Source of the DNA: Gammaproteobacteria bacterium | Lineage (GTDB): Bacteria > Pseudomonadota > Gammaproteobacteria > JABABF01 | NCBI GenBank assembly: GCA_965205525.1 | Contig: OZ242171.1 | Location: 1,869,098 to 1,933,097 of the forward strand | Reading direction: 5' to 3' | Length of the DNA stretch: 64,000 bases | In this document: in pieces, positions 1 to 64,000 of the stretch | Layout of the letters: the number at the start of each line of letters is the position of its first letter | Numbering within the stretch: position 1 is the stretch's first letter | Made by a program: the position numbers and the translations under genes | The notes under the pieces: model-generated | Seen by the model: only the letters and a program-made list of their open reading frames with translations | The model's database searches: none | What the model was told of the DNA's origin: nothing

Positions 1-2283
1 CACAATCCCCAGCGGACCACGCCTCCAGTCAAAGGCCAGAGTAGCCCGGTTATGGGGCTGGAAATCCTCAATGATTGAGCGCGCCTCCCGGTTATAGAAT
101 CCCTCCGGGTCAATGCCGCCCGGGGCGCTCAGTTTTTCTATATTGGTGTTGGTATAGGAATACGCTAGCGAAGATTTCAAAATACCCTTGAACAATTCTC
201 CATCCATGGAGATCACCAAGTCAATCCCATTGGTTTCGGTTTCAATCGCATTGAAGAAGACTGAGGCTTGGTCCAGGCCGCGCTCGGCCAGCGAGTCCGC
301 TGCCATATCCAAGTTCAATCCGCGCAAGCTGGCAATGCCCAATCTTCCGCTGAGGGCAATGCGGTCATCAATATCAATGCGATAGACATCTGCCGTTATG
401 GAAACATTGTTCCATGGATTCAGGACAAAACCGAGGCTGTAGTTATTAGAGGTCTCAAAGTCCAAGTCATCAATGCCTAAGGCCGCAGAAAACGGATCCT
501 CTGTGCTGGCAATGAGTGTCTGCGCCAGTTCAACACCATCGGCCGCCGACTGGGTCACGATAGAGGTAAAGCCGAGCTGCGGCAGAGAAGGCGCCCGGAA
601 ACCAGTGGAAAATGCGCCGCGCAGAGCAAGGACTTCATCAATGATTTGTATTCGGGAGCTCAGCTTGCCGGTGAGCCGCTGGCCGACATCCTCGTAGTCC
701 TCGTAGCGCAGAGCTGCTCCCGCCAGCCAGCGCTCCGTAAAATTCTTTTCAAAGTCCACATACAGCCCGAAACTGGCGCGATCAAGGTCGGTCTCCACGG
801 CGGGGCTGTAACCGGGGAATGCCTGAAAGCCGCAGTCTGCCGCAACTGCGGAATTGACGATAGAGGAAAACGGTGTTGTGCCATTGCCTAGACCACAGGA
901 ATAGGAAGCTTTATCGCCGGCCTCAAGTTCATAGTTCTCGTCGCGGTATTCGGCGCCGAAGGCGATATGAAGCGGAAAGCTCCCCCATAGATCCAGCTCG
1001 CCGATGACATCATAGTTAAACGTCAGCTGCCCAAGCCTTACTGTCCCGGAATCGCCGGACGTAGGCCCCGCATTAGCAGCGATATCCGCATCTGCTGCCC
1101 CCGGATTATTGGCTAAATACTCTGCTGCGATGGATGCGTTTATAGTGTTTTCTGCACCGAAGGAAAATTCATTCACACCGTAATTGGCACTGAAATCCCA
1201 GCTCCAGCCGTCGGCGATCTCTCCTCGGAAACCGGTAACGATAAACCAGTCTTCGCTGTCCGTGTTCTGCAGCGGCAGGAAGCCATTCGGATGCACTTGC
1301 GGCACGGCACGGTTTGCCTGAAACGGGAAGCGATAAAAACCAGTGGACTGTCCTTCACGCTCGCTGTACTTGGCCATGAGATAAAACGCCAGAGTGTCGG
1401 TTATCGGAATCATGCCGTTGGCCATAAACAGCCAGTTTTCGTCATCGCCGTCACCAAAACGATAAATAGTTTGTCCGGCAGTGGGTCGCGCCTCAATGCC
1501 AGCATTGCGGTAAGTGGTCTGCCCGGTGCCCGATATATCCGGAGTGCCCGCCACAGTGCGGTTGGATCTCTCCGCCCGATTGGTGAAATCCCTTTCACGC
1601 GCTTCAAAGCTAAGGTTCAGGAAGCCGCTGTTTGGCAATGAAAAGCCCTGGTTCAGGGACACCGAGTATGTATCGCCATCGCCCTCGTAGGTAGAGCCCC
1701 AAAGGGCTCTTATGCTGGTGCCTTCGGAGTTTTCTTTCAGTATCAGGTTAACTACCCCCGCTATGGCATCGGAGCCGTACTGGGAGGATGCGCCATCGCG
1801 CAATACTTCTATGCGATCTATGGCCGCCACGGGAATAGTGTTGAAGTCAACACCGGTCGCCCCCCGGCCCAAGGATTCGGTAACATTCATCCACGCCTGG
1901 CCGACATGCCGCTTGCCGTTCACCAGCACCAGCACGTGGTCCGGTCCCAAGCCGCGCAGTGTTGCCGGGCGTGCCGAATCAGAGCCGTCAGATATGTTGT
2001 TGGTGCCGAAATTAAAAGATGGGGCAAGCTGCTGCAGCAGGCGTGCGGTTTCAATGTGGCCCGTATTGCCCAGCAGCTCAGAATTGAATACATCCACTGG
2101 CACCGCGGTCTCTTCCGCCGTGCGGCCAGCGACGCGAGTGCCTATGGTGACAACTTCTTCAATCCTCAGGTCCTGGGCCTGCACATCCGCCGAATGCGGC
2201 CAAAGGACTGCGAGCAGCAGGGCGATAGCGGCTGCCAGGGATTGTTTTTCAGAAGAATATCGGGATGGTATCAATTGGATCAT
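1..2283 (-). CDS. TonB-dependent outer-membrane receptor, 5' end in window and C-terminus beyond position 1 (partial)
   Basis: Reverse-strand translation from ATG at 2283 gives MIQLIPSRYSSEKQSLAAAIALLLAVLWPHSADVQAQDLRIEEVVTIGTRVAGRTAEETAVPVDVFNSELLGNTGH...LRGLGPDHVLVLVNGKRH, a signal peptide plus TonB box/plug domain. No reported minus-strand ORF shares this frame, consistent with an open frame running off the edge. Starts 22 bp after the stop of the upstream decarboxylase gene, so an operon is likely. Confidence 0.7.
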   Translation of the reverse strand, partial: MIQLIPSRYSSEKQSLAAAIALLLAVLWPHSADVQAQDLRIEEVVTIGTRVAGRTAEETAVPVDVFNSELLGNTGHIETARLLQQLAPSFNFGTNNISDGSDSARPATLRGLGPDHVLVLVNGKRHVGQAWMNVTESLGRGATGVDFNTIPVAAIDRIEVLRDGASSQYGSDAIAGVVNLILKENSEGTSIRALWGSTYEGDGDTYSVSLNQGFSLPNSGFLNLSFEARERDFTNRAERSNRTVAGTPDISGTGQTTYRNAGIEARPTAGQTIYRFGDGDDENWLFMANGMIPITDTLAFYLMAKYSEREGQSTGFYRFPFQANRAVPQVHPNGFLPLQNTDSEDWFIVTGFRGEIADGWSWDFSANYGVNEFSFGAENTINASIAAEYLANNPGAADADIAANAGPTSGDSGTVRLGQLTFNYDVIGELDLWGSFPLHIAFGAEYRDENYELEAGDKASYSCGLGNGTTPFSSIVNSAVAADCGFQAFPGYSPAVETDLDRASFGLYVDFEKNFTERWLAGAALRYEDYEDVGQRLTGKLSSRIQIIDEVLALRGAFSTGFRAPSLPQLGFTSIVTQSAADGVELAQTLIASTEDPFSAALGIDDLDFETSNNYSLGFVLNPWNNVSITADVYRIDIDDRIALSGRLGIASLRGLNLDMAADSLAERGLDQASVFFNAIETETNGIDLVISMDGELFKGILKSSLAYSYTNTNIEKLSAPGGIDPEGFYNREARSIIEDFQPHNRATLAFDWRRGPLGIV

Positions 2284-2305
2284 GCTGAAACTTCTGTGGA
2301 CTATA

Positions 2306-3667
2306 TCAGTGCAAAGAATATAGGATTTTTCTAATTTTGGGAAGCCAGTCTCCGTGCTCTGGCTTTAACAGGCAGGAGCGCAGACACTGCACCGTAGCCT
2401 CGTCACATTCCACCGAGGGCTGGTGGTGCGCCATCACGGACGCCGGCAGAGTGATCAGTGCCAAATGCAAATTCCGCTCTGCCGCCTTCTTGTAATACTG
2501 AGCAGAAGCGGCAGAAATTTCGGAGATCTTTTGGCGGTTTGGCACCCAGACCAGTATATCCAGCTCGGGCTCCATCAGCGTCAGGTAGCCCTCATCCTCC
2601 AAGAGGTGCCGGTACAGCCTTAATGCAGCGGCGCGTGATTTGGACAGCTCCTCTGCAAACTTGCCGCCTTTTTCCATAGGCAGCAGCTGCAGAGTCGCCC
2701 ACAGGGCGACAGCGGAGGCACCGGCCCGAGAGCATTCCAAGCTGATTTTTCCCATGTGCATATCGGGATTGGCAGAACTGAAAAAAGTATAGGGAGAGTC
2801 GTATTGAAAAATAGAGCTGACAGACGAATCGCGAAACAGTATGCAGCCACAGCCATAGGGCTGCAGACCGTGCTTATGCGGATCCACAACTATAGAATCG
2901 ACCTTGTGCAAAGCATGGAACGCCTGGCGGGCATTTTCTCCCAAATTGTCTGCCAGCAGAAAATAGCCGCCGTAGGCAGCATCCACATGTACACGAAAAT
3001 GGTATTTATCCCGCAGCTCAAGGATGCGATGCAGCGGGTCTATTGCACCCACGCCGGTAGTGCCCAAGGTTGCAACCACTGTGCCCACCTTGCCCGACTG
3101 CAGGATCTCCTCCAATGCGGCGATCTCCATCTGTGCATTCACATCGGCTGGAACCGACTGGAATGGCAGCTGCAGCACATCAGAGATGCGTGCATGAGTA
3201 AAGTGCGCCTGCGCGGAGGCAACTATTTTCTTGCCAGGATGCACCTTGCCGGCGGCCCACAGGGCTTCCATGTTGGCGATGGTGCCGGAAGTGCTCAAGT
3301 GGCCGATATATCCATCCTGCCAGCCGTACAGCCTGGCAATATCGGCAACCGCTTCTTTTTCCATCATGGAGCTGGCACGACCGCCCTCGTAGGCATGATT
3401 ATTGGGGTTAATCCACATGGCCATGGTATAGGCCAGGCGCGCTAAGGGGTGGGCCGGCTTATTCATATGCCCCGCATACAGAGGGTGCGGATATGGGTAG
3501 TTGTCGCGCATCCTCTCTGCGGCCTGCAGTAACACCCGCCTGATACCCGGCAGATCTGTGTCGGTTTCAAAGGCCGGCAGATCTTCGAAACCAGCTTCAA
3601 GGGTGTCCAAGGCTTCGCTCAGCAAAGAAAGACTTTTTTTCTCCAGCATATGTCTGTGCAAACTCAT
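2306..3667 (-). CDS. PLP-dependent group II amino-acid decarboxylase (DOPA/diaminobutyrate/lysine decarboxylase-like)
   Basis: 453-aa ORF with group II decarboxylase hallmarks: STSGTIANMEAL, DAAYGG, and the PLP-lysine region VVDPHKHGLQPYGCG. Confidence 0.8.
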   Translation of the reverse strand: MSLHRHMLEKKSLSLLSEALDTLEAGFEDLPAFETDTDLPGIRRVLLQAAERMRDNYPYPHPLYAGHMNKPAHPLARLAYTMAMWINPNNHAYEGGRASSMMEKEAVADIARLYGWQDGYIGHLSTSGTIANMEALWAAGKVHPGKKIVASAQAHFTHARISDVLQLPFQSVPADVNAQMEIAALEEILQSGKVGTVVATLGTTGVGAIDPLHRILELRDKYHFRVHVDAAYGGYFLLADNLGENARQAFHALHKVDSIVVDPHKHGLQPYGCGCILFRDSSVSSIFQYDSPYTFFSSANPDMHMGKISLECSRAGASAVALWATLQLLPMEKGGKFAEELSKSRAAALRLYRHLLEDEGYLTLMEPELDILVWVPNRQKISEISAASAQYYKKAAERNLHLALITLPASVMAHHQPSVECDEATVQCLRSCLLKPEHGDWLPKIRKILYSLH

Positions 3668-3901
3668 ACTCGCCGATATTATAAGTCCAGATCAGTTCAC
3701 CAAATTTTCTGCCGGAAAGCAGCAAATGTTCCGCTATTGATATGCTCGGCTTACAGAAATAATACTAAAACCGCACTTTGCGCCAAAAGCCAGTTCGGTG
3801 GGATACTCTGCTGCTCTTCTCGCAAAGGCGGGTATGCTAAATGGCAGATATCTGTGCACATGCCGCCAGCAGCATATACATTTAACTGAGGGGAGAATAA
3901 A

Positions 3902-4522
3902 GTGGCCGTTTTGAAAAGAGCAGTCTTTAATGACGGCAAGCTGCGCTGCGAGTGGGCAGCTAAGAGTGCCCTGCTCGCCTGCTATCACGACCGTGAATGG
4001 GGCGAGCCCCTGCATGACGACCAAGTGCATTTTGAATTCCTGCTGTTAGACGGTGCCCAGGCGGGGCTGAGCTGGCGGACCATCTTGGAAAAGCGTGAAA
4101 ACTATCGCACTGCTTTTGATGGCTTTGATCCGCGCAAGATCGCCCGTTACGATGCCAGAAAGGTGCGCTCACTGCTCAAAAACGCAGGCATTGTTCGCAA
4201 TCGTCTCAAGATCCGCTCCTCCATTGTCAATGCGCAGGTATTCCTGGCCATTCAGGAGGAGTTCGGCAGCTTTAATAAATATGTGTGGAAATTTGTCGGT
4301 GGCAAAACCATTCAGAACAGGTGGAAAACTGCCAGCAAGGTTCCGGCGTCCACCGCCAAAAGTGACGCACTGGCCGCCGACCTGAAAAAGCGCGGCATGT
4401 CCTTTGTCGGCACGACAATCATTTATGCCTATATGCAATCTGCCGGAATGGTGAACGACCATACCATCAACTGCTTCCGCCATGCCGAGCTGACCCGGAG
4501 CCGTCGCCGCTCGCGTTCCTGA
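3902..4522 (+). CDS. tag: DNA-3-methyladenine glycosylase I
   Basis: CEW...YHDREWGEP..D..FEFL.L.GAQAGLSW.TIL.KRE.YR.AF..FD..KIA...VRSLL.NAGIVRNRLKI...NAQ.FL.IQEEFGSF..YVW.FV is near-canonical Tag. GTG start at 3902 is preceded by GGGGAG. Confidence 0.85.
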   Translation: MAVLKRAVFNDGKLRCEWAAKSALLACYHDREWGEPLHDDQVHFEFLLLDGAQAGLSWRTILEKRENYRTAFDGFDPRKIARYDARKVRSLLKNAGIVRNRLKIRSSIVNAQVFLAIQEEFGSFNKYVWKFVGGKTIQNRWKTASKVPASTAKSDALAADLKKRGMSFVGTTIIYAYMQSAGMVNDHTINCFRHAELTRSRRRSRS

Positions 4523-4577
4523 TTACAATGAGGGGCTGCTGAAGCAAAATCACCGCCAGATACCGAGGGGGGTGCAA

Positions 4578-5999
4578 ATGTCCGATTATTCCATGCTCAT
4601 TGACGGCAAGGCTGTTGCCGCCGACAAAACCTTTGAGGTGAAAAATCCAGCTACCGGCGAGATCGTCGGACGCTGTCCCATCGCTTCCAGAGATCACCTG
4701 GATCAGGCGGTGGCCGCCGCACAGAGAGCTTTTGCCGCCTGGTCCCGCACATCGGACGAGGAGCGGGCCGAGACTTGCCGCAAGATGGCAGGCGCGGTTG
4801 CAGCGCATGCAGAGGAGCTGGCCCGGCTGCTGACCCAAGAGCAGGGCAAACCCCTCAAGGGGGTTGGCTCCGAGGCGGAGGTAAGCGGCTGCAGTACTTG
4901 GGCAATGCATACCGCTGACCTGACTCTGCCGGTTAAGGTTATTCAGGATGACGAACAGGCACGCGTTGAGCAGCACCGCAAACCGCTGGGAGTGGTCGGC
5001 TCCATCACCCCCTGGAATTGGCCTCTGATGATCGCCACCTGGCATGTGACACCGGCCATCCGCACCGGCAATACTGCTGTTATCAAGCCTTCCCCCTACA
5101 CGCCGCTCAGCACCATACGTCTGGTAGAGATCTTCAATGAGGTGCTGCCGCCGGGGGTGCTGAACTTGGTCACCGGGCAGGACTCGCTGGGACAGTGGAT
5201 GACGGAGCATCCGGGTATTCAGAAGATCATCTTCACCGGTTCAAGTCCAACCGGCAAAAAGGTGATGAGCAGCGCCGCTTCAAACCTGAAACGTCTCACC
5301 TTGGAGCTGGGGGGCAACGATGCCGGCATCGTGCTGAAGGACGCAGAACCAAAAGCTATTGCTGAGAAGATTATCCACAGTGCCTTTATCAACAACGGCC
5401 AGACCTGCGCGGCGCTGAAGCGCCTGTATGTGCACGAAGATATCTATGATGCCATGTGCGAGGTGCTGGTAAAAGCCGCCTCAGGAGTGGCGATGGGCAA
5501 CGGCCTGGATGAAAACAACAGGCAGGGGCCGATACAGAATGATATGCAGTACAAGAAAGTCCTGGCACTGCTGGAAGATGCGAAAAAATCTGGGGCAACT
5601 GTGCTATGCGGCGGCGAAGCACCGGAGGGACCGGGATACTTTCTGCCCTACACGCTGGTGTCCGACATCAGTGATGGCACCCGACTCGTAGATGAAGAAC
5701 AGTTCGGTCCAGTGCTGCCCATCATCAGATATAGCGATGAAGAAGATGTTATCAGGCGCGCCAATAACTCCGAGAACGGCCTCGGCGGCTCTGTCTGGTC
5801 TGCTGATATTGAACATGCTGCCGATCTGGCCTCGCGCCTGGAATGCGGCACCGCCTGGGTAAACGCCCATGGCAACATCATGCCGCATGTGCCTTTCGGC
5901 GGCGTGAAGTCATCCGGCTTCGGCGTTGAGTTTGCCGAAGAAGGACTGGAGGAATATACCTCTATTCAGATAGTGAATGTGAACAAGGGTGGCGGATAG
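4578..5999 (+). CDS. NAD(P)-dependent aldehyde dehydrogenase
   Basis: ALDH family motifs ITPWNWPL, ELGGNDAGIV, FINNGQTCAA, EEQFGPV and GGVKSSGFG. ATG at 4578 is preceded by GAGGGGGG; the ORF track starts 6 nt earlier at a GTG. Confidence 0.85.
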   Translation: MSDYSMLIDGKAVAADKTFEVKNPATGEIVGRCPIASRDHLDQAVAAAQRAFAAWSRTSDEERAETCRKMAGAVAAHAEELARLLTQEQGKPLKGVGSEAEVSGCSTWAMHTADLTLPVKVIQDDEQARVEQHRKPLGVVGSITPWNWPLMIATWHVTPAIRTGNTAVIKPSPYTPLSTIRLVEIFNEVLPPGVLNLVTGQDSLGQWMTEHPGIQKIIFTGSSPTGKKVMSSAASNLKRLTLELGGNDAGIVLKDAEPKAIAEKIIHSAFINNGQTCAALKRLYVHEDIYDAMCEVLVKAASGVAMGNGLDENNRQGPIQNDMQYKKVLALLEDAKKSGATVLCGGEAPEGPGYFLPYTLVSDISDGTRLVDEEQFGPVLPIIRYSDEEDVIRRANNSENGLGGSVWSADIEHAADLASRLECGTAWVNAHGNIMPHVPFGGVKSSGFGVEFAEEGLEEYTSIQIVNVNKGGG

Positions 6000-6038
6000 G
6001 CATTTTTCGCACTGTCCGCTGCATAAAAGTTTTGCGAA

Positions 6039-6971
6039 ATGGAGTACCTGCGCTACCTGTCATGCTGCGCATTTCTTATCTTGTCGGGATGTGAAATGCA
6101 TGGCCTCCCCTCTGCCGGCACGGTATCCCCCGCCTCAGGCAGTGACGCTGCCACAGAAAAATCACCCGCGCCATGCACTGCCGACGCACTTCCTGAACAT
6201 ATCGTCCGAGCCATGCAGGAAGGCAGGCGCATGGCAGCCTGTTTTATCCCATACCTTATCACTCTAGACCAGGGCACAGAAGTGCAGAAGCAGGTGGTGG
6301 CTTTGCTCGCCCGGGAGCGGGAGCGGGTGGGATACAAGCTGGCGGCTGCGGGCAGGCAAGCCCAGGATCGTCTTGCGATCAATGCCCCCCTAACCGGCGT
6401 GCTGTTCCGGGACATGCTGCTGCCCAGCGGTGCGAGCATTCCGGCGACAGCAGGCGCCGAATTGGTTTATGAAGCCGATCTGCTGGCAGAGGTCGGCGAT
6501 GAAGCCATCAATGAAGCGCACTCCCTGCAGCATGCCGCTCGGAGCCTGCGCAGGATCATTGCTTTCCTGGAAGTCGCGGACCTTATGATGCCAGCGGGTG
6601 TGCCGAATAACGGTCCACAGCTGCTTGCGGTCAATACCAGCGCCCGTTTCGGCGTGACTGGCGATAGCACAGCAGTCCGGAATGACACAGCGTTTGTCGC
6701 TGCACTCGCCGCAATGAAAGTGACACTGCACAACGGGACTGGCGAAGTATTGGCAGAAGCTCTCGGTGCTCAGCTGCTGGGAAATCCACTGCAGGCGGTA
6801 CTGCATCTGCGCGATGAAGTTCAGCGGCGAGGTGAACGGCTGCGCTCTGGAGACCTGCTGAGCCTTGGCACATTTACTGTGCCCCGCCGCGTTCGGGCAG
6901 GAGAGCAGGTAACCGCAACCTATTCTATTCCCGGCGAAGGCACCCTGCGGGTGCAGGCGGCTTTTGAATAA
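6039..6971 (+). CDS. putative lipoprotein with 2-keto-4-pentenoate hydratase (MhpD/HpcG)-like domain
   Basis: N-terminus MEYLRYLSCCAFLILSGC has a lipobox LSGC. C-terminal half aligns to MhpD-type hydratases: LEVADLM, LLGNPLQAVLHLRDEVQRRGERLRSGDLLSLGTFT, VRAGEQVTATYSIPGEGTLRVQAAF. Confidence 0.55.
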   Translation: MEYLRYLSCCAFLILSGCEMHGLPSAGTVSPASGSDAATEKSPAPCTADALPEHIVRAMQEGRRMAACFIPYLITLDQGTEVQKQVVALLARERERVGYKLAAAGRQAQDRLAINAPLTGVLFRDMLLPSGASIPATAGAELVYEADLLAEVGDEAINEAHSLQHAARSLRRIIAFLEVADLMMPAGVPNNGPQLLAVNTSARFGVTGDSTAVRNDTAFVAALAAMKVTLHNGTGEVLAEALGAQLLGNPLQAVLHLRDEVQRRGERLRSGDLLSLGTFTVPRRVRAGEQVTATYSIPGEGTLRVQAAFE

Positions 6972-7131
6972 AAATTGGCTCACTGCAGTGGGGCACGCAG
7001 TCTACTGCTGACTTCTCTTTATCCTGTCATGCCGCAGTCTTGAATAATGGCCTTTTTAATGAGTTTCGTCCGCATTGACTAAAACAGCAGCAGATGGCGG
7101 ACTAACCAATGATTGGAGGCAGGCGACAGAT

Positions 7132-7890
7132 CTACTCTCCAAAAGAATAGTTGAACTTTTCTATTTCCCACTTCGCAAATTCTGCAACCAAGTCACGCGA
7201 TTCGTTATCATAATACTCAGAATAATGATATTCCCCTTGTGTACGCTCTATATGCTCTATCAGAGGAAGCTTCTTCCCAATCTCTGGATAATTAATCTTT
7301 TCCCCGATATAGGCAAGATCCTCCTGCCAGTTTTCATGTTTTGCAACAAAATCTACAATCATATCTCCATCTTCATCAAGCAGGTATTCTCTTGCAGGCC
7401 TAATGGAAAATTTCTCCTCCTTTTCCTCCTCCAAAAGTATATACGCCAGCCAATGCCCAAACATCGGCTTTAAGACAATAGGAGGCGGCAAGATTATACA
7501 ATCAAATATGTTTTTATGATGAAGGAAGAAAAACGATAAATACCAGCTCCATGGGTTTCTTACCATACTAAAAGTGAAGATTTTCTGCCACAGCTGATCT
7601 CCCAGACACATGTGCATCTGTTGCGCTGTGCTATGGTCTGCTATAAATGGCAGAATGCGCCGCCTCAAAAGACCAGTTCTATGAATAAAATCATTCCTCC
7701 CGTAAGGCCAGCCAAATTGCCCCCATAACTCCTGCTTAATAGAGGGGGAACCTGTGCAAGGAATGTCTACAAACCAGCAGTCTGCTTTGGAAATTCTACT
7801 GCGAATGGAATACCAGACAATTTGCTTAATAGTAGACAGCGGCAAATACTTCGCCCAACGCGCATAGCGCGGACTATACCATAAGGACAT
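7132..7890 (-). CDS. sulfotransferase family 2-like protein (copy A, motif-degenerate)
   Basis: 252 aa in a low-GC segment. 5'-PSB-like motif is DIPCTGSPS (expected IPKTGGTS) and the 3'-PB region is FTFSMVRNPWSWYLS (expected RNPxDR). C-terminal ~110 aa are ~85% identical to copy B. Confidence 0.55.
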   Translation of the reverse strand: MSLWYSPRYARWAKYLPLSTIKQIVWYSIRSRISKADCWFVDIPCTGSPSIKQELWGQFGWPYGRNDFIHRTGLLRRRILPFIADHSTAQQMHMCLGDQLWQKIFTFSMVRNPWSWYLSFFFLHHKNIFDCIILPPPIVLKPMFGHWLAYILLEEEKEEKFSIRPAREYLLDEDGDMIVDFVAKHENWQEDLAYIGEKINYPEIGKKLPLIEHIERTQGEYHYSEYYDNESRDLVAEFAKWEIEKFNYSFGE

Positions 7891-8002
7891 AACACACCTC
7901 TCTTAGAAAAAGAATTTCATGCCGGCACACAGTAGTCCCCTCCCACACCTGCAAGCTTAGCCGGTGGTGGACTGGTAAATGATTGGAATGCAGGCGACAA
8001 GT

Positions 8003-8767
8003 CTACTCTCCAAAAGAATAGTTGAACTTTTCTATTTCCCACCTCGCGATCTCTGCAACCAAGTCACGCGACTCGCTATCATAATATTCGGAATAATGGT
8101 GTTTCTTAGGTGTGTATTGTTCCAGATGCAGCGATTCCCCAAGTTCCGGATAATTAATCTTTTCACTAATGTAAGCAAGATCCTCCTGCCGATTTTCATA
8201 TTTTGCAACAAAATCTACAATCATATCTCCATCTTCATCAAGCAAGAATTCCGCTATAGGTACTATAGGTACTGCACATTTTTCTGTAAGCCTATACATT
8301 AGCTGATACTTAAAAATTGATCTTATCTCATCAAGAAGGTAAGGGACCGGAGGAAAAGATTTACATTTGTAAAAGAAGTCTGATACATATCTGTCCCATG
8401 GATTTCTTACTATACTGAAAGTGAAGGTTTTCTGCCACAGCTGATGTCCCAGACACATACGCATCTGCCGCGCTGTGACATGGCGGTTTACAAATGGAAG
8501 AAGGAAGTCCAACGAAGAATTATATCTATGCCTAATCGGATTCGTCCTTTTATAATTGCTAGTCAAGTAAGGCCAGCCAAATTGCTGACTTAATTCAAAC
8601 CTAGTAGATGTAGAGGATGTGCGAGGTATATCTATAAACCAGAAACCTGCCTTAGAGATTCTATTGCCAGCGATATGCCAGACTATCTGGTCCAGAGAAA
8701 ACCGCTCCAGCAACCTTTCTAAATCTAAAAAAGGATGGACTTTGCCTTGTCTGTAGTGTAAAAGCAT
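8003..8767 (-). CDS. sulfotransferase family 2-like protein (copy B)
   Basis: 254 aa with DIPRTSSTS and FTFSIVRNPWDRYVSDFF motifs. Paralogous to the 7132..7890 gene; low GC. Confidence 0.6.
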   Translation of the reverse strand: MLLHYRQGKVHPFLDLERLLERFSLDQIVWHIAGNRISKAGFWFIDIPRTSSTSTRFELSQQFGWPYLTSNYKRTNPIRHRYNSSLDFLLPFVNRHVTARQMRMCLGHQLWQKTFTFSIVRNPWDRYVSDFFYKCKSFPPVPYLLDEIRSIFKYQLMYRLTEKCAVPIVPIAEFLLDEDGDMIVDFVAKYENRQEDLAYISEKINYPELGESLHLEQYTPKKHHYSEYYDSESRDLVAEIARWEIEKFNYSFGE

Positions 8768-9072
8768 ACAATCGCACCCTAATGTCTACTCTAATGCTAT
8801 TCTCAGGGGTGGAGAAGGCATATTGTATATGCAACCAGCCGGACATTGCCCTCAGAGCTGCCTTCTACCTAGCATGGCATGGCATCGGGCTGCGTTCCAG
8901 GTCTCTGCGGACCTTCTAATCTGTCGCCAGATACCGATCATGCCAACGGTAAACGCCCCCTCCTTGACAAGTACAATCTTCATTGTATTATAGTTGCCGT
9001 ATGATTAACCGATGTCTGTTTAGCTCTTCACAATAAAGAGTCTTCTCAGGCTTACCCTTTGGGGAACCCAGC

Positions 9073-9104
9073 GCCTTGGCCGGCTTGCCGGTCAAGGCGT
9101 TTTT
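9073..9104 (+). terminator. rho-independent terminator-like hairpin with no obvious upstream plus-strand gene
   Basis: gccttggccgg cttg ccggtcaaggc forms an 11-bp stem with one mismatch, followed by GTTTTT. Confidence 0.3.
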
Positions 9105-9139
9105 ACATCTCCAGAATCAAATGCTTAGCTGAAGGGATA

Positions 9140-9635
9140 CTACTTAATGCCCGGCCATCCTGCTCCAAAGAACTGCGGCACAACCCTCGTGGCCGGGCCG
9201 TGATGAACTTCGTCAAAGACATCGCTGCCAGCTGAAGGCTCTAGGTTGAGCTCTACCGTGCGGGCGCCCGCTGTCTTCGCTATTCGCACGAAATCAGAGG
9301 CGGGGCTTACATTGCCCGAGGTGCCGATGGAGACGAAGATCTCGCATTGGGCCAAGGCTTCATAGACGCATTCCAGCTGCAGGGGCATTTCGCCAAACCA
9401 GACCACATAGGGTCGCAGACTAGTCATGGAGCGGCAATCGGGGCAGCGGTCTTCGGGCAAGATTTCCTCGGCGGATGGGGAAATGCCGCCACAGGCCGTC
9501 GCTGGCACGGAAGGTCGCCACCCCTGACTCAGCAGATACGCCGGCACCGGTAAGAACTGCAATCCTTGATGGGGAGAAACTCATAGGGGAGAAAAGCCGA
9601 GCAATAGAAGACGGCGAGAGTCTATCGTATAACAA
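9140..9635 (-). pseudogene. cobB: NAD-dependent deacylase CobB/Sir2 remnant (frameshift plus internal deletion)
   Basis: N-terminal Sir2 segment IAVLTGAGVSAESGVATFRASDGLW lies in one frame (ORF 9420..9635). The C-terminal segment CPDC...PYVVWFGEMP...IGTSGNVSPA...TVELNLEPS...GPA..VVP lies in another (ORF 9140..9562). Only ~13 codons separate them, where ~100 aa including the QNID.LH catalytic core are expected. Confidence 0.65.
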
Positions 9636-9784
9636 TGTGCGTCAGCTGCAGGAGTATTGTCAGAAGTGCCAGTGGCCAGACCGGCCGGATCACAGCGGGC
9701 AAAGCCGGCTTACCCAGAACATTGACCCGCACTCGCCGCTCCCCTACACTTCCTTGTCCGAACAGCACCACCAAGAGAACAGAT

Positions 9785-11674
9785 ATGTGCGCACAGCAGG
9801 TACAGCAACAGGGAGACTGGGACATGCTGATACGCGGCGCCCTGGTATTTGACGGACGCGGCGGTGCGCCGGCAAAAGAGGATGTGGCGCTGCGGGACGG
9901 ATGCATTGCCGCCCGGGGCGCCAACCTTGCGCCGGAAGGGGCGCGGGAGACAGTGGATGCCGCCGGCTGCTGGCTGATGCCGGGACTCCTGGACATTCAC
10001 ACTCACCTGGATCTGGAGGTGGAGGTTAATCCGGGTCTCGGCGAGGCAGTGCGCCACGGCAGCACCACGGCGGTGGTAGGCAACTGCTCTATCGGCACCG
10101 CTTTCGGCCCCCAGCGGAAGAATGGCGAGGACCCCATCCTGGACTGCTTCACCCGGGTGGAGAATATGCCCAAGCGGGTTCTCAGGAAGTGTGTGGACAA
10201 AATGGACTGGGACAACACCGGCGACTACCTGGAGCACTTCAGCCGTATTCCTTTGGGCCCCAACATCGCCCCCCTGCTGCCCCACTCCATGCTGCGGGCA
10301 GAGGTGATGGGTGTGGATGGCGCGGTCCGGCGAGAGCCCACCGCAGAGGAGACCGAGCGTATGAAGGGCATTCTGCGGGAGGCGCTGGAGCAGGGCTACA
10401 TCGGCATGTCCTCCGACGGCATCGTCTTTCACTACCTGGCCAACGACCCGCACAAGGACAAGCGGCTGCCCACTCAGTTCGCCGGCCAGGGGGAGATGAA
10501 AAGCCTGGTGGACCTGCTGCGCAAGTACAGCCGCGTATGGCAGGTGACCCCAGATGGTGCAGACATGCGCACCACCTTCCGCCGCTTTCTGTGGACCAGC
10601 GGGCGGCTGCACGGCAAGCCGCTGCGGATCTCGGCGCTCACGGCAATGGATTTCAAGCCCAAGCCCGGCGCCTGGCGGGGGCTGCTTATGATGTCCTGGT
10701 TCCTCAACTCCTTCCTGGTGAAGGGACACTTTCACTTGCAGGCACTGGCCACCAACTTCCGCATATGGAGCAACGGGGTCACGACACCGGTATTGGAGGA
10801 GCTGGAATCTACCCGCGCCCTCATCGCCTGTGAAGCAGAGGATCGGGAGGGGCGTATGCGCCTGCTGAACGACCCCGCTTGGCAGGAGCAATTTCGCCGC
10901 GACTGGCAGGGGGTATCCGCTGCCGCTGCCGGTGCCGCTCGCAATCGCCATGCTACTTTTGAGCTGGATCCTGCGGACATCATCATTGATGACGGCTGCT
11001 CTATCCGCTGCTGGCGTGACCAGAAGCTGGTGTCCATCGTGGAGCGTTTTGCTGCCTACCGGGAGGGGGATCGGGAGGCAGCGAGATCGCCGGAAGAGGA
11101 GGCTCTGTTCAGAAGCGCGCCGGCAGACTGCGAAGGGGTAGCGGATTTCTTCATGCACTGCCTGAGGCAGATGGATCTGGATTTTCGCTGGTGGATGGAT
11201 GTGGGCAACCTGCGGCCCGATGTGCTGAAGAAGCTGGTGTTCAGCAAGTACACCCTGCCGGGTTTCAACGACAGCGGCGCCCATATCACCAATATGGCCT
11301 TTTATGACGGCAATCTGCTGACCCTGAAGATGGCCCAGGAAGATGGTCTCGGGCGGGTAGCAGAGGCTGTGCGCCGGCTGACGCGAGAGCCGGCAGATTT
11401 CTTCGGGCTGGATGTCGGGGGGATGGAGATGGGAGATCGGGCAGACCTGGTGCTGCTAAACCCTGATCAGCTGCGGGAATATGACACCAACACCAACCGG
11501 CAGCTTATCTATAACCCGCTGTTTGAGCACGATGTGATGGTGAACCGCTCCGACGGTGTGGTAGAGCAGGTGTACATTCGCGGCACGCGGGTATGGGAGG
11601 ATGGGTGCCGCTACACAGAGGCCCTGGGACGGGATACTCTGGGGCGAGTGCTGACTACTGCGCGGAGCGTATAG
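9785..11674 (+). CDS. N-acyl-D-amino-acid deacylase family amidohydrolase (D-aminoacylase-like)
   Basis: Motifs LIRGALVFDG, GLLDIHTHLD, GFNDSGAH and ADLVLLNP match amidohydrolase-3/D-aminoacylase. An alternative start is ATG 9824 (MLIRGA...), preceded by GGGAG. The 28-50 aa upstream extension in the ORF track is probably untranslated. Confidence 0.75.
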   Translation: MCAQQVQQQGDWDMLIRGALVFDGRGGAPAKEDVALRDGCIAARGANLAPEGARETVDAAGCWLMPGLLDIHTHLDLEVEVNPGLGEAVRHGSTTAVVGNCSIGTAFGPQRKNGEDPILDCFTRVENMPKRVLRKCVDKMDWDNTGDYLEHFSRIPLGPNIAPLLPHSMLRAEVMGVDGAVRREPTAEETERMKGILREALEQGYIGMSSDGIVFHYLANDPHKDKRLPTQFAGQGEMKSLVDLLRKYSRVWQVTPDGADMRTTFRRFLWTSGRLHGKPLRISALTAMDFKPKPGAWRGLLMMSWFLNSFLVKGHFHLQALATNFRIWSNGVTTPVLEELESTRALIACEAEDREGRMRLLNDPAWQEQFRRDWQGVSAAAAGAARNRHATFELDPADIIIDDGCSIRCWRDQKLVSIVERFAAYREGDREAARSPEEEALFRSAPADCEGVADFFMHCLRQMDLDFRWWMDVGNLRPDVLKKLVFSKYTLPGFNDSGAHITNMAFYDGNLLTLKMAQEDGLGRVAEAVRRLTREPADFFGLDVGGMEMGDRADLVLLNPDQLREYDTNTNRQLIYNPLFEHDVMVNRSDGVVEQVYIRGTRVWEDGCRYTEALGRDTLGRVLTTARSV

Positions 11675-11911
11675 CCTCTATGCTTAGAGGGGGGACACAC
11701 CGCTAGCCGTGTGATTTGGGTTCATACATCTATAACCCCACTTAAACTGCTACTCACTTTGCGATTGGAATAACGAAATTTGTGGGATATTGCCGGTGCG
11801 GTAATAGCATCAACGATTCCAAAGTCCAGGAATACCGCACTTGCGACGATTTTTGCACCCATGGTGCTGGCAATTGATCCAACCGCCTGTCGACCGTCGT
11901 TTGTTTTGCAT

Positions 11912-12805
11912 TCACACCCCCTTCTCATTCATCCCTATTCTCTCCAAGATGCCCTCCAATTCGCCGGTGCTGCTGTAGCGGACGACGATGCGGCCCCGGC
12001 CCCGGGTTGTATGCTGCACCTGCACCGGCGCACCTAAATGCTCTGCAAGCTCGCGCTCTAAGCGCTGCACATCCGGGTCTTCTCTGCCGCTGCTTACAGA
12101 CTTGCGCTTCTCGCGCTTCCCCGATGCCGTTATACGGCGCACCCGCTCCTCGGTCTGCCGCACGGACCAGCCCTCCGCCGCGACCTGCCGAGCCATCTTT
12201 GTCCGGAACTCCGGAAGCAAGCCCAAAAGCGCTCGGGCGTGCCCCATCTCCAGTTTGCCGCTGATTAGGAGCTCCCGTGCTTCCTCCGGCAGGCTCAGCA
12301 GCCGCAGCAGGTTGGTCACCGCACTGCGGGATATGCCAGTCATCTCTGCCGCCTCCTTCTGCTGCAAGCCAAATTCCTGGATGAGACGCTGCAGACCCTC
12401 TGCCTGCTCAATGGCGTTCAGGTCCTGCCGTTGAAGGTTCTCGGTCAAGGCCAGCACAGAGGTGCTGCGGTCGTCCAATTCCCGCACCACGGCGGGAATG
12501 GTCCGCTGCTCTGCCAGCCGGGAAGCGCGCCAGCGGCGCTCTCCCGCCACCAGCTCGTAACCGCCGTTGGTCCGGGGGCGCACTACCACCGGCTGGATTA
12601 CACCGCCAGCACGGATGGAGTTGGCCAGCTCCGCCAGGCTTTCCTCGTCAAAGTGCCGACGCGGCTGGCGCGGATTTTGGTGCACCTGGTCCAGAGGCAG
12701 ATTGTGAAAACCCGCCGCCCCTGCAGAAACTGCCGCCGTCGTGCCGCCCTGTCCGAGCAGAGCATCCAGCCCTCGGCCTAATCCGCGTTTTTTCCTCGCT
12801 GTCAT
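11912..12805 (-). CDS. parB: chromosome partitioning protein ParB
   Basis: From the internal Met: MTARKKRGLGRGLDALL...LPLDQV..NP.QPR..F....L.ELA.SI...GVIQPVVVR......YELVAGERRWRAS.LA. Canonical ParB N-terminus plus HTH. The ORF-track 5' extension is non-coding. Confidence 0.85.
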   Translation of the reverse strand: MTARKKRGLGRGLDALLGQGGTTAAVSAGAAGFHNLPLDQVHQNPRQPRRHFDEESLAELANSIRAGGVIQPVVVRPRTNGGYELVAGERRWRASRLAEQRTIPAVVRELDDRSTSVLALTENLQRQDLNAIEQAEGLQRLIQEFGLQQKEAAEMTGISRSAVTNLLRLLSLPEEARELLISGKLEMGHARALLGLLPEFRTKMARQVAAEGWSVRQTEERVRRITASGKREKRKSVSSGREDPDVQRLERELAEHLGAPVQVQHTTRGRGRIVVRYSSTGELEGILERIGMNEKGV

Positions 12806-12896
12806 TGTGCTTCTTCTTCTGCCGCTGTCTCTTTGTGCTTCGGAACTGCCTTCACCGCTCTGCTTTGCGGGCAGTCGGCATCCCCTGCGACTTTCA

Positions 12897-13670
12897 TCAC
12901 CCTGCGGACCCGGGGCTGGAGTTCGCCCGCCCCAGCACCTCCCCCGCCAGCTCTTGATAAGCCTGTGCGCCCCGACACAGCTGGTCGTAGGCCAAGGCGG
13001 GCATGCCATGGCTCGGAGCCTCGGCAAGACGCACATTGCGAGGAATAATCGTATGGTACAGCCTGTCTCCAAAATGCACCCGCAGCTGCTCTGAAACCTC
13101 CTGGGCCAGACTGTTGCGGCTGTCGTACATGGTGCGCAAAACGCCGGCTATGTGCAGGGGAGGATGCCGCTCCTGCAGTCGCTCCACGGTCTGCACCAGG
13201 GCGGACAGGCCCTCCAAGGCATAGTACTCGCACTGCACCGGCACTATCAGACCGTCTGCGGCCATCATGGCGTTCACTGTCAAGGGATTCAGGGCGGGGG
13301 GGGAGTCGATAAGAATGTAATCGTAGTCGTTTCCCAGCGGCGCCAGCCTTTCCCGCAGACAGTACTCCTTCCCGGGAAGCTGCGCCTCCGCGGCCGTGAG
13401 ATCGCCGTCTGCCGGCAGCACATCGTAGCCCCCCGATTCACTTCTCTGCATCAGCGCTCCGGCTGGCATATCCTCCAGCAACAGGTGATACATGCTGTGC
13501 TCAAGAGAATTTTTTTCAATGCCGCTGCCTATGGTTGCATTCCCCTGAGGGTCCAGATCCACCAGCAGCACCCGGCGACGGGCAGCAGCCAGGCAGGCAG
13601 CAAGATTGATCGCAGTGGTGGTTTTCCCCACCCCTCCCTTCTGATTGGTAAGTGCAAAAATTCTTGCCAT
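12897..13670 (-). CDS. parA: chromosome partitioning ATPase ParA/Soj
   Basis: MARIFALTNQKGGVGKTTTAINLAA...VLLVDLDPQGNAT is the Walker A' of the ParA family. Start placed at the Met before IFAL. Confidence 0.9.
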   Translation of the reverse strand: MARIFALTNQKGGVGKTTTAINLAACLAAARRRVLLVDLDPQGNATIGSGIEKNSLEHSMYHLLLEDMPAGALMQRSESGGYDVLPADGDLTAAEAQLPGKEYCLRERLAPLGNDYDYILIDSPPALNPLTVNAMMAADGLIVPVQCEYYALEGLSALVQTVERLQERHPPLHIAGVLRTMYDSRNSLAQEVSEQLRVHFGDRLYHTIIPRNVRLAEAPSHGMPALAYDQLCRGAQAYQELAGEVLGRANSSPGSAG

Positions 13671-13678
13671 CTCTTCTC

Positions 13679-14311
13679 TCAGCCAGCCCAGCGGCATACC
13701 ACAAGGTGGCGCTCAGCATCCACCCCCGGCACCTGCAGCGGCAGGCAGTACTCTACGACAATTTCCGGCGGCAGCTCCCCCAGCTCTCTCTCGGGGTTGC
13801 GACCCCTGGGAAACAGCAGGCAAGTTCCGGCCCGACAAAGATGTGAGAACATCTGCAGCAGCAGGGCTGGCGGCTTTACCGCTCGGGCTGTAATAATATC
13901 CGGCAGCTGCGCCGGGTGATATCGCTCCACCTCTGCCTCCGCCACCTCCGCTCCCTCTATCTCCAGTTCCGCCTTTGCCTGGCGCAGAAATCGGGCCTGA
14001 TTTGCCCCCCGGTCCAGCAGCACAACCCGCCGCTCCGGGCAGGCGATGGCAATCGGCAGACCAGGCAGACCGGCACCGCTTCCCACATCCAGCAGGATTT
14101 CTCCCGCAGGCAAGTGGTGCACCAAGCTTAGGCTGTCCAGCAGCAGTTTTCGCACCATCTCTTCAGGTTCCCGGACCCCAGTAAGGGAGAAACGCCTGTT
14201 CCAGCGCTCCAAAAGCTGCACATAGGCCAGCAATCTTTCCAAGGCGGTCTCCGGCAGGTGAAGGTCCATTTCCTGCAAGCCTGCTTTCAGGATCTCAGCG
14301 GGGTTGTCCAC
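13679..14311 (-). CDS. rsmG: 16S rRNA (guanine527-N7)-methyltransferase RsmG (GidB)
   Basis: LLDVGSGAGLPGLPIAI SAM-binding motif and GidB-like length, located directly downstream of mnmG. Confidence 0.85.
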   Translation of the reverse strand: MDNPAEILKAGLQEMDLHLPETALERLLAYVQLLERWNRRFSLTGVREPEEMVRKLLLDSLSLVHHLPAGEILLDVGSGAGLPGLPIAIACPERRVVLLDRGANQARFLRQAKAELEIEGAEVAEAEVERYHPAQLPDIITARAVKPPALLLQMFSHLCRAGTCLLFPRGRNPERELGELPPEIVVEYCLPLQVPGVDAERHLVVCRWAG

Positions 14312-14458
14312 GGGGTTCCGACTCTTGCCCGGTTCTCAGCAGGAAAGCCGAGCAGCAGTCCCGGCGGCTCTTCCCAGTACCCGCTGCTGCTTGCCCAGCA
14401 GAGCACGCGTGGGTTGTAGGGAGCTTTCCTGCCGGCAATGGATGTTCCGAGGCCCAGG

Positions 14459-16351
14459 TCAGGCCTGGCGGCGGTCAGCGGCGAAGCCGCCGCGCTTTTT
14501 GAGATGAACAAGCAGCAGCGAGAGGGCGACAGGAGTGACCCCGGGAATACGGCCTGCCTGGCCCAAGGTGACCGGGCGGCCAGCATCCAGTTTCTGGCGG
14601 ATTTCGGTGGAAAGCCCGGTTACCTGGCCGTAATCCATGCTGTCGGGAAGGATCTCCTCCTCGTGCCTTCGCAGCCGCTCAATCTCTGCCTGCTGTCGGG
14701 CGGCATAGCCGGCATATTTGATCTCTGCCTCTATCGCGCGGGCTGCCTGGGCTTCCATTACGGCATCCGTGGATTCTGCCTGAAGGTGGCGATAGCTCAG
14801 TTCGGGGCGCCGCAGAAGGCTGGCCAGCTTCTGCTCACGGCAAAGAGGTTCTTTCAAGTACCGCTCAAGACCGGATGCCAGGGCTGTGCCGGGACGAATA
14901 GAGGTGTGCTCCAGCCGCTGAATCTCGCGCTCTATAAGCTCTTTCTTCTCGCAGAATTTCCGCCAGCGAGCCTCGCCGACCAGGCCGAGCTCCCGCCCTT
15001 TTTCTGTCAGCCGCAGATCCGCATTGTCCTCCCGCAGCAAAAGGCGGTACTCGGCCCGGCTGGTGAACATGCGATAGGGCTCCGGTGCACCCTGGGTGAT
15101 AAGGTCATCCGTCAGCACGCCCAAGTAGGCCTGGTCCCGGTACGGGTGCCAGGCAGGACTGCCCTGCACCAGCCGCGCCGCGTTGAGCCCGGCCAAAATT
15201 CCCTGGGCAGCCGCCTCCTCGTAGCCAGTGGTGCCATTGATCTGGCCAGCAAAGAAAAGCCCTCGCACAAAGCGGGTTTCCAAAGAAGGCCGGAGATCCC
15301 GGGGGTCAAAGTAGTCGTACTCTATGGCGTAGCCGGGCTGTGTGATGCGGGCGTTCTCAAAGCCAGCGATAGAGCGGACCATTGCCTCCTGCACGGCCAG
15401 AGGCAGGCTGGTGGAAATCCCGTTGGGATAAATCTCAGAGCTTGTCAGCCCCTCCGGCTCAACAAATATCTGGTGGGAATCCCGCTCGGCAAAGCGCACG
15501 ACCTTGTCCTCAATGGAGGGGCAGTATCTTGGGCCACGCCCCTCAATGGCTCCCGAATGCATGGGCGACTGGTCCAGAGCGCCGCGAATAATCTCGTGGG
15601 TCTTCTGGCTGGTGCGGGTGATAAAACAGCTCACCTGATGCGGATGCTCTTCCGGCAGACCCAGATAGGACATCACTGGGACGGGGATGTCTCCGGGCTG
15701 CTCCTCCATTTTGCCAAAGTCCACTGTGTTCCCATCCAGCCTAGGGGGAGTGCCTGTTTTCAAGCGACCGACCCGAAAGGGCATCTCTCTCAGCCGGGCG
15801 GCCAGCGCCAAGGAAGAAGCCTCCCCCGCCCGACCGCCGCTCTTGCTCCGCAGCCCAATATGAATGCGACCGCCCAGGAAAGTGCCTGCGGTCAGCACTA
15901 CCGCAGAGGCCGAAAAGTGCTCTCCCGCGTCGGTAATCACCCCCTGAACACTTTCCCCGGATACCCGCAAATCCTCTACCGAGCCGGCCAAGAGAGAAAG
16001 ATTGGGCTGAGAGTGCACCAAAGCCTGCACCGAGGAGCGATACAGGGAGCGATCTGTCTGGGCCCGGGTAGCCTGCACCGCGGCACCCCGGCTGGCATTC
16101 AGCACACGAAAATGAATTCCAGCACGGTCGGCAGCACGGGCCATGATGCCATCCAACGCATCCACCTCGCACACCAAATGGCTCTTACCGATACCCCCTA
16201 CCGCCGGATTGCAGGACATCTGTCCAATTGTCTCCAAGCGCTGGGTCAGCAGAAGTGTCTTACAGCCTACTCGCGCGGCGGCAGAAGCCGCTTCAACGCC
16301 AGCATGGCCGCCGCCGATGACAATCACATCAAAAGTGCTAAGAGACTTCAC
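14459..16351 (-). CDS. mnmG: tRNA uridine 5-carboxymethylaminomethyl modification enzyme MnmG (GidA)
   Basis: [19 protein letters not shown]-binding N-terminus, full GidA-like length and a conserved C-terminus. A GTG start at 16351 ([15 protein letters not shown]) gives 630 aa like E. coli MnmG. The ORF-track ATG at 16465 would add an atypical 38-aa Cys-rich extension. Confidence 0.88.
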
Positions 16352-16819
16352 AAGCTGAGAATAGAAAATACAGAGAGAGCAAATTATAACGGTGCGCCGC
16401 CTGCACACCAAGACAGCCTGCAGACTGTCTCCGCTAGAACAGCAGATGCCGAAGTGTAGGTGCATCCTTTCCTCGGCATGATCAAAGATTTAAGATTCAG
16501 CAGTCTCTCCCTACTTCTATTAATTAATCATGTTCCAATTGGATATATAAGAATTAATAGCAGTAGTAGTAGGGCCTTCCCTTGGGCCTTGCATGAAGGT
16601 GGGTAACTTTTTTCTTCGTAGGAAAAGCAGCAGCTTGCCGATGCCATCTCAAGTGGATCTGTATGGGAAGTATATGTTGCTGAGCCTGGGAATGAAGGAT
16701 GTTTGACCTAGGGATAAGTGTGGATGAGATTTCTCTCTATCTATTGGAGAAGAAAATCATCCACATCTATGCACACTTTTCCTTTGGGTTCTCCTCATGT
16801 GCGGGAGTTGGCCTGGGAG
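16352..16819. promoter_or_regulatory. mnmE-mnmG intergenic region with AT-rich block and DnaA-box-like 9-mers (candidate oriC/DUE or mnmG promoter region)
   Basis: AT-rich stretch tacttctattaattaatcatgttccaattggatatataagaattaatag. Two inverted DnaA-box-like 9-mers, TGTGGATGA and TCATCCACA (each one mismatch to TTATCCACA), lie ~40 bp apart. GATC sites are also present. Confidence 0.35.
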
Positions 16820-18223
16820 TTATTTGCCGATACAAAAGCTGGAGAATATTTCTCCTAGCAGTTCGTCGTTGCTCACTTCCCCGACAATCTCTCCCAGGGC
16901 TCTCTGGCAGGTCCGCAGTTCCTCTGCTGAGATTTCTCCCCTGCCGGATGCCAGGGCATCCTTGGCCTGAACGAGGGCACTTTCAGCCTGGGTCAATGCA
17001 TTCAGATGCCGGCGTCTGGCGGTGAATAAACCCGCGCTCTCACCAGGGGAGCGCAATACCTCCCGCAGCCTGGTCCGCAGCAAATCCAAGCCTTCACCCG
17101 TCTGGCCGGACAGGGTGATGCTGGTGATTTCCTTCTTTTCCCCTGAGGCCGGCAATTGCTCCTTGGCAATTGCAGGTTTTTCTTGGCGCAGGTCACATTT
17201 GCTGTACAGAAGGGTTATCTCCTCTGGCCGCCGCTCTGCCAGTGCCCCTTGAGCAGTGCTGCCCAAAAACTGCACTAGTCGGCTGGGCTTCCAGTCTTTG
17301 TCTATTACCAAGAGCACATGGTCTGCCTGTCGCAGAGCCTCCGCCGCCCGGCGCATGCCCTCCTGTTCTACAGGATTGGCGCTGTCTCGCAGGCCCGCTG
17401 TATCTGCCAGCTGCACGAGCATGCCGCCTAGCAGGATTTCTTCACGCAGGATATCCCGAGTGGTGCCGGGCTCTTCGCTGACGATCGCCGCGCCGCGCCC
17501 AGACAAGGCATTCAGAAGAGTAGACTTGCCGGCATTGGGAGGACCTGCCAGAACGGCTGCCCGGCTTTCCCGCAATACAGCGCCTTTCTCGGTTTCTTTA
17601 AGAATATGCCGAAGGTCCTGCTGCAGGTTCTCCAGTTCTTCCGCGATGATTTTGTCGGCTAGGAAATCCACCCCCTCCTCCTCCGGGAAATCCATCGCTG
17701 CTTCCACGTGGACCCGAAGCTGAACCAGGGAGGCGGATAGACTGCGCACGTGCTCGGAAAAAGCGCCTTCCAGGGAGCGCAGTGCGCCCCGGGCCGCCTC
17801 CCGGCTGCTGCTTGCGATCAGGTCTGCAACCGCCTCTGCCTGGGAGAGATCCATCTTGCCATTCAGAAAAGCCCGTTCGGAAAACTCCCCGGCCCGCGCC
17901 GGCCTTGCACCGTGCCGGCACACTGTCTCCAGCAGCAAGTCCAGCAGCACCGGCCCGCCGTGGGCGTGCAGTTCTAGGATGTCCTCCCCGGTGAAGGAGC
18001 GGGGAGCGGGGAAAAACAGGGCGATGCCATGGTCAAGCACTTCTCCTTCCGGCGCTGATTCTCGGAAAGCGGAAAACTCCGCCTGCCTGGGAGCGGGCAC
18101 CGAGCCCAGCATCTGGCCTGCGATGTGCCGGACATTGGGACCAGAAATGCGGATGATCCCGATGCCGCCGATGCCCGGAGGGGTGGCAATGCCAGCGATG
18201 GTGTCTATGCTGAGGGTGGCCAT
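16820..18223 (-). CDS. mnmE: tRNA modification GTPase MnmE (TrmE)
   Basis: N-terminus MATLSIDTIAGIATPPGIGGIGIIRISG, G-domain GPPNAGKSTLLNAL and C-terminal CIGK. Confidence 0.9.
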   Translation of the reverse strand: MATLSIDTIAGIATPPGIGGIGIIRISGPNVRHIAGQMLGSVPAPRQAEFSAFRESAPEGEVLDHGIALFFPAPRSFTGEDILELHAHGGPVLLDLLLETVCRHGARPARAGEFSERAFLNGKMDLSQAEAVADLIASSSREAARGALRSLEGAFSEHVRSLSASLVQLRVHVEAAMDFPEEEGVDFLADKIIAEELENLQQDLRHILKETEKGAVLRESRAAVLAGPPNAGKSTLLNALSGRGAAIVSEEPGTTRDILREEILLGGMLVQLADTAGLRDSANPVEQEGMRRAAEALRQADHVLLVIDKDWKPSRLVQFLGSTAQGALAERRPEEITLLYSKCDLRQEKPAIAKEQLPASGEKKEITSITLSGQTGEGLDLLRTRLREVLRSPGESAGLFTARRRHLNALTQAESALVQAKDALASGRGEISAEELRTCQRALGEIVGEVSNDELLGEIFSSFCIGK

Positions 18224-18246
18224 GCCATGCAGAGACCGCCGGCAGT

Positions 18247-20052
18247 TTAGGAGGAGGGCTTAGCGGCGCTGCTCACTTGGCGCGTGATCAGCCACTGCTG
18301 CAATATGGACAGTACATTATTGACCAGCCAGTACAGCACCAGCCCGGCGGGAAAGAACAGGAAAAAGACAGTAAAGATAACTGGCATCCACTGCATGATG
18401 CGGGCCTGCATGGGGTCTGGCGGCTGGGGGCTCAGCTTCTGCTGAGCAAACATGGATACACCCATCAGAAGCGGCAGCACAAACCAGGGATCCATAGCGG
18501 ACAGGTCTCGGATCCAGCCGAAGAAAGGCGCATGACGCAGCTCCACGCTTTCCAGCAGCACCCAGTACAGAGCTAGGAATACGGGCATCTGGATCAGCAT
18601 GGGCAGGCAGCCGCCCATCGGATTGACTTTCTCTCGCCGGTACAGGCTCATCATCTCTTGGGACAATTTCTGCCGGTCCTGCGCGTACAGATCCTGCAGC
18701 GAGCGGACCTTCGGCTGCAGTACGCGCATCTTGGCCATGGAGCGGTAGCCGATGGCGGACAGCGGATAAAAGGCTGCCTTCACCAGCACGGTGAGCAGAA
18801 TAATTGCAGCGCCCCAGTTGCCGACCAGACCGTGCAGCCAGGACAGGAGGCGGAACAGCGGTTGCGACATCCACCACAGCCAGCCGTAATCTACGGTCAG
18901 CTCAAGACCGGGGGACAGGGCGGCCAGGTTCGGCTGATCTTTCGGGCCCAGGTACAGGGTGGCTTGGGTCAGACCGCTCTCCCCGGGGGCCAGGTGCAGG
19001 GGCGGGCTTACAAAATCTGCCAGGTGCAGACTGCTTGTGCGACCGGCGCGGATGCGGTAGTGATGGGTCTGCTCGGGTTCAGGCACCCAGGCGCTGAGAA
19101 AATAATGCTGCACTGCGGCCACCCAGCCGCCGGGCAGATGTGCATCAAAGGGCTTTTCCTGAAGATCCTCGAAGTCCATCTTCTCGTAGGGCTGCTCCGG
19201 AGTATGCACGGCAAAGCCGAGAAAAGAGGCAGAGCGAAAGGTTGCTCCCTCCGTATGCGGGTCAACGCTGCCGTCTCGGCGCAGCTGGCCGAACAGGCTG
19301 GCCTGCCAGGGCTCCCGGCTCCGGTTGTGCACGATGTATTCTATTTTTACCTGGTAGTCTCCGCGCCGCAGGCTGAGACGCTTGGTGATCTCAGTGCCGT
19401 TTTTATCGACAAAAAGCAGGTTCACCTGCATCTCTTCCGCATCCGGCGGCAGGGTATAGCGAGCCGCATGGCTCCAGTACAGGGGGCGGTCCTCCCGGCT
19501 GTCGGGACCGCTGGGGCCGATGAGACCGCTGCGGGCTACGAATTTTCTGCGGGAGTTGTTCTCAAGGAGAATAAAAGGCTGCTCGGGGGTTTTCAGGGAG
19601 ACGGGATAGGCCGGCAGGCCAGCGTAGAAAATGTCGCCGCCTCGCCGATTAACAGACAGCTGCAAGACATCGGTCTCAATGTGCACCAGCTCGCTTTCAT
19701 CTGCGGACGAGCTGGCGGGGGCTGCCTGCCCCTCCTCGGCGGATTCGGCGTAGGGCACCAGGCTGGGCAGGTCTTCCATGCTGTTTTGTCTTGCCGTTTC
19801 CCCTTGGCGATCCTCGTTCCCGCTGGTCAGCGCTGCTGCATCGCCGGGGCCATCCGGGCTGAGAGTTGGCAGCCCTGTATCGGGAGGCTCTTGTATCGCT
19901 GGACTGTCTATCGGAGCGGCGGCGAAGGTGCCGCTGGAAGTGGCGGCAGGAGGGCGCAGAGCCTGCTCTTCGCGGAACTTTACCCACTCCCCGAGAAGCA
20001 TCGCCCCCACCAGGGCGATGGAGACGAAAAGAAGTATGCGCTGCCAGTCCAT
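18247..20052 (-). CDS. yidC: membrane protein insertase YidC
   Basis: 601 aa, N-terminal TM segment MDWQRILLFVSIALVGAMLL and the conserved C-terminal 5-TM YidC core (PLFRLLSWLH, GCLPMLIQMPVFLALY). Confidence 0.9.
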   Translation of the reverse strand: MDWQRILLFVSIALVGAMLLGEWVKFREEQALRPPAATSSGTFAAAPIDSPAIQEPPDTGLPTLSPDGPGDAAALTSGNEDRQGETARQNSMEDLPSLVPYAESAEEGQAAPASSSADESELVHIETDVLQLSVNRRGGDIFYAGLPAYPVSLKTPEQPFILLENNSRRKFVARSGLIGPSGPDSREDRPLYWSHAARYTLPPDAEEMQVNLLFVDKNGTEITKRLSLRRGDYQVKIEYIVHNRSREPWQASLFGQLRRDGSVDPHTEGATFRSASFLGFAVHTPEQPYEKMDFEDLQEKPFDAHLPGGWVAAVQHYFLSAWVPEPEQTHHYRIRAGRTSSLHLADFVSPPLHLAPGESGLTQATLYLGPKDQPNLAALSPGLELTVDYGWLWWMSQPLFRLLSWLHGLVGNWGAAIILLTVLVKAAFYPLSAIGYRSMAKMRVLQPKVRSLQDLYAQDRQKLSQEMMSLYRREKVNPMGGCLPMLIQMPVFLALYWVLLESVELRHAPFFGWIRDLSAMDPWFVLPLLMGVSMFAQQKLSPQPPDPMQARIMQWMPVIFTVFFLFFPAGLVLYWLVNNVLSILQQWLITRQVSSAAKPSS

Positions 20053-20058
20053 GGCCGG

Positions 20059-20442
20059 TTATCCGGGCTGGCCGGGGGGCGCTTCAGCGCCAGGGCGCTC
20101 CGGCACCGGATCCACTCCGCCCGGATGCCAGGGATGACAGCGGAACAGGCGAAGCAGGGCGAGACGCATACCGGCCAGTGCGCCGTGCTGCCGCACCGCC
20201 TCTTCAGCGTAGGCGGAGCAGGTGGGATAAAAGCGACAGGAGGGGGCGGACAGGGAGCTGAGGAGAAGCTGGTACCCTCTAATCAGAAGCAGCAGAGTCC
20301 TCTGGACCGCTGTCGCGAAGGCTCCCTGGCGGGTGCCCAGCCTGCTTGGCGATGGCCCGCCATTGCCCGGCGAGAGCGGTGCGGATGTCTGCAGAGGAAG
20401 TTTCACAGGTGTTTTTGCGAGCCAGTACGACGATGTCCGCAT
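20059..20442 (-). CDS. yidD: membrane protein insertion efficiency factor YidD
   Basis: [61 protein letters not shown] matches YidD. Start is uncertain (ATG 20442 or GTG 20406). Overlaps the 3' end of rnpA, as is common. Confidence 0.7.
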
Positions 20443-20704
20443 TGGGAAGCTGATGCTGATGAAGGCGGAAGGATTCTCGGATCAGGCGTTTTAGGCAATT
20501 GCGCTGCACGGCGCGCTGCGCTGCCCGGCGGCCGACCACCATGCCGAGGCGCGGATGATTGAGAGAGTTGGGCAGTCCCAGCAGCACCAGATGCTGGCCG
20601 TGGATACGGAGGGAGGCCCGTTGCAGAATTTTGCGAAATTCCCTTGTGCTCCGCAGGCGTCGCTGCTTTGGCAGGCCAAAGCCGGATATGTGCCAGTCGG
20701 ACAC
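20279..20704 (-). CDS. rnpA: ribonuclease P protein component
   Basis: [13 protein letters not shown]...[48 protein letters not shown] is the RnpA family signature. Starts 27 nt after the rpmH stop. Confidence 0.8.
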
Positions 20705-20731
20705 ACCGCTCGGAAGAAGGTGCCCGCCGCC

Positions 20732-20866
20732 TCAGGGGGCAAGCCTTTTGCGCCCTTTCTGCCGCCGCCGGCTGAGAATCTGACGACCGCTGCGGGTGGC
20801 CATCCGCGCCCGGAAGCCGTGGGTGCGCTTGCGCCGAATTACGCTCGGCTGATAGGTGCGTTTCAT
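20732..20866 (-). CDS. rpmH: 50S ribosomal protein L34
   Basis: The reverse strand encodes [44 protein letters not shown] (44 aa). Not in the ORF track because it is under 60 aa. Confidence 0.9.
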
Positions 20867-21692
20867 GGTGTCGTTCTGCTAAAGCGGCTTTAGGGCAGCA
20901 GGCCATTGTAAGGCAGGATGGTGTAGGGGTCAAAAGGACGGGCGGCGGTAAAGCAGTGTTTTCCAATGCTGAAACGCTGTGGGCGAGCTTTGCCAGAAGG
21001 GGTGTGAGCGGTTTGTCTGCCGAGTTTTTTGCGGGGGGAAGGACGGGCGGCGGTGAAGCAGTGTTTTTCAATGCTGAAACGTTGGGGACGAGCTTTGCCA
21101 GAAGGGGTGTGAGCGATTTGTCTGCCGAGTTTTTTGCGGGGGGCTCGCCCCCCGTGGGTCCCCTGCCCTCGCCTGGCAGCACTTGCCAAGGGGGCGGCCC
21201 TCCCTGTGGTCTTCGACCACTGCTCTCCCTTGGCGGATCTTCCCAAATTCCGCTCTGACATCCCCTCCTGTGGAAAACCAAATCCGGCTATGAAGCTTTA
21301 ATTTCCTGTCTTAGAGAGGTGGAGCGCGATAGCCAAGATGCCGAATTTTGCTGTCTTTTGCACAACTTGTCCACACCTCATGATAAATTTTTTCCTTATG
21401 CTGCAAGGAGAAATGGACAATAGGCCCTATTTGCACAAATTTCACACATATATTTCAAACGCCTGTTAATAAATGGCCTTGCCTCCTTGCCTAGGGAGTA
21501 ATCCGGCACTAGGATTTTCTCTTGTTGAGGGGGCAAAAAAAATTCCTCTTGGCGCTGGTGAATTTTATCGTCATCTAAAGAGTACAAGGATACAGGGCAG
21601 CTCGTACGATGTTGCTAGGATCCGCTTCCCTTCTGGGTTGCGGGAAGCCCGGGAGTAGTGTTTTGGGCATCCGACAAAGAGGGGAATCGCCT
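20867..21692. promoter_or_regulatory. rpmH-dnaA intergenic region (dnaA/rpmH promoters; candidate oriC as in Pseudomonas-type gene order)
   Basis: 826 bp non-coding. DnaA-box-like TTGTCCACA (~21405) and TGTGGAAAA (~21263), an AT-richer block at 21410-21510, and the 105-bp tandem repeats. Confidence 0.4.
20936..21145. repeat. perfect-register tandem direct repeat, 2 x 105 bp (~93% identity), upstream of rpmH
   Basis: ggacgggcggcggtaaagcagtgttttccaatgctgaaacgctgtgggcgagctttgccagaaggggtgtgagcggtttgtctgccgagttttttgcgggggg repeats immediately with about 7 substitutions. Confidence 0.8.
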
Positions 21693-23288
21693 GTGAATCC
21701 AGAAATATGGCAAAGTTGCTTGCAGCATCTGAAAGGCAGCCTGAGTTCTTCTGAATTCAGTACTTGGATACATCCGCTGCTGGCTGAGACAGACCCATCG
21801 GGTCTGACTCTGTTCGCCCCCAACGCCATAATCCGGGACCGGGTCAGCAGCCATTATCACGCCTGCATAGAGGATGCCCTGCGCGCCTCTGGGGGCGACG
21901 GTTTCTTTATCCGGGTGGAGGTGGTGGGCGCGCCTGCTTTGGCGCCGCTGCCAGCCCGGTCGGCAGGGACTGCGGCTACAGGCATGAATGGCAGCTCCGC
22001 TGCTGTTTCGGAGGCTAAAGCCGCCCTCAAGGGAGTGAAAGCGAATGCTGTATCCGCTGAGGTACCTATTGGGAGAGACACCCCTCTCCGCATGAGCGGC
22101 GCATCCGCTGCAGTGCAGCGGAGCGGCACCGCCCCCCCTCTGGGGGCCGGGCGCACCGCTCCCGCCGGGATGAACGGCAGGCCGGCAAAGGCTCCGCTGA
22201 ACGGCTATGCCCCCGCTGCAAGAAGGGTGGGTGCAGCCTTGCCTCCTCGGCAGACGACCGAGAGGGCCTTAGCCCCCGAGTTCACATTTGAAAACTTTGT
22301 GCAGGGGCCTTCCAATCGCCAGGCATTTTCCTATGCGAAGCAGATTGCGAAAGCAGATTCGCGCATGAACAGCAGTCACAGCCCGCTGGTGATCTACGGC
22401 GGCGTCGGCCTCGGCAAGACACACCTGATGCATGCGGCGGGCAACGAGCTGCGCCGCAGCCAGCCGGACATGAATATCGTTTACTGCTGTGCGGAGGATT
22501 TTGTAAACAGCATGACGAATTCCCTGCGAATGAGCGGGATGCCCGAGTTCAAGCGTTACTATCGTTCGGCGCAGGTGCTGCTTATAGATGACATCCAGTT
22601 CTTTGCCGACAAGAAAACATCCCAGGAGGAGCTGCTTCATACCATTGATACACTGCAGCAGCGAGGCCAGAAGATCATCATCACCTGCGATCGGCAGCCG
22701 CAGGAAATGGAGGGCCTGCATGCGCGCCTGTGCTCCCGCTTCGGTCGCGGGCTGACCATCGTCATCGACCCGCCGGACCTTGAAACCCGCACTGCAATCC
22801 TGAAACACAAGGCCGCCGCCATGAAGCTGGAGCTGCCGGAGGACTGTGCGCTGTTCATCGCCCAGAAGCTGCGCTCCAATGTGCGCGAGCTGGAAGGCGC
22901 GCTGAATCGCGTTTCCGCAAGCGCAGGCTTTTATGAGCGCCCGATCAACTTGGGCCTTGTGCAGGAAGCGCTGGCAGACATGCTTGTCGCGCATAATCGC
23001 CAGGTGCGCATAAAGGACATCAAGATAAAAGTGGCGGAATATTTTAATATGCAGGTTTCTCTTCTCCATGCGCGCACCCGTGTTCGCAACGTAGTGCGTG
23101 CCCGCCAAGTGGCGATGGCCCTGGCCCGGGAGCTCACCAGTGAGAGTCTGCCGAGCATCGGTTATACCTTCGGCCGGCGCGACCACACGACGGTGATGCA
23201 TGCCTGCAAGAAGATCAAAGAACTGCGCTGCAAGAACCAGGAAATTGAGCGGGCCTACAGCACTCTGCACCGTCAGTTGACGACCTGA
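21693..23288 (+). CDS. dnaA: chromosomal replication initiator DnaA
   Basis: GTG at 21693 is preceded by AGAGGGG. N-terminus NPEIWQSCLQHLKGSLSSSEFSTWIHPL; AAA+ region GGVGLGKTHLMHAAGNEL...LLIDDIQFF; DNA-binding domain ...TSESLPSIGYTFGRRDHTTVMHACKKI. A long Ala/Gly/Pro-rich domain II linker is present. Confidence 0.9.
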   Translation: MNPEIWQSCLQHLKGSLSSSEFSTWIHPLLAETDPSGLTLFAPNAIIRDRVSSHYHACIEDALRASGGDGFFIRVEVVGAPALAPLPARSAGTAATGMNGSSAAVSEAKAALKGVKANAVSAEVPIGRDTPLRMSGASAAVQRSGTAPPLGAGRTAPAGMNGRPAKAPLNGYAPAARRVGAALPPRQTTERALAPEFTFENFVQGPSNRQAFSYAKQIAKADSRMNSSHSPLVIYGGVGLGKTHLMHAAGNELRRSQPDMNIVYCCAEDFVNSMTNSLRMSGMPEFKRYYRSAQVLLIDDIQFFADKKTSQEELLHTIDTLQQRGQKIIITCDRQPQEMEGLHARLCSRFGRGLTIVIDPPDLETRTAILKHKAAAMKLELPEDCALFIAQKLRSNVRELEGALNRVSASAGFYERPINLGLVQEALADMLVAHNRQVRIKDIKIKVAEYFNMQVSLLHARTRVRNVVRARQVAMALARELTSESLPSIGYTFGRRDHTTVMHACKKIKELRCKNQEIERAYSTLHRQLTT

Positions 23289-23844
23289 GTGTCTGCTCTC
23301 ATCAGCGGAAGCAGTGTGCCTGCTGTTTAAATTTAATGGATACTTTGCCTGTCCCTTGCATAAGCTTTGCATGCCGAATCATCGCCGCTGCAGGGCTGCG
23401 CAGCAGGTTTCGCGACACAATTTTTTTGCGCGGTTTTTTCCTGTCGGTGAGCTTTTTGTGAAAGATTTTTTCCGACTGAATCTTTCTGCACATGCTGCGG
23501 GTGCCGCCGCGCTAAAGACGGGACATCTGCGACACGGAGCTGCCCTTGGTCCGCTTCGCTTCCCGCCGCTCTCTCCGGTGCCAGAGGAAGCGCAATGCGG
23601 CGGCCAGAGGGCTCCGTGCCGATGAACCGCATAGGATCAATCCTGCATCAGGGGTGCAATGTGAGGGCTGAAGGCACTACAATACTGTCATCCGCTCCGC
23701 AGCTTGTCAGCAGAGTGCTATCGCTCTGGCGGAGACTCCCCTCCCGGAGCTTTTGCGGCGTAGCCCAACGCCTTGGGAGAGGCCTTTGAGAAGCCCCCTC
23801 GGTGCTGGGAAAGGAAGCAACCGATATATGAGAGACCTGTCGAA

Positions 23845-24984
23845 ATGAAACTGAAAATTACTCGCGAAACTCTGCTGAAACCATTGCAGACCACCGCCAA
23901 CATTGCCGCCAATCGTGTCAATGACAGCGGCCAGATTCGGGGCGGAGTGCTGCTGCGCCTGAAGGACGAGCATTTGCAGCTGACCGGCACCGGCAATCGC
24001 CTTCAGCTCCTTGGCGTGTCGGACCTCCCTGGAGTGAAGGGCAGCAGCGGAGAGATCGCCATGAGCGGCACGAAACTGCTAGATATATGCAATAAGCTGC
24101 CTAATGACAGCGAGTTAGCGATAGAAGCCGACAAAGAATGGGTTGTTCTCAAGTCCGGCCGGAGCCGTTTCAAGCTGGCTGTCTTCCAAGCTGCGGAATA
24201 TCCGGTCATCGCCGAGATGGAGGACGACTTGGAAACCTCCGTCAAACTGTCGGCAAAGGACCTTATTCGCCTGATTCGCAGAACGGTTTATGCCATGGCC
24301 ACGGAGCAGGATGTGCGGGATTACCTGCGCGGCGTCTTGCTGGAGGCCCGAGATGGCCAGCTGCGCTCCGTTGCCACAGATGGCCACAGGCTGGCCATGT
24401 GCTCCATGAAGGCCAGTGTTTCGGTGAAGGAGCCCCAGCAGGCCATAGTGCCCCGGGCCAGCGCTCAGGAGATGCTGTCCCGCCTGGACACCTTGGATGA
24501 CAAAGATGTGGAGGTGGAGCTGACCTTGGGGCAGAAATATATCCGCCTGGTCACCCCATCGCATCGCATTGTGTCTATGCTCGTAGATGCGAAATATCCC
24601 GACTACGAGCGTGTCATACCCCGGGACGGCAACAACGAAGCCGTCTTCTCCAGAAAGAATTTTGAGCAGATGCTGAGCCGAATCAATACTGTCCTTGTGG
24701 AAGAAGATGTTCCGGTGGTGCGCCTGGCCTTCTCTGAAAATATGCTGCGCATGCTGGCGCGCAACTATCAGAATGAGGAGGCGGAAGAGGATATGGAGGT
24801 GGAATATAAGGGGGAGTCGCTGGAAATAGGTTTTAATATCCGCTATATGCACGACCTTATGCATGCCTTTGGGCATGAGGAAGCAGTGCGGATCACCATG
24901 ACTGATGCCAACAGCAGCGCCCTGATTCAGAGTGCAGACAAGAATCCGGACACGCTGCATGTGATTATGCCGATGCGCTTTTGA
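23845..24984 (+). CDS. dnaN: DNA polymerase III beta sliding clamp
   Basis: MKLKITRETLLKPLQTTANI...; three-domain clamp length (379 aa); C-terminal MPMRF. Confidence 0.85.
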   Translation: MKLKITRETLLKPLQTTANIAANRVNDSGQIRGGVLLRLKDEHLQLTGTGNRLQLLGVSDLPGVKGSSGEIAMSGTKLLDICNKLPNDSELAIEADKEWVVLKSGRSRFKLAVFQAAEYPVIAEMEDDLETSVKLSAKDLIRLIRRTVYAMATEQDVRDYLRGVLLEARDGQLRSVATDGHRLAMCSMKASVSVKEPQQAIVPRASAQEMLSRLDTLDDKDVEVELTLGQKYIRLVTPSHRIVSMLVDAKYPDYERVIPRDGNNEAVFSRKNFEQMLSRINTVLVEEDVPVVRLAFSENMLRMLARNYQNEEAEEDMEVEYKGESLEIGFNIRYMHDLMHAFGHEEAVRITMTDANSSALIQSADKNPDTLHVIMPMRF

Positions 24985-25028
24985 ATGAGGTCTCGGAAAA
25001 CTCCCTTGGCAATTTCTGCACATCGGCG

Positions 25029-28687
<3,659 letters not shown>

Positions 28688-28880
28688 AGTCCAGGCCTGT
28701 CTTCCGCCGCCGGCTGAAGACCTGCCCGGCTGACTTGCAAGATACTCCCTGTGCGCAAAGAGCCGGGTGCTCAGCCCCGCGCCTGGGATTATGCGCGACA
28801 CATGACAGGGCTCTGTTTTGTGATGAGAAGGACGCGCCAAGGTCGGCTTCCGACACTCTGCCAGAGGGCCGCATAACCTT

Positions 28881-29684
28881 TCAAAGCGCTTTCGCCTTCG
28901 CTGCCGGCAGCTTCTCCATCTCTGCTCGCACCCACTCCTCTGCCCGCCGGTTGATTTCTTTTGCATCGCCCGCGTCCGGCGGTATCGGCTGTCCCAGGCT
29001 CACGGTAATTTCGCCCGGATATTTCAAAAAGCGATGGGCTGGCCAGCATTCTCCGGCATTGTGCGCGATAGGCACCGCCGGCACCTCTGCGGTCTGCGCC
29101 AGCATGGAGCCGCCGCGCGAAAATTTGCGCATCTGTCCCGGGGGTACGCGGGTGCCCTCTGGGAAGATAAGCACGCTGAAACCCTTCTTGATGCGGGCGG
29201 ATCCTCTTTCCAGTATCTGCTGAAGTGCCCGCTGGGAAGATCTCCGGTCAATCGGGATCTGCCTGGCCAGAAGCAGTCCCCAGCCAAAAATTGGAATCCA
29301 GAGCAGCTCTCTTTTTACCACCACTATCGTCGGCGGAGGCTTGAGGCAGCACAGGAACATCGTTTCCCAAGGGCTCTGGTGCCGGCTTAGAAATACGCAG
29401 GGACCCTCTGGCACATGCTCCGAGCCCAGTATGCGATAGCGTACCCCGCAACAGAAGCGCAGCCAGCGGATGACCAGCAAGTGCCAGAGAAAGATGTATT
29501 TGCAGCAGCGCCGAAAGCCGAGCAGCGGATAAAGCAGAGGCCCGGTGAGTCCAAACCAGATGGTGAGACTGACATAGCCGATATAAAAGATCAGCGAGCG
29601 CAAGCCGAGGAGCAGGGGAGAAGACAAGGGCGGATTTCTTGGAGCAGCGAAGAGCCTAATTTTAGACTGCTCCCCGGGCAGCAT
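28881..29684 (-). CDS. plsC: 1-acyl-sn-glycerol-3-phosphate acyltransferase family protein
   Basis: HQSPWE and FPEGTR acyltransferase motifs. Start placed at the internal Met (MLPGEQSKIRLF...). Confidence 0.7.
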   Translation of the reverse strand: MLPGEQSKIRLFAAPRNPPLSSPLLLGLRSLIFYIGYVSLTIWFGLTGPLLYPLLGFRRCCKYIFLWHLLVIRWLRFCCGVRYRILGSEHVPEGPCVFLSRHQSPWETMFLCCLKPPPTIVVVKRELLWIPIFGWGLLLARQIPIDRRSSQRALQQILERGSARIKKGFSVLIFPEGTRVPPGQMRKFSRGGSMLAQTAEVPAVPIAHNAGECWPAHRFLKYPGEITVSLGQPIPPDAGDAKEINRRAEEWVRAEMEKLPAAKAKAL

Positions 29685-30185
29685 GTTGACCGCGCTCCGG
29701 ATCTCACACCGACCGATGGTCGTGACCGCCAGGAAGCATCCGCTGCCATTCAAAGATGCGGGGCAGCGGCTGAACATAGCCGGTCACATCGGCAATGGCC
29801 AGACGCTTCGGGTCCAGCAGCTTTGCTTTGAGAAGAATATTCTGGCCTGACAGCTCTCCCAGGCGATAGACATAGGTGCCGCTGGCGGTCGGTGTCATAT
29901 TCGGCTATGTGTATATGCAGCTTTTCGGCATCTCAGGTGTGCCCCAGATTGCGGCCGCTCAAGGGGTTCAGGCGCGTCTACTGGGGCGGGGGCCAATGTG
30001 CTGGGAAGTATCGCAGTGAATTGAATAAAGCGAAAAGACTGCCCCATGCTGGTCTCCTGACTGTCGTCGCCGCTATAAGCGTGGCGCGGGGCCCAGCCGT
30101 CAGCAGAGGCAATATAATGCATTTAAGGGTGTGTCTGCAGTATCTGTCGGCATCTGCCCGTGCTCTTTGTCACCGGCGAGTGGGG

Positions 30186-32096
30186 ATGACTCTGAATTTG
30201 CTTCTTCGGCACAAAACTTTAGGCCTGCTTTTCCCAAGGGGATTTGCGGCCATTGCTTTCTGCTGTCTATGGCTGGCATTTGCGCCCGCCTCTGCGCAAT
30301 GGATATCCACCCCTTTGCAGGACGGGCCCGCACCTGCGGACACGAAGTCCGTCCCCGAAGACAGGAAGCCCGCCTCTTCAGCTGCGAAACCTGCCTCGTC
30401 TTCTGCCCCCGCTTTCCCGGCCCCCTCACGCACAGTGCGCACATCGCCGGTTTCGGGCCGTACCCCTCCGGTTTCTGCACGCGTGCCCCCGGTTTCAGTC
30501 CGCACTCCTCCGGTCTCAGCTCGCACTCCTCCAGTTTCCGCCCGCACACCGCCGGTTTCGGGCCGAATTCCGCCGGTCAATGTGCGCACCCCCCCGGTTT
30601 CAGTCCGTACCCCTCCGGTTTCTGCACGTGTGCCTCCAGTCTCGGCTCGCACTCCTCCAGTTTCTGCACGTGTGCCTCCGGTCTCAGCTCGCACGCCTCC
30701 AGTTTCCGTCGCCACACCGCCGGTTTCGGGCCGAATTCCGCCGGTCAATGTGCGTACGCCCCCCGTTTCAGTCCGTACCCATCCGGTTCCTGCACGTAAG
30801 AAGCGCGTTCAAGGCAGAAGGCAACAATTTTACCGAAATACACCGCCATTCTCTGCAAAGATGCCTCCCATTTCCCTGCCCTTGGTCCCCCCTGTTTCCG
30901 GCAGGCCGGACCCGCTCTCTGTGCGCTTGGGCACTCCCCCCATGCAGAAGATATCTCGGGCCTCTGCTGACATGCAGCGGAGCTTTTCCCCGAGACCCGC
31001 TCCCCTTATGCAGCTAGCCTTTGCCTACCCCCAGAAGCCTGTGAGGGCATCCGCATATCCGGCCCTGGCACAATCATCCCCCGCACCTGCACCTGTGTCC
31101 GCCCCTGCGCCACCGAAATCAGCTCCTGGCTGTGAGGGCGGATCTTCTGCTCTGGCGGAGATGATCCCTGTAAAAGGCGGCTCTTTCAAAATGGGAGACG
31201 AGCATTTTTATCCAGAGGAAGGGCCGTCGCGCCGCGCTCATGTAAAGCCTTTTCTAATTCGGCGATTTGAAGTCACCAACGCCGAGTTTGCCGAGTTTGC
31301 CGATGCCGCCGGCTATCGCACATTGGCCGAGCGCGGCCTGGCTGCAAAGGACTACCCCCAAGTGCCGCCGGAAATGCGAGTCCCTGGATCAGCGGTTTTC
31401 ATACCCCCCGCCGCACCCGAGACTGCCAGCCCGTCCCGCTGGTGGCGTTTCGTGCCCGGGGCGAATTGGCGACATCCTCAGGGGCCGGATAGCAGCGTTC
31501 AGGACAAGCTTTACCATCCGGTCGTTCATATCGCCTATGAGGATGCCCTCGCCTATGCCCGCTGGAAGAAACAGCGACTGCCCACGGAGGCGGAGTGGGA
31601 ATATGCTGCTCGCAATGCCAGTGCCCAAACCCCGCCGCCAAAAGCATCCGAGCAGAGGAAAGCGCCCCGGGATGCCAATGTCTGGCAGGGGCACTTCCCC
31701 GACAGGAACACCTTGGAGGATGGCTATGCCGGCACTGCCCCGGTCGGCTGTTTTCCGCCGAAGGGTGCCGGACTGCACGACATGATCGGCAATGTCTGGG
31801 AATGGACATCAAGCTGGTACTACCCGCACCACAGCAAAGAGCACAGTCGGGCCCAGCCTTCGCCCGGCTTTGACCCGAACCAGGCGGGTGCGCCGGTTCG
31901 GGTGGTGAAGGGCGGCTCCTACCTGTGTGCGGAGAACTACTGCATGCGTTTTAGACCGTCGGCGCGGATTGCCCAGGAGGTTGGGCTCGGCACTTCGCAT
32001 ATCGGCTTTAGGACGGTCGCCGACATTCCGGCAGAGCATGCGTCTGGCACCGGGAGCTCTGACAGCAAACCGAAGGCTCCCTCACGCAAAAAATGA
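30186..32096 (+). CDS. secreted formylglycine-generating-enzyme (FGE/SUMF1)-domain protein with N-terminal Pro-rich heptad-repeat region
   Basis: Signal peptide MTLNLLLRHKTLGLLFPRGFAAIAFCCLWLAFAPASAQ; about 18 RTPPVSA heptads; C-terminal FGE-sulfatase domain (GGSFKMGDE, RLPTEAEWEYAARN, GNVWEWTSSWY, RVVKGGSY). The ORF-track start at 29892 adds 98 aa of non-signal sequence and is unlikely. Confidence 0.7.
   Translation: MTLNLLLRHKTLGLLFPRGFAAIAFCCLWLAFAPASAQWISTPLQDGPAPADTKSVPEDRKPASSAAKPASSSAPAFPAPSRTVRTSPVSGRTPPVSARVPPVSVRTPPVSARTPPVSARTPPVSGRIPPVNVRTPPVSVRTPPVSARVPPVSARTPPVSARVPPVSARTPPVSVATPPVSGRIPPVNVRTPPVSVRTHPVPARKKRVQGRRQQFYRNTPPFSAKMPPISLPLVPPVSGRPDPLSVRLGTPPMQKISRASADMQRSFSPRPAPLMQLAFAYPQKPVRASAYPALAQSSPAPAPVSAPAPPKSAPGCEGGSSALAEMIPVKGGSFKMGDEHFYPEEGPSRRAHVKPFLIRRFEVTNAEFAEFADAAGYRTLAERGLAAKDYPQVPPEMRVPGSAVFIPPAAPETASPSRWWRFVPGANWRHPQGPDSSVQDKLYHPVVHIAYEDALAYARWKKQRLPTEAEWEYAARNASAQTPPPKASEQRKAPRDANVWQGHFPDRNTLEDGYAGTAPVGCFPPKGAGLHDMIGNVWEWTSSWYYPHHSKEHSRAQPSPGFDPNQAGAPVRVVKGGSYLCAENYCMRFRPSARIAQEVGLGTSHIGFRTVADIPAEHASGTGSSDSKPKAPSRKK
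30429..30797 (+). repeat. 21-bp (7-aa) tandem repeat array, ~18 copies, consensus RTPPVSA; contains a higher-order duplication
   Basis: ccggtttc[ag]g[ct]ccg[tc]acccctccggtttctgcacg... repeated. The segment SGRIPPVNVRTPPVSVRT occurs twice about 190 bp apart. Confidence 0.8.
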
Positions 32097-32348
32097 CATT
32101 CTATAAAAATATAAAAAACAACTAGTTGATGCTATTTTTGCATTCTGGGCGTCCCCTTCACGCCGGATACTTGGGTTTTAAGCACCTTTTGTCTCTTGCC
32201 CCTCCATTGATGATCAGTGCCTGTATGGAATAACAGCTAAAAGCGTTATCTGAGTTGACAAAAGGCCGTCATCTATTAAACTTTAAGGCCTAAGTATTAA
32301 TGTTTGGCCGGACTATACCCAAAATGCTTAACAGAGTTTTGACCAGTC

Positions 32349-33524
32349 ATGAAACGCAGTCAGAGTGATACGGGCAGTTATAAGACTGTCGCGACTGCAG
32401 GCGAGCGGTTTCAAGCGTTCGTGCCAGCCCCCTTGCCGCCAAACCCTGCTTTAGTTTTGGATGGCCCTATTGTGCAGTTGCTTGAGGGTGCAGCACATGC
32501 CCTCGGACGCCTCAACAATGCCCGGGATAATCTGCCGTACCCGTATTTCCTGTATAGCTATGTCCGGAAGGAAGCAGTGCTCTCTTCACGGGTAGAGGGG
32601 ACCGAGTCGACACTGTCGGACCTCCTGCTCCATGACCTGAATGGGCCTTTCGGAGTCCCGTTTGATGATGTGAAAGAGACCTCGCTGTATGCTGAAGCGC
32701 TAGAGTATGGCCTGCGCCGTCTGCAAGACATTCCGCCGTCAAACCGATTGATCCGCGAGGTTCATGAAAAGCTGCTTTCTCATGGGCGCGGGAACGATCA
32801 AAATCCTGGTGAGTTTCGTCGCTCGCAGAATTGGATTGGCGGCGGCCAGCCTAGCAATGCTGATTTTGTGCCGCCGCCCCACATTGATGTGCCCGACTGC
32901 ATGGCGGCGCTTGAGAGATTTATTCATGCTACGGATGACGGGCTGCCCATCTTGATTCGGGTGGGACTTGCACACGCGCAGTTTGAAACCATTCATCCCT
33001 TCCTTGACGGAAACGGACGAGTGGGAAGGCTGCTTATCTCCTTGCTGCTGTCTCATTTCAAGATGTTGCAGCAACCGCTTCTGTACCTGAGTCTGTATTT
33101 CAAGGAGAACCGCGATAGTTACTATGATCTGCTCAACCGCATACGCCGCGACGGTGACTGGGAAGAGTGGCTTAAGTTCTTCCTTAGAGGAGTGCAGGAT
33201 ACAGCGGATAGTGCGGTCTCAGATGTGCAAGAAATCATCCGTATATTTTCGGATGACCAATCTAAAATTAAAAAAGAGGCTGGTCGTCGCACTGGAACAG
33301 CATTGCAGGTGCATACGGCATTTCAAAAGAGGCCGATTCTATCCCGCGGCGAAGCCAGCCGTAAGACGAAGCTTTCTTATCCCGCGGTCGCATCAGCAAT
33401 AAAGCTTCTTGTTGAGAAAGGAATTGTGCACGAGCTTCCTATGACGGCGCCGCCAAAGCGCAACATGCCGCAGTTCTTCGTTTACACAAAATACTTTTCC
33501 ATCCTTAACAAAGGCGATGAATAG
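32349..33524 (+). CDS. Fic family protein (probable AMPylator), class II with N-terminal inhibitory motif
   Basis: Fic core motif HPFLDGNGRVGRLL; an inhibitory-helix-like (S/T)xxxE(G/N) motif SRVEG upstream; C-terminal winged-helix-like tail. Preceded by a 250-bp AT-rich spacer. Confidence 0.8.
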   Translation: MKRSQSDTGSYKTVATAGERFQAFVPAPLPPNPALVLDGPIVQLLEGAAHALGRLNNARDNLPYPYFLYSYVRKEAVLSSRVEGTESTLSDLLLHDLNGPFGVPFDDVKETSLYAEALEYGLRRLQDIPPSNRLIREVHEKLLSHGRGNDQNPGEFRRSQNWIGGGQPSNADFVPPPHIDVPDCMAALERFIHATDDGLPILIRVGLAHAQFETIHPFLDGNGRVGRLLISLLLSHFKMLQQPLLYLSLYFKENRDSYYDLLNRIRRDGDWEEWLKFFLRGVQDTADSAVSDVQEIIRIFSDDQSKIKKEAGRRTGTALQVHTAFQKRPILSRGEASRKTKLSYPAVASAIKLLVEKGIVHELPMTAPPKRNMPQFFVYTKYFSILNKGDE

Positions 33525-33664
33525 TCATCAATAAATCTGAGCTTTAATACGGGCACAGGGTTAACCGAAAACCTCCAACACTTGACAGGCCTCAGGATTT
33601 CCCGCTGATCTGTCTGCGCTTTCGGCCCGTGATATACATTTACCAGGCTCTTAGGCGCAGGCTC

Positions 33665-34858
33665 TTAGGCGGCCCTATCTTTTAACTGGGCGGTGAACCA
33701 GTAGATGCCCGCGCACGCCGCTGCGCCAGACAGCATTGTGGCTGCCATGGGTATCATGCCGCCGCTTTCTGCCGTGCCCACCAGGCCGCCTGCGAGGCCC
33801 CCCGCGCCGAGACCGATAGCGCCGAATAGCGCAGACACTGTGCCGGATATACGAGGGAAATACTGCATTCCGCTGGCCATCAGGTTGGCGCGCACCATGA
33901 TCATCGGGCTGAAGTTGATCATTAGCGCAAGGATGATCAGCCTAAGGTCTTGAATGCCGGCCAGGGCGACCGCGAACACGAGGCCAGCTCCTGCCAGCAT
34001 CACGGCGATACCGACACATAACAGTGTTTGGACTCCGGCCCGGGTCACCCAGTAGCTGTTGATTGCCGCCCCTGCTGCCAGGCCGGCCGCATTCAATGCG
34101 AATACTATGCCGAAAGCCTGCGGTGAAATTCCCAAGTATTCAATAAACACGAATGGCGCAGTGATGATATAGGAAAACATGCCTATGGATGTCGCCGCTT
34201 CGCAGGCCAGGTAGCCGAAGATTTTTTGATGAGACAGGGCTTGGCGATAGTTGGCAAGCATCCTTCGCAGCGCAAAGGGCTGGCGATGCTCCGGCGCATG
34301 CGATTCCTCCAGGATAAATATCGCCGCCAGCAGGCCGACCGCGCCGAGCAGCACCATAGCCCAGAAGATTGCACGCCATCCGGCCCACAGCAGTATGTAG
34401 CCCCCGAGGGTCGGCGCGATGATAGGCCCGATAAGCATGATGCTCATAATCAGGGAGAAAGCTCTTGCAGCCGGGGCGCCCTCCAGCTGGTCGCGGATGA
34501 TGGCGCGCGACAGGACTACGCCTGCAGAGCCCCCCAGCGCCTGCAGGAAGCGCCCAAGCAGCATTATCTCTATGGAGTCTGTAACTGCGCAAAGCACGCT
34601 GGTCAGCAGGTAGAGCGTGAAGCCGCCAATCAATACCGGCTTGCGCCCTAAAATATCGGACAGAGGCCCGTGCATGAGCTGACCGAGGGCGAGGCCGAAA
34701 AAGAACACGCTTAGGGAAAACTGAATCTCCGCCTGCCCGACGGCGAACTCTCGGGCCATGCTCGGCATGCTCGGCAGATAGATATCCACCGATATCGGAG
34801 CCACGGCTGTCAGCGCGGCCAGCAGGAGCAGAGATCCTGTGCTGATGCTTGCGGCCAT
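33665..34858 (-). CDS. MFS transporter, Bcr/CflA drug-resistance subfamily
   Basis: 12-TM profile; motifs GPLSDILGRKPVLIGG and LGRFLQALGGSAGVVLSRAIIRD. Confidence 0.8.
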   Translation of the reverse strand: MAASISTGSLLLLAALTAVAPISVDIYLPSMPSMAREFAVGQAEIQFSLSVFFFGLALGQLMHGPLSDILGRKPVLIGGFTLYLLTSVLCAVTDSIEIMLLGRFLQALGGSAGVVLSRAIIRDQLEGAPAARAFSLIMSIMLIGPIIAPTLGGYILLWAGWRAIFWAMVLLGAVGLLAAIFILEESHAPEHRQPFALRRMLANYRQALSHQKIFGYLACEAATSIGMFSYIITAPFVFIEYLGISPQAFGIVFALNAAGLAAGAAINSYWVTRAGVQTLLCVGIAVMLAGAGLVFAVALAGIQDLRLIILALMINFSPMIMVRANLMASGMQYFPRISGTVSALFGAIGLGAGGLAGGLVGTAESGGMIPMAATMLSGAAACAGIYWFTAQLKDRAA

Positions 34859-35025
34859 GCTCAGCCGACAGCCTTCTGCTTTCCGAGGCTGTCAATCCCG
34901 CCGGCAAGATCTGGTTCCCGAAGAATTTCCGCCATACTTTCGCTCGGGGCGGGGAAGCTCCTGCAGCAGGGGATGATGTGCTGCCGACCCTCCGGTACAG
35001 GGCGGGGCCCCCTCCGCCTCTCTGC

Positions 35026-36231
35026 TCAGCCGATAACCTGCTGCTTTCTCAGCTCGTCAATCTCGTCGGCCAGGCCCAGTTCCCGCAGGATTTCCTCTGT
35101 GTGCTCGCCCAGGGACGGAGAGGGATCTGCGATACGGGAGGGGGTCCCGTCAAACTCCGGCGCATAGCGGGGCTCTAGCAGACGGCCCGCCTTCGGATGC
35201 AGGGTTTCCTGAAAGGTGCCGTTCGCCTGAAGCTGGGGATGCTCCGGCAGCTCCTCCAGCCTCATCGCCTTGGCACAGGGCACATCTTCTGCTTCAAGCC
35301 GGGCAATTGCCTCATCCACATCCATCTCCGCCGCCTTGGCGTAGGCTTTCTGAACCGTTTTCGCAGACTCCTCCCGGTTTTCCATCCGGTCCGCCACAGT
35401 CGCGATTTTGGGATTGCTCTTGGAATCGATGCCGAAAGCTCTGCACATGCCGTGATACTCTGAATCCGACAGCGGAGCAGCCTGGCCATAGCCATTTTTA
35501 AAGCGCACCAGGGAAACACCCTTGGCAACAGTGGTTCCGATGTCGGCCCCCTCCTCTAAGAATGTCGCGGTCCCGCTGGCATCCATCCACAGGAAATGCA
35601 CAAGGCTGTCCACCATGTTCAGATGGATCTGCTGACCGCCCCGGCCTTTGGATCGGGCATAAAGCGCCGATGTAATCGCCTGGCAGGCGGTCACTGCAGT
35701 CAGCTTATCGGCGATTGCCTGATAGTTCTGCACCGGCTCGCCGGTTTCAATATCTGCCTGGTTGTAGGCGAGCCCGGCAAACGCCTGGATCACATTGTCG
35801 TAGGCCCGCTTGCCCGCATAGGGGCCGGTGTGGCCGAAACCATGGACAGATATGTAAATGAGCTCCGGATTTACCTTGCGCATGGTTTCGTAATCTATGC
35901 CGAGACGCTCCGCCACGCCCTGGCGGAAGTTGTGCATCAGCACATCGTGCTCGGCCGCCAGGCTCTTCAGTATTTCCACGCCCTTCTCGGTCTTCAGGTT
36001 GAGGGCGATGGAGCGCTTGCCGCGATTGGTCAGTTGGAAAATGGCGCTCACCCCATTCCGATGGGCACCGAGATAGCGCAGGATATCGCCTATCCCCGGG
36101 GCCTCCACCTTGGTTACCTCTGCCCCCTGGTCCGCCAGTATGGAACCCGCGAAAGGGCCCGCAATCGCTGTGGCGATGTCCAGCATCTTCACCCCCCGAA
36201 GGGGACCCGTGTTTTTGCTTTTCTCAGTCAT
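35026..36231 (-). CDS. CoA-transferase family III protein (CaiB/BaiF-like)
   Basis: LRGVKMLDIATAIAGPFAGSILADQGAEVTKVE..PGIGD and a later HG..HTGPY-type region. Start at the internal Met overlaps the upstream gene stop (ATGACTGA). Confidence 0.8.
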   Translation of the reverse strand: MTEKSKNTGPLRGVKMLDIATAIAGPFAGSILADQGAEVTKVEAPGIGDILRYLGAHRNGVSAIFQLTNRGKRSIALNLKTEKGVEILKSLAAEHDVLMHNFRQGVAERLGIDYETMRKVNPELIYISVHGFGHTGPYAGKRAYDNVIQAFAGLAYNQADIETGEPVQNYQAIADKLTAVTACQAITSALYARSKGRGGQQIHLNMVDSLVHFLWMDASGTATFLEEGADIGTTVAKGVSLVRFKNGYGQAAPLSDSEYHGMCRAFGIDSKSNPKIATVADRMENREESAKTVQKAYAKAAEMDVDEAIARLEAEDVPCAKAMRLEELPEHPQLQANGTFQETLHPKAGRLLEPRYAPEFDGTPSRIADPSPSLGEHTEEILRELGLADEIDELRKQQVIG

Positions 36232-37336
36232 CGTAGTTCTTATGCATGCGTGTCCGCCCACCCGGGCCGCTGTAGGATAGCGTAAATCCCGGCTCGGAGC
36301 GGAACTCGACTGAAGGCATATCTGAAAGGACCTTTTCCCATGCTTTTGCCAGCCGCTCTTCTGCGTCGTAATCAAAGGGGTCTTGCAGCACCATTTCCTC
36401 TGCCCCCCCTGGACTGGGCGGATGTTCTATCAGCCAGCGGGCGGTCCGTGCCAGGGCCTCCGCCGGCGGGACAGCATCCCGATAGCCCAGCTCTCCCTTC
36501 AGCTTGCCGATATCCACCACCCGGTGGGTGGTCAGGGGCTGCATGACCAGGGGCCGGGCGGGCGTGGCCAGGGACCAGGGCATAGAGATAATCTCCCATC
36601 GGTGCCCGAGGGCTTCTGCAATGATTTCCGTCACCTGGCGCAGGCTCAGCGCTGTTTCATCTGCGCAGTTGTAGATCTGCCCGGCGGCGATCTCGGGCTT
36701 GTCTATCGCCAGCAGCACCGCGCGGGCCATGTTTTCCGCGTAGCCGAAGCTGTGCAGGGTCAGACCGTCCTCCGGCAGTATGATGAAAGGCCGCTTATCC
36801 ATAATGCGCCGGACGATGCACCACTCTCTTGGCACTGGCTGGTAGGGGCCGTACACATAGGGATAGCGAAAGTGCACCGCTGCCGGATGATGTTCAAATA
36901 CCGACTGCTCTGTGCGGACAATGCGGTAGCCCTTTTCATCCTGCGCCTGCTCGCTGACCAGCGGGGCATCTTCTGGGGTAGGCACCGGCAGACCCGCCGG
37001 CCGGAACAGGCTGGGGTTCATATAGCCCAGGTAGGCAGGCTGTCCGCCGATGGAGATGAACTGCCCGGTTCGGCCCTTCATAATTTCAGCGATGCTCCGC
37101 AGCCGGCCGTAGGCGGCAATGCAGACATCAAATCTTCTTTTGCCGAGAGCGTCCCGCAGAGCATCGGCATCATAGGGGTCGGTATGAATATGCAAAATGC
37201 CCGCCGGGGTCTCTGGGATTTCATGCTCGCCCCGGTGCAGAATAACCACCGCATGCCCCCGGCGATGCAGCTCGCTGACCATGAAATGACCGGTCGGACC
37301 GGTGCCGCCGATGACCAGGATGCTTGTGCTGGGCAT
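36224..37336 (-). CDS. NAD-dependent epimerase/dehydratase family protein (extended SDR)
   Basis: ILVIGGTGPTGHFMVSEL Rossmann motif; 370 aa. Overlaps the downstream CoA-transferase start by 8 nt, consistent with an operon. Confidence 0.7.
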   Translation of the reverse strand: MPSTSILVIGGTGPTGHFMVSELHRRGHAVVILHRGEHEIPETPAGILHIHTDPYDADALRDALGKRRFDVCIAAYGRLRSIAEIMKGRTGQFISIGGQPAYLGYMNPSLFRPAGLPVPTPEDAPLVSEQAQDEKGYRIVRTEQSVFEHHPAAVHFRYPYVYGPYQPVPREWCIVRRIMDKRPFIILPEDGLTLHSFGYAENMARAVLLAIDKPEIAAGQIYNCADETALSLRQVTEIIAEALGHRWEIISMPWSLATPARPLVMQPLTTHRVVDIGKLKGELGYRDAVPPAEALARTARWLIEHPPSPGGAEEMVLQDPFDYDAEERLAKAWEKVLSDMPSVEFRSEPGFTLSYSGPGGRTRMHKNYDD

Positions 37337-37548
37337 ATGTCTGTTTTCGGTTGAGCTCTCTGGTGTGCTGAGGGATAATCTCCGCCGGGCCGCCTATGCA
37401 GCTTTAGCAGTGGGAGCCCGCAGCCCATATCCTCAGCAAGACGATGAGATGGAGTCTGGATTTATATTGACTCAAATTCTGGCGAGGGAAAGAGTGCCGA
37501 GGGCATCTGCGATTGCGACACTCCCGCTGACGCTGGCTCTGCCCTCCG

Positions 37549-38670
37549 CTAACTTTTTGCCAAGTCTTTCAGCGGCACCACTTTGCCTTCAGGTTTTTCA
37601 ATGTCTCCCTCCGGCAGCATGAAACGCCAGAAGACGAGGCCGAGGGAACGTCCCTCGGTGTCAATCCAATTGGGCACTCCAGGGTCCTCGTGGGCCAGCA
37701 CCATGCGAAAACTGCCGTCCGGCGCCAGCTGGGTCTGTGCGCGGTTCAGGGAAATGCGGCGGTTGGCGTAATCGTAGGTCTGCTGCTGGCGGTTCCACAG
37801 GCTGACATTGGCACAGCGGCATTCCGGCCAGCGGCCAGTCATGACTAGAGCCTCGTCAGGGCCGAGCATATAGGGTGCCATGGAATAGGCGGCATCAAAG
37901 GCGGCCAAGCCCAAATTCCCTGGCTTTGCCGGTGCGGGGAACTCGTTGGGAGTGAGGCCGACAAAGGAAGGAAGCTCCTGCCCGCCCGTCATCGGCGGCA
38001 TCTCCAGTGTGCGACTGCGAACGAATTGGGCTGCCCGCCGAATTCCCGCCGCAATCGCGGCATCATCGGGCACAGGAGGAGGCGGTCCCTGGTTCAGGCG
38101 CTTGATAGAGAGAAACGGCTGCCGCGCCGGGTTTGCGGCGGCGCTTTCATTTTCCTCGTAGTAATGCCGGGTTGTCAGACGAGAAGACCCCTCTTCCAGC
38201 GGCAGCCAGTTGGGCTTGCGGGCTTTGCCCCCCAAATGGATTGCAAAATTGCCGTCCTTGTCCACATCAAATTCGGTGTCGTTGATCACGCCGCCGGTTT
38301 TGCTTGCCATGCCGCCGTTCTCGGTGCCGATCTCCACTGTGATGGACACATAGATAGCACCGCTCATATTGCCCTGCACTAGGTAGGAATGGTCTGCGCT
38401 TACCGAGGTATCAAAATAAATGGCATCGGCGTTGTCGCCGCTGAATTTTCGCGAGGGCGTGACAATACGACGAAAATAGGGAGCAGCAGGGTCGCTTTCA
38501 AACATGCCCGCAAGCCCCCCCTCTAGCATATGCATGAGAGCGCGATGACCCTCCGCCACGTCCGCCTCGCTATTCATGTTCCAATCGGGACTGGTCCAGC
38601 GGTTATCAATTTCGGTCAGCAGGTCTATCAGCTCCCGCAGAGCGGTCCTTGATTCGGTCTTGATACTCAT
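37549..38670 (-). CDS. conserved hypothetical protein (possibly DUF1214-like)
   Basis: 373-aa ORF with normal codon usage and no recognisable catalytic motif. Confidence 0.45.
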   Translation of the reverse strand: MSIKTESRTALRELIDLLTEIDNRWTSPDWNMNSEADVAEGHRALMHMLEGGLAGMFESDPAAPYFRRIVTPSRKFSGDNADAIYFDTSVSADHSYLVQGNMSGAIYVSITVEIGTENGGMASKTGGVINDTEFDVDKDGNFAIHLGGKARKPNWLPLEEGSSRLTTRHYYEENESAAANPARQPFLSIKRLNQGPPPPVPDDAAIAAGIRRAAQFVRSRTLEMPPMTGGQELPSFVGLTPNEFPAPAKPGNLGLAAFDAAYSMAPYMLGPDEALVMTGRWPECRCANVSLWNRQQQTYDYANRRISLNRAQTQLAPDGSFRMVLAHEDPGVPNWIDTEGRSLGLVFWRFMLPEGDIEKPEGKVVPLKDLAKS

Positions 38671-38870
38671 GGTTTTAATGCTCTCCCACAGATTACGCAG
38701 CAGGCCGTAGTATACAGAGACAGTAGTGCTGTAAAAGGACAGCGAAGGAGATTCTCCGCCTCCACGCTCTGTAATCCTCTATAATCTGCAGCCTTGCATG
38801 CGCTCATCCTTCCGATATGTATTCTGCTGGGGAGGGGCGGAGCGGAACTAGACTTGAGGAGGCTGTACGA

Positions 38871-39482
38871 ATGCTATTTTATGAAGATGCCCTGACCCCC
38901 AATGCCCGCCGGGTGAATATCTTTCTTGCCGAAAAGGGCATAACAGATATACCGAGAGAGCATGTCCCTGTTATGGAGGGCAAGCACAAAACCCCCGAAT
39001 TTCGCAAAATTAATCCCTTTGCCCAAGTGCCTGCCCTAGCCGTAGATGACAGCCATACGCTGGCAGAAAGTGTAGCCATCTGCCGCTATTTTGAGGAAAA
39101 ACACCCTGAACCACCGCTAATGGGCCGCGATCCTTTTGACCGGGCCGAGATTGAGATGTGGCAGAGGCGGGTTGAACTCGGCCTTTTTAATCCTGTCGCC
39201 ATGGCTTTTCGCCATACACACCCGATAATGAGCAAGAATGAGAACCAGATCAAGGAATGGGGCGAGCTGAACCTTAGGCGGGCTATCAAAATGCTGCACC
39301 TCCTGAATGAGGAGCTGGAAGGGCGGGAATACCTTGCAGAGAGCGGCTTTTCGATTGCCGACATTACCGGCCTTATCACCTTGGATTTTGCCGCGCTTCC
39401 AAAGATTGAAATTCCCGAAGACTGCAAGAACGTAAAAGCCTGGCATGAGCGCTTGGCTGCCCGGCCCAGCGCCAAGGCGTAG
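38871..39482 (+). CDS. glutathione S-transferase
   Basis: MLFYEDALTPNARRVNIFLAEKGI...FAQVPALAVDD..LAESVAICRYF is an N-terminal thioredoxin-like GST domain. GAGGAGG lies 6 nt upstream of the ATG. Confidence 0.8.
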   Translation: MLFYEDALTPNARRVNIFLAEKGITDIPREHVPVMEGKHKTPEFRKINPFAQVPALAVDDSHTLAESVAICRYFEEKHPEPPLMGRDPFDRAEIEMWQRRVELGLFNPVAMAFRHTHPIMSKNENQIKEWGELNLRRAIKMLHLLNEELEGREYLAESGFSIADITGLITLDFAALPKIEIPEDCKNVKAWHERLAARPSAKA

Positions 39483-39510
39483 TCGGCGAGCCTATTTTTC
39501 GTCCAGGCTT

Positions 39511-40353
39511 ATGGCCCAGCCTGAAAAGATTGCCCTTATTACCGGGGCCAGCCGCGGCATTGGCCGGGCGGCAGCTATCAGCCTGGCCCGCCAGGGTGTC
39601 GCCGTTGCTGTCACCGCTCGCACCATGAAAGAGGGAGAGGGTCAGGCCGTCACTCCCTTCAAGCGTGACCAGCGCACCGTTCCGGTGCCCGGCAGCGTGG
39701 CTTCCACCTTGGCGGCGGTGCGGGAATGCGGTGCCGAGGGTCTCGGTCTCCGCCTAGACATCATGGACCGTGACAGCATCAGCGCGGCGGTGGAGAAAAT
39801 ACTTGCGCACTTCGGGCGCATAGATATCCTAGTGAATAATGCCATCTACCAGGGGCCGGGGCTGATGTACTTGCTAGGGGATGTGACTCAGGAGCACCTG
39901 GAGTCCAGTGTTACCGGCAACCTGTTCAACCAGTTCTACCTGACGCAGAAAGTCCTGCCGGGCATGCTAGAGAGGGGGAGCGGCGTAATTATCAACATGA
40001 GCTCCGGTTCCGCTCTGATGGCGCCGCCGGCACCGGCGGACCGGGGCGGCTGGGGTTTTGCCTACGCTGCCGCCAAGAGCGGCTTTCACCGTCTGGCAGA
40101 ATGTCTGCATGTGGAGCACAGGGACGACGGCATCCTCGCTTTCAATGTGGAGCCCGGGTTTACTATCACAGAAACGACCCGAGCTATTTTTGAGGACACC
40201 TCCGATTTGGAAAAGAATATGCCGAACGCCAAACCGGAGACCACCGGCGATGTCATCACCTGGCTGTCAATCCGTCCGGAAGCGGAGCGTTTTGCCGGCA
40301 AACTCATCAGCTCGCCGAGTTTTTTTGAGAAGCAGAGTATTTCCTTTCCCTGA
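39511..40353 (+). CDS. short-chain dehydrogenase/reductase (SDR)
   Basis: IALITGASRGIGRAAA, NNAI and YAAAKSG (YxxxK) motifs. Confidence 0.8.
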   Translation: MAQPEKIALITGASRGIGRAAAISLARQGVAVAVTARTMKEGEGQAVTPFKRDQRTVPVPGSVASTLAAVRECGAEGLGLRLDIMDRDSISAAVEKILAHFGRIDILVNNAIYQGPGLMYLLGDVTQEHLESSVTGNLFNQFYLTQKVLPGMLERGSGVIINMSSGSALMAPPAPADRGGWGFAYAAAKSGFHRLAECLHVEHRDDGILAFNVEPGFTITETTRAIFEDTSDLEKNMPNAKPETTGDVITWLSIRPEAERFAGKLISSPSFFEKQSISFP

Positions 40354-40391
40354 AGAAAGATAACCCGGCGGCAGACGGCAGGTTTTCGCGA

Positions 40392-40736
40392 ATAAAAAAA
40401 ACGACGATAGCGGATGTTGCAAGGAAAGCGGGCGTCTCCATCAAGACCGTATCCCGGGTGATTAACAACGAGCCCAACGTCCGTCCGGAGAAGCAGAAAA
40501 AAGTTAAAGCAGTTGCGAAGGATGTCTCTATTGTCGGTTTTGACGATACGCAGGTCGCAAGGCAGGTGTGGCCGCGTCTTGCCACGGTGCGGCAGCCGAT
40601 TCGAAAGCTGTCGGCCGCTGCATCTTTTTCCCTGATTACGCATCTGCGCGGCCATCCGGTGGAAAAGGCCCGGGAGATGATTGAGTGCGAAATAATTCTG
40701 CGGGAATCTGCGGTAACGACGTCGCTTAATCCTTAG
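40392..40736 (+). pseudogene. LacI-family transcriptional regulator remnant (start codon lost, ~230-aa internal deletion)
   Basis: Frame reads (ATA)KKTTIADVARKAGVSIKTVSRVINNEPNVRPEKQKKVKAVAKD, a complete LacI HTH, fused directly to VSIVGFDDTQVARQVWPRLATVRQP (C-terminal subdomain). The sugar-binding core is missing. Only a GTG within the HTH is available as a start. Confidence 0.6.
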
Positions 40737-40749
40737 TCTCTGCTCCTCA

Positions 40750-42752
<2,003 letters not shown>

Positions 42753-42902
42753 TTATAAGCACTAGCGACATTGACATTGCGCCATATTGCGATATGATTT
42801 ATCCGGTTTTATGTCACAGAATTTCCCATTGTTTTAAGATTTTCATGCCGCTCTTATCCAAAGACTGGATGCGGATTTGAAAGGGTTGGGGAAGAGGAGG
42901 CT

Positions 42903-45900
42903 TTGTATTTGAAAATCCGCTTACTACTTAATACAACTGCCAGAAAGCCCGATGCGGGCAATCAGAGGCATGGAATAAGGGGATATCTTGCAGGAATCCT
43001 GCTGTTTTCACTTTCTCTGGCGGTCGTCCCTGTCGGTGCGCAGGAGCCTGTGCCGGCGCTGAGTTTGGAAGTGACCGGGCTGCCAGCGGGCAGCGGAGCC
43101 ATCCCCGAGCGGCTTCAGCTTTTCCTTGACTGTACCGAGGGGGAAGAAAACGATAATTGTTTCCAAGGACTTAAAGGACCCTCTACAGCCTTTGGCGGCA
43201 TTGCCCTCAGCCCGGACGGCAGGCTGCTGGCAGTTCTGGGGGCGGGCGATAATGCTCTCAGTCTGTGGCAGGTGGATACTGCCTCTGACACTATCAGCCG
43301 GAGTGCTCTTTATTGCAGTTCTGTGGGTTCTTGCCCAGGAGGCACGGATGTAGAGTATGGCCTTGAAGCGCCAAACGATCTCACTTTCAGCCATGATGGC
43401 GAGCTGCTGATGGTTGCTAATCTTGAATCAAGATCTTTAAGCGTCTGGCAGGTGAATGCAGAAGCTGGAACGCTCACTCGGAGCGCAGTCTACTGGGATA
43501 GCGGCACCACAGGCAGAGGCAACTGTCAAGACGTTTTCAGGGACATAGACCAGTGCTCTGCTAGGGAGAACAGTGACGGTGCAAGAATAGGATTAGTTGA
43601 AAACGGCGGGTATCTCGCCGACGGGCTGAACGGAGCTTTTGATGTCGCGGCCAGCCCGACTCATGATCTGCTGTTCATTACAGGCAGGAGTGATAGAGCT
43701 CTCAGTGTGTGGGCAATAGATGCGCAGGCCGGCACTCTCACCCAGATTGCACTTTACAAGGGCGGCAGTTCAGGGGCAACGGCTTGCTCAGGCACAGGCT
43801 TCAGCGGGGCAAACTGTGAGGACGAGCTGAGCGGATTGCAGGGAGTGCGCGGTCTCACAGTGAGTCCGGACGGCAGGTTGGTATTGGTTGCGGGCTCTGG
43901 CGAAAATGCTCTGAGCGTCTGGCGGGTGAACCCGGAAGCCAGCGGTACTGCAGTCTTGACGCAAACCGATATTTATGAAGATGGGGCAAATGGCATTGAC
44001 GGTCTTGGCGGTGTGCAGGATATTGCAGTGAGCCCGAATGGTCGCCTCGCATTTGCCACAGGTACTGACGAAAATGCACTCAGCGTATGGCGGGTGAATG
44101 CGGCGGCTGGCACCCTCACCCAGACCGCCCTTTATTGGGATATTAATGCTGAGAACTGCACAGATGCCGAGGAAGCTCAGGGAAACTGCTTTGATGGTCT
44201 CACATCGGTTCGCAATCTCACCCTCAGCCCGGACGGCAGACTGCTGTTTGTGACCGCGGTAACCGATGATTCCCTCAGTGCCTTTGAGGTGGATGATTCC
44301 AGCAGCACCCTTCGGCAGACTGCTCTCAGCCGGATAAGGTCCAATGTGCTTGTCGGGTTAAACACTGCAGCCGATGTCATTTTCGGGCCCCTCAGCGCGC
44401 CCGATGCCGCTGTCGGATTGGGCAACCCGGCCGGTGTTGTCGTCAGCGCCGCCGGCACAGTATTTCTTAAGGCGGGTGCGGGCACTGCCGTAGGCGCTCT
44501 TTCCACTTGGCGGGTGACACCTCTTGTGCCGACATACAGCTCAGTTGTGCTGACCGTGGAGACGGATAGGGTGCTGTCTACGCCGACAACAGCAGCGGTG
44601 AAATTGATATCACGGCGGGACATGCGAGAGTTGCTGCTGCCAGTGACTCTGTCCAGCGCGTCGGTTGAGGCGACGATTCCGGCAGGCATGCTGACCCCGG
44701 GCCTGTGGGATATTACTGTGCAAACGGAGCCGGGTGCGGCGGACGTGACAGGGGCACAGGGACTCTTGAGGGTGGCGCCGCTGTCTTTGCGTCTGCAGAG
44801 AGAGCAGCAGGGAGACCAGGTGAATCTTCGTGCCACAACTACAGAAGGCCCGCCGATTGCGGCGATTACAGTTACAGTGCAGGTGACGGATACCGACGTA
44901 AGTACAGCGGTCACTTTTACGCTCACTCCCGAGAATTTCCAAGATGTTCTCGTTCCGTTTCCGGCGGGTGCCCTGCCCTCGGGACGTTACAGTGTCTCTT
45001 TAACGAGCTCGCCGACCGGCACTATAAACACGGTTTCAACGAGAGCTGCGTTGATGGTGCGTGATTACACTCTGAGCTTGGAGGCACCGGCCGAGACTCT
45101 GACAGCTAACGAATTCTCGGTCACGGTGAGCGCAGCGCCCTCCCTGGAGACGACACTTAGGGTTACAGTAACACTGCGAAATGACGGAGTGGCGCTACAG
45201 ACGCGCCTGGCAATCTTAACGGCGGCCACTCCCTCACAGGCTGTGGCTTTCACGGCACCCGATGCTTCCTCCCCCATAACCGTGATGCTGGATACGGAGA
45301 CTATGGCCGAGGATGAGTCTGTGACAGTGGTGGAGGCAAGTATCGCGAATGTGCTTATTCTGCCGTTGCCGGCCGTTCGCCTTGTGTTCAGTGAGAACAC
45401 AGCGCGTATCGGCATGGATGTCAGTGTGAATGGTGTGCGTATTATGGTGGACAGCATGCCATTGACGGCTGCGATTGTGACAGTCAAGGCGACACTGCGG
45501 AATAGCCGCCAGACGAGCATAACGGCGTCGGTTGAAGTGGGGCCGGATAATTTTGAGAACCTCCGCGCTATGTTTTCGGTGGTCGGCGTGCCGGCAGGGC
45601 TCTGGGACTTGTCGGCGAGCTCTTCACCCCCCAATGCTCTGGATACCACTGGCTTCACCGGCACATTGCGACTAAACGCATTACCGTTCTTGGTGTTGCC
45701 AGAAGATAATATGCCGGCGGGGCGCAGCCTGAAGGTTTCATTGCGGACCGTTCTTCTTGTGACAGAGGAATTCAGGCTCAGCGCGATAAGGCAGGGAAGC
45801 AGCCCAGAAGTGCGGATAGAAGCAGATACGCCCATCACCTTCACAAATACAGACGCCGGTACGGCGACGTTTGCAGCGGGCTTAGATTCAGGAGTGTGGA

Positions 45901-48900
45901 GATTTCGGCTGTCGCCAAGACCGGGTGAGAACTTCGTGGAAATTTTCTCTTCAGGCTTTCCCATGCTGACGGTATCGCAGCGGCTTCTGACGCTGACACC
46001 GACCCAAGAGGGCGCCCAAGTGCAGGTTCACTTAGCGGCTATAGGAGGAGCGCCGGCGACGCCGGTGACAGCGATGGTGGTGGCAGAGGGTGGCGCAACG
46101 AGCAGGACACTGGAAATCACTCTTGGGCCAGATGCTGCTGAGAGTGTCTCTGCATTCCCGCCAGGCGTTCTGCCGCCAGGTGTCTATGATTTTTCAGTGG
46201 TTTCTTTATTGCCGCCCGACATCGCAATGATTGATAATGAAACAGGCACAACTACGCTGACAGTGGTATCGGGACTGAGTTTCATGCTGCCGACGGGCTC
46301 AACGCTGCCGGCGGGAAGCACAGTGATGGTTACGGTAATACGCAACAGCTTGGGAAGTGCGCTTCTGGATATTGATGCATATACTGGGGATGGAGACATT
46401 GAAGACAGCACGATAGTGTCAGCCAACGAAGTCGTTTCTTTTCCTGAGGATATGCTTACTGGGATGGCGGTATTTTCTGCGGGGAGTTTGCTTCCCAACA
46501 TATGGAGATTTAGGAGTAGTAATGATCTGAATATTGGGAGCAATGATAGGGTCACTGCATTGACCATAGAAGATCGGGTCCAGGTAACCCTGACCCCCGA
46601 TGCATCTGCGGTGTCGGCAGGGGGGGCGGTCCGCCTGGTTGCGACCGCGGTGCCTTCGCTGGCTGAAAGCCTCGGCAGGGTGCTCATTACGGTTACGGCG
46701 ACCGGAAGCAGTGGCCTCGCCTCTGGGCAATCAGAGGAGCAGATGGTCACTCTGTCATCGGAGCTGAATGCTGAACCAGTGATATTCCCGCGCCTGGCTT
46801 CGGGCGTCTGGATGATTAACGGGACGGACGCAAGAAACGCTGTGACCATTCCTGAAACAGAAGTCACCGTAGTGCTGTCAGCGGTAATTTTTGAGTCGAC
46901 AGCGTCACTGACCGATATAGATGGCGCCATGCGGCGGGCGGTGGCAGTGGGCAGCGATGTGCGCCTTGGACTGACGGCAGACCCTGCACCGGGCACGTCG
47001 GTGACGGTCACGGTGAGTGCTGTAGATGGCGATACGGGGGAGACGACAACGACAGAGGTCATGCTCTCGTCGAGCGCACCTGCGGCTGAAGCGCTATTCA
47101 GCGGGGCGAATGCCCTGGGTGTGGGCACATGGGGGTTTACCGCTGTGGCGAACCCGACTGATACAGTGGTATTTCAAGCAGCACCGATGGTGGTTGTGCT
47201 GGTGCCGACAATAATTCTCACATCGGACAGCGATGGAGAGACTGTGCGCGTAACCCAGCCGGTGCGCTTGACGGTAGCCTCAATGCCGTTTGCGCCAGGC
47301 ATGCCTGTAGAGATCAGTGTCCTTGCATCTCTTGGAGATAGAGAAAGCACGCAAATGGTCACCCTGTCGCCAGAAATGAGCTCGGCGTCGGTCGAATTTA
47401 CGCCGGACGTGCTGGGCCGGGTGGTGGGTGATTGGACCTTTACAGCAACAGCAGAGCCGGAGGGATTGGCAGATGTATCCGGGGCGGCGGTGACCGTGCC
47501 GGTAGGGCTGCCTGCAGTGCTTCTGACGCCGGTGGGAACAAGCTTAGACACAGGCAGCAGCGTGGTGCTGACAGTGAGCACAGATGCTCCGATAGAGGGC
47601 GAAGTCAGCATCACGGTGACAGGTATGTCAGAGGCAGGTCCGTTGCCACCCATGGCGGTTGTGCTGAGCCCGGGTGATACTGAAGAGACGGTAGATTTTG
47701 GTGTACTGCCCGAAGGCGAATACACCTTTACGGCAACATCCACGCCGACAGGCACTGTAGAGACCGTTTTTTCGACAGTGACGGTGATCATCGCCCCGGG
47801 CGGGAACCTATTGGACAGCCTTTCTCTGACACCGAGACAAATCGTGCAGGGCACTGTCGCCATCCTGAGGGTGGAGAAGGTCAGGTCGGCAGACAGTGCG
47901 CAGACTGTGACCGTTCTAAGAGATGGGGTGCCAGAGGGGGATCTGGTTATTCCTGCTGATTCACCCTCTGCCGAGGCAATGGTGCGGGGAGACGGTATCG
48001 GCGCATACACCTACTCTTTGGGAGACCCGAACAGCGAGCTGGCCAACGAAGAAGAGGAGCGTTTCCGACAGCCGCTGCGCGTGGTGGCCGATGTGCAGCT
48101 TAGCTTCGGGTTAAGTTTTGGCTATGTTGGTCAGTCTGTGGGCATCCGTGCAGCCTTGGTGGATGCAGACGGAAGCGCCGAAAGCCTGGACACGAGCGTG
48201 ACGCTGACCCTGCGGGCTGAGGAAGAAACGAGCGGGATGGTTTTGGATGACATCTCGCTGACAATCCCTGCAACAACGATATCCGGCAGCGCCGTATTCC
48301 TGCCGTCCATAGCCACTACTTGGACAATAACCGTAAGCGAGATAAGTCCGCCGGATGCCCTGCTGGTGCCGGCGGTCAGTATTGCACCGGCAGCAATAGC
48401 TATCAGGGAGCCGCTGCAGCTGGTGCTTATGCCGACTATTTCTTCGGTGCTTATCGGCAGTCCGATTGAACTGATGATAACTGCTGGCAACGCAGCAGAT
48501 GTGGAGGTGACGGCACTGACGGTAAGAGCCGTGCGGGGAGAAAATGGGCGATCAGACAGCCTGAGTCTGCCCACAGAAAATGAGGTGACAGTACAGCTAG
48601 ACAGCCTGAGTCTGCCCACAAATGTGGTGTTCAGGGCGGGCGATTTGGGGATCGGTGAATGGCAGTTTGAATTAATTGCAGAGCCCGCCTTTGCAATATC
48701 AGTTTCAGCGCCGGCGACAGTGACCCTGCTGGATGCAAACCTGGACCTCAGCTTGCCGGACGGGGACGGGGTAGGTGCGGATGATTTGATATTGCTATTG
48801 CGCTACCAGATATTGTGTGTCAGGCGGGTGCGGCCGGAATTTGACTGTGCAGACGGCCGGAATCTTACGCGCAACTTGAGCGCCGCCGACTATGATCTGC

Positions 48901-49091
48901 CGAGGCTGGTTGACCTGCGTGTGCCGGATGTGGCGAGCGACGGCATCGATCGAGTGAGGGCAGACATTTTTATATTGATGAGTTATCTGCAGGGGGTTGA
49001 AGGAGAGGAAATTTTCCCTCCCTTTGTGGCGCAAGAAGGTCGGGCGGGACTTCTGCGTGTCGTTCGGCACCTGCTGGACAGAGGGCAGTAA
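42903..49091 (+). CDS. giant secreted/cell-surface protein (2062 aa): signal peptide, 6 lactonase-type beta-propeller repeats, ~15 Ig-like ~100-aa repeats, dockerin/EF-hand-like C-terminus
   Basis: Signal peptide LLFSLSLAVVPVGAQEP. Six repeats of the form SPDGRLL.V.G..DNALSVW.V....GTLT. A long T/V/S/A-rich array of beta-sandwich-like repeats. The C-terminus has LPDGDGVGADDLILLLRYQIL and DVASDGIDRVRADIFILMSYLQG, resembling paired dockerin Ca-binding repeats. TTG start with GAGGAGG. Confidence 0.75.
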   Translation: MYLKIRLLLNTTARKPDAGNQRHGIRGYLAGILLFSLSLAVVPVGAQEPVPALSLEVTGLPAGSGAIPERLQLFLDCTEGEENDNCFQGLKGPSTAFGGIALSPDGRLLAVLGAGDNALSLWQVDTASDTISRSALYCSSVGSCPGGTDVEYGLEAPNDLTFSHDGELLMVANLESRSLSVWQVNAEAGTLTRSAVYWDSGTTGRGNCQDVFRDIDQCSARENSDGARIGLVENGGYLADGLNGAFDVAASPTHDLLFITGRSDRALSVWAIDAQAGTLTQIALYKGGSSGATACSGTGFSGANCEDELSGLQGVRGLTVSPDGRLVLVAGSGENALSVWRVNPEASGTAVLTQTDIYEDGANGIDGLGGVQDIAVSPNGRLAFATGTDENALSVWRVNAAAGTLTQTALYWDINAENCTDAEEAQGNCFDGLTSVRNLTLSPDGRLLFVTAVTDDSLSAFEVDDSSSTLRQTALSRIRSNVLVGLNTAADVIFGPLSAPDAAVGLGNPAGVVVSAAGTVFLKAGAGTAVGALSTWRVTPLVPTYSSVVLTVETDRVLSTPTTAAVKLISRRDMRELLLPVTLSSASVEATIPAGMLTPGLWDITVQTEPGAADVTGAQGLLRVAPLSLRLQREQQGDQVNLRATTTEGPPIAAITVTVQVTDTDVSTAVTFTLTPENFQDVLVPFPAGALPSGRYSVSLTSSPTGTINTVSTRAALMVRDYTLSLEAPAETLTANEFSVTVSAAPSLETTLRVTVTLRNDGVALQTRLAILTAATPSQAVAFTAPDASSPITVMLDTETMAEDESVTVVEASIANVLILPLPAVRLVFSENTARIGMDVSVNGVRIMVDSMPLTAAIVTVKATLRNSRQTSITASVEVGPDNFENLRAMFSVVGVPAGLWDLSASSSPPNALDTTGFTGTLRLNALPFLVLPEDNMPAGRSLKVSLRTVLLVTEEFRLSAIRQGSSPEVRIEADTPITFTNTDAGTATFAAGLDSGVWRFRLSPRPGENFVEIFSSGFPMLTVSQRLLTLTPTQEGAQVQVHLAAIGGAPATPVTAMVVAEGGATSRTLEITLGPDAAESVSAFPPGVLPPGVYDFSVVSLLPPDIAMIDNETGTTTLTVVSGLSFMLPTGSTLPAGSTVMVTVIRNSLGSALLDIDAYTGDGDIEDSTIVSANEVVSFPEDMLTGMAVFSAGSLLPNIWRFRSSNDLNIGSNDRVTALTIEDRVQVTLTPDASAVSAGGAVRLVATAVPSLAESLGRVLITVTATGSSGLASGQSEEQMVTLSSELNAEPVIFPRLASGVWMINGTDARNAVTIPETEVTVVLSAVIFESTASLTDIDGAMRRAVAVGSDVRLGLTADPAPGTSVTVTVSAVDGDTGETTTTEVMLSSSAPAAEALFSGANALGVGTWGFTAVANPTDTVVFQAAPMVVVLVPTIILTSDSDGETVRVTQPVRLTVASMPFAPGMPVEISVLASLGDRESTQMVTLSPEMSSASVEFTPDVLGRVVGDWTFTATAEPEGLADVSGAAVTVPVGLPAVLLTPVGTSLDTGSSVVLTVSTDAPIEGEVSITVTGMSEAGPLPPMAVVLSPGDTEETVDFGVLPEGEYTFTATSTPTGTVETVFSTVTVIIAPGGNLLDSLSLTPRQIVQGTVAILRVEKVRSADSAQTVTVLRDGVPEGDLVIPADSPSAEAMVRGDGIGAYTYSLGDPNSELANEEEERFRQPLRVVADVQLSFGLSFGYVGQSVGIRAALVDADGSAESLDTSVTLTLRAEEETSGMVLDDISLTIPATTISGSAVFLPSIATTWTITVSEISPPDALLVPAVSIAPAAIAIREPLQLVLMPTISSVLIGSPIELMITAGNAADVEVTALTVRAVRGENGRSDSLSLPTENEVTVQLDSLSLPTNVVFRAGDLGIGEWQFELIAEPAFAISVSAPATVTLLDANLDLSLPDGDGVGADDLILLLRYQILCVRRVRPEFDCADGRNLTRNLSAADYDLPRLVDLRVPDVASDGIDRVRADIFILMSYLQGVEGEEIFPPFVAQEGRAGLLRVVRHLLDRGQ

Positions 49092-49102
49092 CCCCTGTCC
49101 CC

Positions 49103-49963
49103 GTGAGCAGGCAAACCCCTGGGCTTCTTCTCGGCGGACTGCAATTCTGCGAATGCCCCCGCTGGCGCGACGGGCGCCTGTGGTTTTCTGACATGACCGC
49201 CGGGCGCATACTGGCGACGGACATGGCGGGGCATGCCGAGGAAATCGCCCGCTGGGAAGGCAGACCCGCCGGTCTCGGCTGGCTGCCGGACGGACGGCTT
49301 CTGGCGGTATCCATGCTGGACTGCCGGCTGATGTGCCTGGACAAAGAGAACTGGCGCGAGCTCGCTGACCTCAGTTCCTGGTGCGGCGGTCACGCCAATG
49401 ATATGGTGGTGGACAGCGAGGGACGCGCCTATGTGGGCAATATCGGCTTTGACCTTGAAGCCGAACCCTTTGAGCCCCGGCCCACAGTGCTCCTGTGTAT
49501 TGCGCCGGATGGACAGGTGCAGGTGGCGGCGGAGGAGCTCATTGCTCCCAATGGCATGGCCCTCTCTCCCTCCGGGAAGCAGCTGATACTGGCTGAATCC
49601 GGAGCGTATCGCCTGCTGTCCTACGACATTGCCGCCGATGGCAGTCTCAGCAATCGGCGGGTCTTCGCCGAACTGCCGGAGGGTGCTGCCCCGGATGGCA
49701 TCTGCCTGGATGCGGAAGGAGCGGTATGGGCCGCCAGTCCCACCTCGGGGGAGTTCCTGCGCCTGGCGGAAGGGGGCGATGTGCTGCAGCGTATTTCCTG
49801 CCCCGGCCGTGCACCGGTGGCGGTTGCTCTGGGCGGTGAGCAGGGACGCACTCTGTTCTGCCTCAGTGCTCCCCGCATGAGCATGAGGGAATCCGCCATG
49901 CTCAGCGATGCGCGCATTGAAACCGTGCAGGTAGAATCTCCAGGAGCAGGCCTTCCTTGCTAG
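49103..49963 (+). CDS. SMP-30/gluconolactonase/LRE-like (SGL) family protein
   Basis: CECPRWRDGRLWFSDM...LPDGRLL...DSEGRAYVGN...PNGMALSPSGKQLILAES...PDGICLDAEGAVW is the typical SGL six-blade propeller pattern. Starts 12 bp after the giant protein stop. Confidence 0.7.
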   Translation: MSRQTPGLLLGGLQFCECPRWRDGRLWFSDMTAGRILATDMAGHAEEIARWEGRPAGLGWLPDGRLLAVSMLDCRLMCLDKENWRELADLSSWCGGHANDMVVDSEGRAYVGNIGFDLEAEPFEPRPTVLLCIAPDGQVQVAAEELIAPNGMALSPSGKQLILAESGAYRLLSYDIAADGSLSNRRVFAELPEGAAPDGICLDAEGAVWAASPTSGEFLRLAEGGDVLQRISCPGRAPVAVALGGEQGRTLFCLSAPRMSMRESAMLSDARIETVQVESPGAGLPC

Positions 49964-50087
49964 AGCGAAAGCGGCAGCGCCTGGGGGGAGCAGCCCATGG
50001 GCAGACGCTCGGGCATGTCCTGCCCCTGAGCAGGCAGCCCGCATCTGTGTATAATTCCGTTTCCAGCTGGCGAGAGCAGTCTTTCCG

Positions 50088-50483
50088 GTGAACAGCGGAC
50101 GACGGATTCCGAGTATTCCCGGCAGGCAGGCCGCCTTCCGCATCCTCTTCGGTCTCGGTGCGGCGGCTCTTCTGGCATCAGCCTTTCTGGCATCGGTGGA
50201 TTTTGCTGCTGCCCGATCGGTATTTGCGGGATGCATGCTTTGTGTGCTGCCGAGTCTGTGGGCCGCCTTTGTCGCCTTTCGTCCGGCGCGGGCATCTGAG
50301 CCGGGGCGAATCGTGGGGCACATGTTCCGCGCCCAGTTCGGCAAATGGCTGCTCACTGCGGCGCTGATGCTCTTGGCTATCGCTGGAATACAGTCTGGCA
50401 GCTTGACCGCAGGTATTTTTTTTGCGGCCTATGGTGTGGCACTGGCGACCTACCTGGCACTCAGTGCACGGTGGAGCCTTTGA
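50088..50483 (+). CDS. atpI: ATP synthase protein I
   Basis: Small hydrophobic protein (131 aa, 3-4 TM) immediately upstream of atpB; start uncertain. Confidence 0.55.
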   Translation: MNSGRRIPSIPGRQAAFRILFGLGAAALLASAFLASVDFAAARSVFAGCMLCVLPSLWAAFVAFRPARASEPGRIVGHMFRAQFGKWLLTAALMLLAIAGIQSGSLTAGIFFAAYGVALATYLALSARWSL

Positions 50484-50491
50484 ACCGATAA

Positions 50492-51658
<1,167 letters not shown>

Positions 51659-51691
51659 AGCGAGAGCGGAGCGCCCGCAGGGGGGCTGACC

Positions 51692-52162
51692 ATGAACATC
51701 AACATGACGATGCTCGGGCAGGCGCTGGCCTTTGCCTTCTTCGTCTGGTTCTGTATGCGCTACGTATGGCCGCCGATTATCGCGGCCCTGCGGGAGCGTC
51801 AGGCCACGATTGCAGAGGGTTTAGATGCAGCGGAGCGCGGACAGCGCAGCCTGGAAGATGCTGGGCAGAAGGTGCAGGAATTGACCCAGGAGGCCAAGCG
51901 GCAGGCCGCAGCTATTCTGGAGCAGGCCAATCGCCGGGCGGATCAGGTGGTAGAGGAGGCCAAAGAGCAGGCCCGGACCGAGGGCGAGCGTCTGAAAGCC
52001 GCCGCCCGGGCCGAAGTGGAGCAGGAGGCGAGCCGCGCCCGGGAAAGCTTGCGCCGGGAAGTCGGGGCCTTGGCCCTCGCCGGTGCAGAGAAGGTGCTGG
52101 GCCGGGTGGTGGACCGCAATGCCCACCAGGATCTAGTGGCAGAGCTCGCTAAAGAGCTCTGA
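51692..52162 (+). CDS. atpF: F0F1 ATP synthase subunit b
   Basis: N-terminal TM segment followed by a long charged coiled coil; position in the operon. Confidence 0.85.
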
Positions 52163-52167
52163 GCGAT

Positions 52168-52704
52168 ATGGCGGAGCTGAGCACCCTGGCGCGCCCCTAC
52201 GCAAAGGCGGCTTTCGCCTTTGCCCGGGAGCACCGTGCGCTGCCCGCCTGGAGTGCCATGCTGGCAATGGCGGCGACGGTGGCAGAGGAGCCCCAAGTGG
52301 CGCAAAAGATAAATACTCCGAGCCTCAGCGCGACAGACCGGGCGACGCTGCTGATTGAGCTGTGCGGGGATGCGCTGGACCAGGCCGGTCGCAATTTTCT
52401 GCACATTCTCGCCGAGAATCTTCGCCTGCCGCTCTTGGGAGAGGTCGCCCGTCTTTTTGAAGAGCTGAAGGCGGCGGCAGAAAAAGAGGCGGCAGTGGAA
52501 ATTATCTCGGCGATGCCCTTGGAGGAAGAGATGACTGCACGCCTCACTCAGGCCCTGGGCGCACGGCTCGGGCAAGAGGTGAGCGTTCGTGTTCGGATAG
52601 ATGAGAATCTGCTCGGCGGTGCGGTGGTGCGTGCCGGGGACATGGTGATTGACGGTTCTGTGCAGGGTCGCTTGCAGCGTCTTGCAGAAGCGATAAAAAG
52701 CTGA
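52168..52704 (+). CDS. atpH: F0F1 ATP synthase subunit delta
   Basis: LARPYAKAAFAFA N-terminus (OSCP family); position in the operon. Confidence 0.85.
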   Translation: MAELSTLARPYAKAAFAFAREHRALPAWSAMLAMAATVAEEPQVAQKINTPSLSATDRATLLIELCGDALDQAGRNFLHILAENLRLPLLGEVARLFEELKAAAEKEAAVEIISAMPLEEEMTARLTQALGARLGQEVSVRVRIDENLLGGAVVRAGDMVIDGSVQGRLQRLAEAIKS

Positions 52705-52731
52705 AGCAATTAATTTTCGGGAGAGCAGTGC

Positions 52732-54276
52732 ATGCAGCAGTTAAATCCATCTGAGATCAGCGACATTATTCGTCAGCGAATAGATCAGCTGGAGGTGCGG
52801 GCGGAAGCGCGCACCGAGGGTGTGCTGGTCAGTGTGCAGGACGGCATTGTCCGCATTCATGGCCTGCGCGATGTCATGTACGGCGAAATGATTGAATTTG
52901 AGGGCGGCAGTTACGGAATGGCCCTCAACTTGGAAAGAGATTCGGTGGGCGCCGTGGTGCTGGGGGACTACCTCGGCCTGAAAGAGGGGCAGAGCTGCCG
53001 CTGCACCGGCCGCATTCTGGAAGTGCCGGTGGGCCCGGCGCTGCTGGGCCGGGTGGTAGATGCCCTCGGAAATCCGGTGGACGGCAGGGGACCCCTCGCC
53101 GACTGCGAGACCTCCCCCCTGGAGAAAGTCGCCCCCGGCGTTATCAGCCGCCAGTCGGTGAGCCAGCCGGTGCAGACCGGCCTGAAGGCCATTGACTCCA
53201 TGGTGCCGGTGGGCCGGGGCCAGCGGGAGCTCATCATCGGCGACCGCCAGGTGGGCAAGACGGCGGTGGCGATTGACACCATCATCAACCAGCAGGGCGG
53301 TGACCTGAAATGCATTTATGTGGCAGTGGGGCAGAAGCAATCTTCAATTGTCGGCGTGGTGCGCAAGCTGGAGGAGCACGGCGCAATGGAGCACACTATC
53401 GTGGTGGCGGCCGGGGCGGCCGACCCCGCTTCAATGCAGTTTCTCGCGCCCTTCGCCGGCTGCAGCATGGGCGAGTACTATCGCGACCGGGGCGAGGATG
53501 CCCTCATCATCTACGACGATTTAACCAAGCAGGCGTGGGCCTATCGGCAGATCTCCCTGCTGCTGCGCCGCCCGCCCGGCCGGGAGGCCTATCCCGGAGA
53601 TGTGTTCTACCTGCACTCGCGCCTGTTGGAACGGGCTGCCCGGGTGAATGCAGAGCACGTGGAAAAAATTACGGATGGCGCGGTCAAGGGCCGTACCGGC
53701 TCCCTGACGGCGCTGCCCATCATTGAAACTCAGGCTGGCGATGTCTCCGCCTTTGTGCCTACCAATGTGATCTCCATCACCGATGGACAGATCTTTTTGG
53801 AAACCGATTTATTCAACGCCGGCATCCGTCCTGCCATGAATTCGGGGCTGTCCGTTTCCAGGGTGGGCGGCGCTGCCCAGACCAGCATCATCAAGAAGCT
53901 GGGGGGCGGCATCCGTCTTGCCATGGCCCAGTACCGGGAGCTGGAAGCGTTTGCACAGTTTGCCTCGGACTTGGATGAGACCACCCGGGCGCAGCTGGAG
54001 CATGGCCAGCGGGTGACGGAGCTGATGAAACAGAGGCAGTACTCGCCGCTGTCGGTGGCGGAGATGGCGATCGGCCTGTTTGCTGCCAACGAGGGCTACC
54101 TGAAGGAGGTGCCGGTAAAGAAAGTGGGGGACTACGAGGCCGCACTCCTTTCCTACATGAACAGCGAGTACACCAAGCTGATGGCAGAGGTCAACAAGAC
54201 CGGCAAGTACGACGACGACATCACAAAAGCCTTTCGGGAAGCGCTGGACCAGTTTCAGGCGACACAGGGATGGTAG
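52732..54276 (+). CDS. atpA: F0F1 ATP synthase subunit alpha
   Basis: [18 protein letters not shown] Walker A; 514 aa. Confidence 0.95.
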
Positions 54277-54326
54277 CCATGGCGATATTCCCGACATCCC
54301 CCCGCGGCTGACAGGGAGAGCGCAGC

Positions 54327-55190
54327 ATGGCCGCCGGCAAAGAGATCCGCACCAAGATCGCGAGCATTTCCAGCACGCAGAAAATTACCAGCGCGATGGA
54401 AATGGTCGCGGCGAGCAAAATGCGCCGTGCTCAGGAGCGCATGGCCCGGGGCAAGCCCTATTCCGGCCACATCCGCAGCGTTATCGGTCATATCGCCTGT
54501 GCAACACCGGAGCACCAGCATTTCTACATGGACGAGCGCGAGCCGAAGCGGGTGGGGCTTATCGTGGTCTCTACTGACAGGGGGCTGTGCGGCGGCTTGA
54601 ATATTTCCCTGTTCAAGGCAGTGGTCGGACACATGCGCCAGTGGAATGAGCAGGGCATTGAGGTGGAGCTGTGTCTCATCGGCGCTAAGGCTGGCGCCTT
54701 TTTCAAAAGTGTCGGCGGGAAAGCGGTCTCCCAGGTGCGCGGTCTTGGTGAGAAGCCGTCGGTGGAGGATCTGATAGGCACTGTGAAGATAATGCTGGAC
54801 GGCTTTGAAGAGCAGCGCTTAGATCGTCTGTTCCTGGCCGGCAATGATTTTGTCAATACCATGACCCAGAGCCCGCAGGTCAAGCAGTTGCTGCCGCTGC
54901 CGGCGGACGAGACAGCGGACTACCAGCACCACTGGGACTACATCTATGAGCCGGACGAAGCGGGACCGCTGCTCTCCGGCCTCCTGGCACGCTACATAGA
55001 GGCCTTGGTGTACCAGGCGGTGGTGGAAAACGGCGCCTGCGAGCAGGCGGCGCGGATGGTGGCAATGAAAAGCGCTACGGAGAATGCGGGCGAGCTGATA
55101 GATGAGCTGCAGCTGGCCTACAACAAGAGTCGCCAGGCTGCCATCACGCAGGAGCTGTCAGAAATTGTCAGCGGTGCGGCGGCGGTATAG
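54327..55190 (+). CDS. atpG: F0F1 ATP synthase subunit gamma
   Basis: [36 protein letters not shown]. Confidence 0.9.
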
Positions 55191-55204
55191 ACTGGAGCGG
55201 TGCC

Positions 55205-55675
55205 ATGCGGAATTTGTTCAGCACCGGGCCATGCCGAGTCAGCAGAACTCCCCGCAACTTGGATTTCCAAATGATGCATGTTCAGAAAACCGGGCGGGAA
55301 GATGGCTTTCCCAAGCTGCTGGATGAATACCTGCCCCCGCCATCGCCAGATGCCGAGCCCCCGGTCCGCGAAGTCTTGGATCTTCACGGCTTTTATCTGG
55401 AGGAGGCCCTGGAGAAAGTGCGCAGCCATGTCATCGCGGCGGCCAGAAGCGGCATGGAGCAGGTGCGCATTGTCTATGGTCGGGGGCGGCACTCCCCGGA
55501 CGGCCAGCCAGTGCTTCGGGAAGAGGTGCAGAAGCTCCTGCAAAAGGAGCTGCGACCCTATGTACAGAGATTTAAATCTGCGCCGCGCAAACAGGGCGGA
55601 GAAGGCGTGGCCATCGTCTATCTCTCCCTCGGTGACAGTCGCCAGCGGCTGGCGGCACAGCGGCATGAATCATGA
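55205..55675 (+). CDS. Smr (small MutS-related) domain protein inserted between atpG and atpD
   Basis: LDLHGFYLEEALEKV...VRIVYGRGRHSPDGQPVLREEVQKLLQ...GGEGVAIVYL is an Smr domain. Translation may begin at an internal Met (MMHVQ...). Confidence 0.7.
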   Translation: MRNLFSTGPCRVSRTPRNLDFQMMHVQKTGREDGFPKLLDEYLPPPSPDAEPPVREVLDLHGFYLEEALEKVRSHVIAAARSGMEQVRIVYGRGRHSPDGQPVLREEVQKLLQKELRPYVQRFKSAPRKQGGEGVAIVYLSLGDSRQRLAAQRHES

Positions 55676-57091
<1,416 letters not shown>

Positions 57092-57121
57092 GCGCATGCC
57101 CGCAGAGTACCGAGCCCGGAC

Positions 57122-57550
57122 ATGAGCCAAGCCAGAGTGCGCTGTGAAATCGTCAGCGCAGAACAGCAGATTTTCTCCGGCGAGGTGGAGATGCTGCTGG
57201 TCACCGGCGCGCTGGGAGACCTCGGTATCGCACCCGGACATGCACCGCTCCTGACCGAGCTGAAACCCGGCCCGATAGAAATCCGCCAGGGCGAGGGCAA
57301 CACCCAGGTGTTTTATGTCTCCGGGGGCTACTTGGAAGTGCAGCCCAACTGCATCACCGTGCTAGCCGATACCGCGCTTCGGGCTGCGGACATAGATGAG
57401 GCGGCGGCAGAGGAGGCGCGCCAGGCGGCGGAGCGGGAGCTGGGCGACCGCAAGGGCGATATGGATTACACAAAAGCTGCCGCGCAACTGGCGGAGGCGG
57501 CGGCGCAGCTGCGGACTCTGCGACAGCTGAGGAATAAGCGCAGCGGATGA
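57122..57550 (+). CDS. atpC: F0F1 ATP synthase subunit epsilon
   Basis: Beta-sandwich N-terminus plus helical C-terminus typical of epsilon; follows atpD. Confidence 0.9.
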
Positions 57551-58590
57551 CCGCACAGCCTGAGTTCCGGGGCAGCGCCTTGGATTATTTCGGGATCTGG
57601 AGCACCAACCTATTTCTAGTAATTCTGACCTTGGGCTTGTACTCCCCCTGGGCCACCGTTCGCAAGCGCAAGTATCTGTACGGCAGCACCTGCCTGCTGA
57701 ACTCGCCGCTGGACTACCATGCCCGGCCGCTGGCAATATTGAATGGCCGCTTGGTGGCTATCCTGCTGCTAGTGCTGATCAGCTTGCTTTCCTTTTTCCC
57801 GATAGCGGAAATATTGTTTTTACCCCTATTCGTTCTAGCAACGCCTTTCTTGGTAGCGCTTGCCTACAGGTTCAGTCTTCGCAATACTTCTTGGCGACAG
57901 GTGCGATTTGATTTCCGGGGCAGCGGCAAAAGTGCTTTCGCTCCCTATTTTTTCTGGCCTTCCCTAGCCATTATGACGCTCGGGCTGCTGCTCCCCTATA
58001 TGCGCTTTCGCCAGCTGCAATACACCACCGACAACATGGAATTCTGCGGGCAGCGCTTTCGTTTCAGCGGCAGGGCCGCCACTCTCTACAAGTTTTATAT
58101 ATTGGCTCTTATCGCTTTTTTTCTGGTTATCTCTGCGTATTTTTTCTTCTTTGCAAACTTTAGAGGTTTCGGCTTTGGCCCGCAGTCACTCCCTACGATT
58201 GCGCAGTCTATTTTAGGATACTGGGGAGATATCCTTGCATTTTTTGCAATAGTTTTCGTCATTCCCACTGCCGTCTATGTGGCCGAACTGCGATACCGAT
58301 ATAACCACACCAGTTTTGGTCCGGACATCGCCCGCTTCAGCAGCGACATCAGCACCGGCGGAATGCTGTGGCTCTCTATGACCAACCTGCTGGCAATTAT
58401 TCTCACCTTGGGTCTGGCCATCCCGTGGGCCGCTATCCGGGTGCTCCGCTATCGTCTCGCCCACATTCAAGTGCACTGCGAGTCCGAAGAGCGCATTGAC
58501 GCGATGATAGGCGAAGCCAAAGGGGAGGCCAGCGCCATTGGCGAGGAGATAGTGGAGGGCTTGGATGTCGGCACGGGCATAGGGATATGA
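57547..58590 (+). CDS. DUF898 (YjgN-like) family inner-membrane protein
   Basis: F.G...[22 protein letters not shown] pattern repeated twice (internal duplication typical of DUF898). ATGA overlap with the atpC stop. Confidence 0.7.
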
Positions 58591-59675
58591 GCAAGACAGA
58601 GGGCCTTCTTTTTGATGGCCGCTCTGCGAAGGGACAGCCTGTTTCACTGGAATGGGACGGCAGCTGCCTGCACATTAATGGAGAACATGGCAGCAGCGTT
58701 TGCAGCCGTGAGTCCCTGCGCGTCAGTGCCGATATCGGCGGCATTTCCCGCTGGATCTACCTGCCCAGCGGCCTGAGCTGCGAGGTGCGGAATTCGGCCT
58801 TCGCCGATGCCCTCTCTCCGCCGCCCCTGCGCCACCGCATCTTGCGAACATTTGAATCCCGCATCGGTCTCAGTATGGTCGCCGCCGTTTTGGTGCTGGC
58901 TGCGGTGGCTTGGGTGATGGCCCGGGGAGTGCCACTGCTGGCAGAGGCTGTAGCTGAGCGCTTGCCGGAGGAGACCCGTGCCGCTGCCGGCGAAGTTGCC
59001 TTGCTGGCAATGAATCAGCTGACCCGCCCCACCAGCCTCGGCACTGCAGAGCAGGCCCGGCTTGCCGCGCTGTTCAGTCGGGTAAAGGAGATGGCCGACC
59101 GGCCCGATGCCACCCTGTACATGCGAGACGGCTGGAGTATCGGCGCAAATGCGATTGCCATACCAGGCGAGCGCCTGGTCATCACCGACCAGCTGGTGCA
59201 GCTTGCAGAAAACGAGGACGAGCTGCTCGGCGTGATGGCGCATGAATTCGGTCATTTTGAATATCAGCACAGCATAAGAATGCTTTTTCTTTCAACCGGC
59301 ATCACGATAATGATGGCGGTTCTGCTCGGCGATATCAGCGCACTCTTTGACCAGGCAGGAGGCTTGCCCGTCCTGCTGGTATACAACGGCTACTCCCGCG
59401 AATTTGAGCAGGAGGCAGACGCCTATGCAATCGCACTCATGCAGGAGGACGGCATAGAACCATGGCATCTGTCCGCACTCCTCAGCCGACTGACCTCTGC
59501 AGCAGAACCCGGCCTGGACTATTTCTCCAGCCACCCGGCCACCGACAAAAGAATAAGAGCAATAGGATGTCCGCCGCTTTCACCAGCGGCAGACTTGCCA
59601 GAAACCGACCTCCTCCGCACCGCATGCATGCCGCAGGACAAGGCTGAAGACCCTGCCGTATTAATACGAAACTAA
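58587..59675 (+). CDS. M48-family zinc metallopeptidase with N-terminal domain and one TM segment
   Basis: HEFGHFEYQH (HExxH) with a downstream EQEADAYA third ligand region. ATGA overlap with the DUF898 stop. Confidence 0.75.
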   Translation: MSKTEGLLFDGRSAKGQPVSLEWDGSCLHINGEHGSSVCSRESLRVSADIGGISRWIYLPSGLSCEVRNSAFADALSPPPLRHRILRTFESRIGLSMVAAVLVLAAVAWVMARGVPLLAEAVAERLPEETRAAAGEVALLAMNQLTRPTSLGTAEQARLAALFSRVKEMADRPDATLYMRDGWSIGANAIAIPGERLVITDQLVQLAENEDELLGVMAHEFGHFEYQHSIRMLFLSTGITIMMAVLLGDISALFDQAGGLPVLLVYNGYSREFEQEADAYAIALMQEDGIEPWHLSALLSRLTSAAEPGLDYFSSHPATDKRIRAIGCPPLSPAADLPETDLLRTACMPQDKAEDPAVLIRN

Positions 59676-59697
59676 CATATTCTGTTTTAGCCTAGTA

Positions 59698-59725
59698 GAC
59701 GAATTCGCCACCCGTCAAAATCGCC
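59698..59725 (+). repeat. 28-bp direct repeat copy 1 (gacGAATTCGCCACCCGTCAAAATCGCC), 120 bp upstream of the GIY-YIG gene
   Basis: Identical 25-mer recurs at 60823-60847. Confidence 0.7.
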
Positions 59726-59844
59726 CCAGACACGGGTCTCCCCCTCCGTGGAGCAGGTCGCTAAGAACTTATTATAATGAAAATCCATGTCATAATCGAT
59801 TATGGTAATTAGTCAGAGTTGCCTTAATTTAATAGGAAAAAATC

Positions 59845-60675
59845 ATGAGTTCAATCCCAATTACAGATATCCTTGATATTGACAAACCAAGTGCATACAA
59901 ACTTCATGCCGCTCGGTATAATCGAGTCGATGAACCACTTTCTGTGTATGTTAGAGACAAGGATGAGTGGGTTGGCTGGAATAAGTGGAGAGGGGAAAGG
60001 CATGATTTCAATCGGCGATATATATTTTCATTGATTGATTTTTATCATGAAGCAAACACGTGGTTATTTGGTGGAATATTCAAAGTGATGGAAGAAAAGA
60101 AAGGTGAAAATTATAAGATAAAAAAGCTTAGTCAATATTCTAATTATGTTGGTAGATTGAAAGTTAAATGGACTCCCCCCAGTAGAAACCGGGCCTTTAA
60201 ATTGGAGAAGTATTTGGAAGAAATGATAGTCTCTGAGATTCTGAAACTGCGATATTCAGGAGAAAGTTTTCCCGGGTACGAAAACATAAATCATCGCTTC
60301 AGCACCCTAGAACCTATATTCAAAAATGAAGTCGCTGGGTGGAAAGCCGCATTAGAGAACGTTAAAGGGGTTTATGTGGTTATGGATGACTCCAATGGAA
60401 AAAAATATGTTGGATCTGCATATGGAGAAGATGGCGTTTGGTCTCGCTGGGGTTGTTACATCGGAACAGGCGGGCATGCGTGGAATGATGAGCTTGAAAA
60501 ACTAATTAAGAAGAAAGGGCCCGACTACGCACATAATCATTTCACGCTATCATTGCTTGAGCATTACCCAATGAAGGTAGATGACAGCGTGATTATAGGC
60601 AAGGAGGGCAGGGAGAATTACTGGAAAAAAGTATTTCTCTCAAGCTCAAAAAAGTTTGGCTACAACAAAAACTAG
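59845..60675 (+). CDS. GIY-YIG nuclease-domain protein (N-terminal domain unknown), low-GC
   Basis: C-terminal GVYVVMDDSNGKKYVGSAYGEDGVWSRW...H matches the GIY-YIG catalytic motif. Gene GC is far below the genome average. Confidence 0.6.
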   Translation: MSSIPITDILDIDKPSAYKLHAARYNRVDEPLSVYVRDKDEWVGWNKWRGERHDFNRRYIFSLIDFYHEANTWLFGGIFKVMEEKKGENYKIKKLSQYSNYVGRLKVKWTPPSRNRAFKLEKYLEEMIVSEILKLRYSGESFPGYENINHRFSTLEPIFKNEVAGWKAALENVKGVYVVMDDSNGKKYVGSAYGEDGVWSRWGCYIGTGGHAWNDELEKLIKKKGPDYAHNHFTLSLLEHYPMKVDDSVIIGKEGRENYWKKVFLSSSKKFGYNKN

Positions 60676-60819
60676 AGATTTAGGGAATATCTGATTAATA
60701 CGCGAAAACTTTGTGGTCAATGCGAAACTCTCTTTTATTATTCAGATATGCGGCATTGGTGCCGATGAAACTGCGGCACTTTTCACCACTTCAGCAACAA
60801 ACACATGCTATGCTGTAAA

Positions 60820-60847
60820 GATGAATTCGCCACCCGTCAAAATCGCC
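60820..60847 (+). repeat. 28-bp direct repeat copy 2 (gatGAATTCGCCACCCGTCAAAATCGCC), 37 bp upstream of the methyltransferase gene
   Basis: Identical 25-mer to 59701-59725. Confidence 0.7.
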
Positions 60848-60883
60848 GTGGCAAGCTGGGTTGCAGCAACCTAATCGGAGAAC

Positions 60884-61648
60884 ATGCCAATGCCTAGACC
60901 AGTTGCCAAACGGATTGAACCGATCAATGCGTCATCCGATACGCTGACCGCCAGCGTGTTCTCAAGTGTTCGGACTGTCCAACTGCCGGCGATAGAAATA
61001 CCCGCCGGCTTGAAGCTGAACAAGCGTATGAAAATGGACGGCTTGAAATTCCTTTCCAAACTGCCGGACAGCGCCATACCGGTCGCGTTCTTTGACCCGC
61101 AATATCGGGGGATACTCGACAAAATGTCGTATGGTAACGAGGGTATCGGACGCAGCCAGCGCCGCTGCGCTTTGCAGCAAATGACCGAGCCGACTATCGC
61201 CGAGTTTATTCGTGAGATTGATCGGGCACTGATACCAAGCGGGCATCTATTCCTATGGATGGATAAATTCCATCTTTGCAACGGCTTCCGTGGATGGCTG
61301 GACGCAACCGACCTTGATATTGTCGATCTGGTGAATTGGGATAAAGGCAAAATCGGCATGGGATATAGAAGCCGCCGGACTACCGAATACTGCGTCGTGC
61401 TGCAAAAGAAACCCCGCAAGGCCAAAGGCGTATGGAAAGTACACAATATCCCGGACACCTGGCGAGAGAAAACAAACAACGGAAACGGGCACCCGCATAA
61501 AAAACCGTTGGACTTGCAAGGCGAGCTAATCGCCGCCGTGAGCAATGAAGGTGATATTGTGATCGACCCGGCGGCCGGTGGTTTTACAGTGCTAGAAGCG
61601 GCAAAGCTGCAGCGTCGTAACTTTCTAGGCTGCGACCTAAACGGGTAA
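60884..61648 (+). CDS. beta-class N6-adenine/N4-cytosine DNA methyltransferase
   Basis: Motif IV FFDPQY (DPPY variant) precedes motif I IVIDPAAGGFTVLEAAKLQRRNFLGCDL; conserved HPHKKPLDLQGELI. Confidence 0.75.
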   Translation: MPMPRPVAKRIEPINASSDTLTASVFSSVRTVQLPAIEIPAGLKLNKRMKMDGLKFLSKLPDSAIPVAFFDPQYRGILDKMSYGNEGIGRSQRRCALQQMTEPTIAEFIREIDRALIPSGHLFLWMDKFHLCNGFRGWLDATDLDIVDLVNWDKGKIGMGYRSRRTTEYCVVLQKKPRKAKGVWKVHNIPDTWREKTNNGNGHPHKKPLDLQGELIAAVSNEGDIVIDPAAGGFTVLEAAKLQRRNFLGCDLNG

Positions 61649-61719
61649 TAGTGCAGGAACGGAAGCAAGAGCAGCCGGCAAATGTCCAGTTTTTCCTGTT
61701 CCTTTCTTCCCGCACTAGT

Positions 61720-62832
61720 TTAATCAACAACTAAACTATAAGAAGGCAGCAAGTCGCGTAACACGTATGTGCGGTGAATTGCCGCAGCACGATAAAACTG
61801 CCAAACTGGAGATTTTATGGCTTTAAAATAGTTTTCTTGGTTGTTAAACGCTTCCCATTCTTCATTCCAAGATTCGCCATCGTAGTCAGGTATCTGCTCA
61901 CCACTTTCAGTGCCAAATATCTTTCCCGATTCAGCAGCATCTTTCCAGACTTGGATTCGTCCTTCCTTGTTGGCCTGTGTTGCTAAAATGTTTATTACAC
62001 TGTCTCTGATGCTAGAGAATGGACGTCCATCTCCAGAATTATACTGCCCATTGGCTTGGGAAAATTTCCCAAATACTCTGTGTAAAGCTTGGCATCCCTC
62101 AAGAAAAGTTTCAGGATTATTTCTCTCACTCAACCGATTTTCTGCTTCAGCATCATCTTCATCATATTTGAAACTCCATTTCAAAAAGGGGCGGTCCGGG
62201 AAGGTTGCGGCAGCACCATGCCCCAAAGCGCCAGAGGCTATTTCGGCAACTATGCCTCCCAACGTGCTTTTTATATTTTTTATAGAGAAAGCATTTTCCT
62301 TTTTTTTGAAAAACTCTTTTTCTTTAGCACGAACATAGTCCTTAATTTTTTGGTCAAGGCCTTCATCAATATAAATTGAGGAATGCTTAATCTTGTTTCC
62401 ACGGGAGCTAATACCAGAAAAACCGTAGTGCGAAAAGGTATCAGCGTAAACATGTGCGCCAATCCCTATCAACTCACGAGCGAATCCGCGGCCTGCAAAA
62501 CCAAGATGGTGCTCGATCATCTCTCTTGCTGGTTTGCTGTCTTTTCGGCATTTCATCCTATCTCTATAGCTTTCACCAATATTGCCTGGAATAAAATGGA
62601 AAGGCACCCATACCCTACGCTGATCGTGTGGATCCAGATTCGCTAGCGTCATAGGGTGATGAGCAGTAGCTTCACTATCTATTCTTGATCCGTCTTCAAA
62701 TTCAAGAGCTTCCTTTGCCACATTGTCGTCTACAAATTGAGCACAGGTCGCAATAATTATTGCGGCATCCTGACTAAGGCCAGCGGCTCTCGCCATCGAG
62801 TAAGTGCCATGGTAATGCATGTCTAATTGCAT
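61720..62832 (-). CDS. hypothetical His-rich protein (possible metal-dependent hydrolase/nuclease-like), low-GC
   Basis: 370 aa. MQLDMHYHGTYSMARAAG...HHPMTL...HHLGFAGRG...GAHVYADTFSHYGF form clusters of His/Asp suggestive of metal binding. No confident family assignment. Confidence 0.45.
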   Translation of the reverse strand: MQLDMHYHGTYSMARAAGLSQDAAIIIATCAQFVDDNVAKEALEFEDGSRIDSEATAHHPMTLANLDPHDQRRVWVPFHFIPGNIGESYRDRMKCRKDSKPAREMIEHHLGFAGRGFARELIGIGAHVYADTFSHYGFSGISSRGNKIKHSSIYIDEGLDQKIKDYVRAKEKEFFKKKENAFSIKNIKSTLGGIVAEIASGALGHGAAATFPDRPFLKWSFKYDEDDAEAENRLSERNNPETFLEGCQALHRVFGKFSQANGQYNSGDGRPFSSIRDSVINILATQANKEGRIQVWKDAAESGKIFGTESGEQIPDYDGESWNEEWEAFNNQENYFKAIKSPVWQFYRAAAIHRTYVLRDLLPSYSLVVD

Positions 62833-63124
62833 GACATTGCTCCTTTTTGTAAAATTCCAGTTTGCCTTATAAAACTAAGGCCACCATCAAATATATACCA
62901 TGCTCTATTCTTCATGTTCAGTCAACCCCACTAAATTATACGCCGCGCTGAATGCTGGCGCAGGCCGATGGAGATCGCTGGATAAGTGAGTTATAGGTTT
63001 CACGGCAAATAAACTGTATGAAATACGGATACCCGCCCGATATTGTGTATATCCTCTCCACCGATGCATCATCCAACTTCACCTTTTCGGTTAAAATCAC
63101 TCGGCTTTGTCACGCAGATCGGAT

Positions 63125-64000
63125 ATGCAAACAGAAGACGAATGGAGAAAAGCGCTTGACGTGCTGCGCGGGACTTTCGGGTTTTCGGAGTTCCGCCCCC
63201 ACCAGGGAGAGGTCATACGGACGCTGCTGGCCGGCAGGGATGCGATTGCGGTGATGCCCACCGGCGGCGGCAAGTCGCTTTGCTATCAGATTCCGTCGAT
63301 CGTGCGCCGGGGGACCGGGGTGGTGGTTTCGCCGCTGATTGCACTGATGAAAGACCAGGTCGATGCCCTGCGCCAATACGGGGTTCGTGCGGCGTTTTTG
63401 AATTCCAGCCTGTCGTATGGCGAGCGCCTCGATACCGAGCAGACTTTCCTGCGCGGCGGTTTTGATTTGATCTATATGGCGCCGGAGGGCCTGCTCAGCG
63501 AGCCGATGCTGCAGCTGCTGGAAAAGGTCGATATTGCGCTGTTTGCAGTTGACGAGGCGCACTGCGTATCGCGCTGGGGGCACGATTTTCGGCGGGAGTA
63601 TCTGGGGCTTTCGGTGCTGGCGGAGCTGTTTCCCGAGGTGCCGCGGGTGGCGCTCACCGCCACCGCCGACGAGATGACGCAGCGCGAGATCACCGAGCAG
63701 CTGCGGCTGCGCAGCGCGGACAGGCATATCGCCGGCTACGACCGCCCCAACATCCGCTACATGATCAGCGAATCGGCCAACGCCCGGCAGTCGCTGCTCA
63801 ATTTCATCACCGAAAACCATGCCGGCGACAGCGGCATTGTCTATTGCATGTCGCGCAACGGCGTCGAGAAAACCGCCGAGTGGCTGGCCGCAAAAGGATT
63901 TTCGGCAGTTGCCTATCACGCCGGCATGACGCCCTCGGAGCGCGAGCATAATCACAACCGCTTCTTGAACGAGGCCGGCATCATCGTCGTGGCGACGATC
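63125..64000 (+). CDS. recQ: ATP-dependent DNA helicase RecQ (N-terminal 292 aa; continues beyond window)
   Basis: MQTEDEWRKALDVLRGTFGFSEFRPHQGEVIRTLLAGRDAIAVMPTGGGKSLCYQIP...DEAHCVSRWGHDFR...LTATAD. Not in the ORF track because it runs off the edge. Confidence 0.9.
   Translation, partial: MQTEDEWRKALDVLRGTFGFSEFRPHQGEVIRTLLAGRDAIAVMPTGGGKSLCYQIPSIVRRGTGVVVSPLIALMKDQVDALRQYGVRAAFLNSSLSYGERLDTEQTFLRGGFDLIYMAPEGLLSEPMLQLLEKVDIALFAVDEAHCVSRWGHDFRREYLGLSVLAELFPEVPRVALTATADEMTQREITEQLRLRSADRHIAGYDRPNIRYMISESANARQSLLNFITENHAGDSGIVYCMSRNGVEKTAEWLAAKGFSAVAYHAGMTPSEREHNHNRFLNEAGIIVVATI

Follow-up and report, generated by a model that had tools for sequence, protein, structure and literature searches.

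Uzume is a single-gene anti-phage system described by Millman et al. (2022), and its protein, UzuA, was verified from Bacillus sp. FJAT-27231; Table S2 of the preprint gives this protein a 'v' and the homologue from B. cereus B4080 an 'x'. Precedents for reading UzuA as a reader domain joined to a nuclease are found in CMoRE (PD-T4-3), a GIY-YIG type IV enzyme specific for 5hmC/glc-5hmC (PDB 9U75; PMC12923530), and in the PUA-superfamily-nuclease fusions, among them EVE-HNH VcaM4I and the TspA15I group, which rarely adjoin methylases (PMC6765204).

The stretch of DNA analysed here, referred to as the window, is 64,000 nucleotides long and holds three intact ORFs in a GC trough, with an M48 peptidase gene on one side and recQ, starting at 63125, on the other (Table 1). 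The GC content of the trough was about 0.36-0.54 as against 0.59-0.66 around it, with values of 0.36-0.42 over the uzuA homologue (gene 1), 0.51-0.54 for the methylase gene (gene 2), and 0.40-0.48 for the DUF6765 gene (gene 3); the atp/M48 side, where the upstream neighbours are a DUF898 gene and the M48 peptidase gene (M48 with DUF7092), lay at 0.59-0.66, and recQ at 0.62-0.64. These ORF and GC computations bore out the first-pass annotation, which had placed three low-GC genes in the M48-recQ interval, and its view of the stretch as accessory and horizontally acquired was supported as well. All three ORFs had the coordinates given there, except that the methylase probably starts at the second ATG of its ORF, judging from the starts of its homologues. 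Room had also been left for a defence gene, and at least one of the three, uzuA, is one. The 29-nt direct repeat that brackets gene 1 and the relics of a transposase and a restriction endonuclease (REase) gene had gone unmentioned. We consider it likely that this interval has served as a small dumping ground for acquired DNA, where three accessory genes without functional ties have ended up amid gene debris: uzuA, an orphan methylase, and the DUF6765 gene lie side by side as separate acquisitions.

Table 1. Features of the M48-recQ interval, in window coordinates.
Feature	Position	Strand	Remarks
Strain-specific uzuA segment	59695..60766		1,072 bp; ~20 nt instead in L164
Direct repeat, copy 1	59697..59725	+	encodes (V)DEFATRQNR, fragment of IS1595-type transposase 3' end
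uzuA homologue (ORF 1)	59845..60675	+	276 aa; beta-rich domain at the N-terminus (~1-135), then a linker and an I-TevI-type GIY-YIG domain at the C-terminus (~166-276)
IS1595-type transposase 3' relic (GTFHHFSNKHMLCCKDEFATRQNRR / GKLGCSNLIGEH)	60767..60880	+	resident; ends just before methylase start
Direct repeat, copy 2	60819..60847	+	inside resident transposase relic
ORF 2	60884..61648	+	254 aa as called
Beta-class N6A/N4C DNA methyltransferase	60890..61648	+	252 aa; now without cognate restriction enzyme
Putative REase gene relic, 17 codons (IVQERKQEQPANVQFFL)	61648..61698	+	C-terminal residues 188-204 of ~226
DUF6765 protein (ORF 3)	61720..62832	-	370 aa; hypervariable insert aa ~147-200
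Possible relic of ATP-binding protein gene (ISGGYPYFIQFICRE)	62905..63100	-	translations; short, interrupted

Gene 1 matched the PADLOC UzuA model PDLC03973 from end to end (E 5e-45, residues 6-276 on model positions 5-278 of 278), as did the verified UzuA (3-280 on 3-278, E 1e-76), the sequence of which was taken from Table S2 of the Millman et al. preprint. By these profile matches gene 1 belongs to the UzuA/Uzume family over its full length, and the suggestion that its GIY-YIG protein was undescribed can be set aside. Both proteins are about 275-280 aa long and consist of two parts, the GIY-YIG domain being at the C-terminus; they share the conserved FPGYEN linker and are encoded by solo genes. 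In hhalign, the verified UzuA and the gene 1 family aligned with a probability of 99.3%, and the identity to the verified protein was 31%. Pairwise alignments with it were confined to ~130-175 residues at the C-terminus, whereas the N-terminal ~100 residues aligned via the family profile only. Unlike the verified Uzume, gene 1 resides in a GC-rich proteobacterium-like genome.

The best sequence and structure match to UzuA residues ~175-274 was the catalytic domain of I-TevI (33% identity). In a profile alignment of gene 1 to I-TevI (E 3.5e-6), G175-V-Y177, Y188-V-G190, R201, E257, and N274 aligned with Y6, Y17, (R27/R30), E75, and N90, and these residues were invariant or at least 98% conserved among 108 diverse members of the family. 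UzuA and I-TevI share the same catalytic Tyr/Tyr/Arg/Glu/Asn set, with R201 presumably the equivalent of the catalytic Arg although it aligned three positions past I-TevI R27. The first-pass annotation had named missing catalytic residues as grounds for abandoning its proposal; on this alignment they were intact, in a protein whose score fell below the gathering cut-off of Pfam PF01541.

UzuA is a single-gene system without an obligatory partner. Across 80 loci, its flanks held 407 neighbouring ORFs that fell into 373 clusters with no conserved neighbour, and the 146 genes adjacent to UzuA belonged to 128 Pfam families. These neighbourhoods bear directly on the proposal of a compact type II R-M pair on the pattern of Eco29kI/Cfr42I, in which the GIY-YIG protein would cut and the methylase would shield host DNA. 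A methylase of the gene 2 clade adjoined UzuA in none of 80 other genomes, a DNA methylase of any family accounted for only 2 of the 146 adjacent genes, and conversely UzuA was found at none of 83 loci of clade methylases. The two genes also differ in GC content (0.36-0.42 for the nuclease and 0.52 for the methylase) and in time of arrival, the close relative L164 has gene 2 but no uzuA, and the methylase clade has a different REase of its own, a relic of which survives here. Contradicted on all of these counts, the R-M pair is a very improbable reading, and the adjacency of a nuclease and a methylase in a low-GC island is no evidence of partnership. For annotation, this averts a false call of a 'GIY-YIG R-M system' or of a 'novel three-gene defence module' at this locus.

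The methylase had been assigned to the beta class, which was confirmed by its score against PF01555 N6_N4_Mtase (58.3 bits, cut-off 26.7; E 1.4e-15) and by its motif order, with DPQY (residues 69-72; motif IV, in place of the canonical DPPY) preceding DPAAGxF (226-232; motif I), both invariant in the clade. It also matched the PADLOC model MTase_II PDLC03271 (E 2.4e-82). The dN/dS against the L164 copy was 0.30, a value resting on 14 substitutions, and the methylase is apparently under constraint. The partner of its clade is a type II REase of ~226 aa (PADLOC REase_II, E ~1e-44 to 1e-47), encoded directly downstream of the methylase in 33 of 70 related loci, with the other 37 lacking it. That the methylase might cluster with methylases that never pair with nucleases had been raised as an objection to an R-M pair, and a variant of this is what we found: the clade does pair, though with a different nuclease.

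Right after the methylase stop, on the same strand, a run of 17 codons matched this REase by tblastn (E 0.002). When the whole window was translated in six frames and searched with an REase HMM built from 20 sequences, the same run scored best (E 0.042, conditional 3.9e-5); it is identical in L164. As it is short, with E values of 0.002-0.04, its likely identity as an REase relic draws its weight largely from its position. On the other side of the methylase, tblastn with the transposase of L087 placed window positions 60775-60849 at residues 278-302, and in blastn the transposase relic matched the stretch upstream of the methylase in L084 and L088. The transposase belongs to the family DDE_Tnp_IS1595 (E 3.7e-41), and the loci L084-L088 carry units of the form IRL-tnp(DDE_Tnp_IS1595 + Zn ribbon)-M-R-IRR, that in L087 being an intact transposon whose inverted repeats agree at 22/25 positions and which is flanked by a target duplication of 8 bp. 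The window keeps the 3' end of tnp, M, and the 3' end of R in the same order as IS1595 transposons with R-M cargo. Compared with those intact units the one in the window is dead, without transposase, REase, or detectable terminal repeats; scores for such repeats in the window were at or below the shuffled-sequence mean, with none above chance.

An IS1595-family transposon composed of IRL, transposase, methylase, REase, and IRR probably once landed here and then decayed. Of the transposase gene the last ~25-35 codons are left and of the REase gene 17, so that the methylase is orphaned. The locus documents an IS1595-type transposon whose cargo is an entire type II R-M pair, decaying to an orphan methylase. 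Like other orphan methyltransferases from R-M systems, the methylase is intact and apparently constrained with its R gene deleted, and it is probably still active as an orphan that methylates the chromosome. It shares only the fold with Dam/CcrM, with NCBIfam matches far below cut-off, and showed no evidence of a regulatory role.

The order of events was revealed by the comparison with L164, found through a protein that clusters with the M48 peptidase at 90% identity, in which the gene order is atpC-DUF898-M48-MTase-DUF6765-recQ. By blastn, window positions 56190-59694 were 98.9% identical to L164 and positions 60767-64000 were 96.2% identical, and nothing in 59695-60766 matched except the 29-nt repeat. 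Conservation of the three genes at this locus in relatives had been put forward as a sign of core rather than acquired genes; L164 shares the methylase and the DUF6765 gene, not uzuA. Gene 1 lies between the two copies of the repeat, which are identical at 28 of 29 nt, with 0 matches expected by chance. The translation of copy 1 was compared with the intact transposases of L084-L088, and the next ~50 nt past it appear to continue the transposase in a shifted frame (..VEQVAKNLL, then two stops). At the L164 junction there are 6 more in-frame transposase codons (tblastn residues 272-302, versus 278-302 in the window), and because L164 retains them the state without uzuA is ancestral. Loss of uzuA from L164 by recombination between the repeat copies was ruled out, as the 52 nt upstream of copy 2 are retained together with the extra codons.

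The uzuA gene is thus a recent insertion in the lineage of the window only, within an overall explanation that has good odds of being right. Its AT-rich segment was inserted last, where the transposase relic begins on the left, and would have brought its own small fragment of the 3' end of a sibling transposase, which creates the 29-nt direct repeat. The REase relic being common to both genomes, the REase was in all probability lost before uzuA arrived. Three separate acquisitions could thus be reconstructed from gene relics and a single close relative, and the locus and L164 form a clean natural before/after pair for the acquisition of uzuA. The sibling transposase fragment at the left edge of the segment fits no general rule of IS1595 cargo: no IS1595 transposase lay beside UzuA in 85 other loci, and we rejected uzuA as cargo of IS1595-type transposons as a general rule, there being no transposase nearby in 80 loci or in the closest relatives of UzuA.

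A clean presence/absence polymorphism between near-identical genomes would also fit a homing endonuclease gene of the free-standing I-TevI/Seg-like kind, a selfish element that inserted a copy of itself at the site and has no part in defence. The same reading gains from I-TevI being the closest solved relative of the catalytic domain, from weak SegE_GIY-YIG matches in 39 of the 108 members, and from the 50-70% identity of the family across many phyla and archaea, which implies frequent transfer. We nevertheless regard it as improbable. The domain order is opposite to that of Tev/Seg enzymes, with the nuclease C-terminal in UzuA, which has neither the Tev-type linker of I-TevI nor a recognisable zinc-finger or HTH DNA-binding module; uzuA is not intron- or phage-associated, unlike I-TevI, with homologues in just 3 of 50,697 phage records; the insertion sites show no common target, their flanks being unrelated across 80 loci; and a member of the family gave phage resistance (Millman et al.).

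UzuA would instead be a stand-alone DNA endonuclease that needs no partner, in which the variable N-terminal domain may recognise some feature of the incoming DNA (a modified base, on the model of type IV enzymes, is the likeliest candidate), and the I-TevI-type GIY-YIG domain would then cut that DNA. We infer that UzuA has nuclease activity on phage DNA; that this activity depends on DNA modification is speculative, with the balance of chances against it. In its most specific form the proposal would make Uzume a type IV restriction endonuclease whose fast-evolving, hitherto unrecognised PUA-like (EVE/YTH/ASCH-type) N-domain reads a modified phage base and directs the GIY-YIG cut, a tentative and rather doubtful assignment. 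A hint of a modified-base reader comes from the conserved residues of the N-domain, which include the aromatics W45, W73, Y35, F75, and Y90 and the basic residues K19, R104, and R114. By sequence, this domain had no credible match in Pfam (searched with the isolated domain and the 108 members) or in a PDB sequence profile search. CMoRE has the reverse order to UzuA, with the nuclease N-terminal and an SRA-like sensor C-terminal; it has no sequence similarity to UzuA beyond the GIY-YIG core and carries a GIYxY motif where UzuA has G-V-Y-V-V.

Alternatively, UzuA may be a modification-independent defence nuclease, either a phage-triggered abortive-infection effector that degrades DNA indiscriminately or an enzyme that is structure-specific for replication intermediates. 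Foldseek and Pfam gave no support for a modified-base reader fold, conservation is much lower in the N-domain than in the nuclease domain (frequency of the top residue 0.39 versus 0.54), which would suit a sensor that must follow variable phage proteins, and reviews list the mechanism of Uzume as unknown; we hold this reading to be a serious possibility that falls somewhat short of an even chance. If the modification-dependent reading of UzuA is true, a mechanism would be assigned to the validated Uzume defence system, and the orphan methylase, far from being a partner, would be a possible liability for UzuA, whose specificity must tolerate it.

Gene 3 encodes a full-length DUF6765 protein (E 6e-88) that is His-rich, as the first-pass annotation had said. 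Its predicted fold resembles that of zinc phospholipase C and S1-P1 nucleases, and on the strength of this fold it is a predicted metallohydrolase that may act on a phosphodiester substrate. Sequence identity to that superfamily is only ~10%, and DUF6765 exceeds its members in size through an additional helical half at the C-terminus and the hypervariable insert. The N-terminus has no evident signal peptide, and the protein would be cytoplasmic, the product of an unrelated solo gene convergent to the methylase. A linkage between DUF6765 and the methylase was rejected, the two genes being far apart in genomes that carry both. The idea that nuclease, methylase, and DUF6765 act together as a single new defence or toxin system of several genes draws on their physical clustering in the low-GC island and on a DUF6765 homologue that adjoins BREX genes (L166), and is barely credible in our judgement: no two of the three genes co-occurred in the other loci examined, their acquisition histories are unlike, the DUF6765 gene runs convergently to the other pair, and every gene comes from a large family occurring alone, as DUF6765 and UzuA did in the other loci surveyed.

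An Rfam scan of positions 59400-63300 and a comparison of the island DNA with plasmids returned no match, and a promoter and terminator scan gave fewer sites than shuffled sequence. Between the DUF6765 gene and recQ, the fragment at 62905-63100 had no Pfam match, and its tblastn matches, all weak (E 0.1-0.5), were to genes annotated 'ATP-binding protein', of which it may be a further relic.

The three open reading frames lie between the M48 peptidase gene and recQ as the first-pass annotation had described, and the low-GC trough reported there was borne out: GC was 0.36-0.52 across the three genes, whereas the flanking atp/M48 and recQ stretches had 0.59-0.66. Bounded by the DUF898 and M48 peptidase genes on one side and recQ on the other, the accessory interval therefore covers 59676-63124 (about 3.45 kb). 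GC levels differed among the uzuA homologue (0.36-0.42), the methylase gene (about 0.52) and the DUF6765 gene (0.40-0.48), which suggests separate origins. We concluded that this mosaic locus combines a single-gene defence system that is already known, an IS1595-borne restriction-modification (R-M) unit that has decayed and a DUF6765 gene that stands alone. Its value lies in a testable mechanistic hint for the Uzume anti-phage system and a clean case of defence-gene turnover.

Features of the accessory interval and residues of UzuA matched to I-TevI
Feature	Position	Detail
uzuA homologue	59845-60675 (+)	276 aa
Beta-class DNA methylase gene	60890-61648 (+)	
DUF6765 gene	61720-62832 (-)	370 aa
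DUF898 and M48 peptidase genes		5' side of the three ORFs
recQ	63125 (start)	
Transposase gene 3' remnant	60767-60880	directly upstream of methylase
29-nt direct repeat	59697-59725 and 60819-60847	brackets uzuA; 28/29 identical
I-TevI GIY (Y6)	UzuA G175-V-Y177	family profile alignment
I-TevI YVG (Y17)	UzuA Y188-V-G190	family profile alignment
I-TevI E75	UzuA E257	family profile alignment
I-TevI N90	UzuA N274	family profile alignment

The first gene had no Pfam match above threshold and is, judged by its sequence, a homologue of UzuA, the sole protein of Uzume; its residues 6-276 matched positions 5-278 of the 278 in the PADLOC UzuA model PDLC03973 (E 5e-45). Uzume was validated, along with other single-gene systems, by Millman et al. 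(2022). Its mechanism is still unknown according to reviews, and its GIY-YIG homology has been remarked on in one preprint. For comparison we took the verified UzuA of Bacillus sp. FJAT-27231 from Table S2 of the Millman et al. preprint, where it is annotated as 'GIY-YIG nuclease'. This protein also matched PDLC03973 from end to end, shared 31% identity with the window UzuA in residues 103-276 and aligned to the window family profile with a probability of 99.3%. The family is large, with close homologues numbering over 1,000 and 2,562 cluster representatives found at E <= 1e-3, and its members are of uniform length, about 274 aa. Identity to the window UzuA reached 72% among the closest database homologues and was 47-65% across 80 genome loci from many bacterial phyla and archaea, implying frequent horizontal transfer.

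The GIY-YIG nuclease domain of the window UzuA is intact, and the family profile aligned to the I-TevI catalytic domain with an E value of 3.5e-6. The N-domain was more variable overall than the nuclease domain, with conserved aromatic positions (W45, 95% aromatic; W73, 99%; Y35, W42, F55, F75, F79 and Y90) and basic ones (K19, R104 and R114). Listed as hints to the UzuA mechanism are several YTH domains (3.4-4.7), ASCH proteins, the YTH-like N-domain of an archaeal McrB (4.1) and the modification-dependent enzymes VcaM4I, AbaSI and PvuRts1I. CMoRE/PD-T4-3, whose GIY-YIG type IV activity is specific for hmC (PMC12923530), offers a known precedent, as do the PUA-HNH enzymes, which seldom adjoin methylases (PMC6765204).

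UzuA was found to have no partner gene. The 407 ORFs within three genes on each side of it fell into 373 clusters, none with more than three members; the 146 genes directly adjoining it matched 128 Pfam families, with only two DNA methylases, and the closest relatives (65-70% identity) had different contexts again. Neither the window methylase nor DUF6765 adjoined UzuA in any of the 80 genome loci, and a close relative's contig (L164) carries the methylase without uzuA. The proposed compact R-M pair of nuclease and methylase was thus not upheld, nor was a new multi-gene defence module. A Tev/Seg-type homing endonuclease would be another reading of UzuA, but just 3 of 50,697 phage records contained a homologue, a rarity that counts against it.

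L164, reached through a cluster mate of the window M48 peptidase, has the gene order atpC-DUF898-M48-methylase-DUF6765-recQ. It was 98.9% identical to the window over 56190-59694 and 96.2% over 60767-64000, and the intervening 1,072 nt (59695-60766) were represented by about 20 nt. At the right junction L164 keeps six extra in-frame transposase codons (tblastn residues 272-302 versus 278-302 in the window); the state without uzuA is therefore the ancestral one. The L164-type locus is a natural 'empty site', and uzuA was gained in the window lineage. The 29-nt repeat, a pair for which the chance expectation is none, is part of an IS1595-type transposase gene encoding DEFATRQNR. Its downstream copy is resident because it is present in L164, and the upstream copy lies at the left end of the insertion. 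The following 50 nt or so may be the frameshifted remainder of a sibling transposase without the 48-nt deletion of the resident copy. Recombination between the two repeat copies as the origin of L164 was rejected on the blastn alignment. No transposase was found near UzuA in the other UzuA loci, closest relatives included, and terminal-repeat relics of the transposon in the window were not above chance.

The second gene (PF01555; PADLOC MTase_II, E 2.4e-82) is what survives of an R-M system once carried by a transposon. It has thousands of homologues, and the three genomes and 80 metagenome loci compared carry its relatives at unrelated positions. Among the 70 loci with enough flank to judge the downstream ORF, 33, including most of the closest relatives, had within a few bases 3' of the methylase an ORF of about 226 aa that matched PADLOC REase_II PDLC03487 (E 3e-44 to 3e-47) and carried a PD...(E)xK-like motif (..EPDF...VELK..). 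Translation of the 51 nt that follow the stop codon of the window methylase gives IVQERKQEQPANVQFFL, matching residues 188-204 of this restriction endonuclease (REase; tblastn E 0.002), and this stretch was the top match of a 20-sequence REase HMM in a six-frame translation of the 64 kb (E 0.042, conditional 3.9e-5). The relic is short, yet it lies at the position and strand expected of a remnant. It differs from that of L164 by one substitution; being common to both, it therefore places the REase loss before the lineage split and the arrival of uzuA.

Five metagenome loci (L084-L088) retain an intact transposase of 311-329 aa (DDE_Tnp_IS1595, E 3.7e-41, with Zn_ribbon_IS1595) ending about 10 nt 5' of the methylase. 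The copies are homologous exactly from an IRL (GGGGACTTGTATACGATTTTAGCCA) to an IRR just beyond the REase stop (22/25 complementary), and in L087 an 8-bp duplication, AATGAAGG, borders the unit of about 2.5 kb on both sides; transposase, methylase and REase thus form one mobile element. At L087:3810-6957 the element, with its target duplication, is inserted in a paralogue from this methylase family; it apparently hit a relative of the gene that it carries.

The methylase ORF is intact in both the window and L164, with a dN/dS of 0.30 between them (7 synonymous and 7 non-synonymous changes) and the clade-invariant motifs DPQY (69-72) and DPAAGxF (226-232), which would fit, without proving, an active orphan methylase. 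No REase homologue lay downstream in 37 of the 70 loci, about half, so orphaning seems common in this clade, whose members are often solitary or differently partnered. Throughout the clade, motif IV (DPQY) departs from the canonical (D/N/S)PP(Y/F) and motif I (DPAAGxF) from the usual FxGxG type, and both were invariant in 28 sequences, copies still paired with the REase among them. At L082:6396-10733 in another genome, an intact methylase-REase pair stands in a defence-island-like setting: a ThsB_TIR gene precedes it, and the gene immediately downstream encodes a second N6_N4 methylase in fusion with an HNH nuclease.

The third gene matched Pfam DUF6765 end to end, without a match in PADLOC or NCBIfam, and its AF2 model was good (pLDDT 82.6, pTM 0.86). 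Its neighbours were unrelated in two other genomes, near a HicB antitoxin in one and beside BREX and AAA_15 genes in the other, and we regard it as a putative independent accessory metallo-phosphodiesterase. At 91% nucleotide identity to L164 and a dN/dS of 0.70 it was far more diverged than the flanks. Changes and indels were concentrated in residues ~147-200; the hypervariable segment (61967-62466) had 10-24 differences per 100 nt versus 0-6 elsewhere in the aligned region and overlaps low-confidence AF2 regions (residues 141-143 and 179-208).

Short interrupted frames at 62905-63100 (-), containing ISGGYPYFIQFICRETYNSLIQ and identical in L164, look like a possible relic of an ATP-binding protein gene, with weak tblastn matches to such genes (E 0.1-0.5). 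Beyond the window's right end, L164:7823-13486 holds a run of defence-like genes directly after recQ: a DUF6884 and GIY_YIG_3 protein resembling a fusion of the PADLOC candidates PDC-M57A and PDC-M57B (E 3e-39 and 4e-74), then an M78 peptidase, a ThsB-type TIR protein, Nmad2, MazG_C and a UDG-family protein. Both flanks of recQ resemble a hot spot for defence genes. The M48 peptidase with DUF7092 (58587-59675) showed nine non-synonymous and two synonymous differences from L164 (dN/dS ~1.5 on very few sites), compared with dN/dS values of 0.18 for the DUF898 gene and 0.13 for recQ. At 57600-58400, inside the DUF898 membrane protein gene, GC shows a second, milder drop (0.49-0.53), and the AT skew is strongly negative. 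The gene is conserved in the close relative, and the drop is probably due to the composition of a membrane protein, not to a foreign source.

Follow-up and report, generated by a model that had tools for sequence, protein, structure and literature searches.

Uzume is treated in published surveys as a single-gene system, and phage-defence genes carried in integron gene cassettes have been reported (bioRxiv 10.1101/2024.07.02.601719; PMC12614218). Homologues of its protein, UzuA, commonly travel as ∼1-kb single-gene cassettes, being found between attC sites in integron arrays at loci L060, L009, L053 and L037/L034, and at L010 (Neptuniibacter) an UzuA module lies between tRNA-Ser-derived att repeats with no integrase inside. 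The protein encoded in the stretch of DNA analysed here (64 kb, referred to as the window) matches UzuA from end to end, has the same catalytic columns and lacks a conserved partner gene, and in these respects is no different from Uzume elsewhere. The adjoining methylase gene is unrelated to it, and this adjacency was seen in no other locus examined. Unlike the integron loci, the window has neither an attC site (the RYYYAAC...GTTRRRY hairpin) nor a cassette array, and among its annotated genes no integron integrase was identified. Indeed, a crude scan based on motif and pairing returned no attC in the window or in L003, a 13.5-kb contig that is, by sequence, conspecific, while recovering the positive controls L060, L009 and L053. 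Folding of DNA stretches spanning each copy of the repeat described below, on both strands, gave z-scores of 0.13 to -1.0, and the two analyses rule out an integron attC reading of the window.

Other described systems offer partial likenesses. With integrase-less islets bounded by att or target repeats the locus shares an ∼1.1-kb single-gene module set between repeats that copy the local chromosome, with no recombinase inside; it differs from them in that the empty allele, of which L003 is the sole example available, departs from a precise single-repeat site and, relative to the L010 module, in having a repeat of 25–29 bp as opposed to ∼75–100 bp, not derived from a tRNA gene and present in two copies only. 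The likeness to restriction-modification (R-M) systems under C-box control is superficial, consisting of a short identical sequence 5' of nuclease and methylase genes, whereas the present locus lacks both a controller gene and a strong dyad, and neither the pair nor the element is conserved. Free-standing GIY-YIG homing endonucleases of phages are likewise lone intergenic genes, present or absent among close relatives, and the window protein weakly matches TIGR01453; however, its nuclease domain is C-terminal (the order is reversed), the UzuA family is a documented defence gene, and homing leaves no flanking duplication, unlike the repeats here. Finally, HFIR, or short-patch double illegitimate recombination, has reportedly been described experimentally in Acinetobacter as giving short substitutions. 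It resembles the present locus in its 2–3 nt of junction microhomology, the loss of a few target bases and a short ectopic copy at one junction, whereas here we infer that a foreign gene of 1 kb was captured along with a 25–29-nt templated copy.

The gene labelled GIY-YIG in the first-pass annotation is, judging by its match to the PADLOC UzuA profile PDLC03973 (E 5e-45, residues 6–276 on model positions 5–278 of 278), a full-length UzuA, i.e. the single-gene Uzume anti-phage system. Residues G175, Y177, Y188, G190, R201 and E257, which occupy the GIY-YIG catalytic columns, are invariant in 28 homologues, for which the NCBI name is GIY-YIG nuclease; matches to general models are weak (Pfam GIY-YIG, E 0.2; TIGR01453, E 3e-4, below its cut-off). 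UzuA is a single gene that is transferred promiscuously: homologues number 1037 across many phyla, with matches on 410 plasmids. In the 80 other UzuA loci fetched, neither the neighbouring methylase nor the DUF6765 protein has a homologue within 6 kb. A blastn search of the cassette against plasmids gave no match, and exact look-ups of the UzuA, methylase and AtpC proteins of the window matched no recorded contig.

The features of the locus are collected in Table 1. The strain-specific segment, with 39.8% G+C against 57% for the window, is compositionally foreign; the corresponding values for the M48 and recQ genes are 59.8% and 62%, respectively. The 52-nt segment immediately beyond it, at 44% G+C, is nearer to the cassette than to the methylase gene. 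Between 59.7 and 63.1 kb the only open reading frames with family matches are uzuA and the methylase and DUF6765 genes; the islet holds no free open reading frame of 70–100 aa (the size of a controller protein), no recombinase is encoded inside the cassette, and no tRNA or tmRNA gene and no Rfam family was found at the locus. The sigma-70-like match is the sole one on the plus strand between 59500 and 61000 and lies inside the insert, with uzuA on its 5' side and the methylase gene on its 3' side; a TATAAT hexamer, read by eye, is located at 59773–59778. No promoter-like site overlaps either copy of the repeat in the window or L003. The hairpin spans the right indel junction and has no equivalent in L003, in which the methylase is annotated as the 252-aa product of the alternative start at 60890. 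The DUF6765 gene contains a divergent internal patch (62167–62566).

Table 1. Features of the uzuA islet and its flanks, with positions as in the 64-kb window.
Feature	Position	Strand	Comment
M48 peptidase gene	58587..59675	+	Left core-genome flank of the islet
Strain-specific segment	59695..60766		1072 bp, 39.8% G+C; no counterpart in L003
Left repeat copy	59697..59725	+	29-mer, AGAC followed by GAATTCGCCACCCGTCAAAATCGCC; exact 25-mer at 59701-59725
uzuA (Uzume)	59845..60675	+	276 aa; C-terminal GIY-YIG nuclease domain
Sigma-70-like promoter match	60714..60741	+	TGGTCA-16-TATTAT; consensus match only
Terminator-like hairpin	60758..60780	+	GGUGCCG-9 nt-CGGCACU, then UUU
52-nt leader segment	60767..60818	+	Common to L003 (3526-3577); between right junction and right repeat
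Right repeat copy	60819..60847	+	29-mer, AGAT followed by the 25-mer; exact 25-mer at 60823-60847; resident methylase leader
Type II N6/N4 DNA methyltransferase gene	60884..61648	+	PF01555; PADLOC MTase_II
DUF6765 gene	61720..62832	-	Same low-G+C islet; also in L003
recQ-type helicase gene, 5' part	63125..64000	+	Right core-genome flank; runs off the window

Attention had been drawn in the first-pass annotation to a 25-mer, GAATTCGCCACCCGTCAAAATCGCC, present 5' of both the nuclease and the methylase genes and nowhere else in the window. Its coordinates, two-copy status and absence elsewhere in the window were all confirmed: both exact copies lie on the plus strand and no third match was found in the 64 kb on either strand, even with up to three mismatches allowed. 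None of 100 dinucleotide shuffles contained any 25-mer match, and with a uniform base composition chance alone would give ∼2e-6 such pairs. The distances to the start codons that it gave were also right, at 119 nt between the end of the left copy and the uzuA ATG (59845) and 36 nt between the end of the right copy and the first methylase ATG (60884), or 42 nt if the ATG at 60890 is taken. Allowing one mismatch (AGAC versus AGAT) lengthens the repeat to 29 bp, with a period of 1122 bp; homology past 29 bp was rejected on either side, the flank alignments being no better in quality than those of shuffles, and the same was true of local alignment of a degenerate third copy suspected by eye at the recQ border of the islet. 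The exact 25-mer had zero matches in viral, genome-representative and metagenome collections, and within five mismatches it was found in none of 165 fetched loci besides L003, the nearest match having six mismatches. Within it are the palindrome GAATTC and a pair of TCGCC half-sites spaced 16 nt apart, and the 28–29-mer can be read as an 11-6-11 site (GACGAATTCGC / CACCCG / TCAAAATCGCC), whose outer 11-mers form an inverted repeat with 7 of 11 positions matching (p ∼0.008 for one spacing, ∼0.08 allowing for several spacings). The 28-bp 11-6-11 layout suggested a dif/Xer-like site, but on visual inspection neither arm looks like the dif consensus of proteobacteria. A 17-codon upstream open reading frame, without a Shine-Dalgarno sequence, overlaps the right copy; its ATG reads ACG in the left copy.

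An orthologous locus with a single repeat copy and no nuclease gene, for which the first-pass annotation had proposed a search, was found in L003. This contig has the gene order atpC-DUF898-M48-methylase-DUF6765-recQ, the same as the window minus uzuA, and is 98.9% identical to it over 3505 bp, without gaps, on the left and 96.2% identical on the right. Its one 25-mer copy (3582–3606; the 29-mer is at 3578–3606) lies in the methylase leader, and in place of the 1072-bp segment of the window it has 20 unrelated bp (aggggggtagctcaagcacg). The non-coding parts of the cassette and this 20-nt filler had no further match in the window or any fetched locus; a resemblance of the filler (GGGGGGTAGCTCAAG) to the 5' end of a tRNA was considered, but ARAGORN found nothing. 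The left 29-mer begins 2 nt inside the left indel junction, whereas the right repeat lies ∼52 nt past the right junction, and those 52 nt are also kept in L003. The description of the repeats as bracketing the cassette thus holds approximately, the right copy being ∼52 nt outside the inserted DNA. The empty site in L003 is not equal to the left flank plus one repeat plus the right flank, having the 20 unrelated nt and retaining the 52 nt. Six nucleotides (aggggg) next to the left junction in L003 are missing from the window. Microhomology is present at both junctions (AG on the left, GA/GAT on the right), with a mismatch directly beside each. The lineage comparison comprises two genomes, all that the collections searched provided, and with so few the L003-like state is only tentatively inferred to be ancestral.

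The repeats are probably a by-product of the recent insertion of a UzuA fragment before a resident methylase gene, as opposed to a control element, and the locus as a whole is most likely an ordinary strain-variable defence-gene insertion. The earlier suggestion of a mobile GIY-YIG cassette is borne out in substance by the nuclease-free, single-copy L003 allele, but not in the form of a textbook target-site duplication or att core, since the empty site is not clean. In the preferred reconstruction, a foreign, A+T-rich fragment of ∼1.07 kb, carrying uzuA alone, flanked on both sides by its own non-coding DNA, would have entered the intergenic leader between the M48 gene and the resident methylase gene, a site within a small variable islet beside recQ. 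The right 25/29-mer would then be the original methylase leader and the left 25/29-mer a second copy sitting at the left junction; the 2-nt offset of the latter from the junction would be anticipated only for a duplication produced along with the insertion. The preferred sub-mechanism is joining by microhomology-mediated illegitimate recombination, in which the left chromosomal end (...GTAG) could have annealed at the AG immediately 5' of the resident 25-mer, priming the copying of 25–27 nt, with a subsequent switch to the foreign DNA, while the right end could have been joined at the GA/GAT microhomology with the loss of ∼20 nt of the original spacer. The net effect would be the strain-specific gain of one defence gene. 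The extra copy may exert a regulatory side-effect on uzuA expression, which would be incidental.

The joining could have involved a templated copy mediated by microhomology or, alternatively, a genuine att or target duplication. Several points nevertheless count against insertion as reconstructed here. L003 could instead represent a secondary deletion of a repeat-bounded cassette. The terminator-like hairpin uses bases shared with L003, and would fit better if the ∼52 nt had originally been part of the cassette. In addition, the missing aggggg in the window requires an additional small event and, to our knowledge, templated junction copies of 25–29 nt are rarely documented in bacteria.

The alternative with the best claim, albeit one considered rather doubtful, is that the 28–29-mer is an att-like core at which a recombinase acting in trans inserts or excises an integrase-less UzuA cassette (59726–60822 plus one repeat), L003 then being a later imprecise deletion that kept the last 52 nt of the cassette. 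A length of 25–29 bp is typical of att cores, and the direct repeats fall within it; the inverted match of the outer 11-mers, the hairpin crossing the L003/window boundary as if the 52 nt were the 3' end of the cassette, and the cassette-like G+C content of those 52 nt are all consistent with this arrangement, as are the integrase-free UzuA-only modules bounded elsewhere by recombination-site repeats (L060, L009, L053 and L037, and also L010). However, repeat-by-repeat excision would yield M48-...agcctagtagac-25-mer-gtggca...-methylase, which is not the L003 allele, and a second event would be needed whose left end fell by chance 2 nt from the left repeat. There is, moreover, no third copy at the other border of the islet, no attC-like structure by folding or in the scan of the 64 kb, no tRNA gene and no recombinase in the cassette, and the 25-mer is missing from the viral, genome-representative and metagenome collections. 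By analogy, and as a long shot, the 11-6-11 site may allow a trans-acting recombinase to swap integrase-less single-gene defence cassettes at a chromosomal hotspot, in the manner of Xer-dependent dif modules, and UzuA-type genes may spread outside integrons through a process in which tens of bases from the leader of the downstream gene are duplicated, a pattern present here and, independently, at L012.

The first-pass annotation had also offered a shared operator or promoter element for a toxin/antitoxin-like nuclease and methylase pair, by analogy with C-box control; on this view the 25-mer would serve as an operator or, by virtue of its GAATTC, as a methylation-sensitive site, co-regulating the two genes. 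The identical 25-mer does precede each start codon, on the coding strand, the left copy is ∼47–72 nt upstream of the TATAAT hexamer, a plausible position for an activator, and the 25-mer includes the GAATTC palindrome and the two TCGCC half-sites. The pair, however, is not conserved: among 74 other UzuA loci not one carries the motif, or this methylase within 6 kb, and none of 82 other loci with methylase homologues (L001 and L002, at ∼76–77% identity, and 80 remoter metagenome loci) has the upstream motif, UzuA or DUF6765. The methylase gene in L003 retains the 25-mer despite there being no nuclease there to co-regulate, the islet offers no free open reading frame of controller size, the copies are unequally spaced from their ATGs and are overlapped by no promoter-like site, the dyad symmetry is weak (7/11), and Uzume is regarded as a single-gene system in the published surveys. 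Furthermore, the position of the left copy exactly at the indel junction is explained by insertion and is not predicted by regulation. A regulatory reading of the repeats is thus unsupported at the level of sequence, and co-regulation appears unlikely.

It is very improbable that an unsampled relative donated the whole M48-uzuA-methylase block by homologous recombination, an older repeat having formed there, for instance through tandem duplication of the methylase leader and subsequent gene replacement. Both flanks are near-identical to L003, such that allelic replacement would be possible, the mosaic patch in the DUF6765 gene suggests recombination in the islet, and at L012 a duplicate of 116 bp, comprising the leader and first 8 codons of the downstream gene, precedes the UzuA gene; against this, under import the repeat would still have had to arise, only in a different genome, the collections searched contain no such donor, and the perfect repeat copies argue for a recent event. 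Least credible of all is a low-copy dispersed repeat or assembly artefact unrelated to either gene since, although the copy counts cover 64 kb of a ∼2-Mb genome, a common, high-copy REP-like element is excluded by the two copies in the 64 kb, one in the 13.5 kb of L003 and none in the 165 loci and three public collections, copy number follows the presence or absence of uzuA, and the reads of what appears from its record names to be a long-read assembly would span a 1.1-kb insert.

Insertion before a resident methylase gene being the preferred reading, the locus shows, at base-pair resolution, that Uzume has been gained or lost within one species, in a small variable islet flanked by core genes, and its junctions suggest illegitimate, microhomology-mediated capture as opposed to the activity of a dedicated mobile element. 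As such it would be one further example of defence-gene turnover, and introduces no new principle of regulation or mobility. It also provides a caution that an identical sequence 5' of nuclease and methylase genes need not be an R-M control element, since uzuA and the methylase gene here are unrelated neighbours. Of 74 other UzuA loci, 8 have the gene set between repeats, for the most part integron attC sites, compared with 0 of 66 methylase loci (Fisher p 0.007), a result in keeping with the integron-borne defence genes recently reported.

The 276-aa product of the gene that follows the M48 peptidase gene was matched over its whole length by the PADLOC UzuA model (E 5e-45); it missed the Pfam GIY-YIG threshold (E 0.2), NCBI labels its homologues as GIY-YIG nucleases, and the GIY...YVG...R...E columns were invariant across 28 aligned homologues. 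At every sequence-level point of comparison the protein is a member of the UzuA family, the sole component of the Uzume anti-phage system, which a survey paper describes as a single-gene system with a GIY-YIG domain. The G+C content falls from ∼60% in the M48 gene to 39.8% in the uzuA segment, 53% in the methylase gene and 43% in the DUF6765 gene before returning to 62% in recQ, which marks 59.7-63.1 kb as a small islet of foreign DNA flanked by core genes.

Features of the uzuA region and of loci used for comparison (window positions unless a locus is named)
Feature	Coordinates	Strand
atpD, atpC	leftmost of region	+
DUF898 membrane protein gene	57547-58590	+
M48 peptidase gene	58587-59675	+
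25-mer (29-mer), left copy	59701-59725 (59697-59725)	+
uzuA (GIY-YIG ORF, 276 aa)	59845-60675	+
Promoter match, inside insert	60714-60741	+
Terminator-like hairpin	60758-60780	
25-mer (29-mer), right copy	60823-60847 (60819-60847)	+
Upstream ORF, 17 codons	60821-60874	
N6/N4 DNA methyltransferase gene (PF01555)	60884 or 60890 to 61648	+
Antisense ORF, 265 aa, over methylase gene	60871-61668	-
DUF6765 gene	61720-62832	-
Divergent patch in DUF6765 gene	62167-62566	-
recQ-type helicase gene	start 63125	+
Antisense ORF, 281 aa, over recQ	63110-63955	-
Defence-like cluster downstream of recQ	L003 7823-13486	
UzuA cassette in attC array	L060 1-12747	
UzuA cassette in attC array	L009 4898-11792	
UzuA cassette in attC array	L053 4399-7137	
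UzuA cassette in attC array	L037 1338-6011 (L034, same sequence)	
tRNA-Ser 3' end repeats	L010 3067-7283	
uzuA between aldehyde-dehydrogenase genes	L012 1223-2310	

The 25-mer GAATTCGCCACCCGTCAAAATCGCC precedes both uzuA and the methylase gene, and a scan of both strands of the 64-kb window with up to three mismatches returned no further match, bearing out the first-pass annotation on this point. None of 100 dinucleotide-preserving shuffles contained a match, and the number of such repeat pairs expected by chance is ∼2e-6. Allowing one mismatch (AGAC versus AGAT) extends the repeat to 29 bp, with a spacing of 1122 bp between copies. Local alignments of the flanks on both sides of the 29-mer were no better than shuffled controls, indicating that the repeat is short and sharply bounded, and at the islet's far border local alignment gave no third copy.

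Close relatives of the M48 peptidase number only three among 5.8 billion proteins, and one of these, 98% identical, is encoded on a 31.6-kb contig (L003) that shares 98.9% identity with the window over 3505 bp of atp-M48 sequence without gaps, and hence derives from the same species. The gene order there is atpC-DUF898-M48-methylase-DUF6765-recQ; uzuA is absent, and exactly one 25-mer copy is present, preceding the same methylase ATG by 36 nt. The test case proposed earlier, an empty site that carries one copy of the repeat, therefore does exist. The common sequence stops at window position 59694 and restarts at 60767, and 20 unrelated bases in L003 occupy the place of window 59695-60766 (1072 bp). 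Only 2 nt separate the left junction from the start of the left 29-mer inside it. The right 29-mer, by contrast, is found 52 nt past the right junction, within a leader also present in L003, and is therefore the resident methylase leader. The left copy thus either originated with the uzuA segment or was brought in by it.

The repeats are probably associated with insertion rather than regulation. The earlier proposal that they were left by a mobile cassette is upheld in so far as L003 lacks uzuA and carries a single copy, but the junctions do not have the pattern of a clean target duplication, and by a strict definition the locus is not one. Since cluster look-ups place no genomes of the lineage other than these two in the collections, the direction of change is not settled by phylogeny. 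We tentatively prefer, at somewhat below even odds, an order of events in which the L003-like state is ancestral and illegitimate recombination joined a foreign fragment to the chromosome. In both genomes the chromosome ends on the left in ...GTAG, and AG also occurs just before the resident 25-mer (...AAAG|AT-25-mer); priming at AG, copying of 25-27 nt and a switch to foreign DNA would, we infer, have generated the left copy at the junction. The right end would have been joined at GA/GAT with loss of ∼20 nt of spacer. Such templated copying at the left end would explain why the left copy abuts the junction and the right copy does not, and a single event would suffice. What the sequence comparisons establish directly is the indel, the number of copies, the coordinates of the junctions and the family assignments, whereas the order of events and the templated copying are deduced. 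An unlikely alternative is that the cassette is truly repeat-bounded, by att sites or a target duplication, and that L003 arose by secondary imprecise deletion. In its favour, the right junction falls within the terminator-like hairpin (7 bp, with UUU after it), half insert-specific and half common to L003, where it has no counterpart, and the 52 nt shared with L003 are A+T-rich and cassette-like; however, a second event is required, the left end of which would have to coincide with the left repeat. Less probable still, with perhaps a slim chance, is a reading in which the 28-29-mer serves as a genuine recombination site through which single-gene defence cassettes are mobilised in trans, or in which UzuA spreads by a leader-duplicating mechanism as in locus L012, described below.

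The first-pass annotation had also raised a shared operator of the nuclease-methylase pair, by analogy with C-box control, and here its comparative predictions all failed, although absence of function is not thereby proven. Across 80 UzuA loci, drawn from phyla of great diversity, neither this methylase nor DUF6765 occurred within 6 kb of UzuA, and the 82 methylase-homologue loci held no UzuA, DUF6765 or 25-mer-like sequence; in L003, where the nuclease is absent, the methylase still has its 25-mer. The islet has no free ORF of a size to encode a controller protein, neither copy is overlapped by a promoter-like site, whether in the window or in L003 (the sole + strand promoter match lies inside the insert), the distances to the start codons are unequal (119 nt for uzuA, 36 nt for the methylase), dyad symmetry is weak (7/11 in an 11-6-11 reading), and the left copy sits at the indel junction exactly as an insertion scar predicts. 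The locus thus differs from a C-box-controlled R-M system. A search for Rfam families and tRNAs at the locus returned none. A high-copy REP-like element is excluded by the 25-mer counts of two in 64 kb and one in the 13.5 kb of L003, with none in 165 other fetched loci (nearest, 6 mismatches) and no exact match in IMG/VR, 185,579 representative genomes or 241 million metagenome records.

A search of 74 other loci for direct repeats shared between the 700-800 bp to the left and to the right of uzuA revealed long ones (20 to >400 bp) in eight, the rest having ≤12 bp, versus 0/66 methylase loci (Fisher p 0.007). Integron attC arrays flank UzuA in L060 (Luteimonas terricola, with at least 18 CCTAAC...GTTAGGC sites), L009, L053 and L037/L034, which places Uzume among the defence genes that chromosomal integrons accumulate, in agreement with reports of defence genes carried by integron cassettes (bioRxiv 10.1101/2024.07.02.601719; PMC12614218). 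In Neptuniibacter caesariensis (L010), five copies of the tRNA-Ser 3' end plus terminator follow tRNA-Ser and bound an RtcB-PrfH module and an UzuA-only module, with no integrase in the 12.8 kb fetched. In L012, uzuA lies between two tandem aldehyde-dehydrogenase genes. Ahead of it stands a 116-bp second copy of the leader and first eight codons of the downstream gene (90% identity; 97% over the inner 66 bp), joined to UzuA in frame; the insertion is not of the integron type and has a long target duplication. The repeat in L057 measures 103 bp. Homologues with 32-42% identity also occur on 410 PLSDB plasmids, most of them from Klebsiella, Enterobacter and lactic acid bacteria, as well as in three phage records. 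Together with the repeat-bounded loci, these show that UzuA habitually travels as a lone gene by cassette-type mobility. No integron is present in the window itself: a scan for motif plus pairing, which does recover attC in positive controls, found none in the window or L003, folds around both repeat copies were no more stable than shuffles, and the locus differs accordingly from an integron cassette. It behaves as a small islet that lacks an integrase and has direct repeats at its flanks; all of this falls within known kinds, and what is new is one more case in which a strain-variable defence gene was acquired, here with a junction that is informative.

Both long antisense ORFs are probably spurious products of G+C-rich sequence; the 281-aa ORF, when scanned, had no Pfam or NCBIfam match. 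The 17-codon upstream ORF (MNSPPVKIAVASWVAAT), whose ATG is formed where the T of AGAT meets the 25-mer, stops 9 nt short of the methylase ATG and lacks a Shine-Dalgarno sequence; it is kept in L003 with one amino-acid change, and its start is ACG in the left repeat copy. The patch in the DUF6765 gene is 83-91% identical to L003, versus 97-100% in flanking sequence, a pattern suggestive of either diversifying selection or mosaic recombination; the protein is uncharacterised. Downstream of recQ, past where the window ends, L003 encodes DUF6884/GIY_YIG_3, an M78 peptidase, a ThsB-type TIR protein, Nmad2, MazG_C and UDG, a further defence-like cluster that marks the recQ neighbourhood as a predicted defence hotspot in this species.

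Follow-up and report, generated by a model that had tools for sequence, protein, structure and literature searches.

The locus and its gene family

On the minus strand at positions 61720–62832 of the window, by which we mean the whole 64-kb stretch of DNA that was analysed, lies an open reading frame that starts with ATG and encodes a protein of 370 residues. As an earlier note on this DNA had described, it is convergent with a methylase gene, the two stop codons being 71 bp apart. Together with a UzuA-like gene, the pair forms a single low-GC island, bordered on one side by an atp operon–DUF898–M48 peptidase block and on the other by a RecQ helicase gene that starts at position 63125 on the plus strand. 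The GC content is 0.40 in the UzuA-like gene, 0.53 in the methylase gene and 0.431 in the gene under study, compared with ~0.62 in the atp genes. The GC3 of the gene under study is 0.369, against 0.774 for atpD, and its earlier placement in a low-GC island beside nuclease and methylase genes is thereby borne out. The island comprises the following features.

59697–59725 and 60819–60847: 29-nt direct repeats, 97% identical, bracketing the UzuA cassette; a sister strain (L004) has one copy
59845–60675, plus strand: UzuA-like (Uzume) GIY-YIG gene; PADLOC UzuA, 5.1e-45
60884–61648, plus strand: type II N6/N4 DNA methyltransferase gene; Pfam N6_N4_Mtase, 1.4e-15; PADLOC MTase_II, 2.4e-82
61720–62832, minus strand: DUF6765 gene, 370 aa, ATG start; predicted cytoplasmic trinuclear-zinc phosphodiesterase of the phospholipase C (PLC) / S1-P1 nuclease superfamily
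62840–62846, minus strand: Shine-Dalgarno sequence AAAGGAG, 7 nt 5' of the ATG of the DUF6765 gene, as read from the sequence

The Shine-Dalgarno sequence ahead of the ATG is evidence that the DUF6765 protein truly starts at Met1; the protein begins MQLDMH and has no signal-like segment. The protein had been described as His-rich, and is so only mildly: counted on the translation, 14 of its 370 residues (3.8%) are His.

The earlier note had also taken the protein to be family-less, which is wrong. It matches the Pfam family DUF6765 (PF20551) from end to end, with E=5.7e-88 and 296.1 bits against a gathering cut-off of 26.6, residues 1–361 aligning to profile positions 1–325 of 325. Members of PF20551 occur on Photobacterium, Vibrio and Aeromonas plasmids and on Ralstonia megaplasmids, and RefSeq names the plasmid homologs 'DUF6765 family protein'. 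In a 90%-clustered database the open reading frame has 1,859 homologs, and at 50% identity there are at least 1,473 representative clusters, 254 of which are found at E<=1e-30; given these homologs and clusters, we judge the gene to be real. By the count of clusters the family is large, and it extends over plasmids, Ralstonia megaplasmids and many environmental bacteria. NCBIfam has no model for the protein, no family of PADLOC-DB 2.0 or PHROGs v4 was matched by it, tblastn over 50,697 phage records gave no match, and the literature searched held no mention of DUF6765. The open reading frame is a real, horizontally acquired gene of a family that is catalogued yet unstudied.

Other features of the window deserve mention in their own right. 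The DUF6765 gene and recQ are separated by a 290-bp spacer, in which lies a 54-aa open reading frame (…ISGGYPYFIQFICRETY…; 62936–63100, minus strand) without a Pfam match. It looks like what is left of a larger gene, perhaps one for an ATPase, and over this segment the sister strain is 100% identical. Directly after atpC, a DUF898 membrane protein and a DUF7092+M48 peptidase are encoded at 57547–59675 on the plus strand, with overlapping stop and start codons, and this pair is found in the sister strain too. A second low-GC patch (GC 0.42–0.43; 7132–8767 and 9140–9562, both minus strand) holds two tandem genes of ~250 aa with weak Sulfotransfer_2 matches (E 5e-4 and 6e-7), after which comes a 140-aa open reading frame with a partial SIR2 match.

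Fold and candidate metal ligands

An AlphaFold2 model of the DUF6765 protein, built from 41 family members, reached a mean pLDDT of 83 and a pTM of 0.87. The model is mostly helical, with one β-hairpin at residues 218–238 and low-confidence stretches (pLDDT<50) inside residues 179–207. Its all-α core can be superimposed on solved members of the PLC / S1-P1 superfamily, the structure matches ranking as follows.

Rank 1: 1olp, alpha-toxin, 6.6
Rank 2: 1ah7, B. cereus phospholipase C, 6.1
Rank 3: 8cqm, Listeria phospholipase C, 5.9
Rank 4: 8qjl, SmNuc1 S1/P1 nuclease, 5.3
Rank 5: 5fb9, S1 nuclease, 5.1
Rank 6: 3w52, plant Endonuclease 2, 4.6

The earlier hunch of a helical fold like that of zinc-dependent phospholipase C and S1/P1 nuclease was right. 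Foldseek searches against the PDB and against the BFVD viral structures returned nothing at E<0.9, and phmmer and profile hmmsearch against PDB sequences gave chance matches only.

At the level of sequence profiles, the Pfam family Zn_dep_PLPC (PF00882) gives a sub-threshold match over residues 121–173, with 13.4 bits against a threshold of 26.8 and E=0.074. The same family is matched by 37 of the 41 DUF6765 members, with a best E of 1.6e-4, and any other family by three members at most; S1-P1_nuclease (PF02265) was matched by none of the members scanned. Divergent DUF6765 members have more matches to Zn_dep_PLPC and to DUF4184. All of these sub-threshold matches reflect one conserved motif and are therefore not mutually independent. 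As a calibration, B. cereus PLC matches the S1-P1_nuclease model at E=2e-4, and only across its own His118-Asp122-His128 region; the accepted kinship of PLC and S1/P1 nucleases is therefore no easier to recover by HMM than the one proposed here. When two DUF6765 alignments were compared by hhalign with a single PLC, a 19-sequence PLC profile and a 3-sequence S1/P1 profile, the result was never significant, and a PLC-family HMM of our own, run against 270 DUF6765 sequences, gave a best E of 0.33 with inconsistent registers.

A census of 244 full-length DUF6765 proteins, 33–100% identical, brought out eight essentially invariant His and Asp residues. They occur in the order H-D-H-H-D-H-H-D, five His and three Asp, which is the His/acidic order of PLC and of S1/P1 nucleases. 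Both motifs picked out by eye in the earlier note are present, HYHGTY at residues 6–11 and GAHVYADTFSHYGF at residues 125–138. The candidate ligands and the insert that lies among them are placed as follows.

62800–62832, minus strand: MQLDMHYHGTY, residues 1–11; His6 in 241 of 244 proteins, Asp4 in 232 of 244
62725–62730, minus strand: Asp35-Asp36 in FVDDN; Asp35 in 243 of 244; candidate equivalent, by order only, of PLC Asp55 / P1 Asp45
62584–62604, minus strand: PFHFIPG, residues 77–83; His79 in 244 of 244; candidate equivalent of PLC His69 / P1 His60 (SHFYD / LHFID)
62419–62460, minus strand: GAHVYADTFSHYGF, residues 125–138; His127-x3-Asp131-x3-His135, in 244, 244 and 243 of 244
62200–62403, minus strand: variable, indel-rich insert, residues 144–211, just before His205; largely low-confidence in the model
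62188–62226, minus strand: GALGHGAAATFPDRP, residues 203–215; His205 and Asp213, each in 243 of 244, with x7 spacing

For comparison we used PLC and P1 sequences identical to PDB 1ah7 and 1ak0. The invariant columns are H14, D55, H69, H118, D122, H128, H142 and E146 in the PLC alignment, where W1 is nearly invariant, and W1, H6, D45, H60, H116, D120, H126, H149 and D153 in the S1/P1 alignment; we take these columns to be the zinc ligands of those enzymes. In 1ah7 and 1ak0 the mature Trp1, freed by cleavage of the signal peptide, binds the third zinc through its amine and carbonyl groups. In three hhalign runs, none of them significant (E 0.15–0.6), His79 was paired with His69 of PLC, His127 with His118 and Asp131 with Asp122, and the other five correspondences (His6, Asp35, His135, His205 and Asp213) were assigned by order only. 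The GAHVYADTFSHYGF motif, which lies inside the Zn_dep_PLPC match, is the proposed counterpart of PLC His118-x3-Asp122-x5-His128. His205 and Asp213, again by order only, are candidates for the last ligand pair (His142/Glu146 in PLC, His149/Asp153 in P1), His205 falling in a low-pLDDT stretch of the model. Exactly five residues precede the first His in 228 of the 244 proteins, and P1 nuclease shares this N-terminal spacing (W1...H6). As the equivalent of PLC His69, His58/His59 were set aside in favour of His79, which was preferred because it is invariant in all 244 proteins and because its HF motif (FHF/SHF) aligns in hhalign. His251 was rejected as a ligand; it is His in just 177 of the 244 proteins, and it was paired with PLC His142 only in the inconsistent registers of our own HMM.

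Genomic neighbourhoods and the variable insert

We compared 101 DUF6765 loci, of which 80 were metagenomic, eight came from IMG/VR, four were on plasmids and nine were others; a single-sequence search of genome contigs had given three loci only. A conserved association with the methylase and GIY-YIG genes, for which the earlier note had suggested looking across genomes, fails in this set: a methylase homolog occurs at one of the 101 loci, that of the sister strain L004, and a UzuA-like homolog at none. No neighbouring gene is linked to DUF6765 in a conserved manner. The 147 pooled nearest-neighbour proteins matched 175 Pfam families, each three times at most, and among 535 neighbouring genes in 91 loci the biggest cluster covers five loci. 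In L004 the gene order is M48, methylase and, convergent with it, DUF6765, then RecQ, as in the window but without the UzuA-like gene, and the flanks are 98–100% identical to those of the window. The UzuA-like gene sits on an insertion of ~1.07 kb (59695–60766) that is absent in L004; one copy of the 29-nt repeat lies 120 nt 5' of the UzuA-like start and the other 37 nt 5' of the methylase start.

These comparisons make it very improbable that the DUF6765 protein works together with the products of the adjacent methylase and GIY-YIG genes as a component of a restriction-modification or Uzume-type module. The genes do adjoin in one island, and the methylase–DUF6765 pair does recur in L004; however, since the flanks of L004 are ~98% identical to those of the window, this recurrence is not independent evidence, and the other 100 loci are without a methylase or UzuA-like homolog. 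N6_N4_Mtase is found in just 2 of the 147 pooled neighbours, and the methylase and DUF6765 genes, being convergent, are not co-transcribed. The UzuA cassette forms an indel of its own between the direct repeats, and Uzume has been described in a preprint as a single-gene GIY-YIG system (10.1101/2024.10.26.620412). The DUF6765 gene is instead a mobile, stand-alone accessory gene, functionally unlinked to the adjacent methylase or UzuA-like gene, and in the annotation of the window it should not be labelled a restriction-modification or Uzume component. It is horizontally mobile and foreign in its GC content, and it is carried by plasmids and variable islands and, in rare cases, by viral contigs.

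The sister strain carries, beyond recQ, a defence-type island (L004 positions 1597–7772) composed of GIY_YIG_3/DUF6884, Peptidase_M78, ThsB_TIR, Nmad2, MazG_C and UDG genes, the counterpart of which falls outside the 64-kb window.

Elsewhere, some DUF6765 neighbourhoods are defence- or mobile-like, with Gabija-like OLD-TOPRIM+UvrD, type I restriction-modification, HicB, HigA and transposase genes, and others are metabolic. Certain partners recur. A phospholipase A2 (PLA2)-like gene (Pfam Phospholip_A2_3, 30 bits, just above threshold) lies beside DUF6765 at L015, L020, L021, L026, L044 and L047, and in four of five clustered cases it is directly downstream on the same strand; the five clustered copies encode proteins of 120–142 aa with a CCLPHDLGY motif and no obvious signal peptide. 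In eight loci DUF6765 is the third gene of an operon, after genes for a lipoprotein-like protein of ~221 aa and a protein of ~89 aa, neither of which has a meaningful Pfam or PADLOC match. These loci are L098 (Photobacterium plasmid), L099 (Vibrio atlanticus plasmid), L100 (Aeromonas salmonicida plasmid), L024, L032, L041, L062 and L074. Two fusion proteins, P0219 (894 aa) and P0233 (617 aa), combine DUF6765 at the N-terminus with a KAP-family P-loop NTPase at the C-terminus; the NTPase weakly resembles PADLOC QatA (E 2.7e-12 and 2.8e-05, respectively); a literature search for KAP NTPases together with phospholipase C found nothing. A 29%-identical DUF6765 homolog is present on 127 Ralstonia megaplasmid records (L101, Ralstonia solanacearum, CP023017.1, and 126 others), where it adjoins genes annotated as acid phosphatase, cytochrome-c peroxidase, metallophosphoesterase and choline dehydrogenase. 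As hints, the recurrent partners slightly favour lipid or phosphoester metabolism.

A DUF6765 subgroup at three loci (L046, L071 and L092, the last an IMG/VR contig of 359 kb) shares a common block with at least four other genes, one of which has no obvious function and resembles a 5'-3' exonuclease. The common block points to a large phage or phage-like element as the carrier. Across the whole set, viral carriage amounts to just the eight IMG/VR loci, and no record in the tblastn search of cultured phages carries the gene.

Between the window and the sister strain, the DUF6765 gene is far more divergent than its surroundings, and mostly so in the insert at residues 144–211. Nucleotide identity is 77–78% in the insert, against 96–100% in the flanks. 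The insert has accumulated 28 nonsynonymous and three synonymous differences (dN/dS 2.7), compared with a dN/dS of 0.2–0.65 elsewhere in the gene. For this single strain pair, the contrast between the insert and the rest of the gene has a Fisher p of 0.006, and the excess over neutrality is marginal (p=0.08). A recombined foreign segment is disfavoured as the source of the divergent insert because the dS of the insert (0.078) is not above that of the rest of the gene. Either diversifying selection or relaxed constraint on a surface loop could account for the pattern; a recombined patch fits it less well.

Chemistry, substrate and likeness to known enzymes

We propose a mechanism in which His6, His79, His127, His135 and His205, with Asp35, Asp131 and Asp213, would coordinate as many as three Zn2+ ions on a core made of helices only. 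The free N-terminus lies five residues ahead of His6 and may serve as a further zinc ligand, and the bound ions would activate water for attack on a phosphodiester bond. The active site would be carried by a core of ~150 residues, and the variable insert and an extra C-terminal part of ~150 residues would be family-specific.

Given the fold similarity and the invariance and order of the eight residues, the DUF6765 protein probably belongs to the trinuclear-zinc PLC / S1-P1 superfamily, as a divergent member that appears to be cytoplasmic, and metal-dependent phosphodiester hydrolysis is its likeliest chemistry, in our estimate a good bet. The helical likeness could in principle be superficial, with the invariant His and Asp residues binding another cofactor or doing other chemistry, or with a protein that is not catalytic at all; we consider this unlikely. 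We lean slightly towards a lipid or small phosphodiester substrate, as in PLC, over single-stranded nucleic acid, as in S1/P1 nucleases. With nucleic acid as the substrate, fold and chemistry would stay the same; the protein would then be a toxic or defence effector that cuts single strands in the cytoplasm in the manner of S1/P1 nucleases, for instance during abortive infection, and some relatives would be regulated by the fused KAP NTPase. We hold the nuclease to be the less probable of the two, though a possibility to be reckoned with.

More speculatively, DUF6765 proteins might act as conflict effectors: cytoplasmic trinuclear-zinc phosphodiesterases, working alone or coupled to an NTPase, that break down membrane lipid or nucleic acid when phages or plasmids attack. 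The insert at residues 144–211 would be a lid or sensor under diversifying selection, and the KAP-NTPase fusions and PLA2-like partners would represent regulated or two-enzyme versions. We put this forward as a long shot; if true, the family would give the PLC/P1 superfamily its first branch that is not secreted and acts inside the cell in immunity.

The known enzymes closest to the proposed superfamily placement are the zinc-dependent phospholipases C (B. cereus PC-PLC 1ah7, the N-domain of clostridial alpha-toxin 1olp and Listeria PlcB 8cqm; PF00882) and the S1/P1 nucleases (P1 1ak0, S1 5fb9, SmNuc1 8qjl and plant Endonuclease 2 3w52; PF02265). A third relative may be DUF4184 (PF13803), an uncharacterised family that we take to be grouped with the PLC-like families; two divergent DUF6765 members match it weakly on the H-x3-D helix (E 0.0054 and 0.21), far below threshold.

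Relative to both sets of enzymes, the central motif of DUF6765 is shorter, H127-x3-D131-x3-H135 against H118-x3-D122-x5-H128 in PLC and H116-x3-D120-x5-H126 in P1, and the last pair is spaced H205-x7-D213 where PLC has H-x3-E and P1 has H-x3-D. Unlike PLC, the DUF6765 protein has no signal peptide, carries Met1 in place of Trp1 and is presumably cytoplasmic; its PF00882 score is below the Pfam threshold, and it has ~125 extra residues, which include the variable insert and a C-terminal helical part with the β-hairpin. Unlike the S1/P1 nucleases, it is without Trp1 and without a PF02265 match, and the disulfides, glycosylation and secretion typical of those nucleases are presumably absent as well. 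About 200 of its residues lie outside the core that aligns with the classical enzymes. The superfamily placement gives DUF6765 a concrete chemistry and eight named residues. If true, it would extend a superfamily whose known members are mainly secreted toxins and nucleases by a branch that appears to be cytoplasmic and that has an unprocessed Met in the place of the mature Trp1. DUF6765 would then form a new branch of a known superfamily, one that is large and unusual in its features.
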